Program-made: the position numbers and the translations under genes
Shown here: positions 1-64,000 of the stretch, piece by piece
How positions within the stretch are numbered: the first letter of the stretch is position 1
Layout of the letters: each line of letters opens with the position of its first letter
IMG/VR virus record: IMGVR_UViG_3300027304_000003
Reading direction: 5' to 3' (one strand)
Source: a virus
Lineage: Duplodnaviria > Heunggongvirae > Uroviricota > Caudoviricetes
Length of the DNA stretch: 64,000 nt
The notes under the pieces: generated by a model
Seen by the model: only the letters and a program-made list of their open reading frames with translations
Told to the model about the DNA's origin: nothing
Databases searched by the model: none

Positions 1-13400: not shown

Positions 13401-16400
13401 ATACAATGGATTAAACTCAACATCCTTACCATCTTTAGCTTTCTTTTGAACATCTTCTGACATCAATCTTAATGCTTCAAAGATACTCTTAGCTTCATCT
13501 GGTGTAAACTTTCTATTGTTTAACCACTGCAATGTGTCACCATATTGCAACATTGGTCTTCCTTTAGGGATATTATAGTTTTCTCCATTGTGAGAAATGA
13601 TTCCTGTTGTAGAAACTACAATTACATTAGCTTGATTCTTAATCTTCTTTTCAGGGATTAAGTTATCACCAACATGATTAGTTTCAGGCTTACCATCTAC
13701 AGGAGTTTCAACAGCCATACCTCTAGAGATAGAGAAGCTGTATAACTGTGGATTGTTAGGATCTGAAGCAAACACATCTGCCCTTGCTTTCTTCCAAGCC
13801 TCCATATATGCTTCTGCTTCTGCCTCCTCACCTTTTTTAAATCTAGGCACAGGATTGCCTTGAGCATCTTTGTAATTATAATACAATGATGCTGTAGGCA
13901 TATTAGCAAATACTAAACTATTAACATCTGCTTGTGTACCATCTACTTTAGATAAACGCTTACCATCTTTATCAACATAATAAAGAGTGCTACCCTCTTG
14001 TTCCACATAAACAGCAGTTACCAATCCATTATCTACATCAATAAGCTTTGCTTGCTCCTCAGGTGTAAACGTTTCTTGGCCATAAGCTACATTATCAAGA
14101 GTGGTTAATCCTAATCCTTTATATTGTTTAGGAGTGACAAGCATCACTTTGATGTTGTCTCTATTAGAGAAGTTCTTAATATTATTTAAGAACTGTCTTG
14201 TACGTATTTGATATGTCTTAGAAGGAGCAACACCATCATCCATTGAGTCTACAGTGGAGATAAAGAATATATCAACTCTCTTCTTCTTAGGTTCTTTTAC
14301 TTGCTGCTCTTTGCTTGGGTCATCAGTAGATACTGCTCCAGACTTTATTTCTATTCTAGTTTGAGCAGCTCCTAACTGATTAGCTATCTTCTGTAGTTTC
14401 TCTTGATCTGTTTGAACTCTACTGAAACCAGATAACTTTCTAGGATTAATATCATAGATGTCACCATTAACATCTTCTATCTTAATTGAACCATCTGGAT
14501 TAAGAGCCAAAACCTTAATCTTCTGTAAGTTATTAAACTCATCAGTTAGTTCATCAGATCTTTCTTGTGCTTTTTCTTTGCTAGGAAGTATCTCATATGT
14601 TCCATCAGGAGATACAACTTGCCATCTATCATCATCAAGTTTATTAATCTTTGTCTTATACACCTTACCCATCTCATACTCTCTATCCACCTCAAGATTC
14701 TCAGCTTGTTTATTAGCATTGTTGAATCTAAACTTTACAGGTTCTTTAGGTGTCTCTGGTGTAGGAGCAGTTTCTTCTTTCTTCTCTTCCTCATTTACAA
14801 CAGCATCTTTATCAGAAGCCATTTCTTCTGCCTCTTTGAAGTATTTCTCAAAGCCTTCTTTAGTAGACATCTCATCATAAGCCTTAGATGCATCCTTCTT
14901 TCTTTTTTCTAAAGCGTTGATATCTACACTATAATCCATTAATTCTTGAGCATGTAAAGAAGCTACAGATTTACCTAATGTAGCATCTTGACCATTCAAC
15001 TCAAAGTTTAATAAGCTATCAAATGTTTTATCATCTACCTTACCAGTATTAAGTGCTTGGGCAATTAGTTCAGATCTTGTACGTAATGCTTTGATCTGAT
15101 CATTTATTTTCTTCTTATCTACAGGTGTAGTGTAATCTGTAATAGTCTTCTTTAAAGATGTAGCTTTCTCTTCATAGAACTTAGCTAATTCTGCAAGACC
15201 TTGATTATTAGTAAGTTGTGATAATACGTCTGTAGTGATATTAGGATTAATCTTATTAACAGACTCTTGAATAGATTGAATTCTACTATCTGCAAGCGTT
15301 GGCATTGCAGCAAAATAGGTTAAGTCTTTCTTATACTTTTCAAATGTAATATAGTTGTTAGCCTCAACAATACTATCTATATTATCAGCATTATAGTTTA
15401 TCTTAAATGGATTCTTAAATGTAGTATTAACAGTTTCATATGTATCTTTAATATCATTTGATTTGGCAATCATACCATCTACATATTCACTTACAGTGGC
15501 TCTGTTTGTAGAATTGAAATCCAATTGGAACATACTTTCAAACTGTTCTTTGGATAGGTTTTTCAACATATTCAATTGCTCAACTGTTACATCATGCATT
15601 CCTGATGGAAGACGAGATGTTACAAAGTTGAAGAACTCATCAGCCTGTAAGTTTTTATATTTAAACACATCACCTGAAGCAGCAGCTTCTTCCATATCTT
15701 TTGCAATACCTGCAGAAGTTACAGTGTTATCATAGTTATTCTGTAATGTACTAGTAATACCCACTTGATTAAGTACATTAGTTGCTGTAGCTAATCTAGC
15801 ATCTTTACTTAATCCTCTCTTAGCATCAATACCACTTTGTACACCACCAACAACAAGACCTGTTAATCCACCAATCAACATGTTCTCAAGACCTTCTGTA
15901 CTAGTAAATTGTTCATTCAATCCATAGACAGTGGAATTGATTAATTCATTAACACCATTCCATTGTTCCTTATACTTATCACTCTTGTACTTTCTTGTGT
16001 AATAATCATATGTTCCTCTCTCAGCTGCAAACTGTCCACCTTCTTCAAACACACCCTCTCTAAATACATTAGCACCTGTTGGTCTAACACTTTCCCATAC
16101 CTTTCCTAAAACAGATGTAGCTGCCTTTTTTTCAAACACATCTAAGCTACCTTCTTTTAATCCTACTTTACCAAGTCCTTCTAACTCTTGTGTAAGTGAT
16201 CCAGATATAGCTCTGCTGCCTGGAACACCAACCATTGTTTTAAATAAGTTATTGAACTGTAATGAGTTGGATACAGTGAGTAATGCCATGTTAATACCAA
16301 ACCTGGTATTCATAGCATTTGTAGAAAGGTTTTCTATTTGTTGTAAATCATCTCCTGTAGGCTCTTCTCCTGCATGAGTGAGTTTGTATTGGTTAGTTAA

Positions 16401-17381
16401 TTCATCCTTAACCATACTATATCCATTCCTAGACTCAACACCAGCTTCTGTCATAGCAGAACCTAATATAGCTGTGGTAGTTCTAAATCCTTTTCCTAAT
16501 TTTGCAGCTGCTGCCAATTGAGCAAGTTCAGTTACTTTGAACATCTGAGCTTCTGTCTTACCAAGTCTTTCACCTAATTGTTCAAGTCTTCCTAATTGAG
16601 AAATTTGCGTTGCCCCTAATCCTCTACCTATAGCAGTCTCAGCACTAAATAATTTATTTAGATATAATGAAGCCTTACCAATTTGGTTAGCTAATAGTGG
16701 AATCTCACCTATACCTTCTGTTACAGCACCTATTGCAATATCTTGTACAACAGCACCACCAACAGCTCCTAACATAAATCCTAGGTTGGGAATAAACTTC
16801 TCACCCCACCAATATGCATTTCCTTTCATAAAGGGAATAGCAGATAAGAAAGGATTCTCTCTAACATACTTACTAGCATAGTTAGGAAGATCCTCATTTA
16901 TATTTTTTACCCAGTTATCAATAGACCCTTCATATCCATCTGGATCTCCTGATAACTCAGATAGATCTTTTGATCTTGCAGCATCTAATACATTAGGAAA
17001 GTTTGTTAAAGATTGAGCAAATGTTCCAGCTCCTATCAATCCCATCTTAGCAATACCATTACCTAATATCTTATACCAAGGTTGGCTCTCTGCATATACA
17101 TCTTCTAAATCAGGCATGTTCCTATCATAGATAGGATAGCGTCTATTTGCATATATTTCAGCAGCAGAAATAGAACCAAAAGATTTACCAAATCCTTTTG
17201 GAGCCACATCTGGTAAGTTTATTATTTCATCAATACTTAATCCACGTTGTTTTTCAGGGCCATATAAAGCTCCTCCAATAGATAAATCTACTGGTTTTGC
17301 AGAACCTAAAACAGATTTAGGTGCACCTAATTCACTTAAGTAATCAGTATCTTGTATAGGTTCTTGCTCAGACATTGCCAT
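4461..17381 (-). CDS. Giant 4306-aa virion protein. It has an RNAP beta-prime-like DxDxD motif (DFDID, nt about 7651-7665) and an HExxH zincin motif (HEIFH, nt about 11700-11715). Candidate crAss-like virion RNA polymerase/ejected multidomain protein.
   Basis: One uninterrupted 12.9-kb ORF. The motifs AGSDFDIDKL and EYHEIFHGIFGG are read directly. It lies at the distal end of the structural operon, where crAss-like phages place their giant RNAP-containing proteins. Confidence 0.85.
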   Translation of the reverse strand: MAMSEQEPIQDTDYLSELGAPKSVLGSAKPVDLSIGGALYGPEKQRGLSIDEIINLPDVAPKGFGKSFGSISAAEIYANRRYPIYDRNMPDLEDVYAESQPWYKILGNGIAKMGLIGAGTFAQSLTNFPNVLDAARSKDLSELSGDPDGYEGSIDNWVKNINEDLPNYASKYVRENPFLSAIPFMKGNAYWWGEKFIPNLGFMLGAVGGAVVQDIAIGAVTEGIGEIPLLANQIGKASLYLNKLFSAETAIGRGLGATQISQLGRLEQLGERLGKTEAQMFKVTELAQLAAAAKLGKGFRTTTAILGSAMTEAGVESRNGYSMVKDELTNQYKLTHAGEEPTGDDLQQIENLSTNAMNTRFGINMALLTVSNSLQFNNLFKTMVGVPGSRAISGSLTQELEGLGKVGLKEGSLDVFEKKAATSVLGKVWESVRPTGANVFREGVFEEGGQFAAERGTYDYYTRKYKSDKYKEQWNGVNELINSTVYGLNEQFTSTEGLENMLIGGLTGLVVGGVQSGIDAKRGLSKDARLATATNVLNQVGITSTLQNNYDNTVTSAGIAKDMEEAAASGDVFKYKNLQADEFFNFVTSRLPSGMHDVTVEQLNMLKNLSKEQFESMFQLDFNSTNRATVSEYVDGMIAKSNDIKDTYETVNTTFKNPFKINYNADNIDSIVEANNYITFEKYKKDLTYFAAMPTLADSRIQSIQESVNKINPNITTDVLSQLTNNQGLAELAKFYEEKATSLKKTITDYTTPVDKKKINDQIKALRTRSELIAQALNTGKVDDKTFDSLLNFELNGQDATLGKSVASLHAQELMDYSVDINALEKRKKDASKAYDEMSTKEGFEKYFKEAEEMASDKDAVVNEEEKKEETAPTPETPKEPVKFRFNNANKQAENLEVDREYEMGKVYKTKINKLDDDRWQVVSPDGTYEILPSKEKAQERSDELTDEFNNLQKIKVLALNPDGSIKIEDVNGDIYDINPRKLSGFSRVQTDQEKLQKIANQLGAAQTRIEIKSGAVSTDDPSKEQQVKEPKKKRVDIFFISTVDSMDDGVAPSKTYQIRTRQFLNNIKNFSNRDNIKVMLVTPKQYKGLGLTTLDNVAYGQETFTPEEQAKLIDVDNGLVTAVYVEQEGSTLYYVDKDGKRLSKVDGTQADVNSLVFANMPTASLYYNYKDAQGNPVPRFKKGEEAEAEAYMEAWKKARADVFASDPNNPQLYSFSISRGMAVETPVDGKPETNHVGDNLIPEKKIKNQANVIVVSTTGIISHNGENYNIPKGRPMLQYGDTLQWLNNRKFTPDEAKSIFEALRLMSEDVQKKAKDGKDVEFNPLYANFLQNVLFWKKGADTKNNQMYIDDRTMDLYLGGKKYNFANLAISEKEIVSQLQNTFNTVNNDSVKKNDEEFTELYFEDKYLKDRQWPNYQSYLLSSKLPNGKGRSIKDTPLSTSVTKPSDRVPYNYRQKYVTLGGLELAVQKITKPVAPVAKGGATEIGGYKMDGTTTHTRELKALGNVTFTARLNSNGVPAVTVDTIENLESIVADPAKTAPYFDFLKNNKDASGKSLFDATRSEQELMYDFASIAIANQLNKMKNAETAPAAQPAPVVSNEKGFQGYKGGFENTGKGTVQGDGKDKAMRKVADGFIGESVSTNNKSFVTSTQRIENLKPLSSTDTSYKEIADKTGTNYEGLDNNPSLQSGNDDGIIMLARNSKFSGKGLQKSTKDAILKAKNNGAEFVVGDMPGVDIQFIDYLQEIGAKFTIYHTGATSRTTIVGLVDDIAPAPTVQENVEKLEQLEDTVDDAEEKALEDEINKQIAEKVNALGKTKAPKKRYREIAGLDVPRMTDAELQLFKEWHAKNAAGIPFEVLQRVMTTNDGRQAWGAFENGVAKFYKSAARGTEYHEIFHGIFGGFLSAEERQLIFDEFKSKSGKFKDRATGSMIYYEEATDQQAEERIADDFADFRLGKLPAKSIGERILKFFRSIIQFVREFVNKPSKKDELFKTIEAGRFKDTKLNPAVYNQLTQWSVIPGLDEPTTHESVQDVAARFFFEVFSKNMDLYNPKLLTSPEIFDTIKEEFAEEGKLDVLGEEGWSQLVKKSREFLRTFKIQFDENNVIVFNNDDNTNRDYAPEPFSVDWKKQSSFPIKITVGSLVLTVPTNQENALRLQMPDEVISGSAKGFMLLNFSRAFATILNKISNTSSIGKVVDKLLTLAKQDSNYVRLWSKLGGTIDKLGSENKETAIDYSKFQAHDWRLFINFYQTFTKQHPNARIQYVSDDEVYTGSAELSDAIDDVVEGWIEGIKALSKDSKSLIVLDKPNKVYKVGDLSNIEIKNPEQMVDFLSKIGVIFPIDVYNKLTTREKNVFGRAIGGLLTSLRSKSDILSSVTSKLLDIKGPLNAMGEMLVRVTNPNFDPTHINVEGERTNGYAENNNSSVFENEWREAGTLENLKQARPELNDPFSTNSLILKKDGLYIDEDGNIKRDLKVGYIQGTKDVDTDDGTSTSKLTLGNRYTQEINENVNGRFYILLPAESSTEWQMDLGINVPFKQFGTKIGWDTTYKIFQGYLKDDIALAKDADVRKKLKNIGNRAYDLRFFKDILSEDMLAKINTELVMKSASDEEVIAFIAENEEEINGSIKSYFDEYINDTIATLKEYGQVVPSANGKALAYPMLNSVFAKISGINRYNLTDEKLRNLIEYVNINYVISNIEFHKILFGDPYQFALKEGESEETKRIKSFLSPRRTTFDMPEYNEFLNNEFNKAGEIELTPDDLGYHKHKSHTNTVTIKEIYVEGGLMGRTKEADAQSWIMDTTNREVKLKNAQWTDEAEIFHQWQMAYTRNRMAAKGKYTYTNDTLKKQDAALIETPVPKYGVEVLKPIVTGNKLGKTYFELVLDKFSQLPLYYQAIEGTTLEGLYIKMWEEKIGYAILESGRKMGTTEAFDLYKDGKLNPEPFNNLVQVPWKAYGIQVETNYDVVKAQTRGSQPTKLVTVDLFDNGVPVSQRAKEATDRNNNILDLMHENAYNVLLERLGIEDLGTEFILANKQAVSNTLVYEMLRRELDENAKDTVQLDSKGEFPIPFEASPSYKQIKDILYSVVQKTMVSPKVNGGPKVQVSVTGWENLEKGRRLAIKTEDGYKEISREDYDKLSDEEKKKVVLTDDTLKFYTKDDPYMEIMLPHWFGDTLRKTTKYTTDEEIINYLNITEEGKSILRGIGFRVPAQELSSLVTFRVKKFLPQFMGESVVVPSEITTLAGSDFDIDKLNTYLKSIYIDVNGNIRLVKWLGSEEATKDFFRGVYKDTIQRDIDKIEEFEEFRSKLVDVLSKLERIEGAASPESLESALTPSELDFFYDRLSIFKAITDQAAQKDITAVDYMNKQIEDLSINKEKLTKDILSNSLREDYVKDMYKRSLENEYYDSMEELLTLPENFERLISPVNDAGLEKLSVRIGKLVNPKGDQVKNKILNRNFMTKLRHYFVTAKRWIGIAATNITSHSLFQKGQIYLNPERFFMLPQQDRKFIGDGSIILPHNKVKIGDKEYASLSGTKTADGKKQYISSRLSGYGTSFVDVANKPYIVELVTSDLSVGTFMFLERIGAGEYTGIFMSQPIIREYLKQLDSQNKKGLFSKFDIDSIKSNFVTTNKAIETARIDISNLEANIADYYAGNELGIERNAEQHAILNEFLKYAKLAEYNFDLTQAINYDTTRYRSGDTLFKKQVRTDITIARSPFSGIAELLDPENPKIFIAKQRHYLDLSMEGMGVILKLEQDQFRINVIDPLLKPYARNKYVGADDFERIANKLKASFLDYIIQTKTGFNSEINKLFVNPKTSVSAQLEEAKKISSNPILNDFKVISSPRPDGVMSVKLTVNIKGSAYDKNLYIGYMRQLRDTPSTNALYKDLVKMALLQGTYENGVSIASIIPIEDSSKYVAPIMAPLMYDESLDAFADGGFQRNNWKDNKVFKKFEPKFWLADEAPVDVQVNDFGDIIGDIYQYQSSDYFPNIDKFGLSTDRRILALSEEYDSFYLSNDYLLVPRVVQIKGGERVDMKTGLSITNYSYVERKNQGDMSLKNVYGYKKVYYDDGTPVTYQTTTYKGEVINKHVYKLINLRGDGRLVSEYYTDSRKSVLNNGTEKIENEISDDEIRIYFNELGEQNFVSSQSTEPYIQIPDYVTDEKLKNADGTKRFAQASKLGTITINPPKSVDEFFNYFEGKEGGPTSEQKAKVLNKLADKGYTIDVLKTILNSVDKITNFLVLHEKNHVENNDIDVYWKNGKDLLTDDKVDIETRATIAALDKLGGIPSVIDIEFEDVNTDDTEGSDNPTPCGTKQ

Positions 17382-17382
17382 A

Positions 17383-20091
17383 TTATTTCCAAGTTTTTTG
17401 TGCTTCTGTTATATTATCCTTATTCCAAAGACTCATTATTTGTAACATCTTTCCTTCTCCCTGATATCCATCACTTAATTCTTTTCTTTTCCAACCATCT
17501 GTTTTAGGATCTTTTACATATCCAACAAATAAAAATTGATCTGTCTCTGATCTTCCTGTATTGTTTGGACTTCCAATAATATCATATCTAAATAAAGGAG
17601 CATCTTTAGCTTTTTCTAATTGAGGAAGATCATATCCTGAATATCTAGCATTCACTGCATTAGTAGGATTGTCATCTGTTGCACCTGCTAAGTTTGTTGT
17701 CTTAGTAGGAGATGTATATATTAAATCTCTTATTTGATTAAATGGACTCACTTGTGTTGCTTGTGGAAAGTAGTTACGTAAATCTTCAGGAAGTACAGGA
17801 ATTATTTCTACAGTAGTTCCTTGTGATACTATTATTTGTGCAGTGCCATCTCTAAACTTTTCAAGTTCCCAACCAACTTTTGCACCTCCTTCAGCACCAC
17901 TTTTACGAGTGTTCCATAGCTTAGCTATATTATCAGCATTCCAATTTGGTTTTTGTTCAAGAGCATTATATCTACCTACAGCTTTGGTCAAGAATTTATC
18001 AATGGCTAATTCATCACCTTTTACAAGGTCAGGAGTTAAAGTTGCCTTTTGTGAAACAGTACTTGGACTTATACCTACCAAAGCTTCAGATTCATACTTA
18101 GGTATATTTCCTGTTTCACGTTTAACTATATCTGATGCTGTATTAAATTTATTTAAAGCATCTGTTTCACTAGCAGTTAAAGCTTTTCCTGTTTGTCTTT
18201 TTAAAAGAGGAGCTATTATTGAATAGTATTTACCACCTTGATAATTTGAAAAGAAATCATTTGCTCCTTTCACATCAAAAGTAGCAGGAATGCCAGGACG
18301 ACCTGGTACACCATACTCTGATGTAGCAGCTGATGTATAACTTGGAACACCTTCTCTTTTATATTCAGCCATTCTAACAGCAACATCTGCTAGTTCTTTT
18401 GATGTAAACGTTTTTCCATTAATTACAACATCATTAGTACCAAGAGCATTTGCTGTTTTATCAATAGCTTTATCTAATCCTTTCTTCTCTGCATAGCTTA
18501 TTGCATTTATTTTTGACTGAGCTGCATTATCTAATGCTTCAGCTTCTCTTATATATGCTTTTTGATTAGCAGTAAGATTCATTTGAGGATTCTTCTTATA
18601 GTTATTTAATAATCCCCCAAGAGCAGTTGTATATTGATTAGCCTGTTTTAAATCAGGAAATATATATTTAGCCCATTTGCTATCTAATGTAGCCTTCTGT
18701 GATAATATATCTACTAAATCTTTTCTTTCGCTTCCCACTGTAGGGATGGCTTTACCTGTACCAATTGTTCCCTCAGTTACATCTAGTAAATTAGTAGGTG
18801 CAAGCTCTTGTGCTTTTACTAATTTTTCCCATGCAAGTCTATTTTGAGCATTTGTAATACTAGCCCATCCTCTTCTACTTTCATCTTGAAACTGAAGTTG
18901 ATCTAATTGAAACTTTTGTTTAGCTAACAGTGCTTGAGATGCAGGGTTAGCTACCCTTTCTTCTTCATATGTTTTGAAAGATAACTCTTTAGCAAGACGA
19001 CTGAAATGGTTATCTACATAAACATCATATTTAACTGTATCTAATCCTTGCTCATTAATCTTTTTATCAAGAGTAGAAAGTTCTTCATTCATTTTTTTAT
19101 CAAGAACTCCACCATCATACATGTCTGTCAAGTTCTTAAGAATTGCATTTCCTTGAGACTTTTGTGCACTTGTTAATTTAGGATTTTGTAACTCAACAGC
19201 TAAATTAGTAATCTGTTCATTTAGCATATCCTTTTTTAACTTATATGTATCTAGTATAGAATCTTGAAAAGTTTTAGTGTTTGCTCCTTTAAACTTAGCC
19301 CAACTAGTAATCTTTAACTGTTCTACATCATCACTAGTTAAGTTATCAGTAAAGGTATCATATATCTGTTGAGCAGGTGTTCCTTTTACTTTGATCTTAA
19401 GCATATCAAGATCAAGTTGTTTCTCTCCTCCTTGTGAAGGATCTATAGAACTTATTGTAACTTTCTTCTTTGTTGTAGGATCTATAACAGTTTTAAAGTA
19501 AAGTGTTTCTCCTTTATCATTTCTTACAAAAGGATTATCAACACTTGTTGATGAAGGGTTCTTCTTAAGTTCTTCTGCTAATCCTCTAAGCTTCTTATCT
19601 ACATCTGTATAGGGTGTATATCTTCCTTGGAAGGGAGTTTTTAAATCTGGATTAGTCATCCAGTTATTTACATTAGATTCATAAAAATCTTCATTGTCTT
19701 TACCTGACTTACCTGCCTTTCTAGCAGCTTCTATTTCTGAATACCCTTTCTTAATAACACTTGTGGAATATACAGCATTTTGAACTATAGGATCTTTAGC
19801 CACCTGACCTGTCATACCAGCAACAGAATTAACTAATTGTTGATTAGAGAAATCACCAGCAGCTACAGTCTTTAATCTGTTACCAAGCTCATTCATCTTT
19901 GATTCAAGATACTGCTTATGTTGAGGCTTAGCTATTTCTAGACCAGATACTCTATCAATATAGCTCTGAACTTTTCGTACACCTTGGTCATATTGGGCCT
20001 GTTTGGCCATACCAACCTGGGCCATGGCCTCAACTGGGAGTTCCTGGATGTAGGGGTTAAACTGTGATATTTGATCTGTAAACGATGCCAT
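17383..20091 (-). CDS. 902-aa virion (cargo/internal) protein, function unknown.
   Basis: Long ORF 1 nt upstream of the giant gene; no recognisable catalytic motif. Confidence 0.8.
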   Translation of the reverse strand: MASFTDQISQFNPYIQELPVEAMAQVGMAKQAQYDQGVRKVQSYIDRVSGLEIAKPQHKQYLESKMNELGNRLKTVAAGDFSNQQLVNSVAGMTGQVAKDPIVQNAVYSTSVIKKGYSEIEAARKAGKSGKDNEDFYESNVNNWMTNPDLKTPFQGRYTPYTDVDKKLRGLAEELKKNPSSTSVDNPFVRNDKGETLYFKTVIDPTTKKKVTISSIDPSQGGEKQLDLDMLKIKVKGTPAQQIYDTFTDNLTSDDVEQLKITSWAKFKGANTKTFQDSILDTYKLKKDMLNEQITNLAVELQNPKLTSAQKSQGNAILKNLTDMYDGGVLDKKMNEELSTLDKKINEQGLDTVKYDVYVDNHFSRLAKELSFKTYEEERVANPASQALLAKQKFQLDQLQFQDESRRGWASITNAQNRLAWEKLVKAQELAPTNLLDVTEGTIGTGKAIPTVGSERKDLVDILSQKATLDSKWAKYIFPDLKQANQYTTALGGLLNNYKKNPQMNLTANQKAYIREAEALDNAAQSKINAISYAEKKGLDKAIDKTANALGTNDVVINGKTFTSKELADVAVRMAEYKREGVPSYTSAATSEYGVPGRPGIPATFDVKGANDFFSNYQGGKYYSIIAPLLKRQTGKALTASETDALNKFNTASDIVKRETGNIPKYESEALVGISPSTVSQKATLTPDLVKGDELAIDKFLTKAVGRYNALEQKPNWNADNIAKLWNTRKSGAEGGAKVGWELEKFRDGTAQIIVSQGTTVEIIPVLPEDLRNYFPQATQVSPFNQIRDLIYTSPTKTTNLAGATDDNPTNAVNARYSGYDLPQLEKAKDAPLFRYDIIGSPNNTGRSETDQFLFVGYVKDPKTDGWKRKELSDGYQGEGKMLQIMSLWNKDNITEAQKTWK

Positions 20092-20177
20092 AATAATAAT
20101 GTTAGCAAATGTAATTTAAAAATTTGGATCTACCAAGAGCGATAATGATTTTTGTTAAATTGCTCTAACTGAAATAG

Positions 20178-23100
20178 TTAGAGACTCTTTAATGCTTTTA
20201 CGATAGAGCTATTCCTAGCTTTTGTCTTTGGTGTCTTCCCACCCTTCTTTTGATTATCAAAAGCACCATCTAATTCTGACATAGAAGGACCACCAGCTGC
20301 CATCTCGTCCTTAGTTAATGTTCTAATTCCAACAGGTTCTCCTGTTACAGAGTCTATTGTAAATCTTTTGTTAGCTGGTAAACCTGCAGCTGAAAGACCA
20401 CCCCTTCTTGAACCAGCACCTGATAGATCAAATTGAGCAGGAGCATTCATATTAATAGCTCTGCCACTTGGGGAGAATCTGAATCCATACATGTTCTCCA
20501 TAATAGCTAGCTTTCTATTAGAAGCTCTTTGTTTTGTAACCTTATCACCTATAGATTTAAGAGCTTCAATAGTTTGAGCTTTGGTATTAGACTTAGCTTG
20601 AGACTGTCTAACGTATTGTTGATCATTGATTGCCAAGTTTTTAAGCTTAGCATCATTTATAATAGCTCTGTTCTTATCATATACTCCCATTTTATTTGCC
20701 TGATTAACTCTATTTGATTCTCCAAATAACTTGTTCTTAGCTTCTATTGTTTGAGCCATAACTGCTGCTTGGGCAGCAGGATTATTACCAGCAGCTCTAA
20801 GAAAAGCTCTAGATTGAGAATCAATAGCATTAATTTGGTCATTGAAAGAAATGTCATATGGAGTATCCAACATTGGTTGAAACTGTTGAGCTTGTACAGG
20901 TTCTAACTGATTGTTAGCCAACGCATAGTACTCACCCATCAATTGATCAGGGTTTAAGTCTTCATTAGCATTAGAAGGTCTTAACCAAGGTTCTGCATAA
21001 GACAATGCTACTTTACCTATATCTCCTAATTTTTTCCAATCAATTGGTTTACGTTGCTTTTTATCTTTAGTATTAGTTTCAGCTTCCGCTTTGGTAAAAG
21101 GTCCAGGTAAGTCTGGCCATTCTAACAAGCTATAATCTATCTTTGGTTTCTTAGAAGAACTAACTACAGCTTCTGGTAAATCTGTTGCACCAAGTCCCAT
21201 GAATCCTGGTTTACTCATTCCTCTTTTCATCATCTCACGATCTGCATTATTTAATGAATAGTAATTTTTAAGAATCTCCATACGTTCAGGATAGTTAGGA
21301 TCAAGCAATGCTTCATCATCAAGACCTTTAAGAGTTTCAATTCCTTCTTGAGCTTTCTTCATTTTCTTACCATTCTTTCCCATCATGCTTATATCTGTTT
21401 CTTTCTCTAACTTACCTTCAGCTAGCTTGTCACTTTTAACACCTAACTCATTAGCTGTTTTGTGAATAGAGTCTTGTACTAACCCTGCTTCTTTAATTTT
21501 GTCAGCATTAATCTTTTGTTGTGCTTTTGCACCCATAAGATTAGCCATACCAGAATTCATACCTAATTTATCATATGAACTATTTCCATCATACTCTTCA
21601 ATTAAGTCAAGTCCTTTTTGAATAGTCTTTAATTGCTTTGCATCATTCTTAGCTACGTCAGCTATGTATGTTTTAAACTTCTTACCCTTTGCTTTTGGAT
21701 CTCCCATAAGGTCTGCTATTTCTTTATTAATTTTAATGTTACCAAACACAACAAGGTTCTCTTTAGATCCACCACCTTCTAGGTTATTGCCATCTTCTGA
21801 GCCATTGTCTTCTAGAACAGTAAATGGTTCACCACCTTCTACCTCTACACCATTCTCACCATACTGAGTTTGTATGCCACCATTGTCATGAGATGCTCCT
21901 CTGAACATTCCTATCTCACCACTAGGTAAGTTAGGATTGTATGATAAGGTCTCAGCATATCCACCTTCTCCTATTTGTAACTCTCCACCTAGTGCCATCT
22001 TTGAACCATTTTGAGCTTGAGGCATATCTGGTCTACCAGTGTATAATGCTTCTGCACTAGGAGCTGTATACCCCACTTGTGCAATGTGTCCACCAGCTCT
22101 TAACATGTCTGCATCATGTGGAGGTTTCAAAAGATCTTTAGCACTATACTCACCAAACTTAGTGAATGTCTGTGGCTGCCAATCATGACTAATCCATCCA
22201 CCATTCTTTACATTTGCATTAAGAGGACCTTGAGATCTGTTCTCCATGAACCCCATCATACTTGTACTCATTGCAGTCTTGTCTTTTTGTTTTTGTAATT
22301 CTCTAGCTTGTTTAGCACCACCTGCTAAATTACCAAAGAATGTACCAGCTAATCCACCAACTGCACCACCCAATGGTCCAAATAAAGCAGTACCAGCTGC
22401 TGTACCTACAGCACTACCAATTTGTGCTTGACCAGAATCTTGGAAGTATTCTCCAAACTCTGCTTTAGGTATATCACCACCACGTCTGTATTGTTTGTAT
22501 GTTTCTTCTAATGGTTCAAATCCAAGATCATTGTACATATCACCAGGATTGTACATGTTCTGAATCTCTGTAGGATTGCCACCAATCATTGTACCATTCT
22601 GAGCTTGTAAATAGTTTGTTTTATTACCATAAGGATTACCTAATTGTCCTGGTTGCACTTTATCATCTTCTGGTCTTACATATTGATTCTTAGGTCTTTC
22701 ATTAGTTTGTTGAGCTGTCAAAGCAAGTCCTGATAATTGAGTAGCTTGTTCTGCTTTCTTCTTAGCTTTCTTTTGTGCACCAATTGCTTCGATACCTCCT
22801 ATTATTGCTGGCAATGCTCCTAGAGCTGCCATACCTGCACCAGCAGCATCAAACCCACCAGCTTTAGCACCTGAATTAATTGCATTCTTACCTAACAACT
22901 GATCAGCAGAAGGAGTGGCAAACTGAGCTGACATATCAGATCCCATCTGTTGTCCACTCATCTTAGCCATAGATGCATTATTAAAAGCATCTCCCACTTG
23001 CTTCATACTACCATCTGGATTCATCCCAGCTTGATTTGTTCCTTGAAGATAATTATTAAAGTTTTGTGGTTTCTTTTTCATTCCTATTCCATACTGAGCA

Positions 23101-23279
23101 ATAGGAGGATTGCCAAAGTCAGTCAACTGATGTAATTGGTCATTAACCATTTTACTACCCATGGCAGCTTTCTTAAACTCTTTCTTGTGAGCTTTCATAA
23201 ACGCTTCCTCTGATGGATATTTCTTATAGAACTCCTTCTCAGATTTAACTCCAGCAATCTTTAACATTTGGTCTTTCAT
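20178..23279 (-). CDS. 1033-aa Gly/Ala/Met/Gln-rich virion protein (internal/ejection-protein-like). It has a glycine-zipper-like hydrophobic segment AGGFDAAGAGMAALGALPAIIGGIEAIGA.
   Basis: Long ORF with low-complexity composition typical of phage internal/ejection proteins. Confidence 0.75.
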   Translation of the reverse strand: MKDQMLKIAGVKSEKEFYKKYPSEEAFMKAHKKEFKKAAMGSKMVNDQLHQLTDFGNPPIAQYGIGMKKKPQNFNNYLQGTNQAGMNPDGSMKQVGDAFNNASMAKMSGQQMGSDMSAQFATPSADQLLGKNAINSGAKAGGFDAAGAGMAALGALPAIIGGIEAIGAQKKAKKKAEQATQLSGLALTAQQTNERPKNQYVRPEDDKVQPGQLGNPYGNKTNYLQAQNGTMIGGNPTEIQNMYNPGDMYNDLGFEPLEETYKQYRRGGDIPKAEFGEYFQDSGQAQIGSAVGTAAGTALFGPLGGAVGGLAGTFFGNLAGGAKQARELQKQKDKTAMSTSMMGFMENRSQGPLNANVKNGGWISHDWQPQTFTKFGEYSAKDLLKPPHDADMLRAGGHIAQVGYTAPSAEALYTGRPDMPQAQNGSKMALGGELQIGEGGYAETLSYNPNLPSGEIGMFRGASHDNGGIQTQYGENGVEVEGGEPFTVLEDNGSEDGNNLEGGGSKENLVVFGNIKINKEIADLMGDPKAKGKKFKTYIADVAKNDAKQLKTIQKGLDLIEEYDGNSSYDKLGMNSGMANLMGAKAQQKINADKIKEAGLVQDSIHKTANELGVKSDKLAEGKLEKETDISMMGKNGKKMKKAQEGIETLKGLDDEALLDPNYPERMEILKNYYSLNNADREMMKRGMSKPGFMGLGATDLPEAVVSSSKKPKIDYSLLEWPDLPGPFTKAEAETNTKDKKQRKPIDWKKLGDIGKVALSYAEPWLRPSNANEDLNPDQLMGEYYALANNQLEPVQAQQFQPMLDTPYDISFNDQINAIDSQSRAFLRAAGNNPAAQAAVMAQTIEAKNKLFGESNRVNQANKMGVYDKNRAIINDAKLKNLAINDQQYVRQSQAKSNTKAQTIEALKSIGDKVTKQRASNRKLAIMENMYGFRFSPSGRAINMNAPAQFDLSGAGSRRGGLSAAGLPANKRFTIDSVTGEPVGIRTLTKDEMAAGGPSMSELDGAFDNQKKGGKTPKTKARNSSIVKALKSL

Positions 23280-23299
23280 ATTATACTCTATTGTATGAT

Positions 23300-25048
23300 T
23301 TATTTATATTTATTTAACCAGCCACCATTTTTCTTTTCTTCAAAATATCTAGGTTCCATTCCTTTAGGAATATCTCTTGAATAAAACTGATTACCTACAG
23401 GATTATTTAAATATGTTTGAGGATCAAAGTTTGGATTTTGTTTTTTATATTTAGGTTCATCCCACCAATTAATAGGACCTCTTGTAACACTTTGTGTACC
23501 AGTAGATTTATTTATAGTTCTAGGTCTTACGATATGATCATACCCACCTATATCATTTTTAACTCTACCAATTCTTCTAAGATCTAATCCTGTTCCAATA
23601 ACTTCTCTTTCTGCATTAACCATATCAGTTGGGTTTACACCTATACTTGCAGCCCAATCTTTAGATTTACCTTTAAGTAAATCAAAAGTCTTATCTGAGG
23701 GTATTCCATATTCATTTGCTAAAAACTCATTACCCATTTGTTTAGCATATCTGTTTGGTATAACTAATCTATCTACAGCACCACTTTGATAAGATGGTAA
23801 TCCCACACCAGCTGAAAATGAACTTGGACGATCTCCTAAATTCAATTTATTACCTACAAACTCTGCACCTAATGATTGGTTTTCAGGATTAAACCTTCTT
23901 GTAAGGATAGCATTATTATTAATAGTTAATTCATTATTATTGATAGCATTATTTAAAGCATCTTTTTTAGATTGATCAATTGTTCCCCATCTTCCTGTAA
24001 ATGGTTTACTATCATATTGATATTCTAATAACAAAGCTCTATCAGCATCTGATAGTTTATTTGCGTTAGCTATTCCTTTAAACATAGAATCACTTGCTTC
24101 TTGACTAATTCCTTTAGCAGGACTTTTCCAAGCAATAGGTAAAGCAGACTCACCTGTAGCTACTGTATTATAAATTCTACCAGTTTGTTTAACAGCAGCT
24201 TTGGCACCTTTACCAACAAGCTTACCTGCTGCCAATCCACCTTCCATTATCATTGCTGCTTCTATAGCATCTTGCATATTCTCAGCTCCTTTGCTAGCAG
24301 CCATTCTATTTAATGGAGTATTGTCTTCAGCTATTCTTTGTAACTTCTGTTTATCAAACTTAGCTTGTTCTCCTGGTTTAGGAGTGTATTGAGAAATAGT
24401 AGACTTAGGTCTATTCATTCTACTTAATCTTTCTTCAGCTTCTTTCTTTAAAGAATTTGTGTTAGAAATATTATCATACTTACTTAACCAATCTCCATTC
24501 TGAGCCATAGGAAACTCTGTAACCTTCTCACCATCAAACTTATAATCTTGATCAGGATACATCATCTGTGTATCACCTGTATCAGATACACCAAGTACAG
24601 GATAGTCAACTCCCTGCATAGTGATGTTATTAGAACCTATCTCTGTTATTTCACCTGGGTAAGCCCATTGTCCTCTATCATCTTTAATCACAGAACCATT
24701 CTTACTTATAGTCTTAGGTTTGAAGTCTAGTCCATTCTGATAGAAACTCATTTCCTTGCCATTCTGAGCACTTGCTTTTGTCTTCTTAGTATACTTACCA
24801 TTAGCAGGAGCTGAGCCAGCTGTGCGTGCGTATGTGAATCCTACAGCACCTGGTAAAGCACCTCCCATTGCAAACTGTCCACCCCATGCTGGAGACTTCC
24901 AGTTGTATGCTGTATATCCTTCTCCTACAAAGTTAGGACCTGCAGATACTTTGACATCATTAACATTAGGTTTCTTACCATAGTTATCTTTAGTCTTTTT
25001 CTTTAAGACCAAACCTCCTTGTTCATATTTGTCTAACCACTTTGCCAT
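23300..25048 (-). CDS. 582-aa virion protein, unknown function.
   Basis: Long ORF. Its stop overlaps the downstream gene's start by 1 nt (translational coupling). Confidence 0.8.
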   Translation of the reverse strand: MAKWLDKYEQGGLVLKKKTKDNYGKKPNVNDVKVSAGPNFVGEGYTAYNWKSPAWGGQFAMGGALPGAVGFTYARTAGSAPANGKYTKKTKASAQNGKEMSFYQNGLDFKPKTISKNGSVIKDDRGQWAYPGEITEIGSNNITMQGVDYPVLGVSDTGDTQMMYPDQDYKFDGEKVTEFPMAQNGDWLSKYDNISNTNSLKKEAEERLSRMNRPKSTISQYTPKPGEQAKFDKQKLQRIAEDNTPLNRMAASKGAENMQDAIEAAMIMEGGLAAGKLVGKGAKAAVKQTGRIYNTVATGESALPIAWKSPAKGISQEASDSMFKGIANANKLSDADRALLLEYQYDSKPFTGRWGTIDQSKKDALNNAINNNELTINNNAILTRRFNPENQSLGAEFVGNKLNLGDRPSSFSAGVGLPSYQSGAVDRLVIPNRYAKQMGNEFLANEYGIPSDKTFDLLKGKSKDWAASIGVNPTDMVNAEREVIGTGLDLRRIGRVKNDIGGYDHIVRPRTINKSTGTQSVTRGPINWWDEPKYKKQNPNFDPQTYLNNPVGNQFYSRDIPKGMEPRYFEEKKNGGWLNKYK

Positions 25049-25914
25049 TACTTATAAGAGATTTGAGCAGGTGTAATAATGAATTGAGAAACAATGTGAG
25101 CTATAGAACTGTTATCAAGGATATGTCTTACCTTCAAGTCTTTAGCTCTTAATGGTTCTTTCTTAAATGATCTTTTTCCATAATCCATATTCACTTGATT
25201 TACAACCTTATCTATTGATAAAGATTCACAACTTGTTGTAAATAAAGGTAATGCTTTATTTTTAACTAACCCCCAAAAAGTATTATATTGATAGAAATTA
25301 TCTGACTTAGTATAAGTGATAGTTTTGCTTTCAGTATTATAGATTGGGTAGGTTAAGTATTGTTTTAGGTTATGCATTGGCTTAGGTACTAACTCTAATA
25401 TACCTGTGGACTGTTGGCTATTGTATAATACAGCTTTGTTAAACCATTGATTATCAACAGCTATCTGAGCATTGTCATTAAACACACCATCTAGAATAGG
25501 TAGGTAGTTATATACCTTACTGTAGTCTTTTACATTCTGAAGTATCTCATCATAGCTCTGATAAGAGAATGGATACTCAATGATGTAAGGTTCTACATTG
25601 TCATAGTATTTATTATAGTGTACTACACTTGTTAAGTGTCTCCACATAGACGCTGTATTACACACAGTGTATCTTAATGCAGCAAGTTGTTCTATAGTGG
25701 CAGTACCAATTGTAACCTCTAAAATTGTACGACACTTACCTACAGATGTTATAATAATCTTAGTAACAGCATCATCTACACTGACAGTATACCCATCAAT
25801 TAGATTTTGCTTAGTGATGTCAGTGCCCAAGACTGTCCCTAAGTTATCAGTGATATCAAAGGGTCCTGTTCTGCCACCTGAGCATGTTAATCTTATTATT
25901 ACTGTTTTAGCCAT
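25048..25914 (-). CDS. 288-aa protein. Its N-terminal domain of about 70 aa is paralogous to the N-terminus of the 284-aa protein at 34564-35418 (shared appendage-anchor-like module).
   Basis: TVIIRLTCSGGRTGPFDITDNLGTVLG...GYTVSV...IIITSVGKC aligns with TVLVTLTLAGVDTGPFNLYSDADGFTT...GYSLTGV...TIIRTQSEGAC. Confidence 0.7.
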   Translation of the reverse strand: MAKTVIIRLTCSGGRTGPFDITDNLGTVLGTDITKQNLIDGYTVSVDDAVTKIIITSVGKCRTILEVTIGTATIEQLAALRYTVCNTASMWRHLTSVVHYNKYYDNVEPYIIEYPFSYQSYDEILQNVKDYSKVYNYLPILDGVFNDNAQIAVDNQWFNKAVLYNSQQSTGILELVPKPMHNLKQYLTYPIYNTESKTITYTKSDNFYQYNTFWGLVKNKALPLFTTSCESLSIDKVVNQVNMDYGKRSFKKEPLRAKDLKVRHILDNSSIAHIVSQFIITPAQISYK

Positions 25915-25927
25915 TTATATTATTTTA

Positions 25928-28900
25928 TTATACTGGACAAGTTGGTGGAGTTACATTCTGTGCTGTTAAATTTACAAGACCATAAACAGGAGTTGGAGTT
26001 ACTAAGTAATCCTCATACCCCTCTACACTAGTAATTGGTCCACTTGTATATATTGTTCCACCAGCTGTTACATCACATACGTTAAATTGTATAATATTTC
26101 CTGAACCTGATACCCACTCACCACGTATGGTGTAAGGTAACTCGCTTATCAATGGGTATATAGTTCCACTTTGAACACTTCCTGCTGTAGATGTAATGCT
26201 TAATAATTGAGATGCAACATTATTAAATATTGTTAATGCTCCTCCTGATTGATTACCAACTCTCCAATCTAATCTAACTGTTGTTGGTGCAGCTGTGGTA
26301 GTTGTTGTAGTAGTTGTACAATCTGTACAAGCTGCTGTTCCTTCTAATGTACAAGCAGACTCTGTTACCACTGCTGTACCAGATAGGTTACAGTAGTATA
26401 TAACTGTTGTTGTAGTTGTAGTGGTAGGAGAAGGAATCTCTGTTACAGCCACTGCTGAGATGTTACAACCTTCATTTAATCCTGAATAGAAGAAATTGTT
26501 TTCTCCTATGTAGAAGTTAGGTATGTATGTATGGAAGCTCACCCAACTCTTAGTATTGAAGTTAAAGGATACTGTCCATGATTTATTACAGAAATAGTTT
26601 AAGTCTGTTATTTCAATATATCTTTTAACTGAAGTGTTTCCAGCTACAGGTTGATTTATATAAAACTCTTTAGTCAACTCATCATAGAATATGTTCTTAT
26701 CTGGCTGAGGGATATAGTCTAACTTAGTGATAATCACTCTATCATACTTACTATCATACACACCATGAAGACCAATGTTTTTAAAATGATTATCTATATC
26801 AACAGTAGGATAGTATCTTAATATCTCAAATGACAAATGGTCTGTAAAGAATCTGTTAAGACCAGAACCATATCCAGATATGTCAGTTGCTTGGGTACCA
26901 GTTATTAAGAATATCTGTCCTCTCTTAGCATCTACAGTTATTTGTCCTTGAGGTATCTTAAGTAAGAACTTATTCTGACTACCCACATATCCAAGATCTG
27001 TCTCAGCATAATCTATAGGAGGTGGTTCAACACTGCTGAACAATGAAGGATTACCTAAATAAGCTGCTTGAGGATTGCTTGTATTCACTGTTAACATATT
27101 ACCATATAACAATGTCTTGTTCTCAAATCTAGCCAATGTTGCTCTATTCTGTATACCATCTAAAGATATTAGATTGCCATAGTTCTGAGGAAAATCAAAG
27201 AAACTTATTGGACGATATATCAACCAGCTATTTATTCTGTTATCAGAATAACTTTCTTGTCTATCAGAGTATATTGCTCTGAATGGAAAGTATGTATAAC
27301 ATAATTGTTGTTTCCAATCTGAAGGCAAATGAGAAAAGAAATTCTCTGTGTTTTGCTTAGAAAAAGTATTATTGTAATAATATGTATTATCAAATGTAAT
27401 AGGCACCACTGATTCTTGGAACCAAGTATCAGGAATACCTGAGCTTACGTGTGGGTAGAAGTCACCTTCTAAGTTATTAAAGGCTTGACGTAAGTCTACA
27501 TTGATAGAAGTTTCTACATAGTAGTAAGGAACACCATAAGCAAATGTATACATCTTACCATCATATACATAGTTTTGGTTACCAAGTAATGTTGTACCTG
27601 GAGCAGGTGTTGTAGAAGAAGTAGTAGTGGTAGTATTAGGATCATCTACTTTAGTATTATTAGGACAGTCTAGATAATTAGCTTTTACTGATATAATGTT
27701 CTTCATCAAAGTACCACCTACATAATAGTCATACAATACAGATCTAGCAGAATACCAATATTGTGGATATGCTACATTACCTATCTCATCATAAAATATA
27801 TCAGAATCATCTGGAGCTCCCACTCTATTATCAATAAAGAATGGTAGTTTAGTTTTAAATCCAAACTTACCAATAAACGTATCTCCACCAAATATCACTT
27901 CAGGATCAGGAGAAGGCAATGCTCCAAATATTCTTTGGAATCCTGTATCAATAGTTTGATATGAATATATCTGTCCATATTGACCATTGTTAATTGTCTT
28001 TATAGAACCATAATATGAAACAACCTTTATAGGTTCCTGAAACTCAGGGGCTCCACAATTTCCTCTTTGTGAAAGTGTAAATCTTGAGTTATCACTAATC
28101 TGACTTGTTCCTGCTACGACAAGAGAAGTTGTTTGGTTAGGGTATGGTAAAGGTGCTACAAATGCACCATTTCTATTTTCAATACTTTTAGTGTAAACAG
28201 ATGATTCTCTGTTCCAGTTATTAAGATCAAGATCATCTCCTACATTCTGTACACCAGGGAATATGTATTGATATCTATCAAGCTCTCTTTGTTTAATTCC
28301 TTGATCGTTTTGAATATCTGCACTATAGTCATAGCTAGATATAGAGTTGAAAGAATATGCAAAGTTTCTTCTAGTAGCACCATTTACATATATCTGTAAA
28401 TAAGTTTGGTATGCTGTGAACATTGCTGTGGCACTAAATCCACCTAGATCAGCAATCTTTTTACTAGAGTTCAATGCATCTATTTGTGCTTGTATAGTAA
28501 GAAGTCTATACATTGAATGTTTCTTCACTTGAACAAAGTGAGCTCTACCAGCTCCAAATAATACACTCTCAAGCTTAAGAACAGATCCTAATGTAGGTTG
28601 TCCAAAAGAAGTTTCTGGTGAATTAAATACTTGTCTATATGGAGATTGAGCATTATTAAATCCATCTAGTTGATCAGGAAAACAATTCATATTTACACTA
28701 CTTCCTGCAACTATTGTAAATTTATCACAACCTGATACAAACACAGGAGTACCAATTGAATTAACTGTTTCTGAAGTACCTTTTTCTACAATTATAAATT
28801 CTGTAACTAATGTAACAGGATTTTGATAACTGAAAGTAGGACTTGGTTGAAAACTTAAAAATCCATTACATCCATTTTGTGCAGAGATTATAAAAGTTTC

Positions 28901-31018
28901 AGGTGTAACATTTTGAAACGTAGCAGTACCAGTATTTATAACAGGAAGTGTAAGAGAACACACTTCAGTGGTTGCTGTAGTAAATTCAAGACTAGTTACT
29001 TCTCCTGTATTACAGTTTGTATATTGTAAAGCACCATCAACAGTAGCTGTAACTTTGAACGTATCACATTGAGACATATACGCATTACTATCCTGAAGTA
29101 AGAATGGATCTACATTTAAGTCATTGTAAGGATAGTTAGGATAATAGTATTCTGTTTCTTCTCTTTTATATTTACCTACATTTCTTAATATACCTTTAGC
29201 AATAATAGATTTGTTTGTAGATCTATTACCTCTAACTATTTTAAATCCAACAATAGCATCTTTCTCAGCATCTGTTAAGCTAGAAGATTGAATAAGAAAT
29301 CCCACTTGTTGTACATCTATCTTTACACCTATTGGATAAATAGCATTAGATGCCTGCATCACTGGTTCTATTTGACCTCCAACATATGTAATAGGAGGAG
29401 TCTCAAAATAAGGAGATACTAATACATCAGGAAACTTATGATGTCTAATTGGTTCACCAGCAAGATCTCCCCATACGTCTACATTACAAGGATATGTATC
29501 TGTAGATTCCCAATAAGAAAAGTCTCCAGATTGGTATGGATAGGCTTCTCCTATTTTACCAGCATCTCCTATAGGAACAGGATATGTAACTAATACACTA
29601 CCTGTATTATATATTTTCCAATAAGGAGCTACAGTTCCTTCTCCAATAAAGTCAGCATTAGTATTATATACAGGAGTTAAATCAGTAGAAATTGCTGTTC
29701 TACCAGGAATGTGAAAACCATCTGTTTGTTTACCATTGTCTAATAAAAAGACTATTTCAAAGGCATACACTTCATCTCTTAAATATCCTCTAAGATTAGC
29801 AGTGTAGAAACCATCAGCATATGTATTGTTAGCTGGTAATTTATATGTCTCCCATTGAAGTTGAATTTGACTAGCAATGCTTTGATAGTTAATCCTATCA
29901 ATAGAAGTAAGGTTGTCCCAAACTATAACATCTTGTACGTTTGTAAGGTCTTGAGCAATCTCATAGTAAGGAAACTTCTCAAGTATATCAGGAAGACTTA
30001 AAGGAATATTGGTTAAAGCTTGACCTGTATAAGTGATTGTTCTGTCTTTATCTTGGATATTATAAGTACCCATAAGTTCTACAGATGTACCACCATTTAT
30101 AGTTTTAATAATAGCTATATTAAAATATTGGAAGTATCCTGTAATATCTATATTATTTATGTTTATTACAATAGATTTTCCTACAGAATATTGAAAGTCA
30201 GGTGTTGTTACTTCTGTATTTGCAATTGATGTAGGATTAGTAATAGAGTAGTAGGAGGTATATGCATCACCTGAAGCATTACAGTATTGAATAGCAAACT
30301 GATATGTACCAGCTTGGATATCTCCACCTACAACAATATCAATAATGTCCAAGCTAGGAATGCTAAAGTTAGGTTGTACTTTTAACTTGTTACAATCAAG
30401 TGTAGGAGGAAGTTGGATTTGTGGATCACAGTTTTGATCACTAAGATAGGCAGCTACGTATGGAACTTGATCAATATTAATATATCTTCTTGGATTAAGA
30501 CCATCTGTCCAATAAACCTCAGTGCTACAGTTGGTAATCTTATGTACAGCTTTATGAATAGGATAGTCAATGTTAAAGTTCAAACAAGTTGAATTTGCAC
30601 AAACTATTAAATCTGTATCAGGGATTGGAGTACACAATGTACGATATACACAATCATTGTTTTCCATATATCCTATCTCACTTCCTCCTGTTTCAGGATT
30701 AGCTAAGAAGAATATATGTTTATTTTTCTCTTGTATGAAATGTGTTCCAATAAGTTGATAGCCTTCAGGAAACTCTAGACAAGCTTCATTACCAGGTTCA
30801 TTCTGATAGTTTACAGAGTTAGCATCAAAGTTTTCTAGTGCTGCGTTTAGTGCATACGAAAGTTTTCCCTTCTGTACTTGATTTACAGAAGAGTCCATAT
30901 CTAGTCCAATTCTTCCAAGATTAAATTCTTGTTTTATGTTAGATGGTCCTTCTTGGTTATCTGCCATATCTTGAGCTTCTGTTTGGTAATTCATATTGTG
31001 CAAAACGTTGTAAGTCAT
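25928..31018 (-). CDS. 1696-aa tail/appendage protein with poly-Thr linkers (TTTTSSTTPAPGTT, PSPTTTTTTTV, TTTTTTTTAAPTT) and a C-terminal putative carbohydrate-binding domain.
   Basis: Long ORF. The start is uncertain: the ATG at 31018 overlaps the upstream gene by 62 nt. The alternative Met (MADNQ...) at about 30967 overlaps by only 11 nt. Confidence 0.8.
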   Translation of the reverse strand: MTYNVLHNMNYQTEAQDMADNQEGPSNIKQEFNLGRIGLDMDSSVNQVQKGKLSYALNAALENFDANSVNYQNEPGNEACLEFPEGYQLIGTHFIQEKNKHIFFLANPETGGSEIGYMENNDCVYRTLCTPIPDTDLIVCANSTCLNFNIDYPIHKAVHKITNCSTEVYWTDGLNPRRYINIDQVPYVAAYLSDQNCDPQIQLPPTLDCNKLKVQPNFSIPSLDIIDIVVGGDIQAGTYQFAIQYCNASGDAYTSYYSITNPTSIANTEVTTPDFQYSVGKSIVININNIDITGYFQYFNIAIIKTINGGTSVELMGTYNIQDKDRTITYTGQALTNIPLSLPDILEKFPYYEIAQDLTNVQDVIVWDNLTSIDRINYQSIASQIQLQWETYKLPANNTYADGFYTANLRGYLRDEVYAFEIVFLLDNGKQTDGFHIPGRTAISTDLTPVYNTNADFIGEGTVAPYWKIYNTGSVLVTYPVPIGDAGKIGEAYPYQSGDFSYWESTDTYPCNVDVWGDLAGEPIRHHKFPDVLVSPYFETPPITYVGGQIEPVMQASNAIYPIGVKIDVQQVGFLIQSSSLTDAEKDAIVGFKIVRGNRSTNKSIIAKGILRNVGKYKREETEYYYPNYPYNDLNVDPFLLQDSNAYMSQCDTFKVTATVDGALQYTNCNTGEVTSLEFTTATTEVCSLTLPVINTGTATFQNVTPETFIISAQNGCNGFLSFQPSPTFSYQNPVTLVTEFIIVEKGTSETVNSIGTPVFVSGCDKFTIVAGSSVNMNCFPDQLDGFNNAQSPYRQVFNSPETSFGQPTLGSVLKLESVLFGAGRAHFVQVKKHSMYRLLTIQAQIDALNSSKKIADLGGFSATAMFTAYQTYLQIYVNGATRRNFAYSFNSISSYDYSADIQNDQGIKQRELDRYQYIFPGVQNVGDDLDLNNWNRESSVYTKSIENRNGAFVAPLPYPNQTTSLVVAGTSQISDNSRFTLSQRGNCGAPEFQEPIKVVSYYGSIKTINNGQYGQIYSYQTIDTGFQRIFGALPSPDPEVIFGGDTFIGKFGFKTKLPFFIDNRVGAPDDSDIFYDEIGNVAYPQYWYSARSVLYDYYVGGTLMKNIISVKANYLDCPNNTKVDDPNTTTTTSSTTPAPGTTLLGNQNYVYDGKMYTFAYGVPYYYVETSINVDLRQAFNNLEGDFYPHVSSGIPDTWFQESVVPITFDNTYYYNNTFSKQNTENFFSHLPSDWKQQLCYTYFPFRAIYSDRQESYSDNRINSWLIYRPISFFDFPQNYGNLISLDGIQNRATLARFENKTLLYGNMLTVNTSNPQAAYLGNPSLFSSVEPPPIDYAETDLGYVGSQNKFLLKIPQGQITVDAKRGQIFLITGTQATDISGYGSGLNRFFTDHLSFEILRYYPTVDIDNHFKNIGLHGVYDSKYDRVIITKLDYIPQPDKNIFYDELTKEFYINQPVAGNTSVKRYIEITDLNYFCNKSWTVSFNFNTKSWVSFHTYIPNFYIGENNFFYSGLNEGCNISAVAVTEIPSPTTTTTTTVIYYCNLSGTAVVTESACTLEGTAACTDCTTTTTTTTAAPTTVRLDWRVGNQSGGALTIFNNVASQLLSITSTAGSVQSGTIYPLISELPYTIRGEWVSGSGNIIQFNVCDVTAGGTIYTSGPITSVEGYEDYLVTPTPVYGLVNLTAQNVTPPTCPV

Positions 31019-31913
31019 TTCTTACTCTTCTTTGCTTTGTCCATGGATCTTGTTTCTTAATCTCAATGTAAGCCATGATAAAGGCTTCTTCTGAAAGTTG
31101 CTTATAGTAGGCTAACTTAGCTTGTATTTGATTGAATGTCTCATCATTAATTTGATTAGATAAGGTTTCAAAAACTTTGTATTTAAGGAACGCTTCTATA
31201 TATTCTCTGACACGATAGTTATCAGGAATCAATTGATTACCTATAGCATCATAGTCTGTAGCATAAAATATCATGTGAACTATAGCACAGCTAAAGTTAG
31301 TGACAAACTTATTGTCTCTAATATCAAAGCTATCATAACCAGCACTTCCTGGAGTAAACTCATGTACAGGAGGAGCAGTTGAATAGAATTGCCAAGCATC
31401 TGTATAACTTACATCACACTTACCTTGACAAGATATATTGCCTGGTTTTAATAGATATTCTTTTCTTATACCTCTAGCTACTTGTTGATTGGTTTTATAT
31501 ACAGCTTGGATGATATCAGGCATACACGTAGGGCATCCTGTTGTACAATTAGGTTCTACGCAAGGAACTCCACCACTAATGATAGGAGAGACTTGAATAG
31601 TAGTCTGAGATGCAGCTTGAGAATAGAATGAGTTAGCTGTTTGATATGGACGTTGAGGAATCTCTGTACACATCCAAGCTTCTCTAACAGCAAAGAAGTT
31701 GTCAGGAAGTCTAGCTTCGTATCCAGAGATATCTAATGTTTGTTCAGCAATGACATAACTTGACCTACCCATCTTTTGTAGACACTTGTCTAAATAAGTT
31801 GGGAACATCAAATCATCAACAGCTCCTGTGTCAAAATAAGATTTTAACTCTTCTTTAACAATAGAGTAGATTGGCTCAGGAGAGACAAAGTTGTATTTGT
31901 AATAATATGCCAT
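30957..31913 (-). CDS. 318-aa Cys-containing structural protein, unknown function.
   Basis: ORF in the same operon. Confidence 0.7.
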   Translation of the reverse strand: MAYYYKYNFVSPEPIYSIVKEELKSYFDTGAVDDLMFPTYLDKCLQKMGRSSYVIAEQTLDISGYEARLPDNFFAVREAWMCTEIPQRPYQTANSFYSQAASQTTIQVSPIISGGVPCVEPNCTTGCPTCMPDIIQAVYKTNQQVARGIRKEYLLKPGNISCQGKCDVSYTDAWQFYSTAPPVHEFTPGSAGYDSFDIRDNKFVTNFSCAIVHMIFYATDYDAIGNQLIPDNYRVREYIEAFLKYKVFETLSNQINDETFNQIQAKLAYYKQLSEEAFIMAYIEIKKQDPWTKQRRVRNDLQRFAQYELPNRSSRYGR

Positions 31914-31919
31914 ATTGTT

Positions 31920-32396
31920 TTAATTTTTCCATTGCCTGTAAAGGTGCTGGTATTTTTCGTCTGTGTTTATGTAATGGGACAACAATCTAGAAGTTGTACG
32001 AGAGGGTTTGAAATACCAAAGATTTATATTTCTAATTCTAGCAGACTCTTTAAACCACATCCATCCAAAGAAGTAACCTTCTGTATGGTAATTGAAGTTG
32101 TAGATGATCTTGCCTTTTTCTCTGCTTCTTTTCCAATCAACTGGTAAGTTAACCATCTCTTTACCATCAACTGTTTTCATCTTCTTTCTCTTCTTTTTAT
32201 TGATAGAGAACTCACCAAAGCCAAAAGGAAGTCTTGCTCTTTCTCCTGTTTCTAGAATGTAGTTTTTGAAATGTTCATTATATTGATATATAATGTTTTT
32301 CCACTGATCAAATGTAATTTTTACAGTGGGGTTTTTTTTGCAGAAGTTGTTGTAGTTTTCTTTACTGGAGCTTCTCCAATCAATCTTGGTTCGCAT
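31920..32396 (-). CDS. 158-aa basic protein, unknown function.
   Basis: ORF; its stop/start is coupled to its neighbours. Confidence 0.6.
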   Translation of the reverse strand: MRTKIDWRSSSKENYNNFCKKNPTVKITFDQWKNIIYQYNEHFKNYILETGERARLPFGFGEFSINKKKRKKMKTVDGKEMVNLPVDWKRSREKGKIIYNFNYHTEGYFFGWMWFKESARIRNINLWYFKPSRTTSRLLSHYINTDEKYQHLYRQWKN

Positions 32397-33133
32397 TAGC
32401 TAGTTGGTTTAGCATTAGGAGCTTGACCATCTATACCATCGAATGTCATGTCTGTTTTAATGCTAAAGTAAGTAGATAATAGTTTTTGAGATGTTAACTC
32501 TAATACTTGTTTCTCTAAGTAACCAGGACATCCAAACTCTTTATCTAAAGGGTTTAAACAGTAATCTTCATTACTTACTGGAGGAGTAGGACCACATGCA
32601 CAGTCTGATGGATATAATATATCATTAGGAATATCTTCTTCAAAGAATGCAGCAATTCTTACTGATTGTAAACTAGGATTATTAACATATAAATATCCAC
32701 CATTTGCTATCCAGTAGTATTGCTCTTTCTTAATGATAGGCAGCTTTAATAAATTTAAATATCTGTTAATTGTGATCTCTTTAAATCTTCTTCCTTTACC
32801 ACCCATAGCGTTGATAGAGTAAACACCTTGGATAAGATATTGATAGTTTCCTTCACTGATGCGAGGAAGTTTATATTGGCTTCTTGCTACATTGCAAGGA
32901 TCTACATACTCACAACAATCAGAAATAGGAACCTCTACCATACTCAAACAAGGAAGTGTCTGGAATACTGTATCAGTAGCCCAAAGCTTTCTAAGATTTG
33001 TTTCTCTCTTAATTAGTAAAAATGTATTGTTCCTGATCTCAGACGCAACAACCCTATCAGTGATAAGGTTATCTGTTGTTAATAGTTTGTGCATTGCACG
33101 AACATCTGAGACCATTTTTCTTAATGTAGCCAT
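32396..33133 (-). CDS. 245-aa Cys-rich protein, unknown function.
   Basis: ORF; ATGA-type overlaps on both sides. Confidence 0.65.
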   Translation of the reverse strand: MATLRKMVSDVRAMHKLLTTDNLITDRVVASEIRNNTFLLIKRETNLRKLWATDTVFQTLPCLSMVEVPISDCCEYVDPCNVARSQYKLPRISEGNYQYLIQGVYSINAMGGKGRRFKEITINRYLNLLKLPIIKKEQYYWIANGGYLYVNNPSLQSVRIAAFFEEDIPNDILYPSDCACGPTPPVSNEDYCLNPLDKEFGCPGYLEKQVLELTSQKLLSTYFSIKTDMTFDGIDGQAPNAKPTS

Positions 33134-34383
33134 TATAAATACTGTTTGAATATATTTGTCATTCCTGAGCCTTGTTCTATCAAGAACCCTGTCACTTCTG
33201 CTTTGGACATAGTGTGACCATTCTTATCATCCCAAAGACTCTTAGCATTAGAGAATGCTGGAATTTGGTAAAACTTAATACCATTGAAATCATGACTCAC
33301 TTCATGATGTTTATCTCCTGTGAAGATATAGAAGTTATTATGGAAAGACCATCCTTCTCTATATTCTATTGGAAACAATGCAGCAAGCTTTGCAGGCTTA
33401 ATTGCATCTCCATGATTAAACATCAATGCTGAACCACCATAACTTACATACTTTCTATACTTAGGAGAACAATCAAATGTTAATCTCTCTGTATTTCTAA
33501 AGTAAGTTTGTAACCAATTAACCATATGCCATCCTACAAACTCATCATGATTACCTGCTACATACACAACATTTACATTCTCAGCATATTGTAATAACAT
33601 TGTAATCATCAACACCTCGTGTCCACAGATATATTCAAAAGATGTTTGATATGTATGAGTGTTTGTTTGAGGAGTACCCTTTGTGGTCATTCCTGTAAAC
33701 TCACTGTTAAACTCATCAGAACCAAGGATATATGTAATTTGATCTAAGTTATTTGAAAGTGTTGCTTGATTAGCAATCACCTCTACCTTGTACATAATAT
33801 TAGCTAGTCTGTCAGTAATATTATTATTGCCATCAATGTCATATTTGTTTAAATGAGAATCCTGTTTGTTAATGATTAACATAGCAGGAAACTTATTTCC
33901 TTCCCACTTAGGACTCATAACTTCTTGAGACACAGGCTTATATGAATCTAAAAAGTCTACAAACGCATCTTGAAAAACTTGTTCTGTAGACTTCTTCCCT
34001 AACCATGCTTTGACTTGCCAATGGGGTGTTTCTCCATTTCCCCAGTAGTTCTGTACGTATTTGGTGATTTCCCATTTATCTGTGTCAATCTTACACTTTA
34101 CTATGAGCTCATCTAAGCTCTTGATTTCATCCTTTGTATTGATGACAATCTCTCCAGTTCCTTTAAGAATGTCTTCTTCAAATCTTACTATTGTTTCCTC
34201 TAACTCAGAAATGTAGTTACCTAATTCTGCTTCTTGTATAATACTTTCTCTAGTTCTCAACTCTTTTAATAACTCATCAACGTCTGATTCTGCAATTCCA
34301 AGCTTATCAGCGTAGAATTTTTTACTCTTTTTCCAGTGCAAAATCTCTTCTAGCTGGTTCAGCAATGCTTGATAGTCAGGCAT
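33133..34383 (-). CDS. 416-aa protein with a coiled-coil N-terminal half and a calcineurin-like metallophosphoesterase C-terminal half.
   Basis: Metallophosphoesterase motifs read in order: INKQDSHL (DxH), ILGSDEF (GDxxD-like), VYVAGNHDEF (GNHD/E), MFNHGD, FTGDKHHE. Confidence 0.6.
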   Translation of the reverse strand: MPDYQALLNQLEEILHWKKSKKFYADKLGIAESDVDELLKELRTRESIIQEAELGNYISELEETIVRFEEDILKGTGEIVINTKDEIKSLDELIVKCKIDTDKWEITKYVQNYWGNGETPHWQVKAWLGKKSTEQVFQDAFVDFLDSYKPVSQEVMSPKWEGNKFPAMLIINKQDSHLNKYDIDGNNNITDRLANIMYKVEVIANQATLSNNLDQITYILGSDEFNSEFTGMTTKGTPQTNTHTYQTSFEYICGHEVLMITMLLQYAENVNVVYVAGNHDEFVGWHMVNWLQTYFRNTERLTFDCSPKYRKYVSYGGSALMFNHGDAIKPAKLAALFPIEYREGWSFHNNFYIFTGDKHHEVSHDFNGIKFYQIPAFSNAKSLWDDKNGHTMSKAEVTGFLIEQGSGMTNIFKQYL

Positions 34384-34497
34384 ATATAGTTTATTTTGGT
34401 TAAAATTATTGTAAAGATAGGAACTATTTCTGAAATTCCCAAAAATAACCTAACTATTTTGGTTATATAGAATAACTTTTTTAGTTAGAGTTTAAAC

Positions 34498-34530
34498 AAA
34501 AACCCCCAGCCTTGAAAGGCCAGGGGATAT
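34498..34530 (-). terminator. Intrinsic terminator after the 284-aa appendage gene.
   Basis: The minus-strand RNA hairpin CCCCUGGCC-UUUCAA-GGCUGGGGG is followed by UUUUUGUUU. Its two G-U wobbles pair only in the minus orientation. Confidence 0.7.
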
Positions 34531-34563
34531 CCTGTAAACCAATAAACAGGATTTTTTGGTATC

Positions 34564-35418
34564 TTAAGCAGTACAAGCTTCAGAGCAGGTTGATCTGCTT
34601 GGTGAGCCAAATAAATCTACATTAAAGTAAGGTCCAGCTACAGGGTTTAATATTTCATAAACATCAGTGCTTGCAGGTGGATGATAGAAGTAACCAAGGT
34701 CTAATGCATTTGTAGCTCTTCCTACAGCAGTTGTTCCTTCTGCACAATCTTGTGTACAATCCAATCTTAGTATGTTGTAATAGTAGTAGCTATCATTACA
34801 AGTGGCAACTAAGCTAAATGTACCAGAGCCATTGGTTGAACAGTTTACTATATCAGTTCTTAAACGATACGTACCTGCAGGTAGAATGTAATTTGTTAAA
34901 CTAGATGTCCATGTTCCTGGATTAGAACCTACTTGGACATAGCTAAATGTATATAGTACAGTTGTGTTTGCAGCGTCCATGATGTATGCTGAATAGTATC
35001 TTGTACCAGTTCCAGAGTAGTAATATCCACCAGGAGTAATAAATGCTGTATTACCTGCTGTCACTGTAAATAATGATGAATCACCTGCAGAGCATGTAGC
35101 AATTGCGTTTGTATCACCAGTTAAACAACCCAATGGATTTGTAGTAGTTGTACTTGTTGTTGAAGAAGAAGAAGTTGATGTTGTTGTAGTGGTTATTGTT
35201 CCACTGATAAACATATCAATAAAGTTTACACAAGCTCCTTCAGATTGTGTTCTAATGATTGTAGCATTATCAGGCACACCTGTAAGACTATATCCTGCTT
35301 GCAAAGCAGCTTTTGATATACCAGATGCTAATGCTGTTGTAAAGCCATCAGCATCTGAATAAAGATTAAAGGGTCCTGTATCTACCCCAGCTAAAGTTAA
35401 TGTTACTAATACTGTCAT
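34564..35418 (-). CDS. 284-aa appendage protein with the shared N-terminal module, a Thr/Ser-rich linker (TTTTTSTSSSSTTSTTTTN) and a C-terminal beta-rich domain.
   Basis: ORF; N-terminal paralogy to the 288-aa protein. A strong terminator follows it on the minus strand. Confidence 0.75.
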   Translation of the reverse strand: MTVLVTLTLAGVDTGPFNLYSDADGFTTALASGISKAALQAGYSLTGVPDNATIIRTQSEGACVNFIDMFISGTITTTTTSTSSSSTTSTTTTNPLGCLTGDTNAIATCSAGDSSLFTVTAGNTAFITPGGYYYSGTGTRYYSAYIMDAANTTVLYTFSYVQVGSNPGTWTSSLTNYILPAGTYRLRTDIVNCSTNGSGTFSLVATCNDSYYYYNILRLDCTQDCAEGTTAVGRATNALDLGYFYHPPASTDVYEILNPVAGPYFNVDLFGSPSRSTCSEACTA

Positions 35419-35437
35419 TTTATATTTGGTTTTTATA

Positions 35438-37093
35438 TTAAAGTTGAGTCCATGAGCCTCCTCCAGTTATTGATCTAAATAATCCAGTTGTTGATGCAAG
35501 TAATCTATATACTCCATCTGTACCACCTACAGCACAATCTGTAAATGGTCTTTGTCCCATACCAGTAAGATTACTATTAATAACAGATCCTAAAGTATCA
35601 CCACCAACAGGATATGTTTCTGCTGGAAAAGTTATTTGGTTAGGAGAGTCACCTGCATAAGTCATTACAGTGCCATATCCAGAAGGAGATGTAGATGTAT
35701 ATAATTGTCCAACTCTGTACCACCTTCTTAAAGAGTCTCCATTTGTAATACTGGTAAAAGATGCTCCATAATTAGTAGACTTAAACATATATCCTCTTGA
35801 TAAATATCCTCCACCAAAACCACTAGTAGATCCTGTTACAACAACAGTTGAACCATCACTACTACAACTAATATCTACTACATATTGAGTTCCAACACTT
35901 ATTGTTTGCCAAGTTACACCATAGTTAGATGATCTCATTACATATCCATAAGAAAAATCAGTATATGAAAGATACATATATTGACCATCATTGCTTATTG
36001 CTACTCCTTGTATACTTCTATACTGTTGTGCTATTAATCCTGGAACATACGACCAAGATCCATTAGCTCCATAGTTATTTGAAATCTTTGTACTAAAAGT
36101 TATACCACCTGGTTCTTCATAACAAACTATTATATATTGTCCATTTCCAGACATTCCTGTTCCTTCAAAATATTCTTGTGTATGAGCATTTACTCTTAGA
36201 GTTATATCATCATAAGACGCACCATAATTACTAGATAAAAATAGTGGACCATTTAATGAACTAGCAATCATATACTGACCAGTGTCAGACATTGCTATTC
36301 TTTGCCAATAATATAATGTATTTGTAGAAGATGCTTGCCACGTTGCACCATAATCAATAGATCTATATAAACTTCCTTGTAAGAAACCTATATTTCCTCC
36401 AGCAGAACCAGTTGCTACCATTTGATATTGACCAGATCCTCTATTCATAGATACTGCTGTTATAGGAATTCCTCCATTCTGATCTTGGAAGTTAACATTT
36501 ATAGGAGTTGCTTGTCCATCAATGATAGTTAATTCTATATCATTAGGAGCATATATAGTTTCATAATTAAGAGGAATTAAAGTATATTGTGGTCCACTTA
36601 CATTAAAAAAAGTACCATCAGAGACTACATTTCCATTTACAGATAATGTCACACTAAAAAATCCTGATGGGCTAGTACTAGTACCATCAACTTCTATATA
36701 TAAAAAAGGGTCAAGACTACTACCAAATTGAGAATAGTATTGAGAAGTTTGAGTTGAAGATGCAGGAAGACTCCAAAGTCCCACTGGTACTTGATAAGTA
36801 AAATCATAATAATATATTCCTGTGAAAGATATACCATAATTAGGAACTAGTGTAGCACCTCCATACAATGCAACGTTGTCTTTTACAATTAGTTGATTTT
36901 GAGACTTATTAGCAAATGGAGGATATTCTGATACACTACTAGGTACAACTATATAATCTTCAAAATCTTGTTTGGTAATTTGTTCATTACTTACAGGAAT
37001 AGGTTGACTAAAGAAAAACAATCCTGTGTTACAAGCATCTTGTAAATTATTAAATGATATACACTGATTAGGTAGTAATGTATTCCAACTCAT
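35438..37093 (-). CDS. 551-aa BNR/Asp-box repeat protein. Predicted beta-propeller of sialidase-like or glycan-binding type; fibre/receptor-binding candidate.
   Basis: Repeated SxDxGxTW-type motifs: SIDYGATWQ, SSNYGVTWQ, STNYGASFT, SSNYGASYD, NNYGANGSW, TGGGSWTQL. Confidence 0.7.
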   Translation of the reverse strand: MSWNTLLPNQCISFNNLQDACNTGLFFFSQPIPVSNEQITKQDFEDYIVVPSSVSEYPPFANKSQNQLIVKDNVALYGGATLVPNYGISFTGIYYYDFTYQVPVGLWSLPASSTQTSQYYSQFGSSLDPFLYIEVDGTSTSPSGFFSVTLSVNGNVVSDGTFFNVSGPQYTLIPLNYETIYAPNDIELTIIDGQATPINVNFQDQNGGIPITAVSMNRGSGQYQMVATGSAGGNIGFLQGSLYRSIDYGATWQASSTNTLYYWQRIAMSDTGQYMIASSLNGPLFLSSNYGASYDDITLRVNAHTQEYFEGTGMSGNGQYIIVCYEEPGGITFSTKISNNYGANGSWSYVPGLIAQQYRSIQGVAISNDGQYMYLSYTDFSYGYVMRSSNYGVTWQTISVGTQYVVDISCSSDGSTVVVTGSTSGFGGGYLSRGYMFKSTNYGASFTSITNGDSLRRWYRVGQLYTSTSPSGYGTVMTYAGDSPNQITFPAETYPVGGDTLGSVINSNLTGMGQRPFTDCAVGGTDGVYRLLASTTGLFRSITGGGSWTQL

Positions 37094-39279
37094 TATTTGT
37101 TTAATTTAGCTTCTAATTCTGCAATTCTTTTTTCTAATGCTGCTATCTTTAATGTATGTACGTCCATGTAATTTACAGATAGTTTATCTTCTCCTGTAAC
37201 TGCGTCTGGAAGTATTGATTGTACTTGTTGAGCAGAATAACCATATCTAACTTTATCTGTGTCATTGTCAGTTCTTATAAACTTAATTACGTCTATACCT
37301 AATAAATCTATTTGAGGATTATATTCTAATACATTTTTATATCTAATATCTGATGTCTCAAAAAATCCTGTTGCTGAGATGGCTGTATTAGATACCCATC
37401 CTGTAGCTGTAATTGCATAAAATGAAAAAGCTAATGCTGAGTTATATATACCTTTATCTGCAACATCATTTACAAAGTGACCACTACTCTTTATTTCTGT
37501 ACCACTATATACACTTCCACTACATTCAAGACTTTGTCCTAAGCCACCAACAGCATTAATAGATACATATCTAGTAAAATTAACTACAGTTCCATTATCT
37601 GTTATAGGAGCATTACCAACTGCTGTGGCACTAGTAAACTTAGCAAGGTTATTTGTTGTACCACTTATAGTTCCAGCACCACTTGAACCAGAAGATCCAG
37701 ATGAACCAGATGAACCAGATGATCCACTTGAACCAGATGTTCCAGTAGCTCCAGAAGTTGCACTAGATCCACTTGATCCTGAAGAACCAGATGATCCAGA
37801 AGAACCACTTGTTCCATTAGTACCAGATGTACCAGATGTACCATTGGCTCCAGCATCACCTGTATCACCTTTTACACCTTGAGGTCCAGTGGGACCAGTT
37901 AAACCAGTGTCACCCTTTAAACCCTGAGGACCTGTTGGGCCTGTTGGACCAGTTAATCCTATTACACCTTGAGGTCCTTGTGCACCTTGAGGACCAGTAG
38001 GGCCTGTTGGACCTGCAATACCTTGTGGTCCAGTAGGGCCTGCAATGCCTTGTGGTCCAGTAGGTCCTACTGGACCTGTAGGACCAGCAACACCACTTGT
38101 ACCACTTGTACCACTTGTACCAGTACTTGTACCAGAAGTGGCAGCAGTACCTGATGTACCTGTAGTCCCTGTTGTGCCTGATGTTCCTGTGCTACCTGAG
38201 GTGCCTGTTGTTCCAGACGTACCTGTAGTACCTGTGGTACCAGAGGTACCTGTAGTACCAGATGTGCCTGAGGAAGCAGACGTACCAGCTGTACCAGACG
38301 TGCCATTAATTCCAGAAGTACCATTACCACCAGCTGCACCAAACAGATTCACTGTCCATACAGCATAAGTTCCTGCACCCACTGCTGTGGTGACATTAAC
38401 CACCATAGCACCTGTTCCACTATTGTAAGAGGTAACAGTTCCTTGCATTGTATTGCTTACATCATATACTATGATAACTGTCTGTGCAATACTATATGCT
38501 AGTCCTGTTCCTACTGTTAAACTCTTTGCTCCTGCTCCTATTAATAAAGAAGTTGTAGAACTTGTTAAATATCTATCTCCATCTAGACCTGCAGTTCCAG
38601 AAGATGCTGATGTGCCAGATGTTCCAGCTGTACCAGTTAATCCACTAGATGCAGAGGTACCTGAAGTTGCACTTGTACCAGCTGTAGCATCTTGACCAGA
38701 TGTTCCTGCTGTGGCATCCTGACCACTAGTTCCAGAACTTCCATCTGTTCCAGTAGTTCCATTAGTTCCAGATGTTCCAGAAGTTCCATCAGCAGCAGAA
38801 GTACCACTAGTAGCAGAAGTACCTGAAGTACCACTTAAACCATTTGTACCACTTACACCACCAGAGCCACTAGTTCCATTTGAACCAGCTCTACCAGAAG
38901 AACCACTTGTACCACTAGAACCATTTGATGATGTACCAGATGAACCTGTAACTCCAGATGAACCAGAAGTACCATTTGATCCAGAAGGACCTGTAGCACC
39001 AGAGGTTGCAGATGTTCCATTAGTTCCAGATCTACCAGAAGAGCCAGAGGAACCTGAAGTACCAGAGGTTCCATTCAATCCTACTACACCATTACTAAAA
39101 GCATCATCTATTAATGATAGTGCACAGTCTAAGTTTTGTCCAGTTTGTATTCCTGTGTAAGGTAAGTTAGGTCCATTATATATAACAAGATTTGCTGTAG
39201 TTGCACAAGGAAGTGAATTACAGTTTTCATTAGGATGATAATATGCGTTATAACAAGGATCGCCAGGGTTGCAAGCCAT
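37093..39279 (-). CDS. 728-aa collagen-like tail fibre with a C-terminal peptidase-S74 intramolecular-chaperone (autoproteolytic) domain.
   Basis: A long (G-X-Y)n tract ([22 protein letters not shown]...[22 protein letters not shown]) is flanked by (GTS/GSS)n low complexity. The C-terminus reads SDIRYKN...[16 protein letters not shown], which matches the S74 Ser-Lys dyad region and the GFIAQEV-like motif. Confidence 0.8.
37640..39070 (-). repeat. Coding low-complexity repeats: (GGT/AGT/ACT/TCT)n encoding G-T-S/G-S-S runs, and a (G-X-Y)n collagen tract at about 37858-38100.
   Basis: Periodic CCAG(A/T)... at the nucleotide level and GXY at the protein level. Confidence 0.8.
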
Positions 39280-39300
39280 TTTATTATTAGTTTAAATAAA

Positions 39301-40434
39301 TTAAGGAATATACATTATATAATACGCAGCAATAACAGGTTGAATGTTTGCATGAGAACCACCACCACCTGTGTTATCAATTCCAATAGCTACGTTACCA
39401 GGATTGTTAGAAGTAACTGTTATTCCAGTTGTACTAGTTGTAGTTTGAACATTCTTAGGAGTTCTATTTACAATACCAATACTACCTGAACTATCCCAAC
39501 CTTCTGGTGTATTACCAACAAAATGAAAGTGACCAGGATCATTTAATGTAACAGTTGTTGTTCCTATTCCAGTATGTGAGTGAGAAGGCATTTGTGATGT
39601 AATAAGTGTTACAGTATTTGCACCTGCTGTGGTAAATAATGCATAGTTTGGATTTCCTACAAAGTTAGGATCTACAGCAGCATCAAGACCAATATTAATA
39701 GGAGGAACATTTGCAATAGCTCCAACAGCAACACGTCCTCTTTTATCAGGAGTGGCATTAAGACCATTACATAAATATACCTTATAGAAACCAAGATTTG
39801 GAATACCAACTCCTGATCCATCAAAGTTAGTTAATGGTCCATAGTATTCATATGCTACAAATGGAACCATTTTCAAATACTGTTGGATAGAAGAACCACC
39901 TGAAGAGCTAGCTATATAAGCTGCTATCAAAGCATCAAGGTCTGATAGTTTAACATAGTTTGTAGCTACATCAAGTTCAAGAGCAGCAAGATCAGCTATA
40001 GTATCACATAGCCTTGTTATAATAGCTTGGACAATAGCATGTGTATCTGAGCTAGCTGTTACACCAGTCAAACAATCAATTGTATAGTCAGCATTTAGTA
40101 TAGCTATTTCAGCATCAATTGCATCAATCTGAGCTTGTAAGTCACAAACTACTTTTACTAAAGCATTAAACAACTGTGCAGATGTCCAAGTATCTGCTTC
40201 ACTTGGAGTAGGTAAATAACCATTTAAAATAGCACAACGTATACTTTCTAATATAACAATGCTATCTCCTTCCCCAGTTAAAAGAGGAACTAAACTATTA
40301 ATTATATTATCTAAGACAGTCTGAAGATTATCTCCAGATTGTATATCTAAAGGAATGCTGTCAAGACCTGTATATCTAACACATTGGTCAGATACAGTTT
40401 CTACACAGCCATTATAGCAACTTTCACAAGACAT
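39301..40434 (-). CDS. 377-aa tail-fibre protein with a C-terminal phage tail-collar domain.
   Basis: TPDKRGRVAVGA ... MPSHSHTG ... GGGGSHANIQPVIAAYYIMYI matches tail-collar (LPDLRGR / HxH / NxQP) signatures. Confidence 0.65.
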   Translation of the reverse strand: MSCESCYNGCVETVSDQCVRYTGLDSIPLDIQSGDNLQTVLDNIINSLVPLLTGEGDSIVILESIRCAILNGYLPTPSEADTWTSAQLFNALVKVVCDLQAQIDAIDAEIAILNADYTIDCLTGVTASSDTHAIVQAIITRLCDTIADLAALELDVATNYVKLSDLDALIAAYIASSSGGSSIQQYLKMVPFVAYEYYGPLTNFDGSGVGIPNLGFYKVYLCNGLNATPDKRGRVAVGAIANVPPINIGLDAAVDPNFVGNPNYALFTTAGANTVTLITSQMPSHSHTGIGTTTVTLNDPGHFHFVGNTPEGWDSSGSIGIVNRTPKNVQTTTSTTGITVTSNNPGNVAIGIDNTGGGGSHANIQPVIAAYYIMYIP

Positions 40435-40441
40435 GGTTTAT

Positions 40442-40717
40442 TTATTTATAAATTAACACTTTAACTCTACTTACAACTTGAGATGTAGTGGGAAGACCAC
40501 ATACCATAGCATAGGTTGGGTTACAAAGTCTGTATGTTAATATTTGTTTGTAATTTAATAAATCTTGTATTATCTCTCCAGGAATATAATTATTCAAAGA
40601 GAAGACAATATTATTATATTGGAGCTTTGCCCAATATGTTAATCTTTCATCAATTTGTGTTAATGTAACAGGAATACTGGCATCAATAACACAATCTGTT
40701 AATCTTGGTGATAACAT
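40442..40717 (-). CDS. 91-aa protein, unknown function.
   Basis: ORF in the operon. Confidence 0.5.
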   Translation of the reverse strand: MLSPRLTDCVIDASIPVTLTQIDERLTYWAKLQYNNIVFSLNNYIPGEIIQDLLNYKQILTYRLCNPTYAMVCGLPTTSQVVSRVKVLIYK

Positions 40718-40830
40718 CTTTTATTCTATTTGTAGCAGTTTTAAGTTTGTTGTTGCATGCTGAACATAGGCCATTAATTAATTGACACCCACATCCTACC
40801 TTCATGCCACATCCTCTACAGTTTGCCATA

Positions 40831-41388
40831 TTAAGGAAAATTAATTATATAGTTGTTTCCTGTACAACCACATTGGTTTGCAATAAAATAATCCAATTGT
40901 CTATTAGCTTGGATATATAATTTGTTGGCTGTATCAATAGCACAGTTATTAGCTGCTGCTATGGAGCCTTGAATCATAAAGCTTATACTACTTAAAACTA
41001 CTTTTGCTTGTGTTCTTATAGCTGAATCACATTCCATCATGTCTAATTTCATAAATGCACCATCAAACTTTTCTTGAATAAGCTCAGTACGCATAATGTT
41101 CTTCTCTACAAAATTTGTAGTAGCTGGAGCAACTGAGTATTTCATGAAATATATTCCATCAGGCAAAGGCGATGTTGCTGGAAATGGAGTTAGTCCTAAA
41201 ATGATTGAATTATAAACATTGAAGCTATTAACATTAAATGGAATAGCTACAGGTGTTGTGAAACCAGGAACAGTAATTTGCATAGTAGGAGCACTAACAA
41301 CAGGTGGATTTGTATCATAGACAGATATGTCAGCTATACCTAATGTTTGTGTAGTGTATGTATTAATTACTAAAAAATCTAATGTCAT
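40831..41388 (-). CDS. 185-aa structural protein, unknown function.
   Basis: ORF; it follows a terminator/attenuator hairpin. Confidence 0.65.
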   Translation of the reverse strand: MTLDFLVINTYTTQTLGIADISVYDTNPPVVSAPTMQITVPGFTTPVAIPFNVNSFNVYNSIILGLTPFPATSPLPDGIYFMKYSVAPATTNFVEKNIMRTELIQEKFDGAFMKLDMMECDSAIRTQAKVVLSSISFMIQGSIAAANNCAIDTANKLYIQANRQLDYFIANQCGCTGNNYIINFP

Positions 41389-41395
41389 GGTTTTT

Positions 41396-41443
41396 TCTAA
41401 TAAAAATGCCAGAGGATTTGAGATATCCTCTCACCCTCTGGCA
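41396..41443 (-). terminator. Hairpin plus U-tract after the 386-aa gene, with an alternative overlapping inner hairpin.
   Basis: A 9-bp stem TGCCAGAGG/CCTCTGGCA (41407-15/41435-43) is followed on the minus strand by TTTTTATT. A mutually exclusive 7-bp stem AGAGGAT/ATCCTCT (41411-17/41425-31) also exists. Confidence 0.6.
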
Positions 41444-41471
41444 TAGGTTAATATGATGCTACCTTTTTTCC

Positions 41472-42632
41472 TTAAGGGATCAAAGTAGTTGTTGTTGAAG
41501 TGCTAGGCCATACAGTAGTTGTAGTACTAGTAGTAGTGATACAAGCTGTGTCACCTGCAACAGCTCCTAAACCAGCTACTAATATAGCTTCGATAGCAGA
41601 TGTTTGATTCTCAGGAACAGCAATGATCACCATGCTATCTTCCATAATATAGTCACCCCATTGGTAAGCACTCTTATCATACTCATTGAATTTGATATAG
41701 TACAAATCATAGATCTGACCATCAGTTACCCAAGACTCAAAGTTCTCGTTGTAACCATTCATTCTGTATAAATGCTTTAAGTAACCAGCTTGGTAGCTAT
41801 AGAAGTTCTTCTCTAATTGTTGAACTTCAGCAGAAGTACCAACAGCATAGTTAGAACGTTGTGTGATAACAGGTTGAGCAACTCTATTACAAGGATCGTC
41901 AACGATGAAGTCAGCAGTTGTAGCTGGACCAGAGAAGATGAAAGTTCTAAAGTAGAATCTGTCATACTCCCAAGGGAATGCAGCAACGTCACAAGGTTGT
42001 CCATAAGCAGTCAAAGGTTTACCAGTAATACGTAACAACGCATCTTGATCGTTACCAATTCTTTGGAATTGATAGAACTGAGTCAAATAAATGTTGTCTG
42101 GGTTATCACCAGGTGCACGTGCTTCTAACTTTAAGATTAATGAATCAATTAAAGCAGGAACATCAACGTCTGTACAAGGATCATCACCACATCCAAGACA
42201 TGGAGCATTAACTGTTACAGAACGAGTGAAACCATTGAAATACAATGTGTTTAAGTAGCTAGAGAAACCACGTAAAGTTAATGTTACAATCTCACCAGGT
42301 TTTACTGTGAAGTCAACTACATCAGTTACTTGATTCACTGGAGTAGGACAACCTAAAGATTTGTACCATTCAGTTACATTTGTTTTACAAGAGTTACCAC
42401 TAGGACATCCAGAGATTTTGTCTGAACGCTTAGAACCTTGTAAGTAGGTGTTAACTCTACCTTGAGCTACATAAAAGTAAGGGGCAGCAGCAATGTTACT
42501 TGCATCTGCAACGCTGTAGTCATTTAGGAATATTCCTACTTGACCAGCTGTTAAATTCTGTGTTGATCCAGAGCTAGGTAATGTATTTCCTACTGGTACA
42601 ACAAAGAGGGTGGTTAGAGAAAAATCAGCCAT
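41472..42632 (-). CDS. 386-aa structural protein with a Thr-rich C-terminus (TTSTTTTVWPSTSTTTTLIP).
   Basis: ORF; followed on the minus strand by a strong hairpin plus U-tract. Confidence 0.75.
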   Translation of the reverse strand: MADFSLTTLFVVPVGNTLPSSGSTQNLTAGQVGIFLNDYSVADASNIAAAPYFYVAQGRVNTYLQGSKRSDKISGCPSGNSCKTNVTEWYKSLGCPTPVNQVTDVVDFTVKPGEIVTLTLRGFSSYLNTLYFNGFTRSVTVNAPCLGCGDDPCTDVDVPALIDSLILKLEARAPGDNPDNIYLTQFYQFQRIGNDQDALLRITGKPLTAYGQPCDVAAFPWEYDRFYFRTFIFSGPATTADFIVDDPCNRVAQPVITQRSNYAVGTSAEVQQLEKNFYSYQAGYLKHLYRMNGYNENFESWVTDGQIYDLYYIKFNEYDKSAYQWGDYIMEDSMVIIAVPENQTSAIEAILVAGLGAVAGDTACITTTSTTTTVWPSTSTTTTLIP

Positions 42633-42658
42633 TTTGCTTTATATTTAATTGTTAAAAA

Positions 42659-43390
42659 TTATTCGTTTGTTTGTATTCTGTAAATTGAGCTTTGAACAGC
42701 ACTTTGGTTTTCTGTATACATTGCCAAGTTTTGTACTGTCAGATCTAATAGTTCATCTTCTAGGTATAGTTCAAGTTCACAATCCTGATCGAATGAGGGT
42801 AAGCCATCAAGCATAATATATCCTGTCTTATTTATATATTGAGGATATCTCATGTAAGAGATATATATATCCTTAGGTGTAAATGTACCATCTGTAAATA
42901 TAGAGATCTCATCAGAAGATATAAAGTTGAATGTCTCTTGGTATTCAAAAGAAGGTCTGTAGTGGACATTGTTTAAGCAAAACTGTAAATCACCATGCTT
43001 AGCAAGATCTCTATTAATCCAAACCTTTCTATCTACACATCTTCCTTTATCAGCTAATATGTAACTATCTATGTAGAACATGTACTGAGGTACAAGAAGA
43101 TGGATGTTTGCAAACCATTGATTTAGTTCAGCATTCTTCAATACTAGAGGAAGAGGTTGGTGGTTGTAAGGCTGTACAAGACTTTGTAAGTCTTCGTAAC
43201 GCTTCTTGAACGCATCCATGCCTAATCCAGAAACTGTACTAAATCCATCAACCTTTTGCTTTATAAGCTTAATTTGAGCCTCATTCAACGCTAAGATCTT
43301 ATCTTCTACAGGAATCTCTTGATGCTCATTAGTGGATAGTTTATTTAGTTTCTGATCAATCTTATATAATAAACTATCTACTGGGATCAT
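42659..43390 (-). CDS. 243-aa structural protein, unknown function.
   Basis: ORF. Confidence 0.7.
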   Translation of the reverse strand: MIPVDSLLYKIDQKLNKLSTNEHQEIPVEDKILALNEAQIKLIKQKVDGFSTVSGLGMDAFKKRYEDLQSLVQPYNHQPLPLVLKNAELNQWFANIHLLVPQYMFYIDSYILADKGRCVDRKVWINRDLAKHGDLQFCLNNVHYRPSFEYQETFNFISSDEISIFTDGTFTPKDIYISYMRYPQYINKTGYIMLDGLPSFDQDCELELYLEDELLDLTVQNLAMYTENQSAVQSSIYRIQTNE

Positions 43391-44352
43391 ATTGCAGCTA
43401 TTTTTTTACCTTTCAATTTACCTTCTAAAATTAATAATTGGTCTTGGTTATCTTCATCTGCTAAGAACTTCACTAAGTCATCCTCATCAGTAGCTATCTC
43501 AAACTCACCTTCATAAATCTTGCCATTTGGTTTAGCTCTATATACTGAATGAGCAACAGCTTGTTTAACCAAGTCTTTAATATGGAGTAAGTTTTCTTTC
43601 ATATCTGCAAATCTACCAAACACCTCAATTGGATTTAAGCCTTGGTATTTGCCATTCTTGAATTCAGTTTGTTTCAATAGGTTATCCACCTGATTGTAAA
43701 CTGTTTCTTCTTTGGAATCATCTGATACTGGAAGACCAAGTAGACGAGCCACTTTCTTCTTCTTCTCAGGAGTCATACTATCAAACTTAACAATTGCTTT
43801 ATTAATAAGTTGTTTCTTCTTAAACATCACCTTGTTCTCAATATCATCATCAGCAACGTAGTACTGAATATCAGCAGGGAATTCACCACGCTCCCAAGCT
43901 TGATAGCTAGAAGCAATTGTTGGATGAACTCTCAACCATGAAAATGCTAACTCTTGTAATGGCAATGTAAAGTCAAAATAGTTATCACCATCTAACAACT
44001 TAACTGGTTGAACGTGCATAGAATCATCAACAGAAGTTGATAAGCCATAATTCCAGAATGTAGAACGAGGACTTAAGTCAGCACTTAATGCTGCTTCAAG
44101 TTTGTCCCTTAACTCTGTTACTCTTTCAGTTTCTAATTCCCTTTCTAAAGGGTCTTGGATTCTTTTGATATAACTAGCTTTAGGATCTAAGCCTGTTCTG
44201 TACTGTCCATCTAACTCTTTGTAAGGATACTTAAATACACCTGTACCAGGGATTCTTGTGTAACCTTTCATTGCAAGTCCACCTTGCATTGTTTGCAATT
44301 GTGAATTGTTGTACTCTTTTTTAATAGTAGAGATTTTTCCTATCTTACCCAT
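43387..44352 (-). CDS. 321-aa head/neck-associated protein, unknown function.
   Basis: ORF immediately downstream of the capsid candidate. Confidence 0.7.
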   Translation of the reverse strand: MGKIGKISTIKKEYNNSQLQTMQGGLAMKGYTRIPGTGVFKYPYKELDGQYRTGLDPKASYIKRIQDPLERELETERVTELRDKLEAALSADLSPRSTFWNYGLSTSVDDSMHVQPVKLLDGDNYFDFTLPLQELAFSWLRVHPTIASSYQAWERGEFPADIQYYVADDDIENKVMFKKKQLINKAIVKFDSMTPEKKKKVARLLGLPVSDDSKEETVYNQVDNLLKQTEFKNGKYQGLNPIEVFGRFADMKENLLHIKDLVKQAVAHSVYRAKPNGKIYEGEFEIATDEDDLVKFLADEDNQDQLLILEGKLKGKKIAAI

Positions 44353-44442
44353 ATGTAGTTGTTTTTTATTGGTTTATTTGCAGATGGTTCCCATCGAAGG
44401 GAACACTGTAAGGCATGGAGCCTGTACATGTCCATCTGTGTT

Positions 44443-44490
44443 AGAAGACTCCCCCACTGGGATGTGGGGGGAAGGTCTTCTGAGTTTTTT
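44443..44490 (+). terminator. Strong GC-rich hairpin with a T6 tract. It has terminator polarity for the plus strand, inside the minus-strand structural operon, just downstream of the capsid candidate.
   Basis: AGAAGAC-T-CCCCCAC-tgggat-GTGGGGG-gaag-GTCTTCT then GAGTTTTTT. The minus-strand reading has the A6 upstream and no U-tract. Confidence 0.5.
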
Positions 44491-44542
44491 GCGAAACACC
44501 ATTGGTGTCAGTCTTAGGATACTATCCTTAGAGGGGCATTTA

Positions 44543-46096
44543 TTAGAATTGAGGAATTTCTTCAATCAATACTGTACGAGATAAATCTTCGATAAATACA
44601 TCACAACGATCTTTCATCCAGATCTCATATCCAGGGAATTTGTTCGCAGAACTCATACCTTGAGACTTAGCAAAGCCTAAGTGGTGACGAGTACCATCGA
44701 TATAACCCCAAGTCATAGAAGGTGCACCCTTCATACGTACTTCACGAATATTGTTGATCATAGAACCATCAGACATTGGAGATACATCAAACACCATAAA
44801 TACTGGAGTTGACTTCTTGTTTTGTCCAAATTCTAAGTTTGTTTGAGGTAAGTCTAATTCTTTCAAGTGAATTAATTCAACACGACCAGTCTCACGAGTT
44901 ACCATTGCATCGAATGCAAAGTTGTAAGTGATATGTTGACCTTCACCTTGCATGTATCTGTTACCAGAATCAGCCATGAAAGTAAGACCAGAATTCAAAG
45001 CATCTGTTTTTAAAGCTTGTTGGAATACGTCAAAGCCAGCTTCATTAGTGTACATTTTAACACGTCTGTCTTTAACATCCACACGTCTGTAGAATAAGTC
45101 ACCAAATACAGAACGAATCAAGTTAGCTGTAAACTCACCACGATTGTATTGTACTAAGTTACCATTGTTACGCATTCTGTGATATACACCAGCAGAAGTA
45201 CGCTTTAATTCTTGCTTAGAACCATTAGTCTTCACAGTTCCAGGACGAGCCCAGATCATACGCTTAACTTTTAATTCTAACATAGACTTACGCATCCAGA
45301 ACTCAATAAATGGTTCCCACTTAACATCATTACGAGTTAAAGGTAATTGGTTACGTCTTTGAGGAGCATATACTAAGATGTCTAAAGGTTTGCCAGAAGC
45401 ATCTCTCATCATCTTGTCATCAGCCCACTCAGTGATTTTGTGCTCATAACCATATGCAGAACCTAAAGATTCAAACATTGTGATTTGCTCACCTAAACGA
45501 GGAAGACCTAATAAGTCTTGATCGAACTCACCAATAGCAGCATCAACTAACTCTAATTCCACACCCACTTGCAAGAAGATAGGGCTTACGAAATCAACAG
45601 TTGGGTTGTCACTTACTAAATTGAAAGTGTATAAGTATCCAACGTTCCAAGGAACTGGATCTTTTACTACGTAGAAACGTGGACCATATTGACGTGTACC
45701 TACAGAGATAATTGCGTTCTTAGAAAATTCATTAGTGTCAATGATTAATTGAAACTCTTGACCATCGATACCAGGCTTGGATAACTCCAAAGTGCTAGTA
45801 GGAACGTCAATGATTTTTGGGAACTTGTAAGGTACTTGTACCTGCCATTTCCAAGCATCACTATTATTGTCGATATAGTAAGGTGTGCTCTTGTTAATCA
45901 TGTCCAAGAAGTCATTACTATAAAGAGAACTCTGAGTATACAAGCTGATGATTTTCTTATCATAATCAGCAGGCTCAGTTGAGTGAAAGCTCTCTAGATG
46001 GTTTGAGTCAGTCAATTTACCTACTGCACGCTTGTCCATAGAAGCTACTCTAGCATAGGTAAAACCAGTTAAACCTGGGATTGTTTGAATTGCCAT
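44543..46096 (-). CDS. 517-aa major capsid protein candidate.
   Basis: Size and position (after the portal and the scaffold-like protein). No alignment could be done by eye. Confidence 0.45.
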   Translation of the reverse strand: MAIQTIPGLTGFTYARVASMDKRAVGKLTDSNHLESFHSTEPADYDKKIISLYTQSSLYSNDFLDMINKSTPYYIDNNSDAWKWQVQVPYKFPKIIDVPTSTLELSKPGIDGQEFQLIIDTNEFSKNAIISVGTRQYGPRFYVVKDPVPWNVGYLYTFNLVSDNPTVDFVSPIFLQVGVELELVDAAIGEFDQDLLGLPRLGEQITMFESLGSAYGYEHKITEWADDKMMRDASGKPLDILVYAPQRRNQLPLTRNDVKWEPFIEFWMRKSMLELKVKRMIWARPGTVKTNGSKQELKRTSAGVYHRMRNNGNLVQYNRGEFTANLIRSVFGDLFYRRVDVKDRRVKMYTNEAGFDVFQQALKTDALNSGLTFMADSGNRYMQGEGQHITYNFAFDAMVTRETGRVELIHLKELDLPQTNLEFGQNKKSTPVFMVFDVSPMSDGSMINNIREVRMKGAPSMTWGYIDGTRHHLGFAKSQGMSSANKFPGYEIWMKDRCDVFIEDLSRTVLIEEIPQF

Positions 46097-46132
46097 TTGT
46101 TATCCTTTTTTAATTTTTGTTATATAAATTGT

Positions 46133-47407
46133 TTATTGAAACCAAGAAGTGGATTTAGTGGTTGGTTTAGATTTCACTGAACTCTTCTGGGCTTGTCTGG
46201 CAACTTCACCAAATAATTCATTAGACTTTTTGGTGATACCTGTCTTTTGAATAGTAGATAATGTAGGATCTTTCTCCATTATCTTCATGATCAACGCAAG
46301 CTTTACTTTGGTTGCATGATTCTCAGGACGTTTCAGCTCCAGAATTGTACGATCAAAATCAGTGAGAGTCTCACCTGAATTTGTTTTGTACTTGTCTGTT
46401 ACTAGGAAATCTTGTAGTTCACCAGCTAATTTAGGGTTAATTGGTATGCCATCAAATTCTTTAGCTTTAATCTTCTCTTGTAAAACATTGTTTACATTCT
46501 GTAAGTATTGTTGCTTGATGGCTTGTTGCTGTTGTAATTGGACCTCTTTTTGTTGCTCCATTTGTTGAAGCTTTTGGCCTTCTTTCTTTATTAGAACCTT
46601 ATGATGTTTAGCAGCAACACTTTCTAAATCACCATAGTTTTTTAATCTTTCTACTTCTGTTATAACATCTTCAGGCTCAAATCCTTGATCAGTCAAAGCT
46701 TGTTTAATAACAGCCACTTGATTGTTCTCTTGAGTTAAGTCCATTTCAGCAAAAGATTGTATTTGGCTAAATGCACCAAAGTAATCTTTAGGATCAACTC
46801 CTTTTACAAATATGGCATCAAATGCTTTTTGATAATCTTCTCCAAACTGTCCAATGAAATTATCTACAATTTCAATAGCTCCTTTTTTCTTTTCTGCTTG
46901 GAAGCGTTCTAAGAATGCTTCAGGAGTATCTATTGCAGTTTCTTCTTCTTCGTCCTCTTTAGAGAAAACACCTAGTTTGAAAAGGTCATTTGATAATGCA
47001 GTGAATTGACTCGTAGGAGCTTCTTCACCTTCTTCATTATCATCCTTACTATCTTCTTGATTATCAGCAGATTGCGTAGCTTTTTTAGCTGGTGCAGTTG
47101 CTGGTTCGTCATCTTCACTTTCTTCATCATCTTCACCATACAAGAAATCTTGAATCCCTTTAACAGGTTCGTCTTTCTTATCTTCTGCAGGATCTGCAGG
47201 ATCTGGGATAGCGTGTTGCTTAGAAGTAGTTTTCTTTGTTGGAGCAGGAGCAGGTTCATCTTTGATGTCATGAATGTCATCAGGATTAGATGTAGCACTT
47301 TCAGGAGACATTAAATCATTTAATAACTCTTGGTTGCCCATACCCATGTCCATAGTATCTTGAATACTAAAGTTGCCTATCTGAGGCATATCTAGATTTT
47401 CAGCCAT
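46133..47407 (-). CDS. 424-aa highly acidic, Gln/Glu-rich protein with coiled-coil regions. Scaffolding-protein candidate.
   Basis: Composition (DEEESEDDEP..., QQMEQQKEVQLQQQQAIKQQ) and its position between the portal and capsid candidates. Confidence 0.4.
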   Translation of the reverse strand: MAENLDMPQIGNFSIQDTMDMGMGNQELLNDLMSPESATSNPDDIHDIKDEPAPAPTKKTTSKQHAIPDPADPAEDKKDEPVKGIQDFLYGEDDEESEDDEPATAPAKKATQSADNQEDSKDDNEEGEEAPTSQFTALSNDLFKLGVFSKEDEEEETAIDTPEAFLERFQAEKKKGAIEIVDNFIGQFGEDYQKAFDAIFVKGVDPKDYFGAFSQIQSFAEMDLTQENNQVAVIKQALTDQGFEPEDVITEVERLKNYGDLESVAAKHHKVLIKKEGQKLQQMEQQKEVQLQQQQAIKQQYLQNVNNVLQEKIKAKEFDGIPINPKLAGELQDFLVTDKYKTNSGETLTDFDRTILELKRPENHATKVKLALIMKIMEKDPTLSTIQKTGITKKSNELFGEVARQAQKSSVKSKPTTKSTSWFQ

Positions 47408-47525
47408 ATGTAGTTGTATTTATTTGGTTTTCAATGTAAAAGTATATCAAGTTAAATTAACAGCAAAGAGACAAGGCTCCATATAGGCTATTATTCAATA
47501 TAATATAGCATTAATATTTTTTACT

Positions 47526-48056
47526 CTAATCTAATTTGTTAGTAAAATTGTCATTTATAAGCCTATAGCTTCTTATTGGAGCAAGATCTGTAAGCGTAAC
47601 TTGTTGAACTTCAACTCCCCACTTGCGTGCTTCCACCCTAACTTTCTTTGTCAAAATATTATCAAGTTCAGAATCTGTACACTCTTCTAAGGTCATGGAC
47701 ATAATAATATTTTTTATAATGCTTTGAGACATGTCTGACAGAGCATCCTGTGCATCATAGACTTCTAGTAAGAATATCTTAACATCTGCTATCTTATATT
47801 TGACAAGTCCTTTGACTACAATATTTTGCTTATCCTTTGTATATAAAGATTGAGCATCAAGACTAAGTGTTGTTACCACTACGTGTTGATCAATCACCTC
47901 ATCAAAGAAAGGAATCTTAAAGTGTATACCTGGTAGTAACACTTGATTAAACTTTCCAAATCTAAGGAGTACAGCTTGTTCGTAGTCTCTGATAATGATA
48001 AATGGTAGAATGTGATTCCACCATTCAATCAATACCTCAATCAGTTTATCAAACAT
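47526..48056 (-). CDS. 176-aa SPFH/band-7 (stomatin/prohibitin/HflKC-like) domain protein.
   Basis: EQAVLLRFGKF...LPGIHFKIPFFDEV...TKDKQNIVVKGLVKYKIADV...WGVEVQQVTLTDL parallels the stomatin core ERAVIFRLGR...GPGLFFILP...TKD...WGIKVERVEIKDV. Confidence 0.65.
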   Translation of the reverse strand: MFDKLIEVLIEWWNHILPFIIIRDYEQAVLLRFGKFNQVLLPGIHFKIPFFDEVIDQHVVVTTLSLDAQSLYTKDKQNIVVKGLVKYKIADVKIFLLEVYDAQDALSDMSQSIIKNIIMSMTLEECTDSELDNILTKKVRVEARKWGVEVQQVTLTDLAPIRSYRLINDNFTNKLD

Positions 48057-50641
48057 TATTTAGGTTTTTTAGTAGCTCTTCCTTTAGCGTTTTCTTTAGC
48101 AACAGCTAAGTCATTTGCTTGGTTATCTCGTGCCACTTGTAGTTTCTCTTTCTCTAATTGTAACTTCTCAGCAGCAAGTCTATTCTTAGTCATATTATCT
48201 TGCATCTTCATTTGATAATCTCTTGAAGCACTTTCTTTTTGTAATCCTATCTTTTCAATTTCTAGAACATCAGGAGAGCCAGATTTATCTACATCAGACA
48301 ATGGACCTGCTTTAGATTCAGCTCCAATAAGAGCAATCTCTTTCTTATTGATTCTATCAAGCTCAGCTTGGTAGTTGTCATTAGCTATCTTATTATCAGC
48401 TTGTTGTTGAGCCAACTGAAGTTGAGCTTGAGCTTGTTGTTGCTGTTGTTCAAGTTCTTGTTGCTTTTGTTGCATTTGAGTATTTTGTAATTGCTCTTGT
48501 CTCTCCTTGAGTGTCTTAAATACCTTCTTCATTTGTCTCATGGAGTTAGTACTGTAAAGTTCAATTACATCATGTAAAGATCCACCATTTTGAAGAACTG
48601 CTTGAGACAATCCTCTAATTTCATCAAATGCTTTTCTATCTTCAGGTCTGTTAGTTAAATATACTTTTAAATCTCTGAATCTAAGATCTGTACCATTTAC
48701 AGTTACAAAAGCAGATTCTCCTTGATTAGTAATATAAGATATAGTTGATTGTGGCTTCTTAGCTTCTACATATAAAGCTGCATCAATAACAGCTTGATAT
48801 AACTGACCCATAATATATTCATGTGCTACAAACAAAGGTTCTGTCTGAGCATAAGATTGTGTAATTGCTGTATTGGTACCTGTAGCTGTTTCACTAGCAG
48901 ATACAGATCCTAATCTTTGTTTAGACATACCAATTAATTCCCAACACTCATTCTTTATTTGTTGAGCTAGAGTATATCTTGCTTGGATCTCTGTAGTACG
49001 TGTAAGGTCAAGACTTGTAAATTGATTGAAGCTAGATGGACTCTTTAAGTTCTCAGGACTATCATCTACAAATACAACTCCTCTGTTACGTGCTTCCATT
49101 TCCCAGATATCTAATGCATCTTGAGCATCTCCATCCTTAGGAATAGGAATGTGTCTAATAGACATCAACTGCACTTTACCCACTTCCTTCTCAAGTAACT
49201 TATACAATTGGTTCATACAAACATTGTATATAACTTGGAAAGGTTTCATCATATCTACTAAACTCTTAGCTTCTGTATTCTTAACTTCAAATGTTTGACC
49301 TATGATAGGACAATAAGGTAATAACTTATAAGGTTTAACATGATAGATATCTGGACCAATCTTAATACCTTGGTACCATTGGTTAATCCATCCCCACTCT
49401 AATGATTCTTGTGTAGGAATAGTTCCTGATTTATAATTTTCATCTACAAGTAAAGATTGCTCATTACCCATCTCATCTGTGTAGATTACTTTACCTATCT
49501 TCTTTTTAGAAATCCAGTAAGCTCTTACCACTACATACTTGTAACCAAATGAAGATACGTTAGATGTAAGTCCCAAGAAGTCCTTAAGACCATCATTGTT
49601 CTCTTTCATTTCTGATTCAATAAGCATTCTAGTCTGTAAGACTAATGGGTCAAATGTATCATATTGGATAGAGTCATTACCTGGAACAGCGTTAGGATTA
49701 CCTAAGTTAGATTCACGTACATTGATTAATCCATAGTCTTGTAATGAACTACGTAAGTGATCTATCTCATCTTTGGTTAAGTCAGGAATAGCTTCAATGA
49801 TTTCAGATAATTCTAATACTTGTACAGTACCAGCAGCGTATGCTCCTTGTGCTCTACCAGTTGTATCAGATATCCACTTTCTATCTGGAGTAGTTAAGAA
49901 CCAAGTGTTCTTAGGGTTAGCTACCTCAATATTAAATCCAAGTTTAGAGTTGTCCTCATAGACATGAAAGAACTCTCTAGCAGATATTAATAAGTCTCTA
50001 AATGAATCTTCTCCTTTTTCTTTAAGATTAAATTCAATCTTTTGAGCTGAAAGAATATGATTTGCCCACTTCTCTGCTACAGATGTATAGTTATCTATTT
50101 CATCTTTTACTTGTTCCATGGTCATTTGATCCAACTCCTCAGGATCAATTTCTTGACCTTGAGCCATAGCATTTTGTTCTATCTTTTGCTTTGCTTGATT
50201 GATTACATATTCGTTTAGTATCTGAGTTTTAAATTGTAACTCTTCAGCTTGACTATCATCATCAAATGCTTTTACTAGGAAAGCATCAGGTCGCTTTGAT
50301 ATCTCTCCTACTAATTCATTAATAGGAGTTGTCATTATAGAATAATGTTTTACATAAGCAGGAAGTTCAAGATCTGATGTAAGTACATCTGTAAAACTTC
50401 TAACTTCTGGTTCTACAAAGAAATCTTCTCTTCTTAAAATACCTTTAACAAGATCATAGTTTTTTACAAATGTATCTCTAGCTTTGACATACTCAGCATA
50501 GGCTTTGTTTGCAAAGTAGTCCATTGTATTTTTGATCCAGCTTTCATCCATCTTTTCCTTCTCAGTTTTAAACTGATCAGGAAAGATATTTAGATAAGCA
50601 TATCTTATTGTTGCGTCTTTCGTGTACCTTATAATTGCCAT
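48056..50641 (-). CDS. 861-aa portal protein candidate with a C-terminal Gln-rich coiled-coil tail.
   Basis: Size and position immediately downstream of the terminase candidate. The C-terminus reads QQKQQELEQQQQQAQAQLQLAQQQ. Confidence 0.5.
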   Translation of the reverse strand: MAIIRYTKDATIRYAYLNIFPDQFKTEKEKMDESWIKNTMDYFANKAYAEYVKARDTFVKNYDLVKGILRREDFFVEPEVRSFTDVLTSDLELPAYVKHYSIMTTPINELVGEISKRPDAFLVKAFDDDSQAEELQFKTQILNEYVINQAKQKIEQNAMAQGQEIDPEELDQMTMEQVKDEIDNYTSVAEKWANHILSAQKIEFNLKEKGEDSFRDLLISAREFFHVYEDNSKLGFNIEVANPKNTWFLTTPDRKWISDTTGRAQGAYAAGTVQVLELSEIIEAIPDLTKDEIDHLRSSLQDYGLINVRESNLGNPNAVPGNDSIQYDTFDPLVLQTRMLIESEMKENNDGLKDFLGLTSNVSSFGYKYVVVRAYWISKKKIGKVIYTDEMGNEQSLLVDENYKSGTIPTQESLEWGWINQWYQGIKIGPDIYHVKPYKLLPYCPIIGQTFEVKNTEAKSLVDMMKPFQVIYNVCMNQLYKLLEKEVGKVQLMSIRHIPIPKDGDAQDALDIWEMEARNRGVVFVDDSPENLKSPSSFNQFTSLDLTRTTEIQARYTLAQQIKNECWELIGMSKQRLGSVSASETATGTNTAITQSYAQTEPLFVAHEYIMGQLYQAVIDAALYVEAKKPQSTISYITNQGESAFVTVNGTDLRFRDLKVYLTNRPEDRKAFDEIRGLSQAVLQNGGSLHDVIELYSTNSMRQMKKVFKTLKERQEQLQNTQMQQKQQELEQQQQQAQAQLQLAQQQADNKIANDNYQAELDRINKKEIALIGAESKAGPLSDVDKSGSPDVLEIEKIGLQKESASRDYQMKMQDNMTKNRLAAEKLQLEKEKLQVARDNQANDLAVAKENAKGRATKKPK

Positions 50642-52680
50642 TATGAAAACAATTTATTTCGTTTATATTTATTTTTTGATTGTCCAAACATGTTATTTCT
50701 AGAGTCAGTGAAGAGTATGTTTCCTCTCTTCTTCTTAAACATAGAAGCAACTCGTTCATCACTTGTTCCACCTATCTTACCCATAATTGGGTCCATCTTC
50801 AAAGCTTGTGCTATGGCTAACTCTGCAGCTATGATTCTATCAAAGTTACCTTGATCATTGTATTGAATAATCTCTTCAAGCAATACAGGATCAAATATCT
50901 TACTCACACCTAACACTTCTCTAATCACTTCACCTGCTTCATTCTTTTCCACAAAGATTGGAGCTTCCATATACTTCTTTAAACAAGTGTGAAGATAGTC
51001 AATTATCTTCTGACTTGAACGATGAATACCATAATCTCTTTTAACTGTAGTGTTAGGAACAATCTCTTTCAACCATTCAGGTTGTCTTTCTAAAAAGTGA
51101 GCATCTCCTTTAGCTTTCATATATTCAATAAAGGATATATCATCATTCTCACAAAGAGCTCTAGCATTATAATACTTTATAAGAAGTCTAGCTTGTTCTT
51201 CCCAAGTTTCTTTCTTATCAGGTCTTGCACAATACGAAGCTACGAACATATCTTGATATTTCTCACCACTAATTTCATGCATCCTCTTATATATGTATAC
51301 AGATCCAAGCGAAGTTGAATATGCAGACTTACCTTGTCTATATGGATCGACTCCTGCTACATACAATCCATAAGGTGGATTATCTATAGGGAATTCATAT
51401 ATAACTACAGGTGCTTCTTTTAAGTCTGAGTTCTTTAGAGGGAAGTTAGAGATAGGTAGTTTATCTGTAAACTCATGCTCTATACCATTCTCTCCAGAAA
51501 ATAATATAACTGGAGTTCCTGTTCTTTCTTGTTGTAACAACCTGGACTTCTGTCTCTTAGCACTCTCAATATCAAATATATTTGTGTCCTCGTTCAAGAA
51601 GATATCATCTACCTCTTGAGGATAGTACATCTTTTCTTTTAGATAGGCAATACGATCACCAGCTTTCTTAAGTCTTTCTAAATCTCTATTAGTAATTTCT
51701 GTAGCCTTATCTTCATTACTTACAAGCATTTTAACATTATGTAAGTCTGAACTAGCTGACTCATTTAAGTATGCTCCTAGTGTAGAATCCTCCTTTGCCT
51801 CCATTCTATATTTATGGGAGATAAACAACCCATGTATACGTTTGTCATCTTTAGCATTATTATATGTAAGGAAATTAAAGTTGTCTACGTCAAACATTAA
51901 GCTTTTGGCATCCATGAATTTCTTCATGTCACCACCTGTACCAGTAAGAATGGGACTACATCCCCAACCATAGGGTGTAGTGAAACCAGGAATAGCTGCC
52001 TGTAAGCCTCGAAGGAAATTTCCTTTACCAATCTCATCTATAATTAATTTACGTGGTTTTGTACCTGCAATTGCCTCTTCATTATTACCTTCATCAAGGT
52101 TACGTATTAGAATGGAAGAGAATGGGATACGTTCACCAGACTTGGTCTTTATACCTAGAGTCACTTGGTTCTTCCAGTTGTCCTCAATTCTCTGCCACCT
52201 CCAATACTCAGGAATGAAATTCAATCCTTTGTCAATCTTATCAGTAATCAGTTTTATATCTGGGGCATTTAAGCCTGCTATGATATTCTGACTGTTTTCA
52301 TCAAAGGTCGCACCCCATGCAATATAGGATGCTTCAAGAACAGACTTGGCAAAACGTCTAATACCTAGAATGACTAAGCCCCTCTTTTCTTGTTGAGCTC
52401 TGTCAATTTCGTTCGTCACAAGCCATTCATTATCTCTCAATAGGGGATTGGCATATTTCTGTGCAATCCTCCCATAACTATCTATTATATCTACTTCTGT
52501 ATGCCATATATTAAGGTGCCAGTAAAGGAAAGGATTAATATAAGTTCCTCCCATCATAGCTCCATTTAAGCATAGCTCTCTGTGAAAGTCAAAGAATGGC
52601 TTACATTCCTGAGACTCTTTATCAGGAATACGCTTCTGATTTATAAACCAGTCTTTGTAGTCTATACTTTGTAGTTCCAT
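50641..52680 (-). CDS. 679-aa terminase large subunit candidate.
   Basis: Deviant Walker A-like LGIRRFAKS, Walker B-like KLIIDEIG, and size/position adjacent to the portal candidate. Confidence 0.55.
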   Translation of the reverse strand: MELQSIDYKDWFINQKRIPDKESQECKPFFDFHRELCLNGAMMGGTYINPFLYWHLNIWHTEVDIIDSYGRIAQKYANPLLRDNEWLVTNEIDRAQQEKRGLVILGIRRFAKSVLEASYIAWGATFDENSQNIIAGLNAPDIKLITDKIDKGLNFIPEYWRWQRIEDNWKNQVTLGIKTKSGERIPFSSILIRNLDEGNNEEAIAGTKPRKLIIDEIGKGNFLRGLQAAIPGFTTPYGWGCSPILTGTGGDMKKFMDAKSLMFDVDNFNFLTYNNAKDDKRIHGLFISHKYRMEAKEDSTLGAYLNESASSDLHNVKMLVSNEDKATEITNRDLERLKKAGDRIAYLKEKMYYPQEVDDIFLNEDTNIFDIESAKRQKSRLLQQERTGTPVILFSGENGIEHEFTDKLPISNFPLKNSDLKEAPVVIYEFPIDNPPYGLYVAGVDPYRQGKSAYSTSLGSVYIYKRMHEISGEKYQDMFVASYCARPDKKETWEEQARLLIKYYNARALCENDDISFIEYMKAKGDAHFLERQPEWLKEIVPNTTVKRDYGIHRSSQKIIDYLHTCLKKYMEAPIFVEKNEAGEVIREVLGVSKIFDPVLLEEIIQYNDQGNFDRIIAAELAIAQALKMDPIMGKIGGTSDERVASMFKKKRGNILFTDSRNNMFGQSKNKYKRNKLFS

Positions 52681-53045
52681 TATTTTCTATTTGCTAAGAA
52701 CTCAGCAGCAGCTCCTGACAACTCACCTTTACCTCTCACTTCCACCTTAGCTTCTTCCATGTTTCTTAGCTTATCTACCACCTCTATTAATGCTAGATAG
52801 TTTTTCATTGTCTCTTGGACAAATTTACCTTGAGCTTCAATAGATGCTATCACCATAGGTAACAGTCCTCCTTTTGCTGTAGGTTTCCACTCAATCCTAT
52901 CTTTCAATTCATGCAGTGGGTTAGCATTCACATAAGCTTTCCATGAAACGAGTTGTGACTCAGCCCATTCAAGCTCTGTATTTACGTATGTAGTTTTTTT
53001 AATAGTTGCCATCTTCTTCTTCCTCCTCCTTAAGGATATTATCAA
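52680..53045 (-). CDS. Small protein (start probably MATIKK at 53012). Possible small terminase/packaging accessory protein; unknown.
   Basis: ORF directly upstream of the TerL candidate. No motif seen. Confidence 0.4.
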   Translation of the reverse strand: MIISLRRRKKKMATIKKTTYVNTELEWAESQLVSWKAYVNANPLHELKDRIEWKPTAKGGLLPMVIASIEAQGKFVQETMKNYLALIEVVDKLRNMEEAKVEVRGKGELSGAAAEFLANRK

Positions 53046-53286
53046 GGTCCATGCCTTCTTTAATTATTTTTTCAAGTTCAGAGTCATCTGTGTGTGGGAC
53101 ATCCATCTCAATCTCGCTCTTATATTTGCTTAGAGCAAAAGCAAGTTCTTTATCTGTTATACCCCAGATATCACCATAGTCTGAAAGAGCTGTAGCTAGA
53201 TGTCTTCCAATATTATATGTTGGAAAATCATCATGTAGTTCTTGTAGTATATTAATGACTTCTGTATAGTGAGTCTTTTTACTCAT
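52999..53286 (-). CDS. 95-aa acidic protein, unknown function.
   Basis: ORF. Confidence 0.5.
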   Translation of the reverse strand: MSKKTHYTEVINILQELHDDFPTYNIGRHLATALSDYGDIWGITDKELAFALSKYKSEIEMDVPHTDDSELEKIIKEGMDLDNILKEEEEEDGNY

Positions 53287-53291
53287 TAGTT

Positions 53292-53546
53292 TTATATTAA
53301 TTCATTTAAATCATCATCTGTTAGCTTTGAAGATATGATCTCTAGGTCAACACCTATTTCTCCAAAGTTTTCTTTTCCATGTTCTGTCATATAGTCTCTT
53401 GTAAAGGCTATACCCATTCTATCAAACTCAACCCCAGGAACTCCCACTATATCAACATAGTCTATACCTTTATTATATAAGTCAACAAGCGTATCAATTA
53501 GCCTGTCCAGTGGAATCCTCTCTATTTTCACTTCCCTGCTTTCCAT
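53292..53546 (-). CDS. 84-aa protein, unknown function.
   Basis: ORF. Confidence 0.5.
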   Translation of the reverse strand: MESREVKIERIPLDRLIDTLVDLYNKGIDYVDIVGVPGVEFDRMGIAFTRDYMTEHGKENFGEIGVDLEIISSKLTDDDLNELI

Positions 53547-53841
53547 ATATTGTTTGTATTAATTGATCTTCATCTTCCTTAGATTCCATCTCTGGTCCCC
53601 ATTTGTCTATGGGACAGCTACAAGATAAACACTTAGTTTTTGCTGATAGGACACATCCACAATGGGTGCAATGCTTATCAAACCTACGAGGCTTCTTAGG
53701 TTTGTTCTCAGAACACCATTCGCATTGATCACAAATGGCCATACGTTCTTTACTGACTTGTCTAATCTGTTCTTTTATTTCATCAGCTGGAAAGAGGTTG
53801 TTCTTCCACCCCTCGTATATCTGAGAGAAGTTGATCTTCAT
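53494..53841 (-). CDS. 115-aa Cys-rich zinc-finger/zinc-ribbon protein.
   Basis: CDQCEWC...HCTHCGC...CLSCSC, i.e. several CxxC pairs. Confidence 0.55.
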   Translation of the reverse strand: MKINFSQIYEGWKNNLFPADEIKEQIRQVSKERMAICDQCEWCSENKPKKPRRFDKHCTHCGCVLSAKTKCLSCSCPIDKWGPEMESKEDEDQLIQTIYGKQGSENREDSTGQAN

Positions 53842-54184
53842 ATATAGTTTTTGTTGTTAGCAAATTGATCAGAGCTTCTGTTTTTTCTAGTGTCACCTTA
53901 GATGAACGTTTCTTTTGTTCAGATGTAGTTTCATCTATTATTATCCTTTCCATTGCCTGCTTCTTAGCATTCAATTGTCCAAGTCGTTTTATAGCTTTCT
54001 TCTCATTGAAATAGAACTTACCAAAGCCAGATATCTCTAGACTATTGTTAAGATCCATTGCCTCATTGGCAGACTGAAACTGATGGTTTATCACAGCCTC
54101 AATCATCTTTTCATTCATCATCATCTTAACTGCAAGCGTCCTAACTAGGAAGTCTTTAACAGACATGCTTATAGGCTTATCCAT
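53783..54184 (-). CDS. 133-aa HU/IHF-like DNA-binding protein.
   Basis: Two N-terminal helices followed by the GFGKFYF beta-arm-like motif. crAss-like phages are known to encode IHF-like proteins in this module. Confidence 0.5.
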   Translation of the reverse strand: MDKPISMSVKDFLVRTLAVKMMMNEKMIEAVINHQFQSANEAMDLNNSLEISGFGKFYFNEKKAIKRLGQLNAKKQAMERIIIDETTSEQKKRSSKVTLEKTEALINLLTTKTIYEDQLLSDIRGVEEQPLSS

Positions 54185-54551
54185 GTATTAGACTTATTTG
54201 CAATATAATATCCTTGTCGAAGTTGAGCAAGATGAGAGGATTGACCTTCACCTTTGTCCCATCCTTTACAAACACACCCATCTTCTTCAGCTTACTAATA
54301 ATGTTATTGATTGCAGGAGATGTACTGTCGTACTTCTCACAAAACTCCTTACGTATGTTAGCATAGGATATATTACCCTTCATGGCAGCAAACGCAATAA
54401 GCTGTATCTCCCTGTTTGTCAACTTAAGGTCGTTGACAGATGACAAGATCCTATAATACTTCTCAGCCAGGACGTAACTGTCCTCCACTGATCTTTTCAG
54501 TCGTTGTACAATAGGAGATTTAGGTTTGGTTTCCATAATTAGTTGATACAA
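54177..54551 (-). CDS. 124-aa putative winged-helix/HTH DNA-binding protein. First gene of the minus-strand operon.
   Basis: ORF adjacent to the regulatory region. The segment LTNREIQLIAFAAMKGNISYANIRKEF is HTH-like. Confidence 0.45.
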   Translation of the reverse strand: MYQLIMETKPKSPIVQRLKRSVEDSYVLAEKYYRILSSVNDLKLTNREIQLIAFAAMKGNISYANIRKEFCEKYDSTSPAINNIISKLKKMGVFVKDGTKVKVNPLILLNFDKDIILQISLIHG

Positions 54552-54614
54552 AGGTATGTATATCTTACCTATCTACAAATAACTATTTTAGTTATTGCAA
54601 AAGTTAATGCTATA

Positions 54615-54860
54615 TTATGCATCAAATCTCCTAAACAGGAAAATAACACTGAATAACAACAGTCCTATCCTAAGCTCCTGTTCTAACCCTTCATCTTCCA
54701 ACTTGTAGTTTCTATTAGACACTCCTAGTTCAAAACTATTGTAGTCTTTAGGTAGAAACTCTATACCTATCTCATACTCCTCAAAGCAGACTAACCCCCA
54801 TACAATCACTGCCATACTAAGTAACGTCACTATAACCAACAACACATTTACTACTACCAT
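54615..54860 (-). CDS. 81-aa small membrane protein with hydrophobic N- and C-terminal helices.
   Basis: ORF with two hydrophobic stretches. Confidence 0.45.
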   Translation of the reverse strand: MVVVNVLLVIVTLLSMAVIVWGLVCFEEYEIGIEFLPKDYNSFELGVSNRNYKLEDEGLEQELRIGLLLFSVIFLFRRFDA

Positions 54861-55126
54861 ATATCTAAGCTTTTATTAATGAGAGGTGAATTAGCAGGGC
54901 CCCCCCTAAATCCCCCCCAAAGATACTGCTAAATAAATTTACCAGCCAAATTTATTTTTTCCTATTATCAAAACTTGCAGGATTTTCTAGTTTTGATACA
55001 ACAGGATATTATATCATAAAGCATATAATATGTAAGATGATTCCATCATTATATGTAAAGACATATCATAATGTGTCATAAAAGCAACATTGTTAAGCTG
55101 AGCATATCCCTTATAAGACACATTAT

Positions 55127-55176
55127 GTAAAGCTATAGCTTGACAAAACGTAAGATGGGTAAAGCTATAGCTTGAC
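55127..55176. repeat. Two perfect 18-bp direct repeats GTAAAGCTATAGCTTGAC 32 bp apart, each containing the 12-bp palindrome AAGCTATAGCTT.
   Basis: Read directly at 55127-55144 and 55159-55176. Confidence 0.8.
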
Positions 55177-55268
55177 TTTTGGCAGAATATAGACTTGTTA
55201 TAACTTGCCAAATCAGGAAGTAAAACACAGCCAAACCCAGAAGTCCTTGTTACCTATTTATATAAATA

Positions 55269-55330
55269 TGTCACAAATATTTGAAAAATTGTGACACAAT
55301 GTGCATGAAGAATTTGGAAAAATTCATGCA
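55269..55330. repeat. Tandem pair of similar palindromic elements: TGTCACAA-N12-TTGTGACA and TGCATGAA-N13-TTCATGCA. Both spacers contain TTTG(G)AAAAA.
   Basis: Read directly at 55269-76/55289-96 and 55302-09/55323-30. Confidence 0.8.
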
Positions 55331-55525
55331 ACGTTCCTTGTGGAACTATCCTGTGCTTAGGCCCAAAATTTTATATAGCCCCCCTACCCCCTTTGTATGT
55401 ATAGGGGAGGAGGGTAACCCAGATTGCACCCCCGTGCACAAAACAGGGGGTTGACATAGCCCCCCTATGGCTCACAATTAACAAACCTATAGTGGAGACA
55501 CCACTACAAAACTGTAAAATTCGTT

Positions 55526-55912
55526 ATGGTAATCAATTCAGGCAACTTCTCACCAAATGGTAACTTCAATGGTTACAACACTAAAGGCGAAAGAATCCAC
55601 ATCTACAAGCGTCAGATGGATGCATTGGGCATTAAGGTTGATGCAGACTTTAAGCAATTCTTCGCTATAGTTGCAAAGAAGACTTATGGTGCAAGACTTG
55701 ACAAAGATGGTAATGCAATACCTTACGCTGATGGCAAGTTAACAATGACTCGTGATACTGCAACTGCAGTGTTCAAGACCAAGCAAGAGTACATTGACGC
55801 TCACGTGATAGACGCTACATTAGATGCAGAAGTTGCACAGGCTATCAAGAAAGAGTACACTGCTGTGGGCATCACAAGCGAAGCAGAGCTTGAAGAGTTG
55901 GCAGGGGCTTAA
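55526..55912 (+). CDS. 128-aa early protein, unknown function.
   Basis: First ORF of the plus-strand block; followed by a terminator hairpin. Confidence 0.7.
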   Translation: MVINSGNFSPNGNFNGYNTKGERIHIYKRQMDALGIKVDADFKQFFAIVAKKTYGARLDKDGNAIPYADGKLTMTRDTATAVFKTKQEYIDAHVIDATLDAEVAQAIKKEYTAVGITSEAELEELAGA

Positions 55913-55927
55913 TCTCACACTTAACAA

Positions 55928-55961
55928 GGGCTTGGAACATCATCCAAGCTCTTGTTTTCCC
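55928..55961 (+). terminator. Intrinsic terminator after the first early gene.
   Basis: GGGCTTGGA-acatca-TCCAAGCTC followed by TTGTTTTCCC. Confidence 0.6.
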
Positions 55962-56151
55962 TTATTCGTATATAAGGGTGGGTGTAATGACACGTTTGGG
56001 TGGGAATAATTATATAACTCACTGAAATTCAATACATTCTGTGTGAATGAACGAGATGGTGTAGGTTCTATTGACCCTTTTAGTGGTCTAAACAACATTT
56101 GATAATCTGTGCTATACAATACAATATATATAGCATTAAATAACAATTAAC

Positions 56152-56331
56152 ATGGAAAAGTCATTAGATGAATTAGTATATGCACTCTCTTGTGAGTGTA
56201 AGGAAGCTGTCTATTCTAACATAGAGCATATAGAGTTTGTTAGACAAATGGCAAAGAAGCTTGAAGCATTAGCTGGACAGATACAAAGAGAACATTCTAT
56301 AGCTATGTTAGAATCTTCTTATAATGGATAA
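56152..56331 (+). CDS. 59-aa small protein (MEKSLDELVYALSCECKEAVYSNIEHIEFVRQMAKKLEALAGQIQREHSIAMLESSYNG). It is below the ORF-track size cutoff.
   Basis: Hand translation; followed by a hairpin plus T-tract terminator. Confidence 0.5.
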   Translation: MEKSLDELVYALSCECKEAVYSNIEHIEFVRQMAKKLEALAGQIQREHSIAMLESSYNG

Positions 56332-56332
56332 T

Positions 56333-56360
56333 AAGAGCCTGTAATGGGCTCTTTTGTTTC
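56333..56360 (+). terminator. Intrinsic terminator after the 59-aa ORF.
   Basis: AAGAGCC-tgtaatg-GGCTCTT followed by TTGTTTC. Confidence 0.55.
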
Positions 56361-56390
56361 AATGTACCATTTCTATTTCCCAAGGATAGA

Positions 56391-56488
56391 CAGATGTAAT
56401 ACATGGCAGAACAGTGCTTCAGATTTGAGTTAGGGTATAAAAACCAATCCTCATCAAATTAGCTGACGAAGTGTATGTATTACATCTG
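56391..56488 (+). ncRNA. Candidate structured RNA element: a perfect 14-bp inverted repeat CAGATGTAATACAT / ATGTATTACATCTG enclosing about 70 nt, in a 200-nt intergenic spacer upstream of the acidic-protein gene.
   Basis: Read directly. An unusually long non-coding spacer for this genome. Confidence 0.3.
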
Positions 56489-56532
56489 AGTACAGAGGGA
56501 TTTTATTCACACACATATTAAATAAAAAACAC

Positions 56533-57039
56533 ATGAACAAGATTCAAGTCTTAATAGACAATGGCTTTATTACATTACAAGATGTATTCGATTATGTTAA
56601 TTCAGGAGAACCTGAGAACGATGCTGATCAAATGGATTGGTCTGATGATGATTACAAACAAATGGCTGCTGAAAATGAGGCTGCAGAACAATTAGCATTA
56701 GCTCATTTTCCTAATCTTGATGATTATCATCCAGAGTATGTTCTTGCTTCTACAAGTGATCTTATGCAAGAGACAATGGTATTTCCTTCTAATGCAGAAG
56801 GAGAAATCACTGATTATGGTGATCTAGCCTGTTTAGCATTAAGATATGGCTCTGATAATTGGGAAGATCCTATGGCTGCTGTTATTCAATTAAACACTGA
56901 TGAGTATAAATATATACATGTCAAGACGCTTGATAATGGTGGTAATAACATACATAATCTATTTAGAAAAATAAACACAGTTGAAGAACCATTAACAGAA
57001 ACAGACTATTGGGATGGTGATGCATCTCATTCTGAATAA
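56533..57039 (+). CDS. 168-aa strongly acidic protein. Candidate DNA-mimic/anti-restriction early protein.
   Basis: Asp/Glu-rich composition; early-block position. Confidence 0.6.
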   Translation: MNKIQVLIDNGFITLQDVFDYVNSGEPENDADQMDWSDDDYKQMAAENEAAEQLALAHFPNLDDYHPEYVLASTSDLMQETMVFPSNAEGEITDYGDLACLALRYGSDNWEDPMAAVIQLNTDEYKYIHVKTLDNGGNNIHNLFRKINTVEEPLTETDYWDGDASHSE

Positions 57040-57126
57040 TATATATCTCTGTCATTAGCCTTTAGCGTACCAAAGGCGATATATATTTATATAACACATT
57101 ATTAATCAATCATTTAACACACATTT

Positions 57127-57354
57127 ATGAACTTTATTAAACACATTGCTAATTTATTAGCACTATGGACAATACCATATGTAATTGTCCTATTCTTCTT
57201 ATTAGTATCAGGATTTGCATTTGTATACCAAGATGCTATTACTTCCACACCTTACATTATAGCTTATGCATTCTATTTTATGATGATGTCTATATTATAC
57301 ATGTCAGGTGATGAAAAGGACTTTGAAAGTATTAAATTATTTAAAATCAATTAG
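57127..57354 (+). CDS. 75-aa small membrane protein with two predicted TM helices.
   Basis: Hydrophobic segments LLALWTIPYVIVLFFLLVSGFAFVY and YIIAYAFYFMMMSILYM. Confidence 0.55.
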   Translation: MNFIKHIANLLALWTIPYVIVLFFLLVSGFAFVYQDAITSTPYIIAYAFYFMMMSILYMSGDEKDFESIKLFKIN

Positions 57355-57356
57355 TT

Positions 57357-57563
57357 ATGAAAATTACTAAAATAAGCTCATTAACAAAAGTTGAGCACAC
57401 TATGGACATAGATGTTACAGAAGAACAACTATGGAAGATTGAAAACAAGACAGATCTTATTCAACGTATTGTTCCTCATCTACCACCTGCAGAACGTGAG
57501 TTCTTAATGACAGGCATTACAGATGAAGAATGGCAATTAGCCTTTGCTGATATGGTAGAATAA
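57357..57563 (+). CDS. 68-aa protein, unknown function.
   Basis: ORF starting 3 nt after the previous stop. Confidence 0.5.
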   Translation: MKITKISSLTKVEHTMDIDVTEEQLWKIENKTDLIQRIVPHLPPAEREFLMTGITDEEWQLAFADMVE

Positions 57564-57590
57564 ATATTTATTAATTACACAATACACAAC

Positions 57591-57785
57591 ATGAAAAAAG
57601 CATTTAATTTATTTATAGCCATTATGATGGCTTTAATTACGACATTTATTATCCTATGGATATTATATACCTTTGAAGAGAGTGATCTTGGATGGGGTAT
57701 GTTAATACTTGTATCTATTACAGGTTATTTAACATCTGCATTGTATTTTTACAATCACAAACAAAACACAAAAAAGATTGGCTAG
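57591..57785 (+). CDS. 64-aa small membrane protein with two TM helices.
   Basis: LFIAIMMALITTFIILWILY and MLILVSITGYLTSALYFY. Confidence 0.55.
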   Translation: MKKAFNLFIAIMMALITTFIILWILYTFEESDLGWGMLILVSITGYLTSALYFYNHKQNTKKIG

Positions 57786-57864
57786 TTGGTAATATGTGTG
57801 TTAGATTTAGGGCTCTGCTTCCCCTAGCAGGGCTCTATTTTAATCATTATAAAAACAAACAATT

Positions 57865-58497
57865 ATGTTTATATTAGCAAAACTTATATTTAAATCATAT
57901 ATGCCCAAGCAATTGGAAGTAGGTATGTGGTTTAAAAGAGATCACAGTGATGTGGTCTATGGTAAAGTATATAACTATTTTACCATATATGAACTAAAAG
58001 AGATACCATATGACATGTACGAATACATGTCTACTAGTGGTGCACCAGTTGAACCATTCATTATTCAACCAATGACTAACCCTGATGATGTAGAGGATAT
58101 ACTTGTACGTCCTGAATACATAGGTTGGTGGGAAGATAACCTTGCTGAAGAGAATGAAGATGGTACATGGACAGATCACACTACATTAGAAGACTTGTCA
58201 CCCAAGATTATCAATGATTGGTTATATGGTGAGAATGGTGATAATGATGGTCTCATAGCTCTTGAGGTAGATGATGAGACTAGAGAACCACTGTTATATG
58301 AAGACACTGACAAGGTGATGATTAAACAAGCTGGCTTTGTAGATGAAGACGATTGGGATGATGATTATGATGTCACATCAAATGATGGATTAGAAGATGA
58401 AGAAAACTTTGATGATATGGATGACCTCACTGATTATGACAATCCTGAATGGCCACACGATCACCCTAAAGACAAGACAGATTATGACCCAGATTAA
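57865..58497 (+). CDS. 210-aa extremely acidic protein (DEDDWDDDYD..., EDEENFDDMDDLTDYD). Second DNA-mimic-like candidate.
   Basis: Composition; early block. Confidence 0.6.
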   Translation: MFILAKLIFKSYMPKQLEVGMWFKRDHSDVVYGKVYNYFTIYELKEIPYDMYEYMSTSGAPVEPFIIQPMTNPDDVEDILVRPEYIGWWEDNLAEENEDGTWTDHTTLEDLSPKIINDWLYGENGDNDGLIALEVDDETREPLLYEDTDKVMIKQAGFVDEDDWDDDYDVTSNDGLEDEENFDDMDDLTDYDNPEWPHDHPKDKTDYDPD

Positions 58498-58519
58498 TAA
58501 ACCCTTTAAAACCAAGGAG

Positions 58520-58675
58520 ATGAAGAAGCTATATGAAATTTTATTTGAAGATAAAAAGCCTGAGGAGCAGCCATTAAAGCTTGAGATAAAACTTAAGTCT
58601 ACAGCTACACCTGAAGAGCAATTAGAGATAAATGAGTGGTATAGACATGTCTATAACTCATTACAAAGAAATTAG
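58520..58675 (+). CDS. 51-aa small protein (MKKLYEILFEDKKPEEQ...). This is preferred over the track ORF 58397-58675, which starts inside the previous gene.
   Basis: ATG preceded by AAGGAGA; non-overlapping alternative. Confidence 0.4.
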   Translation: MKKLYEILFEDKKPEEQPLKLEIKLKSTATPEEQLEINEWYRHVYNSLQRN

Positions 58676-58680
58676 GTTAG

Positions 58681-59013
58681 ATGTGTGTGTGGTTAGTAAA
58701 CGAGAAAGCCCTGCAGAAATGTGGGGCTTTTCTTAAACCCATTATTATGAGAAGAAAAATAAAGAGTGGCATAATATACAGCACTATACTTAAGCCAGGC
58801 CAGAGAGCCACAGATAAGAGATATAAAGATGGAGTGGATACAGGTAGATTTAGTTCTAACAAAGTACCATTACCACTTAAACCAATGAGTCCTGTTTCAA
58901 CAAAGATAGCAGAAATGTTAGATAGTATACCTGATTGGGTTAATGATATACCAAAGCAGGTGATTAGACAACAACAAGCTAGTAGACATTTTAAAAACAA
59001 AAACAAAAAATAA
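58681..59013 (+). CDS. Basic small protein. The start is uncertain; the internal Met (MRRKIKSG) at about 58747 is an alternative.
   Basis: ORF. Confidence 0.5.
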   Translation: MCVWLVNEKALQKCGAFLKPIIMRRKIKSGIIYSTILKPGQRATDKRYKDGVDTGRFSSNKVPLPLKPMSPVSTKIAEMLDSIPDWVNDIPKQVIRQQQASRHFKNKNKK

Positions 59014-59017
59014 GCAC

Positions 59018-59305
59018 ATGAAAAACATGAAAATGTACTCTCAAGCAGAGTTATCAACAATGCAAGAAATGGCTAAAAAGCCTATTTCAACAACTAGATT
59101 AGCTAAAAGACTAGCTAAACAGTTCAACAGAACATATGGTGGGGTGTATGCTAAACTATTAATTATGCGTAGGCATACAAAAGTGGAGCCTGTTATCACC
59201 AACACTGTACGTACTAAAACAGTAGTGGAAGGTAAGAAACACACTATTAGTAGTAGACCAACCAAGATAGAGATTTCTGATCAAGGTATGACATTCTATT
59301 TCTAA
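59018..59305 (+). CDS. 95-aa basic protein, possibly DNA-binding.
   Basis: ORF; TTRLAKRLAKQFNRTYGGVYAKLL is helix-like and basic. Confidence 0.5.
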   Translation: MKNMKMYSQAELSTMQEMAKKPISTTRLAKRLAKQFNRTYGGVYAKLLIMRRHTKVEPVITNTVRTKTVVEGKKHTISSRPTKIEISDQGMTFYF

Positions 59306-59323
59306 CTAATAAACTAACACATC

Positions 59324-59572
59324 ATGTCTTACAGCCTAGTCTACAGTGCAAAACCACATTGCACACATACAATCCAGGTTTACGAACCAAACCAACAAGA
59401 TTCTCCTTATGTTAGGGGACTTAAAGCGTGCTCTAAACTAATAGATGTTATATTTGCTACCAAAGCACATTTTACACCATCTAAACGTTTACATATTAAG
59501 GGACGCAAATATATGTACATCAGCTCTGATACATATCAGCTACTCATCAGGGTAAAAAACTTTGACAAATGA
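59324..59572 (+). CDS. 82-aa protein, unknown function.
   Basis: ORF. Confidence 0.5.
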   Translation: MSYSLVYSAKPHCTHTIQVYEPNQQDSPYVRGLKACSKLIDVIFATKAHFTPSKRLHIKGRKYMYISSDTYQLLIRVKNFDK

Positions 59573-59683
59573 TATATTTTATTACCTTTGTATTACTAGT
59601 GTGGATATGGATCATTGCAGAATGGATGAACGCACCACCTGATGATACAAAACAAGACAAGGATGATTCAATTAAACCTAACG

Positions 59684-59712
59684 ATACCATCAGTCACAAA
59701 GACTGATGGTAT
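59684..59712 (+). promoter_or_regulatory. Perfect 12-bp stem-loop (ATACCATCAGTC-acaaa-GACTGATGGTAT) 16 nt upstream of the ATG at 59729. It is a regulatory hairpin or weak terminator.
   Basis: Read directly; only a weak U-tract (TTAAAT) follows. Confidence 0.5.
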
Positions 59713-59728
59713 TTAAATACAAAACAAC

Positions 59729-60031
59729 ATGGCAAAGATTAAAGTTCCAAAGGTGAAAGATTTAAGTGGTTATTTCTTTATGAGTATAGAGGGTAACATT
59801 GTAGATATAGTTTATCATGATAACACAGAGAATGGTTTAGCAATTGGTGCTGCATTTGCAAGTGCATTAGAGAAAGATAAACAATTATTTAAGGTATTGA
59901 GTGCTGCAATGATTACAGTTCTTAATGAAAAAGAGAAAGATAGTTCTAAAAAGAAACCTAATCCTAAGCAAATGAATGGTGTTAAGAGTGATGCACCATT
60001 TGTAAAGACTAGAAAAACTACAAAGAAATAG
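59729..60031 (+). CDS. 100-aa protein with a Lys-rich tail, unknown function.
   Basis: ORF preceded by a 12-bp stem hairpin. Confidence 0.55.
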   Translation: MAKIKVPKVKDLSGYFFMSIEGNIVDIVYHDNTENGLAIGAAFASALEKDKQLFKVLSAAMITVLNEKEKDSSKKKPNPKQMNGVKSDAPFVKTRKTTKK

Positions 60032-60183
60032 CTGCAGCATTAAAAATAAATTAACCTACACATTATGAATGAATATTTTAGTTATTATGAGAGCTTACAC
60101 AATCTTCCTAAATCAAAACAGAGGTATTATCTCTGGGACATGATTAAGTGGTGCATCAAAGCATACATTAAAACATATAAATA

Positions 60184-60399
60184 ATGGAAACATATATATC
60201 AGAAATAGACATAATGATAGCTATTAAAAAACAAAGAGCTACATTATCATATGATGATAAGTTTGATTTTGAAATAGAAACTAGTAAGTTAAACCTTACT
60301 GATAAAACAAGAGACAAACTTAATGGTAAACAGTCTGCATTAGAATTTAGGTTGAAGAAGTATGGTATGCATAAAGATAAAAACAAACCAATATTATGA
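60184..60399 (+). CDS. 71-aa protein, unknown function.
   Basis: ORF. A possible 39-aa ORF at 60065-60184 ends in TAATG on its start. Confidence 0.5.
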   Translation: METYISEIDIMIAIKKQRATLSYDDKFDFEIETSKLNLTDKTRDKLNGKQSALEFRLKKYGMHKDKNKPIL

Positions 60400-60629
60400 A
60401 AACTGCAATGCAAGAATTGATTGAATGGTATAATCAAGAACATTTTGTTAAAACAACATTTCATATTCAATTATTAAACAAATTTGAATCATTACTTGAA
60501 AAAGAAAAAGAGCAGATAATAGATGCTGCCAATCAAAAGATATTTGGCGATATAACTTTTACAGGTAGTGATGAAGTTATTACCAAGGGGGAAAACTACT
60601 ACAACCAAACCTATAACCAAAACAAATAA
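60396..60629 (+). CDS. 77-aa protein, unknown function.
   Basis: ORF with a 4-nt overlap on the previous gene. Confidence 0.5.
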   Translation: MKTAMQELIEWYNQEHFVKTTFHIQLLNKFESLLEKEKEQIIDAANQKIFGDITFTGSDEVITKGENYYNQTYNQNK

Positions 60630-60632
60630 CCT

Positions 60633-60866
60633 ATGAGAAAGAAAACACCAGCTCACTTAGTTAAAGAACTATCAAAAGCTAAACAAAAACAATATGTTGT
60701 AATGTATGAAAATACAGAAGCATGGGTAGTAGGTACAAAAAAAGACATAATTGATGATTTCAATGAAAATCCTGATACATATTTAGATGCTAAGGATAAG
60801 ATTAAAATTTATGAATTAGGTGAGCCTATAAAATTTAGTTTTGTTACACCACAAATAACATTTTAA
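60633..60866 (+). CDS. 77-aa protein, unknown function.
   Basis: ORF. Confidence 0.5.
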   Translation: MRKKTPAHLVKELSKAKQKQYVVMYENTEAWVVGTKKDIIDDFNENPDTYLDAKDKIKIYELGEPIKFSFVTPQITF

Positions 60867-60989
60867 TTATGTTAAGTTTATTAGAATGGATAACAGAAAA
60901 CAATTATGTTAGGTATAAAGATGATAAATGGTACAAACCAGCACAATTTCCCACTGTGTATTTAAAAGTTGAACAATTAATAGAACTAT

Positions 60990-64000: not shown

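Follow-up and report, generated by a model that had tools for sequence, protein, structure and literature searches.

The stretch of phage DNA analyzed here (64 kb; hereafter the window) carries two divergent gene blocks, which meet at a 665-bp gap (positions 54861–55525; Table 1). The leftward block contains the genes for TerL (50641–52680), a P22-like portal and a crAss-type capsid, which together with a crAss muzzle protein mark the phage as crAss-like, and the rightward block includes the DNA polymerase gene (60990–62942). A giant ORF of 4306 aa contains GSDFDIDKLN, in which DFDID (near residue 3240) is the crAss two-barrel signature, and this ORF matches no T7-like family. The host phylum is predicted from the promoter motifs described below and from distant TerL relatives; among cultured phages, the one with the most similar TerL (39%) has a cyanobacterial host. 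A 2.5-kb query around the site had no nucleotide match among the INPHARED phages, and ARAGORN found no tRNA or tmRNA in the window. Each of the first two rightward genes is followed by a terminator, and a protein identical to the product of the first is found in 186 blocks of the assembly collection.

Table 1. Features at and around the divergent junction, in window coordinates.
Feature	Position	Strand	Description
HU-family gene	53783–54184		Left of the gap
Gene product with weak sigma-70 region 1.1/HTH match	54177–54551
Second leftward sigma-A-type promoter	54549–54579	-	TTTG-N19-TACCTTTG, 12 nt before ATG 54536; conserved in relatives
First leftward ORF	54615–54860	-	81 aa, hydrophobic on visual inspection; 53 nt past the predicted P- start
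G-box G7-ATTTA-G7 (twin C7)	54900–54918	-	G3-N1-G3-N5-G3-N1-G3; about -5 to +14 of P- (predicted start)
-7 box TATCTTTG of P-	54918–54925	-	Final G (54918) opens the first G7 run
-33 element TTTG of P-	54947–54950	-	Exact TTTG-N21-TATCTTTG match, 54950–54918
Two exact 18-nt direct repeats GTAAAGCTATAGCTTGAC	55127–55176	.	32 nt apart; palindrome AGCTATAGCT in each
Three conserved inverted repeats	55269–55346	.	TGTCACAA..TTGTGACA, TGCATGAA..TTCATGCA, GTTCC..GGAAC
AAAATTTT block, start of rightward module	55365–55372	+	Nearly invariant in 20 versions; fixed distance to purine box
First TAGCCCCCCTA plus C5 (C6-TA-C5)	55376–55391	+	Minus strand G5-TA-G6; G4Hunter 1.72
Purine box GGGGAGGAGGGTAACCC	55404–55420	+	Clade consensus ATGGGAGRGGAGGCTACTCC; most conserved module block
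C5 / G5 / C6 segment	55429–55465	+	C5 55429–55433, G5 55446–55450, 9-nt loop, C6 55460–55465 (second TAGCCCCCCTA)
First rightward gene	55526–55912	+	128 aa, no family match; own terminator 55923–55956
P+ element	55969–56004	+	TATATAA-GGGTGGG-[hairpin GTGT/ACAC]-gttt-GGGTGGG; quadruplex motif 55976–56004

An earlier note on this DNA had described the gap, at the junction of two divergent gene blocks, as holding the only long C/G homopolymers of a strongly AT-rich genome. Read directly, the window has five C/G runs of at least 6 nt, and four of these lie in the gap: two C7 runs (54900–54906 and 54912–54918) and two C6 runs (55379–55384 and 55460–55465). The fifth, a G6 at 44466–44471, is the one exception to the word only. 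The genome is indeed AT-rich, with GC per kb of ~0.27–0.46, mainly 0.32–0.37. As an i.i.d. model predicts ~3.2 such runs in 64 kb against the five seen, the excess lies in their clustering: four of five fall within 1% of the window, which has an estimated binomial probability of roughly 6e-8. G4Hunter scores of at least 1.5 occur in the window solely at 54892–54928 (2.20) and 55366–55403 (1.72).

For the comparison with relatives, 80 IMG/VR loci were collected via TerL. C/G-run elements are found at the homologous site in most of them, so that the conservation check named in the earlier note comes out in favor of the C-tracts, though as two different conserved elements and not as copies of one. 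The smaller motifs fared differently. The 11-mer TAGCCCCCCTA does occur twice (55376–55386, where the first copy had been placed one position too far right, at 55377–87, and 55457–55467), the copies flank GGGGAGGAGGG (55404–55414) and TGCACCCCCGTGCA (55425–55438), and an inverted repeat, TAGCAG (54892–54897)/CTGCTA (54926–54931), encloses GGGC7TAAATC7. As neither the exact 11-mer, nor the TAGCAG/CTGCTA bracket, nor the TGCAC/GTGCA palindrome is conserved among the relatives, all three are probably incidental.

Two simple explanations of the runs were set aside. A phase-variable contingency locus does not fit the constant run lengths of near-identical strains: the twin C7 is 7/7 in the window, in L171–173 and in L084–086, and 8/7 in L021 only, and the last C6 run has a constant length in the strains compared. 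The runs are also not part of an intrinsic terminator, since on neither strand does a C/G-run hairpin adjoin a T-run, as the true terminators of the region do.

On the leftward side, the twin C7 is joined to a promoter (P-) of the Bacteroidota sigma-A type, for which the consensus is a -33 TTTG and a -7 TAnnTTTG (PMC7366714; PMC9723704). P- shares both elements at the canonical spacing, with a TAnnTTTG box and TTTG ~19–21 nt upstream, and faces genes; it differs from other such promoters in that the final base of its -7 box is also the first of a quadruplex-type box. The pairing of P- with a G-box is kept in 58 of 62 relatives. Among the 58, the spacing from TTTG to the box is N21 in 57 and N20 in one, the spacer sequence is variable, and the -7 boxes (TATCTTTG, TACCTTTG, TAACTTTG and TATTTTTG) vary at the two n positions of TAnnTTTG only. 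In a scan of the window, the full sigma-A pattern occurred five times versus 1.6 expected, the other sites having no G-runs after them, and sigma-70-type promoters were not enriched (30 versus 35.9 expected). A leftward -7-like box at 55482–55489 and a sigma-70-like TTGACA within a hairpin loop were rejected as unconserved or poorly spaced. With the twin C7 joined to a leftward host-type promoter, TTTG-N21-TAnnTTTG, the earlier suggestion that it is a promoter of the injected RNA polymerase finds no support.

As the -7 box spans -12 to -5 in Flavobacterium (PMC9723704), transcription from P- would start near 54913, inside the first G-run, and the second G-run would lie at about +8 to +14. With +1 at 54913, the RNA from P- would not include the first G-tract. 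The first leftward ORF is present in the subclade of the window and absent from another (L019–L029), in which P- and its G-box are followed by ~165 nt of non-coding DNA and then by the second promoter. Since P- and the G-box are retained with or without a following ORF, they are conserved independently of the downstream sequence. The second sigma-A-type promoter shows a leftward block driven, as predicted from its motifs, by host-type promoters.

Read on the minus strand, the G-box has the four G3+ tracts and short loops of a canonical quadruplex motif (G4Hunter 2.20), and the earlier suggestion of G-tract or i-motif structure is supported as a property of the sequence. Its G7-ATTTA-G7 form is confined to a subclade; the clade-wide form is TTTG-GGGTGG-N1-5-GGGTGGG(G), usually GGGTGG-N-GGGTGGG in relatives, and in near-identical strains the twin-C7 allele is exchanged for a GGGTGGAGGGTGGG allele. 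All 45 distinct versions of the P- G-box have G4Hunter scores of at least 1.6. However, because four G3+ tracts are present in only 12 of the 45 (28 have three G3+ tracts plus one G2 tract), conservation on this side does not strictly extend to a three-layer quadruplex.

The only other canonical quadruplex motif in the 64 kb lies in the opposite orientation, in an element that we call P+. The two motifs face outward, bracket ~1.1 kb and are each on the non-template strand of outward transcription. Across 2.5 Mb of related genomes such motifs are all but restricted to these places: the 1.42 Mb of TerL-anchored relatives contain 86 quadruplex motifs versus ~1 expected, 82 of them at these two sites, and a further 1.07 Mb, collected via the DNA polymerase, has them in the junction zone only. 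In 36 of the 41 relatives with enough sequence, P+ always comes after a terminator plus a T-rich tract; in at least six relatives it is replaced by a compact GGGTGTAGGGGTTAGGGGTTGTGGG. The hairpin between its boxes covaries strongly (summed stem length 137, versus 61.8 ± 5.4 in shuffled controls; 0 of 1000 shuffles reached 137), which argues that a single-stranded fold is under selection at P+. Since this hairpin pairs the last G of the first GGGTGGG, hairpin and quadruplex would partly compete. G7-ATTTA-G7, GGGTGGAGGGTGGG, GGGTGGG-hairpin-GGGTGGG and GGGTGTAGGGGTTAGGGGTTGTGGG look unrelated and yet substitute for one another at the same site, and the motif types at the two sites assort independently. 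These data support the view that what relatives share is, as a sequence property, the predicted potential to form a quadruplex, even though the underlying sequence turns over.

Could the boxes instead be duplex operators for a phage DNA-binding protein, such as an HU-like or small HTH-like protein that times the switch between programs? GGGTGGG boxes are repeated and, both left and right, cover the predicted starts of transcription in part, genes for an HU-family protein and for a product with a weak sigma-70 region 1.1/HTH match lie next to the gap, and the central region contains operator-like palindromic repeats. Among the latter, the GTAAAGCTATAGCTTGAC repeats, which are present in one or two copies in close strains and as variants in relatives, are probable protein-binding sites. 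However, box spacing is 1–7 nt on the left versus 9–25 nt on the right, the heptamer is swapped for G7 or GGGTGTAGGGG... in close relatives, and a duplex site needs no covarying hairpin between its boxes. We therefore regard operators as a very unlikely account of the G/C boxes.

It is also conceivable that the elements act as RNA, either as stabilizing 5' stem-loops or as nut- or put-like antitermination signals just downstream of the divergent promoters that allow read-through of terminators and of the 50-kb leftward block. P+, with conserved boxes and a covarying hairpin, formally resembles boxA/boxB, and the first rightward genes end in terminators. Within the twin-G7 subclade, compensatory changes (TTAGGG/CCCTAA versus AAAGGG/CCCTTT) preserve the complementarity between the spacer and the sequence after the second run. 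Of the two strands, the sense strand is also the better folder in 44 of the 45 P- versions, but the mean z versus shuffles is just -0.9 and any G/U-rich strand shows the same asymmetry, so that we set this signal aside as an effect of composition. Moreover, the loop sequences of the P+ hairpin are not conserved, P+ sits after a terminator and may escape upstream transcription, and no Rfam family matches positions 53500–57000 at E ≤ 1. On balance, a role as RNA signals seems quite unlikely.

The C6 runs belong to the second conserved element, a module of ~100 nt directly upstream of the first rightward gene, which consists of AAAATTTT, a C-run, a purine box, C4–6 and G5-loop-C6. Both TAGC6TA copies are thus parts of one module. 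Its 20 distinct aligned versions have a near-constant length and conserved blocks, and each locus has it once within ±10 kb, at the junction and in the same orientation every time. A C5–8 run is conserved in relatives, with a position that shifts by ~9 nt and flanking TAG..TA that are not conserved, and a partial unit, AATTTT-N6-GC5-AKTCTTAT, lies upstream in tandem in L171, L084–86, L013, L016 and others. G5 (55446–55450) can pair with either C-run; most relatives have GTTGGGG-N2-4-CCCC(C), which gives a G:C stem of 4–6 bp with a short loop. This short G:C hairpin is the most conserved structural feature of the module, although covariation cannot show in such a stem, and in the window the G5/C6 hairpin is the sole pure-GC hairpin of at least 5 bp in 8.5 kb of the rightward block.

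Beyond this hairpin, a consensus fold of the 20 versions (RNAalifold) yields a 3-bp helix at most, and single-sequence folds give many alternative C-run/G-run pairings with no common architecture. Because Watson-Crick DNA folding energies of the elements of the window are unremarkable versus shuffles (z of -0.6 to -1.8), we claim no defined Watson-Crick fold for the module. There is no recognizable sigma-A promoter at the module; a TAnnTTTG box is absent from 22 of 23 versions, an absence that chance alone predicts in 180 nt. A small ORF beginning at an ATG in the purine box is open in two relatives and, by eye, has early stops or no ATG in the others. A T-arm or tRNA-like reading of G5-loop-C6 was also rejected, as the loop is not TTCGAAT-like and ARAGORN was negative; a similar sequence at 4475 of phage phi14:2 is a real tmRNA T-arm.

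In phi14:2, host RNA polymerase transcribes the leftward genes, and the rightward genes are all early and made by the injected polymerase (10.1101/2020.03.07.982082). By analogy, the module may be the start region and/or 5' leader of transcription by an injected RNA polymerase. Phi14:2 has a sequence that resembles it, C5...GGGG-agtat-CCCC, 72 nt upstream of its first rightward gene, and its authors, in the only experimental study of such promoters, reported no common motif upstream of early transcripts (10.1101/2020.03.07.982082). An early-promoter reading is weakened by the presence of just one copy of the module where terminators follow each of the first two rightward genes. On the leftward side, phi14:2 g110, like the first ORF after P-, is the first leftward gene at a divergent junction and has TTTG-N20-TATCTTTG upstream, which was reported to be a middle promoter of host RNA polymerase (10.1101/2020.03.07.982082). 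Unlike P-, it has no G-box and its ATG follows the box by 4 nt, and the 14 kb of phi14:2 examined contain no quadruplex motif. As the elements are also absent from Lbo-JY46, phi4:1 and the crAss001 gp2/gp3 gap, they are a feature of the clade and not a rule among crassviruses.

Coliphage N4 offers a second comparison. Like the crAss system, it injects its polymerase, and short GC-rich hairpins (5–7 bp stem, 3-nt loop) lie upstream of its early genes; the N4 virion RNA polymerase and phi14:2 gp66 are both active in vitro on denatured DNA only. In relatives, the module has a G:C stem of 4–6 bp and a loop of 2–4 nt with variable sequence, and the window has a 5-bp stem with a 9-nt loop. However, the N4 enzyme is T7-like, whereas the enzyme here is of the DFDID two-barrel type. 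The three N4 promoters have conserved bases in both stem and loop and lie at the genome end that enters first, whereas each locus here has a single hairpin and a single module within ±10 kb, and the hairpin loop is not conserved.

We propose that an uncultured crAss-like phage with Bacteroidota-type promoters controls its divergent transcription from this region, and that the C-runs are the C-rich strands of two distinct conserved elements, each heading one transcription program. On the leftward side, host sigma-A polymerase would initiate within the G-box, near 54913, and opening of the duplex would free the G-strand to fold into a quadruplex, possibly with an R-loop. The folded element could then tune promoter output or mark the site for a later DNA transaction. 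The rightward module would be the start region or 5' leader of early transcription by the injected polymerase. For this explanation in its entirety, our confidence is evenly balanced between acceptance and doubt.

Promoter-proximal quadruplexes on the non-template strand are familiar from c-MYC NHE III1 and from stem-loop-containing quadruplexes, in eukaryotic or in vitro T7 systems. Like these, the phage boxes combine GGGTGGG with 1-nt loops and a long, hairpin-capable central loop near the start; the phage hairpin differs in pairing a tract G. In ColE1 RNA II and mitochondrial CSB II, a G-run downstream of the promoter gives rise to a persistent hybrid that serves as a replication primer. 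The phage elements likewise place a G-run on the non-template strand, and on the predicted transcript, past the promoter; the comparison does not extend to an origin, RNase H processing or a polymerase hand-over.

The pilE G4 of Neisseria has a near-identical motif, TAGAAT-A-GGGTGGGTTGGGTGGGG, with a promoter element directly abutting; its small RNA starts within the G4-forming sequence, and transcription is required for the structure to act (PMC3547852; PMC10094033). However, gene conversion of pilin is triggered at pilE from one site on the chromosome, whereas the phage has two outward sites in a lytic control region, for which a recombination role would be hypothetical. A more far-reaching version of our proposal, which we consider a long shot, is that the phage has such a G4/small-RNA device at both borders: co-transcriptional G-loops would start bidirectional replication priming and/or recombination that shuffles a hypervariable early-gene cassette, and the hairpin module would be a structure-specific promoter of the crAss-type virion RNA polymerase.

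A related alternative, which takes up the origin suggested in the earlier note, is that the junction is primarily a transcription-primed origin or a recombination initiator. Outward G-box transcripts would form stable R-loops, with G-rich RNA on a C-rich template, held open by quadruplexes on the displaced strands, and either their 3' ends would prime leading strands in both directions or nicking would start recombination that diversifies the cassette between. The two outward motifs on non-template strands, ~1.1 kb apart, are consistent with such a role, as are the cumulative GC-skew minimum at 54–55 kb, the direct and inverted repeats of the central region and the precedents of ColE1 (rG6/dC6) and CSB II. 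At pilE, the G4 and small RNA drive recombination with the same promoter-G4 layout. In addition, the surroundings of the motifs are mosaic at strain level, and contig breaks concentrate there (35 of 47 truncated loci stop 1.7–4.7 kb upstream of TerL). However, gene orientation flips where the GC skew switches, which confounds the skew signal fully, we identified no initiator gene and no DnaA-type boxes, and mosaicism and breaks are equally expected of any hypervariable early region with co-occurring strains. We consider a primary role as origin or recombination initiator unlikely.

In prototypic crAssphage, an origin and repeats have been proposed near the start of the forward strand, and direct terminal repeats have also been proposed (PMC10983915). 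The latter would agree with the earlier suggestion that the C-tract elements mark the physical genome ends, as the boundary of a direct terminal repeat, or a pac site of the nearby terminase. Some contigs do end here: L007, L010, L014 and L023 end exactly at C/G runs, L006 and L039 end ~40 nt past the twin C7, and 2 of the 17 contigs of at least 100 kb end within the ~700-bp junction. However, the 113,936-bp contig whose ends are L023 and L105 is broken inside the twin C7, and its ends share no repeat or overlap and lack ~55 nt relative to L022. The other 15 long contigs have the junction internally, contig ends are scattered, with no cluster on the polymerase side, and six or seven genes occupy the 2.2 kb that separate TerL from the elements. 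G/C homopolymers and quadruplex motifs are known break points for short-read sequencing, a weakness that the contig breaks fit. Genome termini or a pac site at these elements are, in our judgment, extremely improbable, although assemblies can conceal direct-repeat termini.

Under our preferred explanation of two elements that each head a transcription program, several consequences follow. The conserved single-copy module at the head of the early block is a concrete template on which to study how the crAss two-barrel RNA polymerase chooses its start sites. If the assignment of P- and its G-box is true, the promoter-fused quadruplex would be a rare natural example of a start-site-embedded G4 outside Neisseria, with a mirror partner, and DNA structure could time transcription, or start replication or recombination, in a lytic phage. 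The G/C elements also explain the tendency of assemblies of this group to break at the junction. Finally, with one element fused to a host-type promoter and the other at the head of the early genes, both are amenable to experiment as candidate switches in this phage family.

The junction gap at 54861-55525 divides a leftward block, which encodes TerL, a P22-like portal, a crAss-type capsid, a crAss muzzle protein and a 4306-aa ORF, from a rightward block of small genes followed by DNA polymerase. The 4306-aa ORF (4461-17381, minus strand) has no Pfam match and contains, at residue 3240, GSDFDIDKLN, a match to the DFDID catalytic motif known from phi14:2's virion RNA polymerase. No deposited phage matches the 2.5 kb surrounding the junction at the nucleotide level; the nearest cultured phages by TerL are Leptolyngbya phage Lbo-JY46 (39%) and Cellulophaga phages (31%). 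We recovered 168 related IMG/VR loci with TerL, the first rightward protein and DNA polymerase.

Direct inspection of 54400-56100 confirmed an earlier note's observation of C runs at the junction, including both copies of TAGCCCCCCTA, the first of which had been placed one base off. The runs recur in relatives at a homologous distance from TerL. The number of C/G runs of at least 6 nt in the window (five) is near the ~3.2 expected under an i.i.d. model, and four lie within 1% of its length. The only other run, G6 at 44466, overlaps a C5-N10-G5 hairpin (44451-44471), which lies in the gap that follows the major capsid gene and may be the terminator of that gene. G4Hunter scores of at least 1.5 occur in the window only at 54892-54928 and 55366-55403. 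The C/G runs of the junction resolve into different elements.

Sequence features at and near the junction, in window coordinates
Feature	Position	Strand	Remarks
C7 runs (twin C7)	54900-06 and 54912-18		bracketed by TAGCAG/CTGCTA
C6 runs	55379-84 and 55460-65		
TAGCCCCCCTA, two copies	55376-86 and 55457-67		
GGGGAGGAGGG	55404-14		
TGCACCCCCGTGCA	55425-38		
Exact 18-nt direct repeat GTAAAGCTATAGCTTGAC	55127-55144 and 55159-55176		contains 10-nt palindrome AGCTATAGCT
Inverted repeat TGTCACAA/TTGTGACA	55269-55296		just upstream of rightward module; conserved in relatives
Inverted repeat TGCATGAA/TTCATGCA	55302-55330		just upstream of rightward module; conserved in relatives
Inverted repeat GTTCC/GGAAC	55333-55346		just upstream of rightward module; conserved in relatives
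Recurrent motif ATATAGCATTAA	56128-56139, 54604-54615, 47503-47514	+, -, +	
Rightward G-box element TATATAA-GGGTGGG-hairpin-gttt-GGGTGGG	55969-56004	+	terminator at 55923-55956

Sequence comparison gives good support for assigning the twin C7 to a leftward promoter of the host type (Bacteroidota sigma-A). The minus strand reads TTTG-N21-TATCTTTG followed directly by GGGGGG-ATTTA-GGGGGGG-CCC, the last G of TATCTTTG being the first of the run, such that the -7 box and G-run overlap by one base. This matches the primary sigma factor consensus in Bacteroidota, TTTG/TAnnTTTG (PMC7366714). The arrangement of TTTG, a 21-nt spacer (20 nt once), TAnnTTTG and a G-rich box is present in 58 of the 62 relatives with enough sequence; the spacer sequence differs among them, and variation within the -7 box is limited to its two degenerate positions. 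A second canonical leftward promoter, TTTG-N19-TACCTTTG, lies 12 nt ahead of the next leftward gene's ATG. In phi14:2, rightward genes are early and are transcribed by an injected rifampicin-resistant polymerase, and host RNAP transcribes the leftward genes, which are of the middle or late class; a host-type promoter precedes g110, the leftward gene nearest the junction (2020 preprint), and the sequence there is TTTG-N20-TATCTTTG. The -7 box occupies -12 to -5 in Flavobacterium (PMC9723704); here, this would place the start of transcription near 54913 and the second G7 at +8 to +14. In the L019-L029 subclade of relatives, promoter and G-box are followed by ~165 nt without an ORF, which suggests that the role lies in the promoter-box unit itself. 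For the ORF at 54177-54551 (minus strand), the mechanical start is TTG 54551; with a sigma-A promoter reaching to 54549 and the next ATG at 54536, position 54536 is the probable true start, and the leader would be very short.

Clade-wide, the leftward G-box has the form TTTG-GGGTGG-N1-5-GGGTGGG(G), with twin G7 a subclade variant; either allele is found in near-identical strains. The window contains two canonical quadruplex motifs, twin G7 (minus strand) and GGGTGGG-N15-GGGTGGG at 55976-56004 (plus strand). TerL-anchored relatives, 1.42 Mb in total, contain 86 such motifs, compared to ~1 in second-order Markov simulations, and 82 of the 86 fall at the two homologous sites, each on the non-template strand for outward transcription; in 1.07 Mb of polymerase-anchored sequence, the motifs are confined to the junction zone. 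As a sequence property, the structure-prone G-tracts suggested earlier are thus borne out. All 45 distinct leftward versions score at least 1.6 by G4Hunter; only 12 have four tracts of G3 or longer, and 28 have three plus one G2 tract. At the rightward site (~43 distinct versions), an intrinsic terminator always comes first, then a T-rich tract, TATATA(A/T), GGGTGGG, a 4-6 bp hairpin, NTTT and GGGTGGG. The hairpin uses at least 12 different stem sequences with strong covariation (summed stem length 137 versus 61.8 +/- 5.4 for shuffled sequences; 0/1000 shuffles reach 137). A compact GGGTGTAGGGGTTAGGGGTTGTGGG substitutes for this element in at least six relatives, and the G-box type at one site assorts independently of that at the other. 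One possibility is that a protein reads the G-boxes as duplex, but such a protein would hardly accept so many different forms; this variety is more consistent with selection for a single-stranded fold.

The TAGC6TA pair lies in a separate module. Over 20 distinct aligned versions, this module (~116 nt, near-constant length) consists of AAAATTTT, a C5-8 run whose position shifts, (T)ATGGGAGRGGAGGCTACTCC, ACCCCTCC and GTTGGGG-N2-4-CCCC, the last being G5-N9-C6 in the window's subclade; after it come an A-rich leader and then the ATG of the first rightward gene. Each locus has a single purine box, invariably located at the junction and on the same strand; the upstream unit has an extra tandem copy in several strains, and a -7 box is absent from 22 of 23 versions. 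The G5/C6 hairpin is the sole pure-GC hairpin of at least 5 bp in the window's 8.5 kb of rightward block. In phi14:2, C5, 16 nt and GGGG-agtat-CCCC lie 72 nt before the first rightward gene, and a hairpin of this kind occurs just once more in the 14 kb examined, as a tmRNA T-arm. ARAGORN places this tmRNA gene (tag GSSVQKLAMVA) at 4031-4500 (+) of NC_021806, in a long intergenic region described as giving rise to a highly transcribed early non-coding RNA without assigned function (2020 preprint). The RNAalifold consensus fold of the module has only 3 bp, single-sequence folds are mutually inconsistent and folding energies are ordinary. Based on its position and the analogy with phi14:2 and N4 hairpin promoters, the module is a candidate early start region or leader, although it departs from the N4 promoters in polymerase type, copy number and loop conservation. 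The virion-polymerase promoter that the earlier note proposed is not supported for the twin C7, which is part of a host-type promoter; by analogy, it is possible for the TAGC6TA module alone.

Could the junction instead mark genome termini, as was also proposed? One 113,936-bp contig is broken inside the twin C7, its two ends being loci L023 and L105, and contigs also end at C/G runs in L007, L010 and L014. However, termini at the junction are unsupported: L023 and L105 share no repeat (~55 nt present in L022 are missing), and most contig ends scatter through early genes. Fixed ends with a repeat collapsed in assemblies are a less likely possibility. Among loci L001-L080, 35 of 47 truncated ends fall 1.7-4.7 kb upstream of TerL. 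The same zone is mosaic at the strain level, which makes fragmented assembly the simpler explanation, and the pile-up is likely caused by mosaicism together with sequencing trouble at G/C-run structures. The GC-skew minimum at the junction, a possible sign of a replication origin, is confounded by gene orientation. A contingency locus (phase variation) was rejected because run lengths are stable among close strains.

The 18-nt repeat, present in one or two copies in near-identical strains, looks like an operator or iteron. At the junction, ATATAGCATTAA is found on both sides, upstream of the next gene and in the same orientation as that gene; it is kept in relatives and does not fit the sigma-A consensus.

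The twin C7 belongs to a host-type promoter with a quadruplex motif embedded at its predicted start site, a layout documented for the Neisseria pilE G4 (TAGAAT-A-GGGTGGGTTGGGTGGGG). The motif has a mirror partner, the rightward G-box, outside the interval considered earlier. In crAss001 (MH675552, 130-290), a canonical TTTG-N20-TATCTTTG promoter has GGGGGTAGGACCCC and GATGGGGGAGGTGGGG ~90 nt upstream of it. Other crassviruses may also have G-rich elements close to their junction promoters.

Follow-up and report, generated by a model that had tools for sequence, protein, structure and literature searches.

Two adjacent palindromes, P1 and P2, located at the head of the early block of a crAss-like phage, were also found in many unrelated phages and matched palindromes that adjoin genes for AbiEi, the antitoxin-repressor of AbiE abortive infection systems, in Bacteroidota. 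Judged from these sequence matches, P1 and P2 appear to be AbiEi-binding operator mimics serving as decoys against AbiE abortive infection in Bacteroidota, a reading to which we assign a probability of roughly 0.55. Positions refer to the window, that is, the whole stretch of 64,000 nt that was analysed.

Position and structure of the palindromes

The window, with about 34% G+C, belongs to a crAss-like phage. Its structural genes lay on the - strand and encoded a giant ORF product of 4306 aa, portal-sized and capsid-sized ORFs, a large terminase (matching phrog_6681, E = 3e-82), and an HU/IHF-like protein, and a + strand block of small ORFs began at 55526; many ORFs of the early region were small and unannotated. 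P1 and P2 were situated in the divergent intergenic region between the - strand structural block and the + strand early block, with 196 nt separating them from the first + strand ORF. The features considered here were as follows.

4461-17381, - strand: ORF of 4306 aa, polymerase-like, about twice the length of the virion RNA polymerase gp66 of phi14:2
55247-55276: degenerate third palindrome, type C, TTGTTAC...GTCACAA, its right arm merged into the left arm of P1
55268-55297: P1 plus flanking bases, ATGTCACAAATATTTGAAAAATTGTGACAC
55269-55296: P1, type B palindrome; left arm TGTCACAA (55269-55276), 12-nt spacer ATATTTGAAAAA, right arm TTGTGACA (55289-55296)
55297-55301: 5-nt linker CAATG between P1 and P2
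55302-55330: P2, type A palindrome; left arm TGCATGAA (55302-55309), 13-nt spacer GAATTTGGAAAAA, right arm TTCATGCA (55323-55330)
55333-55346: P3, short palindrome GTTCC-TTGT-GGAAC, directly 3' of P2

A sequence-only reading of the window had reported two adjacent, near-identical palindromes at 55269-55330. Sequence and coordinates proved exact, and "near-identical" was overstated, as the arms of P1 and P2 agree at 4 of 8 positions only; what the two have in common is their geometry and a spacer made up of a T-run, G, and an A-run. P1 and P2 were the only inverted repeats with TTTG(G)AAAA in the spacer in the 64-kb window, both on the + strand, and the right half of each occurred once. Inverted repeats with arms of at least 8 and loops of 10-15 nt numbered 19 in the window, compared with 9.5 +/- 3.1 in Markov simulations, and an adjacent pair of inverted repeats arose in 9 of 300 simulations; a lone 8-bp inverted repeat is not rare in the window. 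BLAST of the palindrome region against 50,697 GenBank phages gave no match, and a tRNA scan of the region detected none.

Conservation, gain, and loss among relatives

Relatives were defined as 80 IMG/VR loci with terminases 83-98% identical to that of the window. Among them, the intergenic region was about 70-80% identical or unalignable, and P1 and P2 recurred with invariant arms, singly, paired, or about 93 nt apart. Comparison of 22 distinct P1-P2 sequences showed three invariant parts, namely the opening 20 nt of P1 (left arm and spacer, TGTCACAAATATTTGAAAAA), the P1 arm core TGTGACA, and the TGCATG/CATGCA core of the P2 arms; the flanks varied or were unrelated. The eighth base pair of P1 was lost in most relatives, giving TGTCACA-N14-TGTGACA, and the P2 spacer was variable in the sequence of its 5' part and 12 or 13 nt in length. 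Conservation of the half-sites in related genomes, the absence of which the sequence-only reading had named as a refuting outcome, was found, far beyond chance. Since the arms showed no compensatory changes, it is their sequence, and not merely their ability to pair, that is conserved. In one relative (L014, window-orientation 12526-12553), the P2 spacer was inverted relative to its flanks, TGCATGAA-TTTTTCCAAAAT-TTCATGCA; such a flip, mediated by a hairpin or cruciform, indicates that the arms pair in vivo.

Across 51 distinct related intergenic regions, palindromes of type A were present in 14, type B in 12, type E in 10, and type C in 6, and 28 had none. The palindromes are gained and lost among close relatives, and this patchy distribution indicates accessory modules rather than a core switch.

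Occurrence in unrelated phages

The 18-mer TTTGGAAAAATTCATGCA, comprising P2 spacer and right arm, was found in at least 119 viral contigs, and in most non-coding contexts the left arm (TGCATGAA or a close variant) lay 3-4 nt 5' of it, although the search did not require it. P2 occurred in at least 212 viral loci, and the 212 oriented loci represented 54 unrelated DNA contexts; 165 of 227 loci had no protein in common with the window. In the other contexts, the palindrome typically lay near genes for early functions and replication belonging to other phages. When the proteins encoded up to 3 kb or 1.2 kb to either side were clustered with BLAST or phmmer, no family was common to most of the 54 contexts. 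When P2 was searched with its arms only, the spacers were always T-run, G, and A-run, without conservation of the GG; matches with a G+C-rich spacer lacking this pattern were set aside as probably coding. A literature search with the bare motif TGCATGAA returned nothing informative.

P1 was also found in other phage contexts. The P1 sequence occurred, in addition, within stretches encoding a signal peptide of Bacteroidota (MKKLLFLVTIFQIFVTFSYAQ) in L328, L330, L341, L348, L356, and similar metagenome loci, and these matches were excluded as false positives of the P1 pattern. Where the P1-P2 pair was present in unrelated flanks (L363, L294, and L236), the 5-nt gap was kept as CAATG, CAATA, CAATC, GAATC, or TAATT, indicating that the pair moves as a 62-bp cassette. 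Two further types, D and F, flanked P1 or P2 in other phages, and up to three or four palindrome types were assembled in one phage array.

Matching palindromes at bacterial AbiEi genes

The P2 pattern TGCATGAA-N5-8-GAAAAATTCATGCA, with 22 specified bases, was scanned over 185,579 species, one genome each. Matches were confined to 15 contigs, 12 of them from Bacteroidota MAGs, mostly of freshwater samples. Ten of these contigs carried the palindrome 34-42 nt upstream of the start of an AbiEi gene. This gene corresponded to PADLOC PDLC02234 (E = 1e-78); a gene for the AbiEii toxin, a nucleotidyltransferase (PF08843), followed it in L321 and was present in the same locus in L312. Between the palindrome and the PDLC02234-type AbiEi gene was a TAnnTTTG -7 box (TACCTTTG, TACTTTTG, or TACATTTG). 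The AbiEi proteins of this type were mutually 51-100% identical, and the palindrome arms were identical nonetheless. The arrangement recurred in another three clusters of homologues, found on chromosomal contigs (83-660 kb) that differed in defence-island context; here TGCATGA...CATGCA was located 16-19 nt before the -7 box. The bacterial copies of P2 type share with the phage P2 the arms and the half GGAAAAATTCATGCA; the spacers, however, are A-rich throughout in host copies, versus T-run, G, and A-run in phage copies.

A second AbiEi subfamily, that of the DUF6088/AbiEi_3_N type, had palindromes of P1 type before or abutting its genes in L312, L319, L338, and three more clusters (L404-L416), with two such palindromes in tandem in L410. 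Those of L411 (ATGTCACAAGTATTTTAAAAATTGTGACAT) and L312 (ATGTCACAAATTTTTTAAAAATTGTGACAT) were each identical to window positions 55268-55297 in 27 of 30 nt. In L312 and L319, which held genes of both AbiEi types, a separate palindrome of the matching kind lay next to each. Type D (TTGTCGCAA...TTGCGACAA) preceded a relative of the DUF6088-type AbiEi (38% identity) in L419, and type F (AATTCGG-N7-CCGAATT) was situated ahead of genes of a third AbiEi subfamily in L319 and L431-L437, one of these genes being located on a contig of 3.39 Mb. In this survey of AbiEi promoters, covering about ten protein clusters, each palindrome type lies upstream of, and matches, one AbiEi subfamily in Bacteroidota. 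Genomic position, together with the behaviour of distant AbiEi homologues in Streptococcus and Mycobacterium, suggests that these palindromes are sites for the adjoining AbiEi. No host partner was identified for type E, which is frequent in this phage family, or for the repeat GTAAAGCTATAGCTTGAC described below.

L312, a Sediminibacterium MAG, and L319, a Daejeonella MAG, contained defence islands with two or three different AbiEi genes next to one another, every one accompanied by a palindrome of its own. In L312, no toxin gene was present directly 3' of the AbiEi gene of PDLC02234 type.

Other repeats in the intergenic region

A complete form of the type C palindrome, TTGTTAC-N16-GTAACAA, was present just 5' of P1 in the relatives L325, L332, L344, L376, and L378, and a GTAACAA-N14-TTGTTAC palindrome occurred in the bacterial AbiE islands of L319, L322, and L405-L409. 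Whether the two are equivalent is uncertain because the arm order differs between the phage and the AbiE-island forms. In variants of P3, GGTTCCCCATGGAACC (L096) and GTTCCATATGGAAC (L162), the dyad was kept or extended; its membership in the palindrome array is uncertain, and a search for a host counterpart of P3 found none.

An 18-bp near-perfect palindrome, GTAAAGCTATAGCTTGAC, was present in two exact copies, at 55127-55144 and 55159-55176, 32 bp apart, against a chance expectation of 0.08. It was detected in about 20 of the 80 related loci, was absent from the closest relatives (L001-L004), and looks like another swappable operator-like module. Three further inverted repeats with 8-10-bp arms were located in the same intergenic region at 54931-54957, 54967-54997, and 55006-55031, and 5 of the window's 19 inverted repeats fell within 400 bp of this region. 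The motif ATAGCCCCCCTA occurred twice 3' of P2 (55375-55386 and 55456-55467) and recurred in relatives, with a count in the window not above chance. C7 runs marked the left edge of the intergenic region (54900-54920). Contigs of this family, including those of 104-121 kb, often ended less than about 1 kb from this intergenic region (L010, L023, L102, L106, L223, and many shorter ones), which points to an assembly-break hot spot caused by hypervariability or to a nearby physical genome end or terminal repeat.

Absence of cognate genes and promoter boxes

No AbiEi or AbiEii homologue was detected in the window, in its early ORFs, or in about 370 phage loci. AbiEi of the DUF6088 type was encoded in only 14 of 2.9 million viral contigs, and the PDLC02234 type in none of them. 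A -7 box at operator distance (15-21 nt) accompanied 2 of 171 distinct phage copies; in the window, TAnnTTTG did not occur on the + strand of 55200-55480 or within 15-25 nt of P1 or P2. With neither an abiEi or abiEii gene nor a nearby -7 box, P1 and P2 are orphan copies and not a working abiE operator.

One -7 box, TAGTTTTG, was observed at 54988-54995 (+), about 270 nt 5' of P1. As it points rightward, P1 and P2 could be transcribed within a long leader.

Several other assignments were tried. Neither palindrome was called in a scan for sigma-70-type promoters and terminators, and an intrinsic terminator was rejected, the stems being A+T-rich with loops of 12-13 nt and no T-run following. The Bacteroidota sigma-A promoter (TAnnTTTG as the -7 box, with TTTG or TTG as the -33 box about 19 nt upstream) was likewise rejected, no TAnnTTTG being present at promoter distance. 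The known motifs of Bacteroidota LexA-like SOS boxes, GGA-N5-TCC and CTAA-N5-TTAG, did not fit the palindromes.

Operator mimicry as the preferred interpretation

Two antitoxins of this family, AbiEi from Streptococcus agalactiae and Rv2827c from Mycobacterium tuberculosis, are monomeric winged-helix proteins that bind inverted repeats and repress their own promoters; in Prv2827c, two repeat pairs stand in tandem, the repeats of a pair being separated by 13 bp and the pairs by 4 bp (PMC7319586). According to a 2026 preprint, AbiEi binds AbiEii and induces an inactivating auto-phosphorylation of the toxin, and related toxins are freed when the antitoxin is degraded, an effect countered by T7 Gp4.5. 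The phage region resembles PabiE and Prv2827c in its inverted-repeat pairs, with 12- and 13-bp gaps and a 5-bp linker corresponding to the 13-bp and 4-bp gaps of Prv2827c. The paired-repeat geometry of abiE operators (gaps of about 3-13 bp, tandem pairs) is therefore present, as is the sequence match, the phage arms and half of each spacer being identical to those of the Bacteroidota AbiEi-upstream palindromes. The phage copies differ in lying outside any abiEi-abiEii promoter, without abiEi, abiEii, or a -7 box, and in fusing two operators of different specificity into one 62-bp cassette.

In the proposed mechanism, phage DNA would enter a cell harbouring a matching AbiE, and each arm of P1 and P2 would then be occupied by a single monomer of host AbiEi. 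The position of the cassette at the head of the early block suggests that it may be among the first DNA to enter, in which case the sites could act without phage gene expression. They would form a DNA decoy or sponge for the antitoxin-repressor and disturb AbiE control to the benefit of the phage; the antitoxin might be stabilised or re-supplied, or AbiEi might be uncoupled from the toxin trigger. The decoy hypothesis follows from the view that the phage benefits, which is drawn from purifying selection on the arms, the lack of promoters and cognate genes, the stacking of specificities, horizontal spread, and location at the head of the early block. On the other side, negative autoregulation suggests that titration of AbiEi could raise toxin output, favouring the host over the phage. 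A broader form of the hypothesis, that lytic phages of freshwater Bacteroidota, this crAss-like phage among them, carry mobile operator arrays, one operator per host AbiEi, as protein-free and expression-independent decoys that disarm AbiE or upset its regulation on genome entry, is put forward only tentatively.

Alternative explanations

A serious rival to the decoy hypothesis, even if we consider it unlikely, is that the palindromes serve another native function in the phage and that host AbiEi evolved to recognise them, so that its titration frees AbiEii and aborts the infection. This model draws on the same matches to AbiEi-upstream palindromes and predicts the same binding as a decoy would; extra operator copies should, by inference, raise the output of the co-transcribed toxin in a negatively autoregulated operon, and the activation signals of AbiE are not established in the literature. 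Sites harmful to the phage should be lost, yet the arms are invariant across the 54 contexts, several types accumulate side by side in one phage, and the pair spreads as a cassette. Moreover, no alternative phage function or binder was found for the palindromes.

It is also rather doubtful that P1 and P2 are operators for a phage regulator, such as the winged-helix protein of 124 aa or a small protein whose AbiEi-like N-terminal domain the searches may have missed, that controls the divergent blocks, with the resemblance to AbiE reflecting shared ancestry of DNA-binding domains. The divergent intergenic location, the adjoining winged-helix gene, and the many small unannotated ORFs of early regions agree with such a role. 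The winged-helix protein (54177-54551), which has its own -7 box TACCTTTG at 54549-54556 (-) just before the gene, had been proposed as a binder in the sequence-only reading. Its putative recognition segment, (P/T)xINNIISKLKK, however, was kept in relatives with palindrome sets A, B, C, E, G, or none, and thus stays the same whichever palindromes are present. Similarity of its wing region to AbiEi was not significant (BLASTP E = 0.37), and it had no PADLOC AbiEi match, so that it was rejected as an AbiEi relative; nor was any AbiEi-like match obtained among the window proteins. The HU/IHF-like protein, another proposed binder, gave a generic Bac_DNA_binding match, and, as noted, no neighbour family is common to the 54 contexts. 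An array of three or four types would call for an equal number of regulators, the sites lack an adjacent -7 box, and an adjacent regulator co-varying with the operator, as in lambda-type immunity, was not found. A bidirectional promoter switch, also suggested earlier, is unsupported because neither palindrome has a canonical Bacteroidota -7 box 15-25 nt away. P1 and P2 are thus probably not operators for neighbouring phage proteins. What holds of the earlier description is their operator-like character, with invariant arms, varying spacers, and a match to sites upstream of AbiEi autorepressor genes; the phage binders proposed for them found no support.

A structural role was considered improbable. 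The palindromes could be cruciform or hairpin early promoters for an injected virion RNA polymerase, or RNA hairpins in a leader or non-coding RNA. Coliphage N4 has hairpin early promoters with 5-7-bp stems and 3-nt loops, which serve its virion RNA polymerase and are confined to N4-like phages, and the present phage resembles it in having a group of two or three inverted repeats where the early region begins and in injecting its own RNA polymerase. The palindrome region folds into three hairpins (z = -3.9), the loop flip in L014 indicates arm pairing in vivo, and the virion polymerase of the crAss-like phage phi14:2, which has no known early promoter motif, accepts as template in vitro only DNA that is single-stranded or denatured. 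Against this role, the stems show no compensatory changes and the arm sequence is kept across hundreds of loci, the 12-14-nt loops are unlike the 3-nt loops of N4, and Rfam covariance models over 54500-55700 gave no match at E <= 1. In addition, the palindromes occur in unrelated phages without homology to the window proteins, the giant polymerase-like ORF included, and at bacterial AbiEi genes, within abiE promoters.

Promoters for host RNA polymerase, either sigma-54 (-24/-12) or Bacteroidota sigma-A (-33/-7), can hardly be entertained: P2 of the window reads TGG-N9-TGCA, with a GG-N10-GC spacing that fits sigma-54, and the spacers contain TTTG, but P1 has neither of the sigma-54 dinucleotides, the TTTG varies, the TAnnTTTG of sigma-A is missing as stated above, and sigma-54 was rejected because the GG is not conserved, being often TG or AG among family members, as the spacers ATTTCTGAAAAA and ATATCAGAAAAA illustrate.

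Comparison with known phage elements

Phage PhiTE carries pseudo-ToxI repeats that neutralise ToxN, and T4 Dmd is a phage-encoded antitoxin mimic. In both cases, as proposed here for P1 and P2, a lytic phage subverts an abortive-infection toxin-antitoxin system of its host by means of a nucleic-acid or protein copy of one of the components. Pseudo-ToxI and Dmd replace the antitoxin itself, whereas the phage palindromes would mimic the DNA docking site of the antitoxin and need no expression. The literature search found no precedent for phage operator decoys of antitoxins.

In anti-CRISPR operons, the Aca operators are the targets of an autorepressor that the phage itself encodes in an adjoining gene. 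They are inverted repeats in phage early regions tied to defence and counter-defence, a tie proposed here for P1 and P2 as well; the cognate gene is adjacent for Aca, whereas this phage has none. The PeSL cassettes of T4-type phages are mobile promoter/stem-loop elements with many copies per genome that carry an early promoter. Like the P1-P2 cassette, they are short, conserved, and non-coding, and they are shuffled from one phage genome to another within hyperplastic regions, but the P1-P2 cassette is present in one copy per genome and has no promoter.

Implications

If AbiEi binds these sites, non-coding DNA of the phage would act directly in defence or counter-defence, an area in which searches for counter-defence target almost only proteins. 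Binding would also provide a first sequence-level handle on the link between AbiE and phages, and operators would be predicted for at least three AbiEi subfamilies of Bacteroidota. Should the decoy-array reading hold, counter-defence would gain a new class, one that resides in non-coding DNA and is fitted to the set of AbiE systems found among the hosts. Binding by AbiEi would, if true, explain a hypervariable, assembly-breaking intergenic hot spot in an abundant environmental crAss-like lineage, and the palindrome types could link uncultured phages to their hosts through matching AbiE repertoires.
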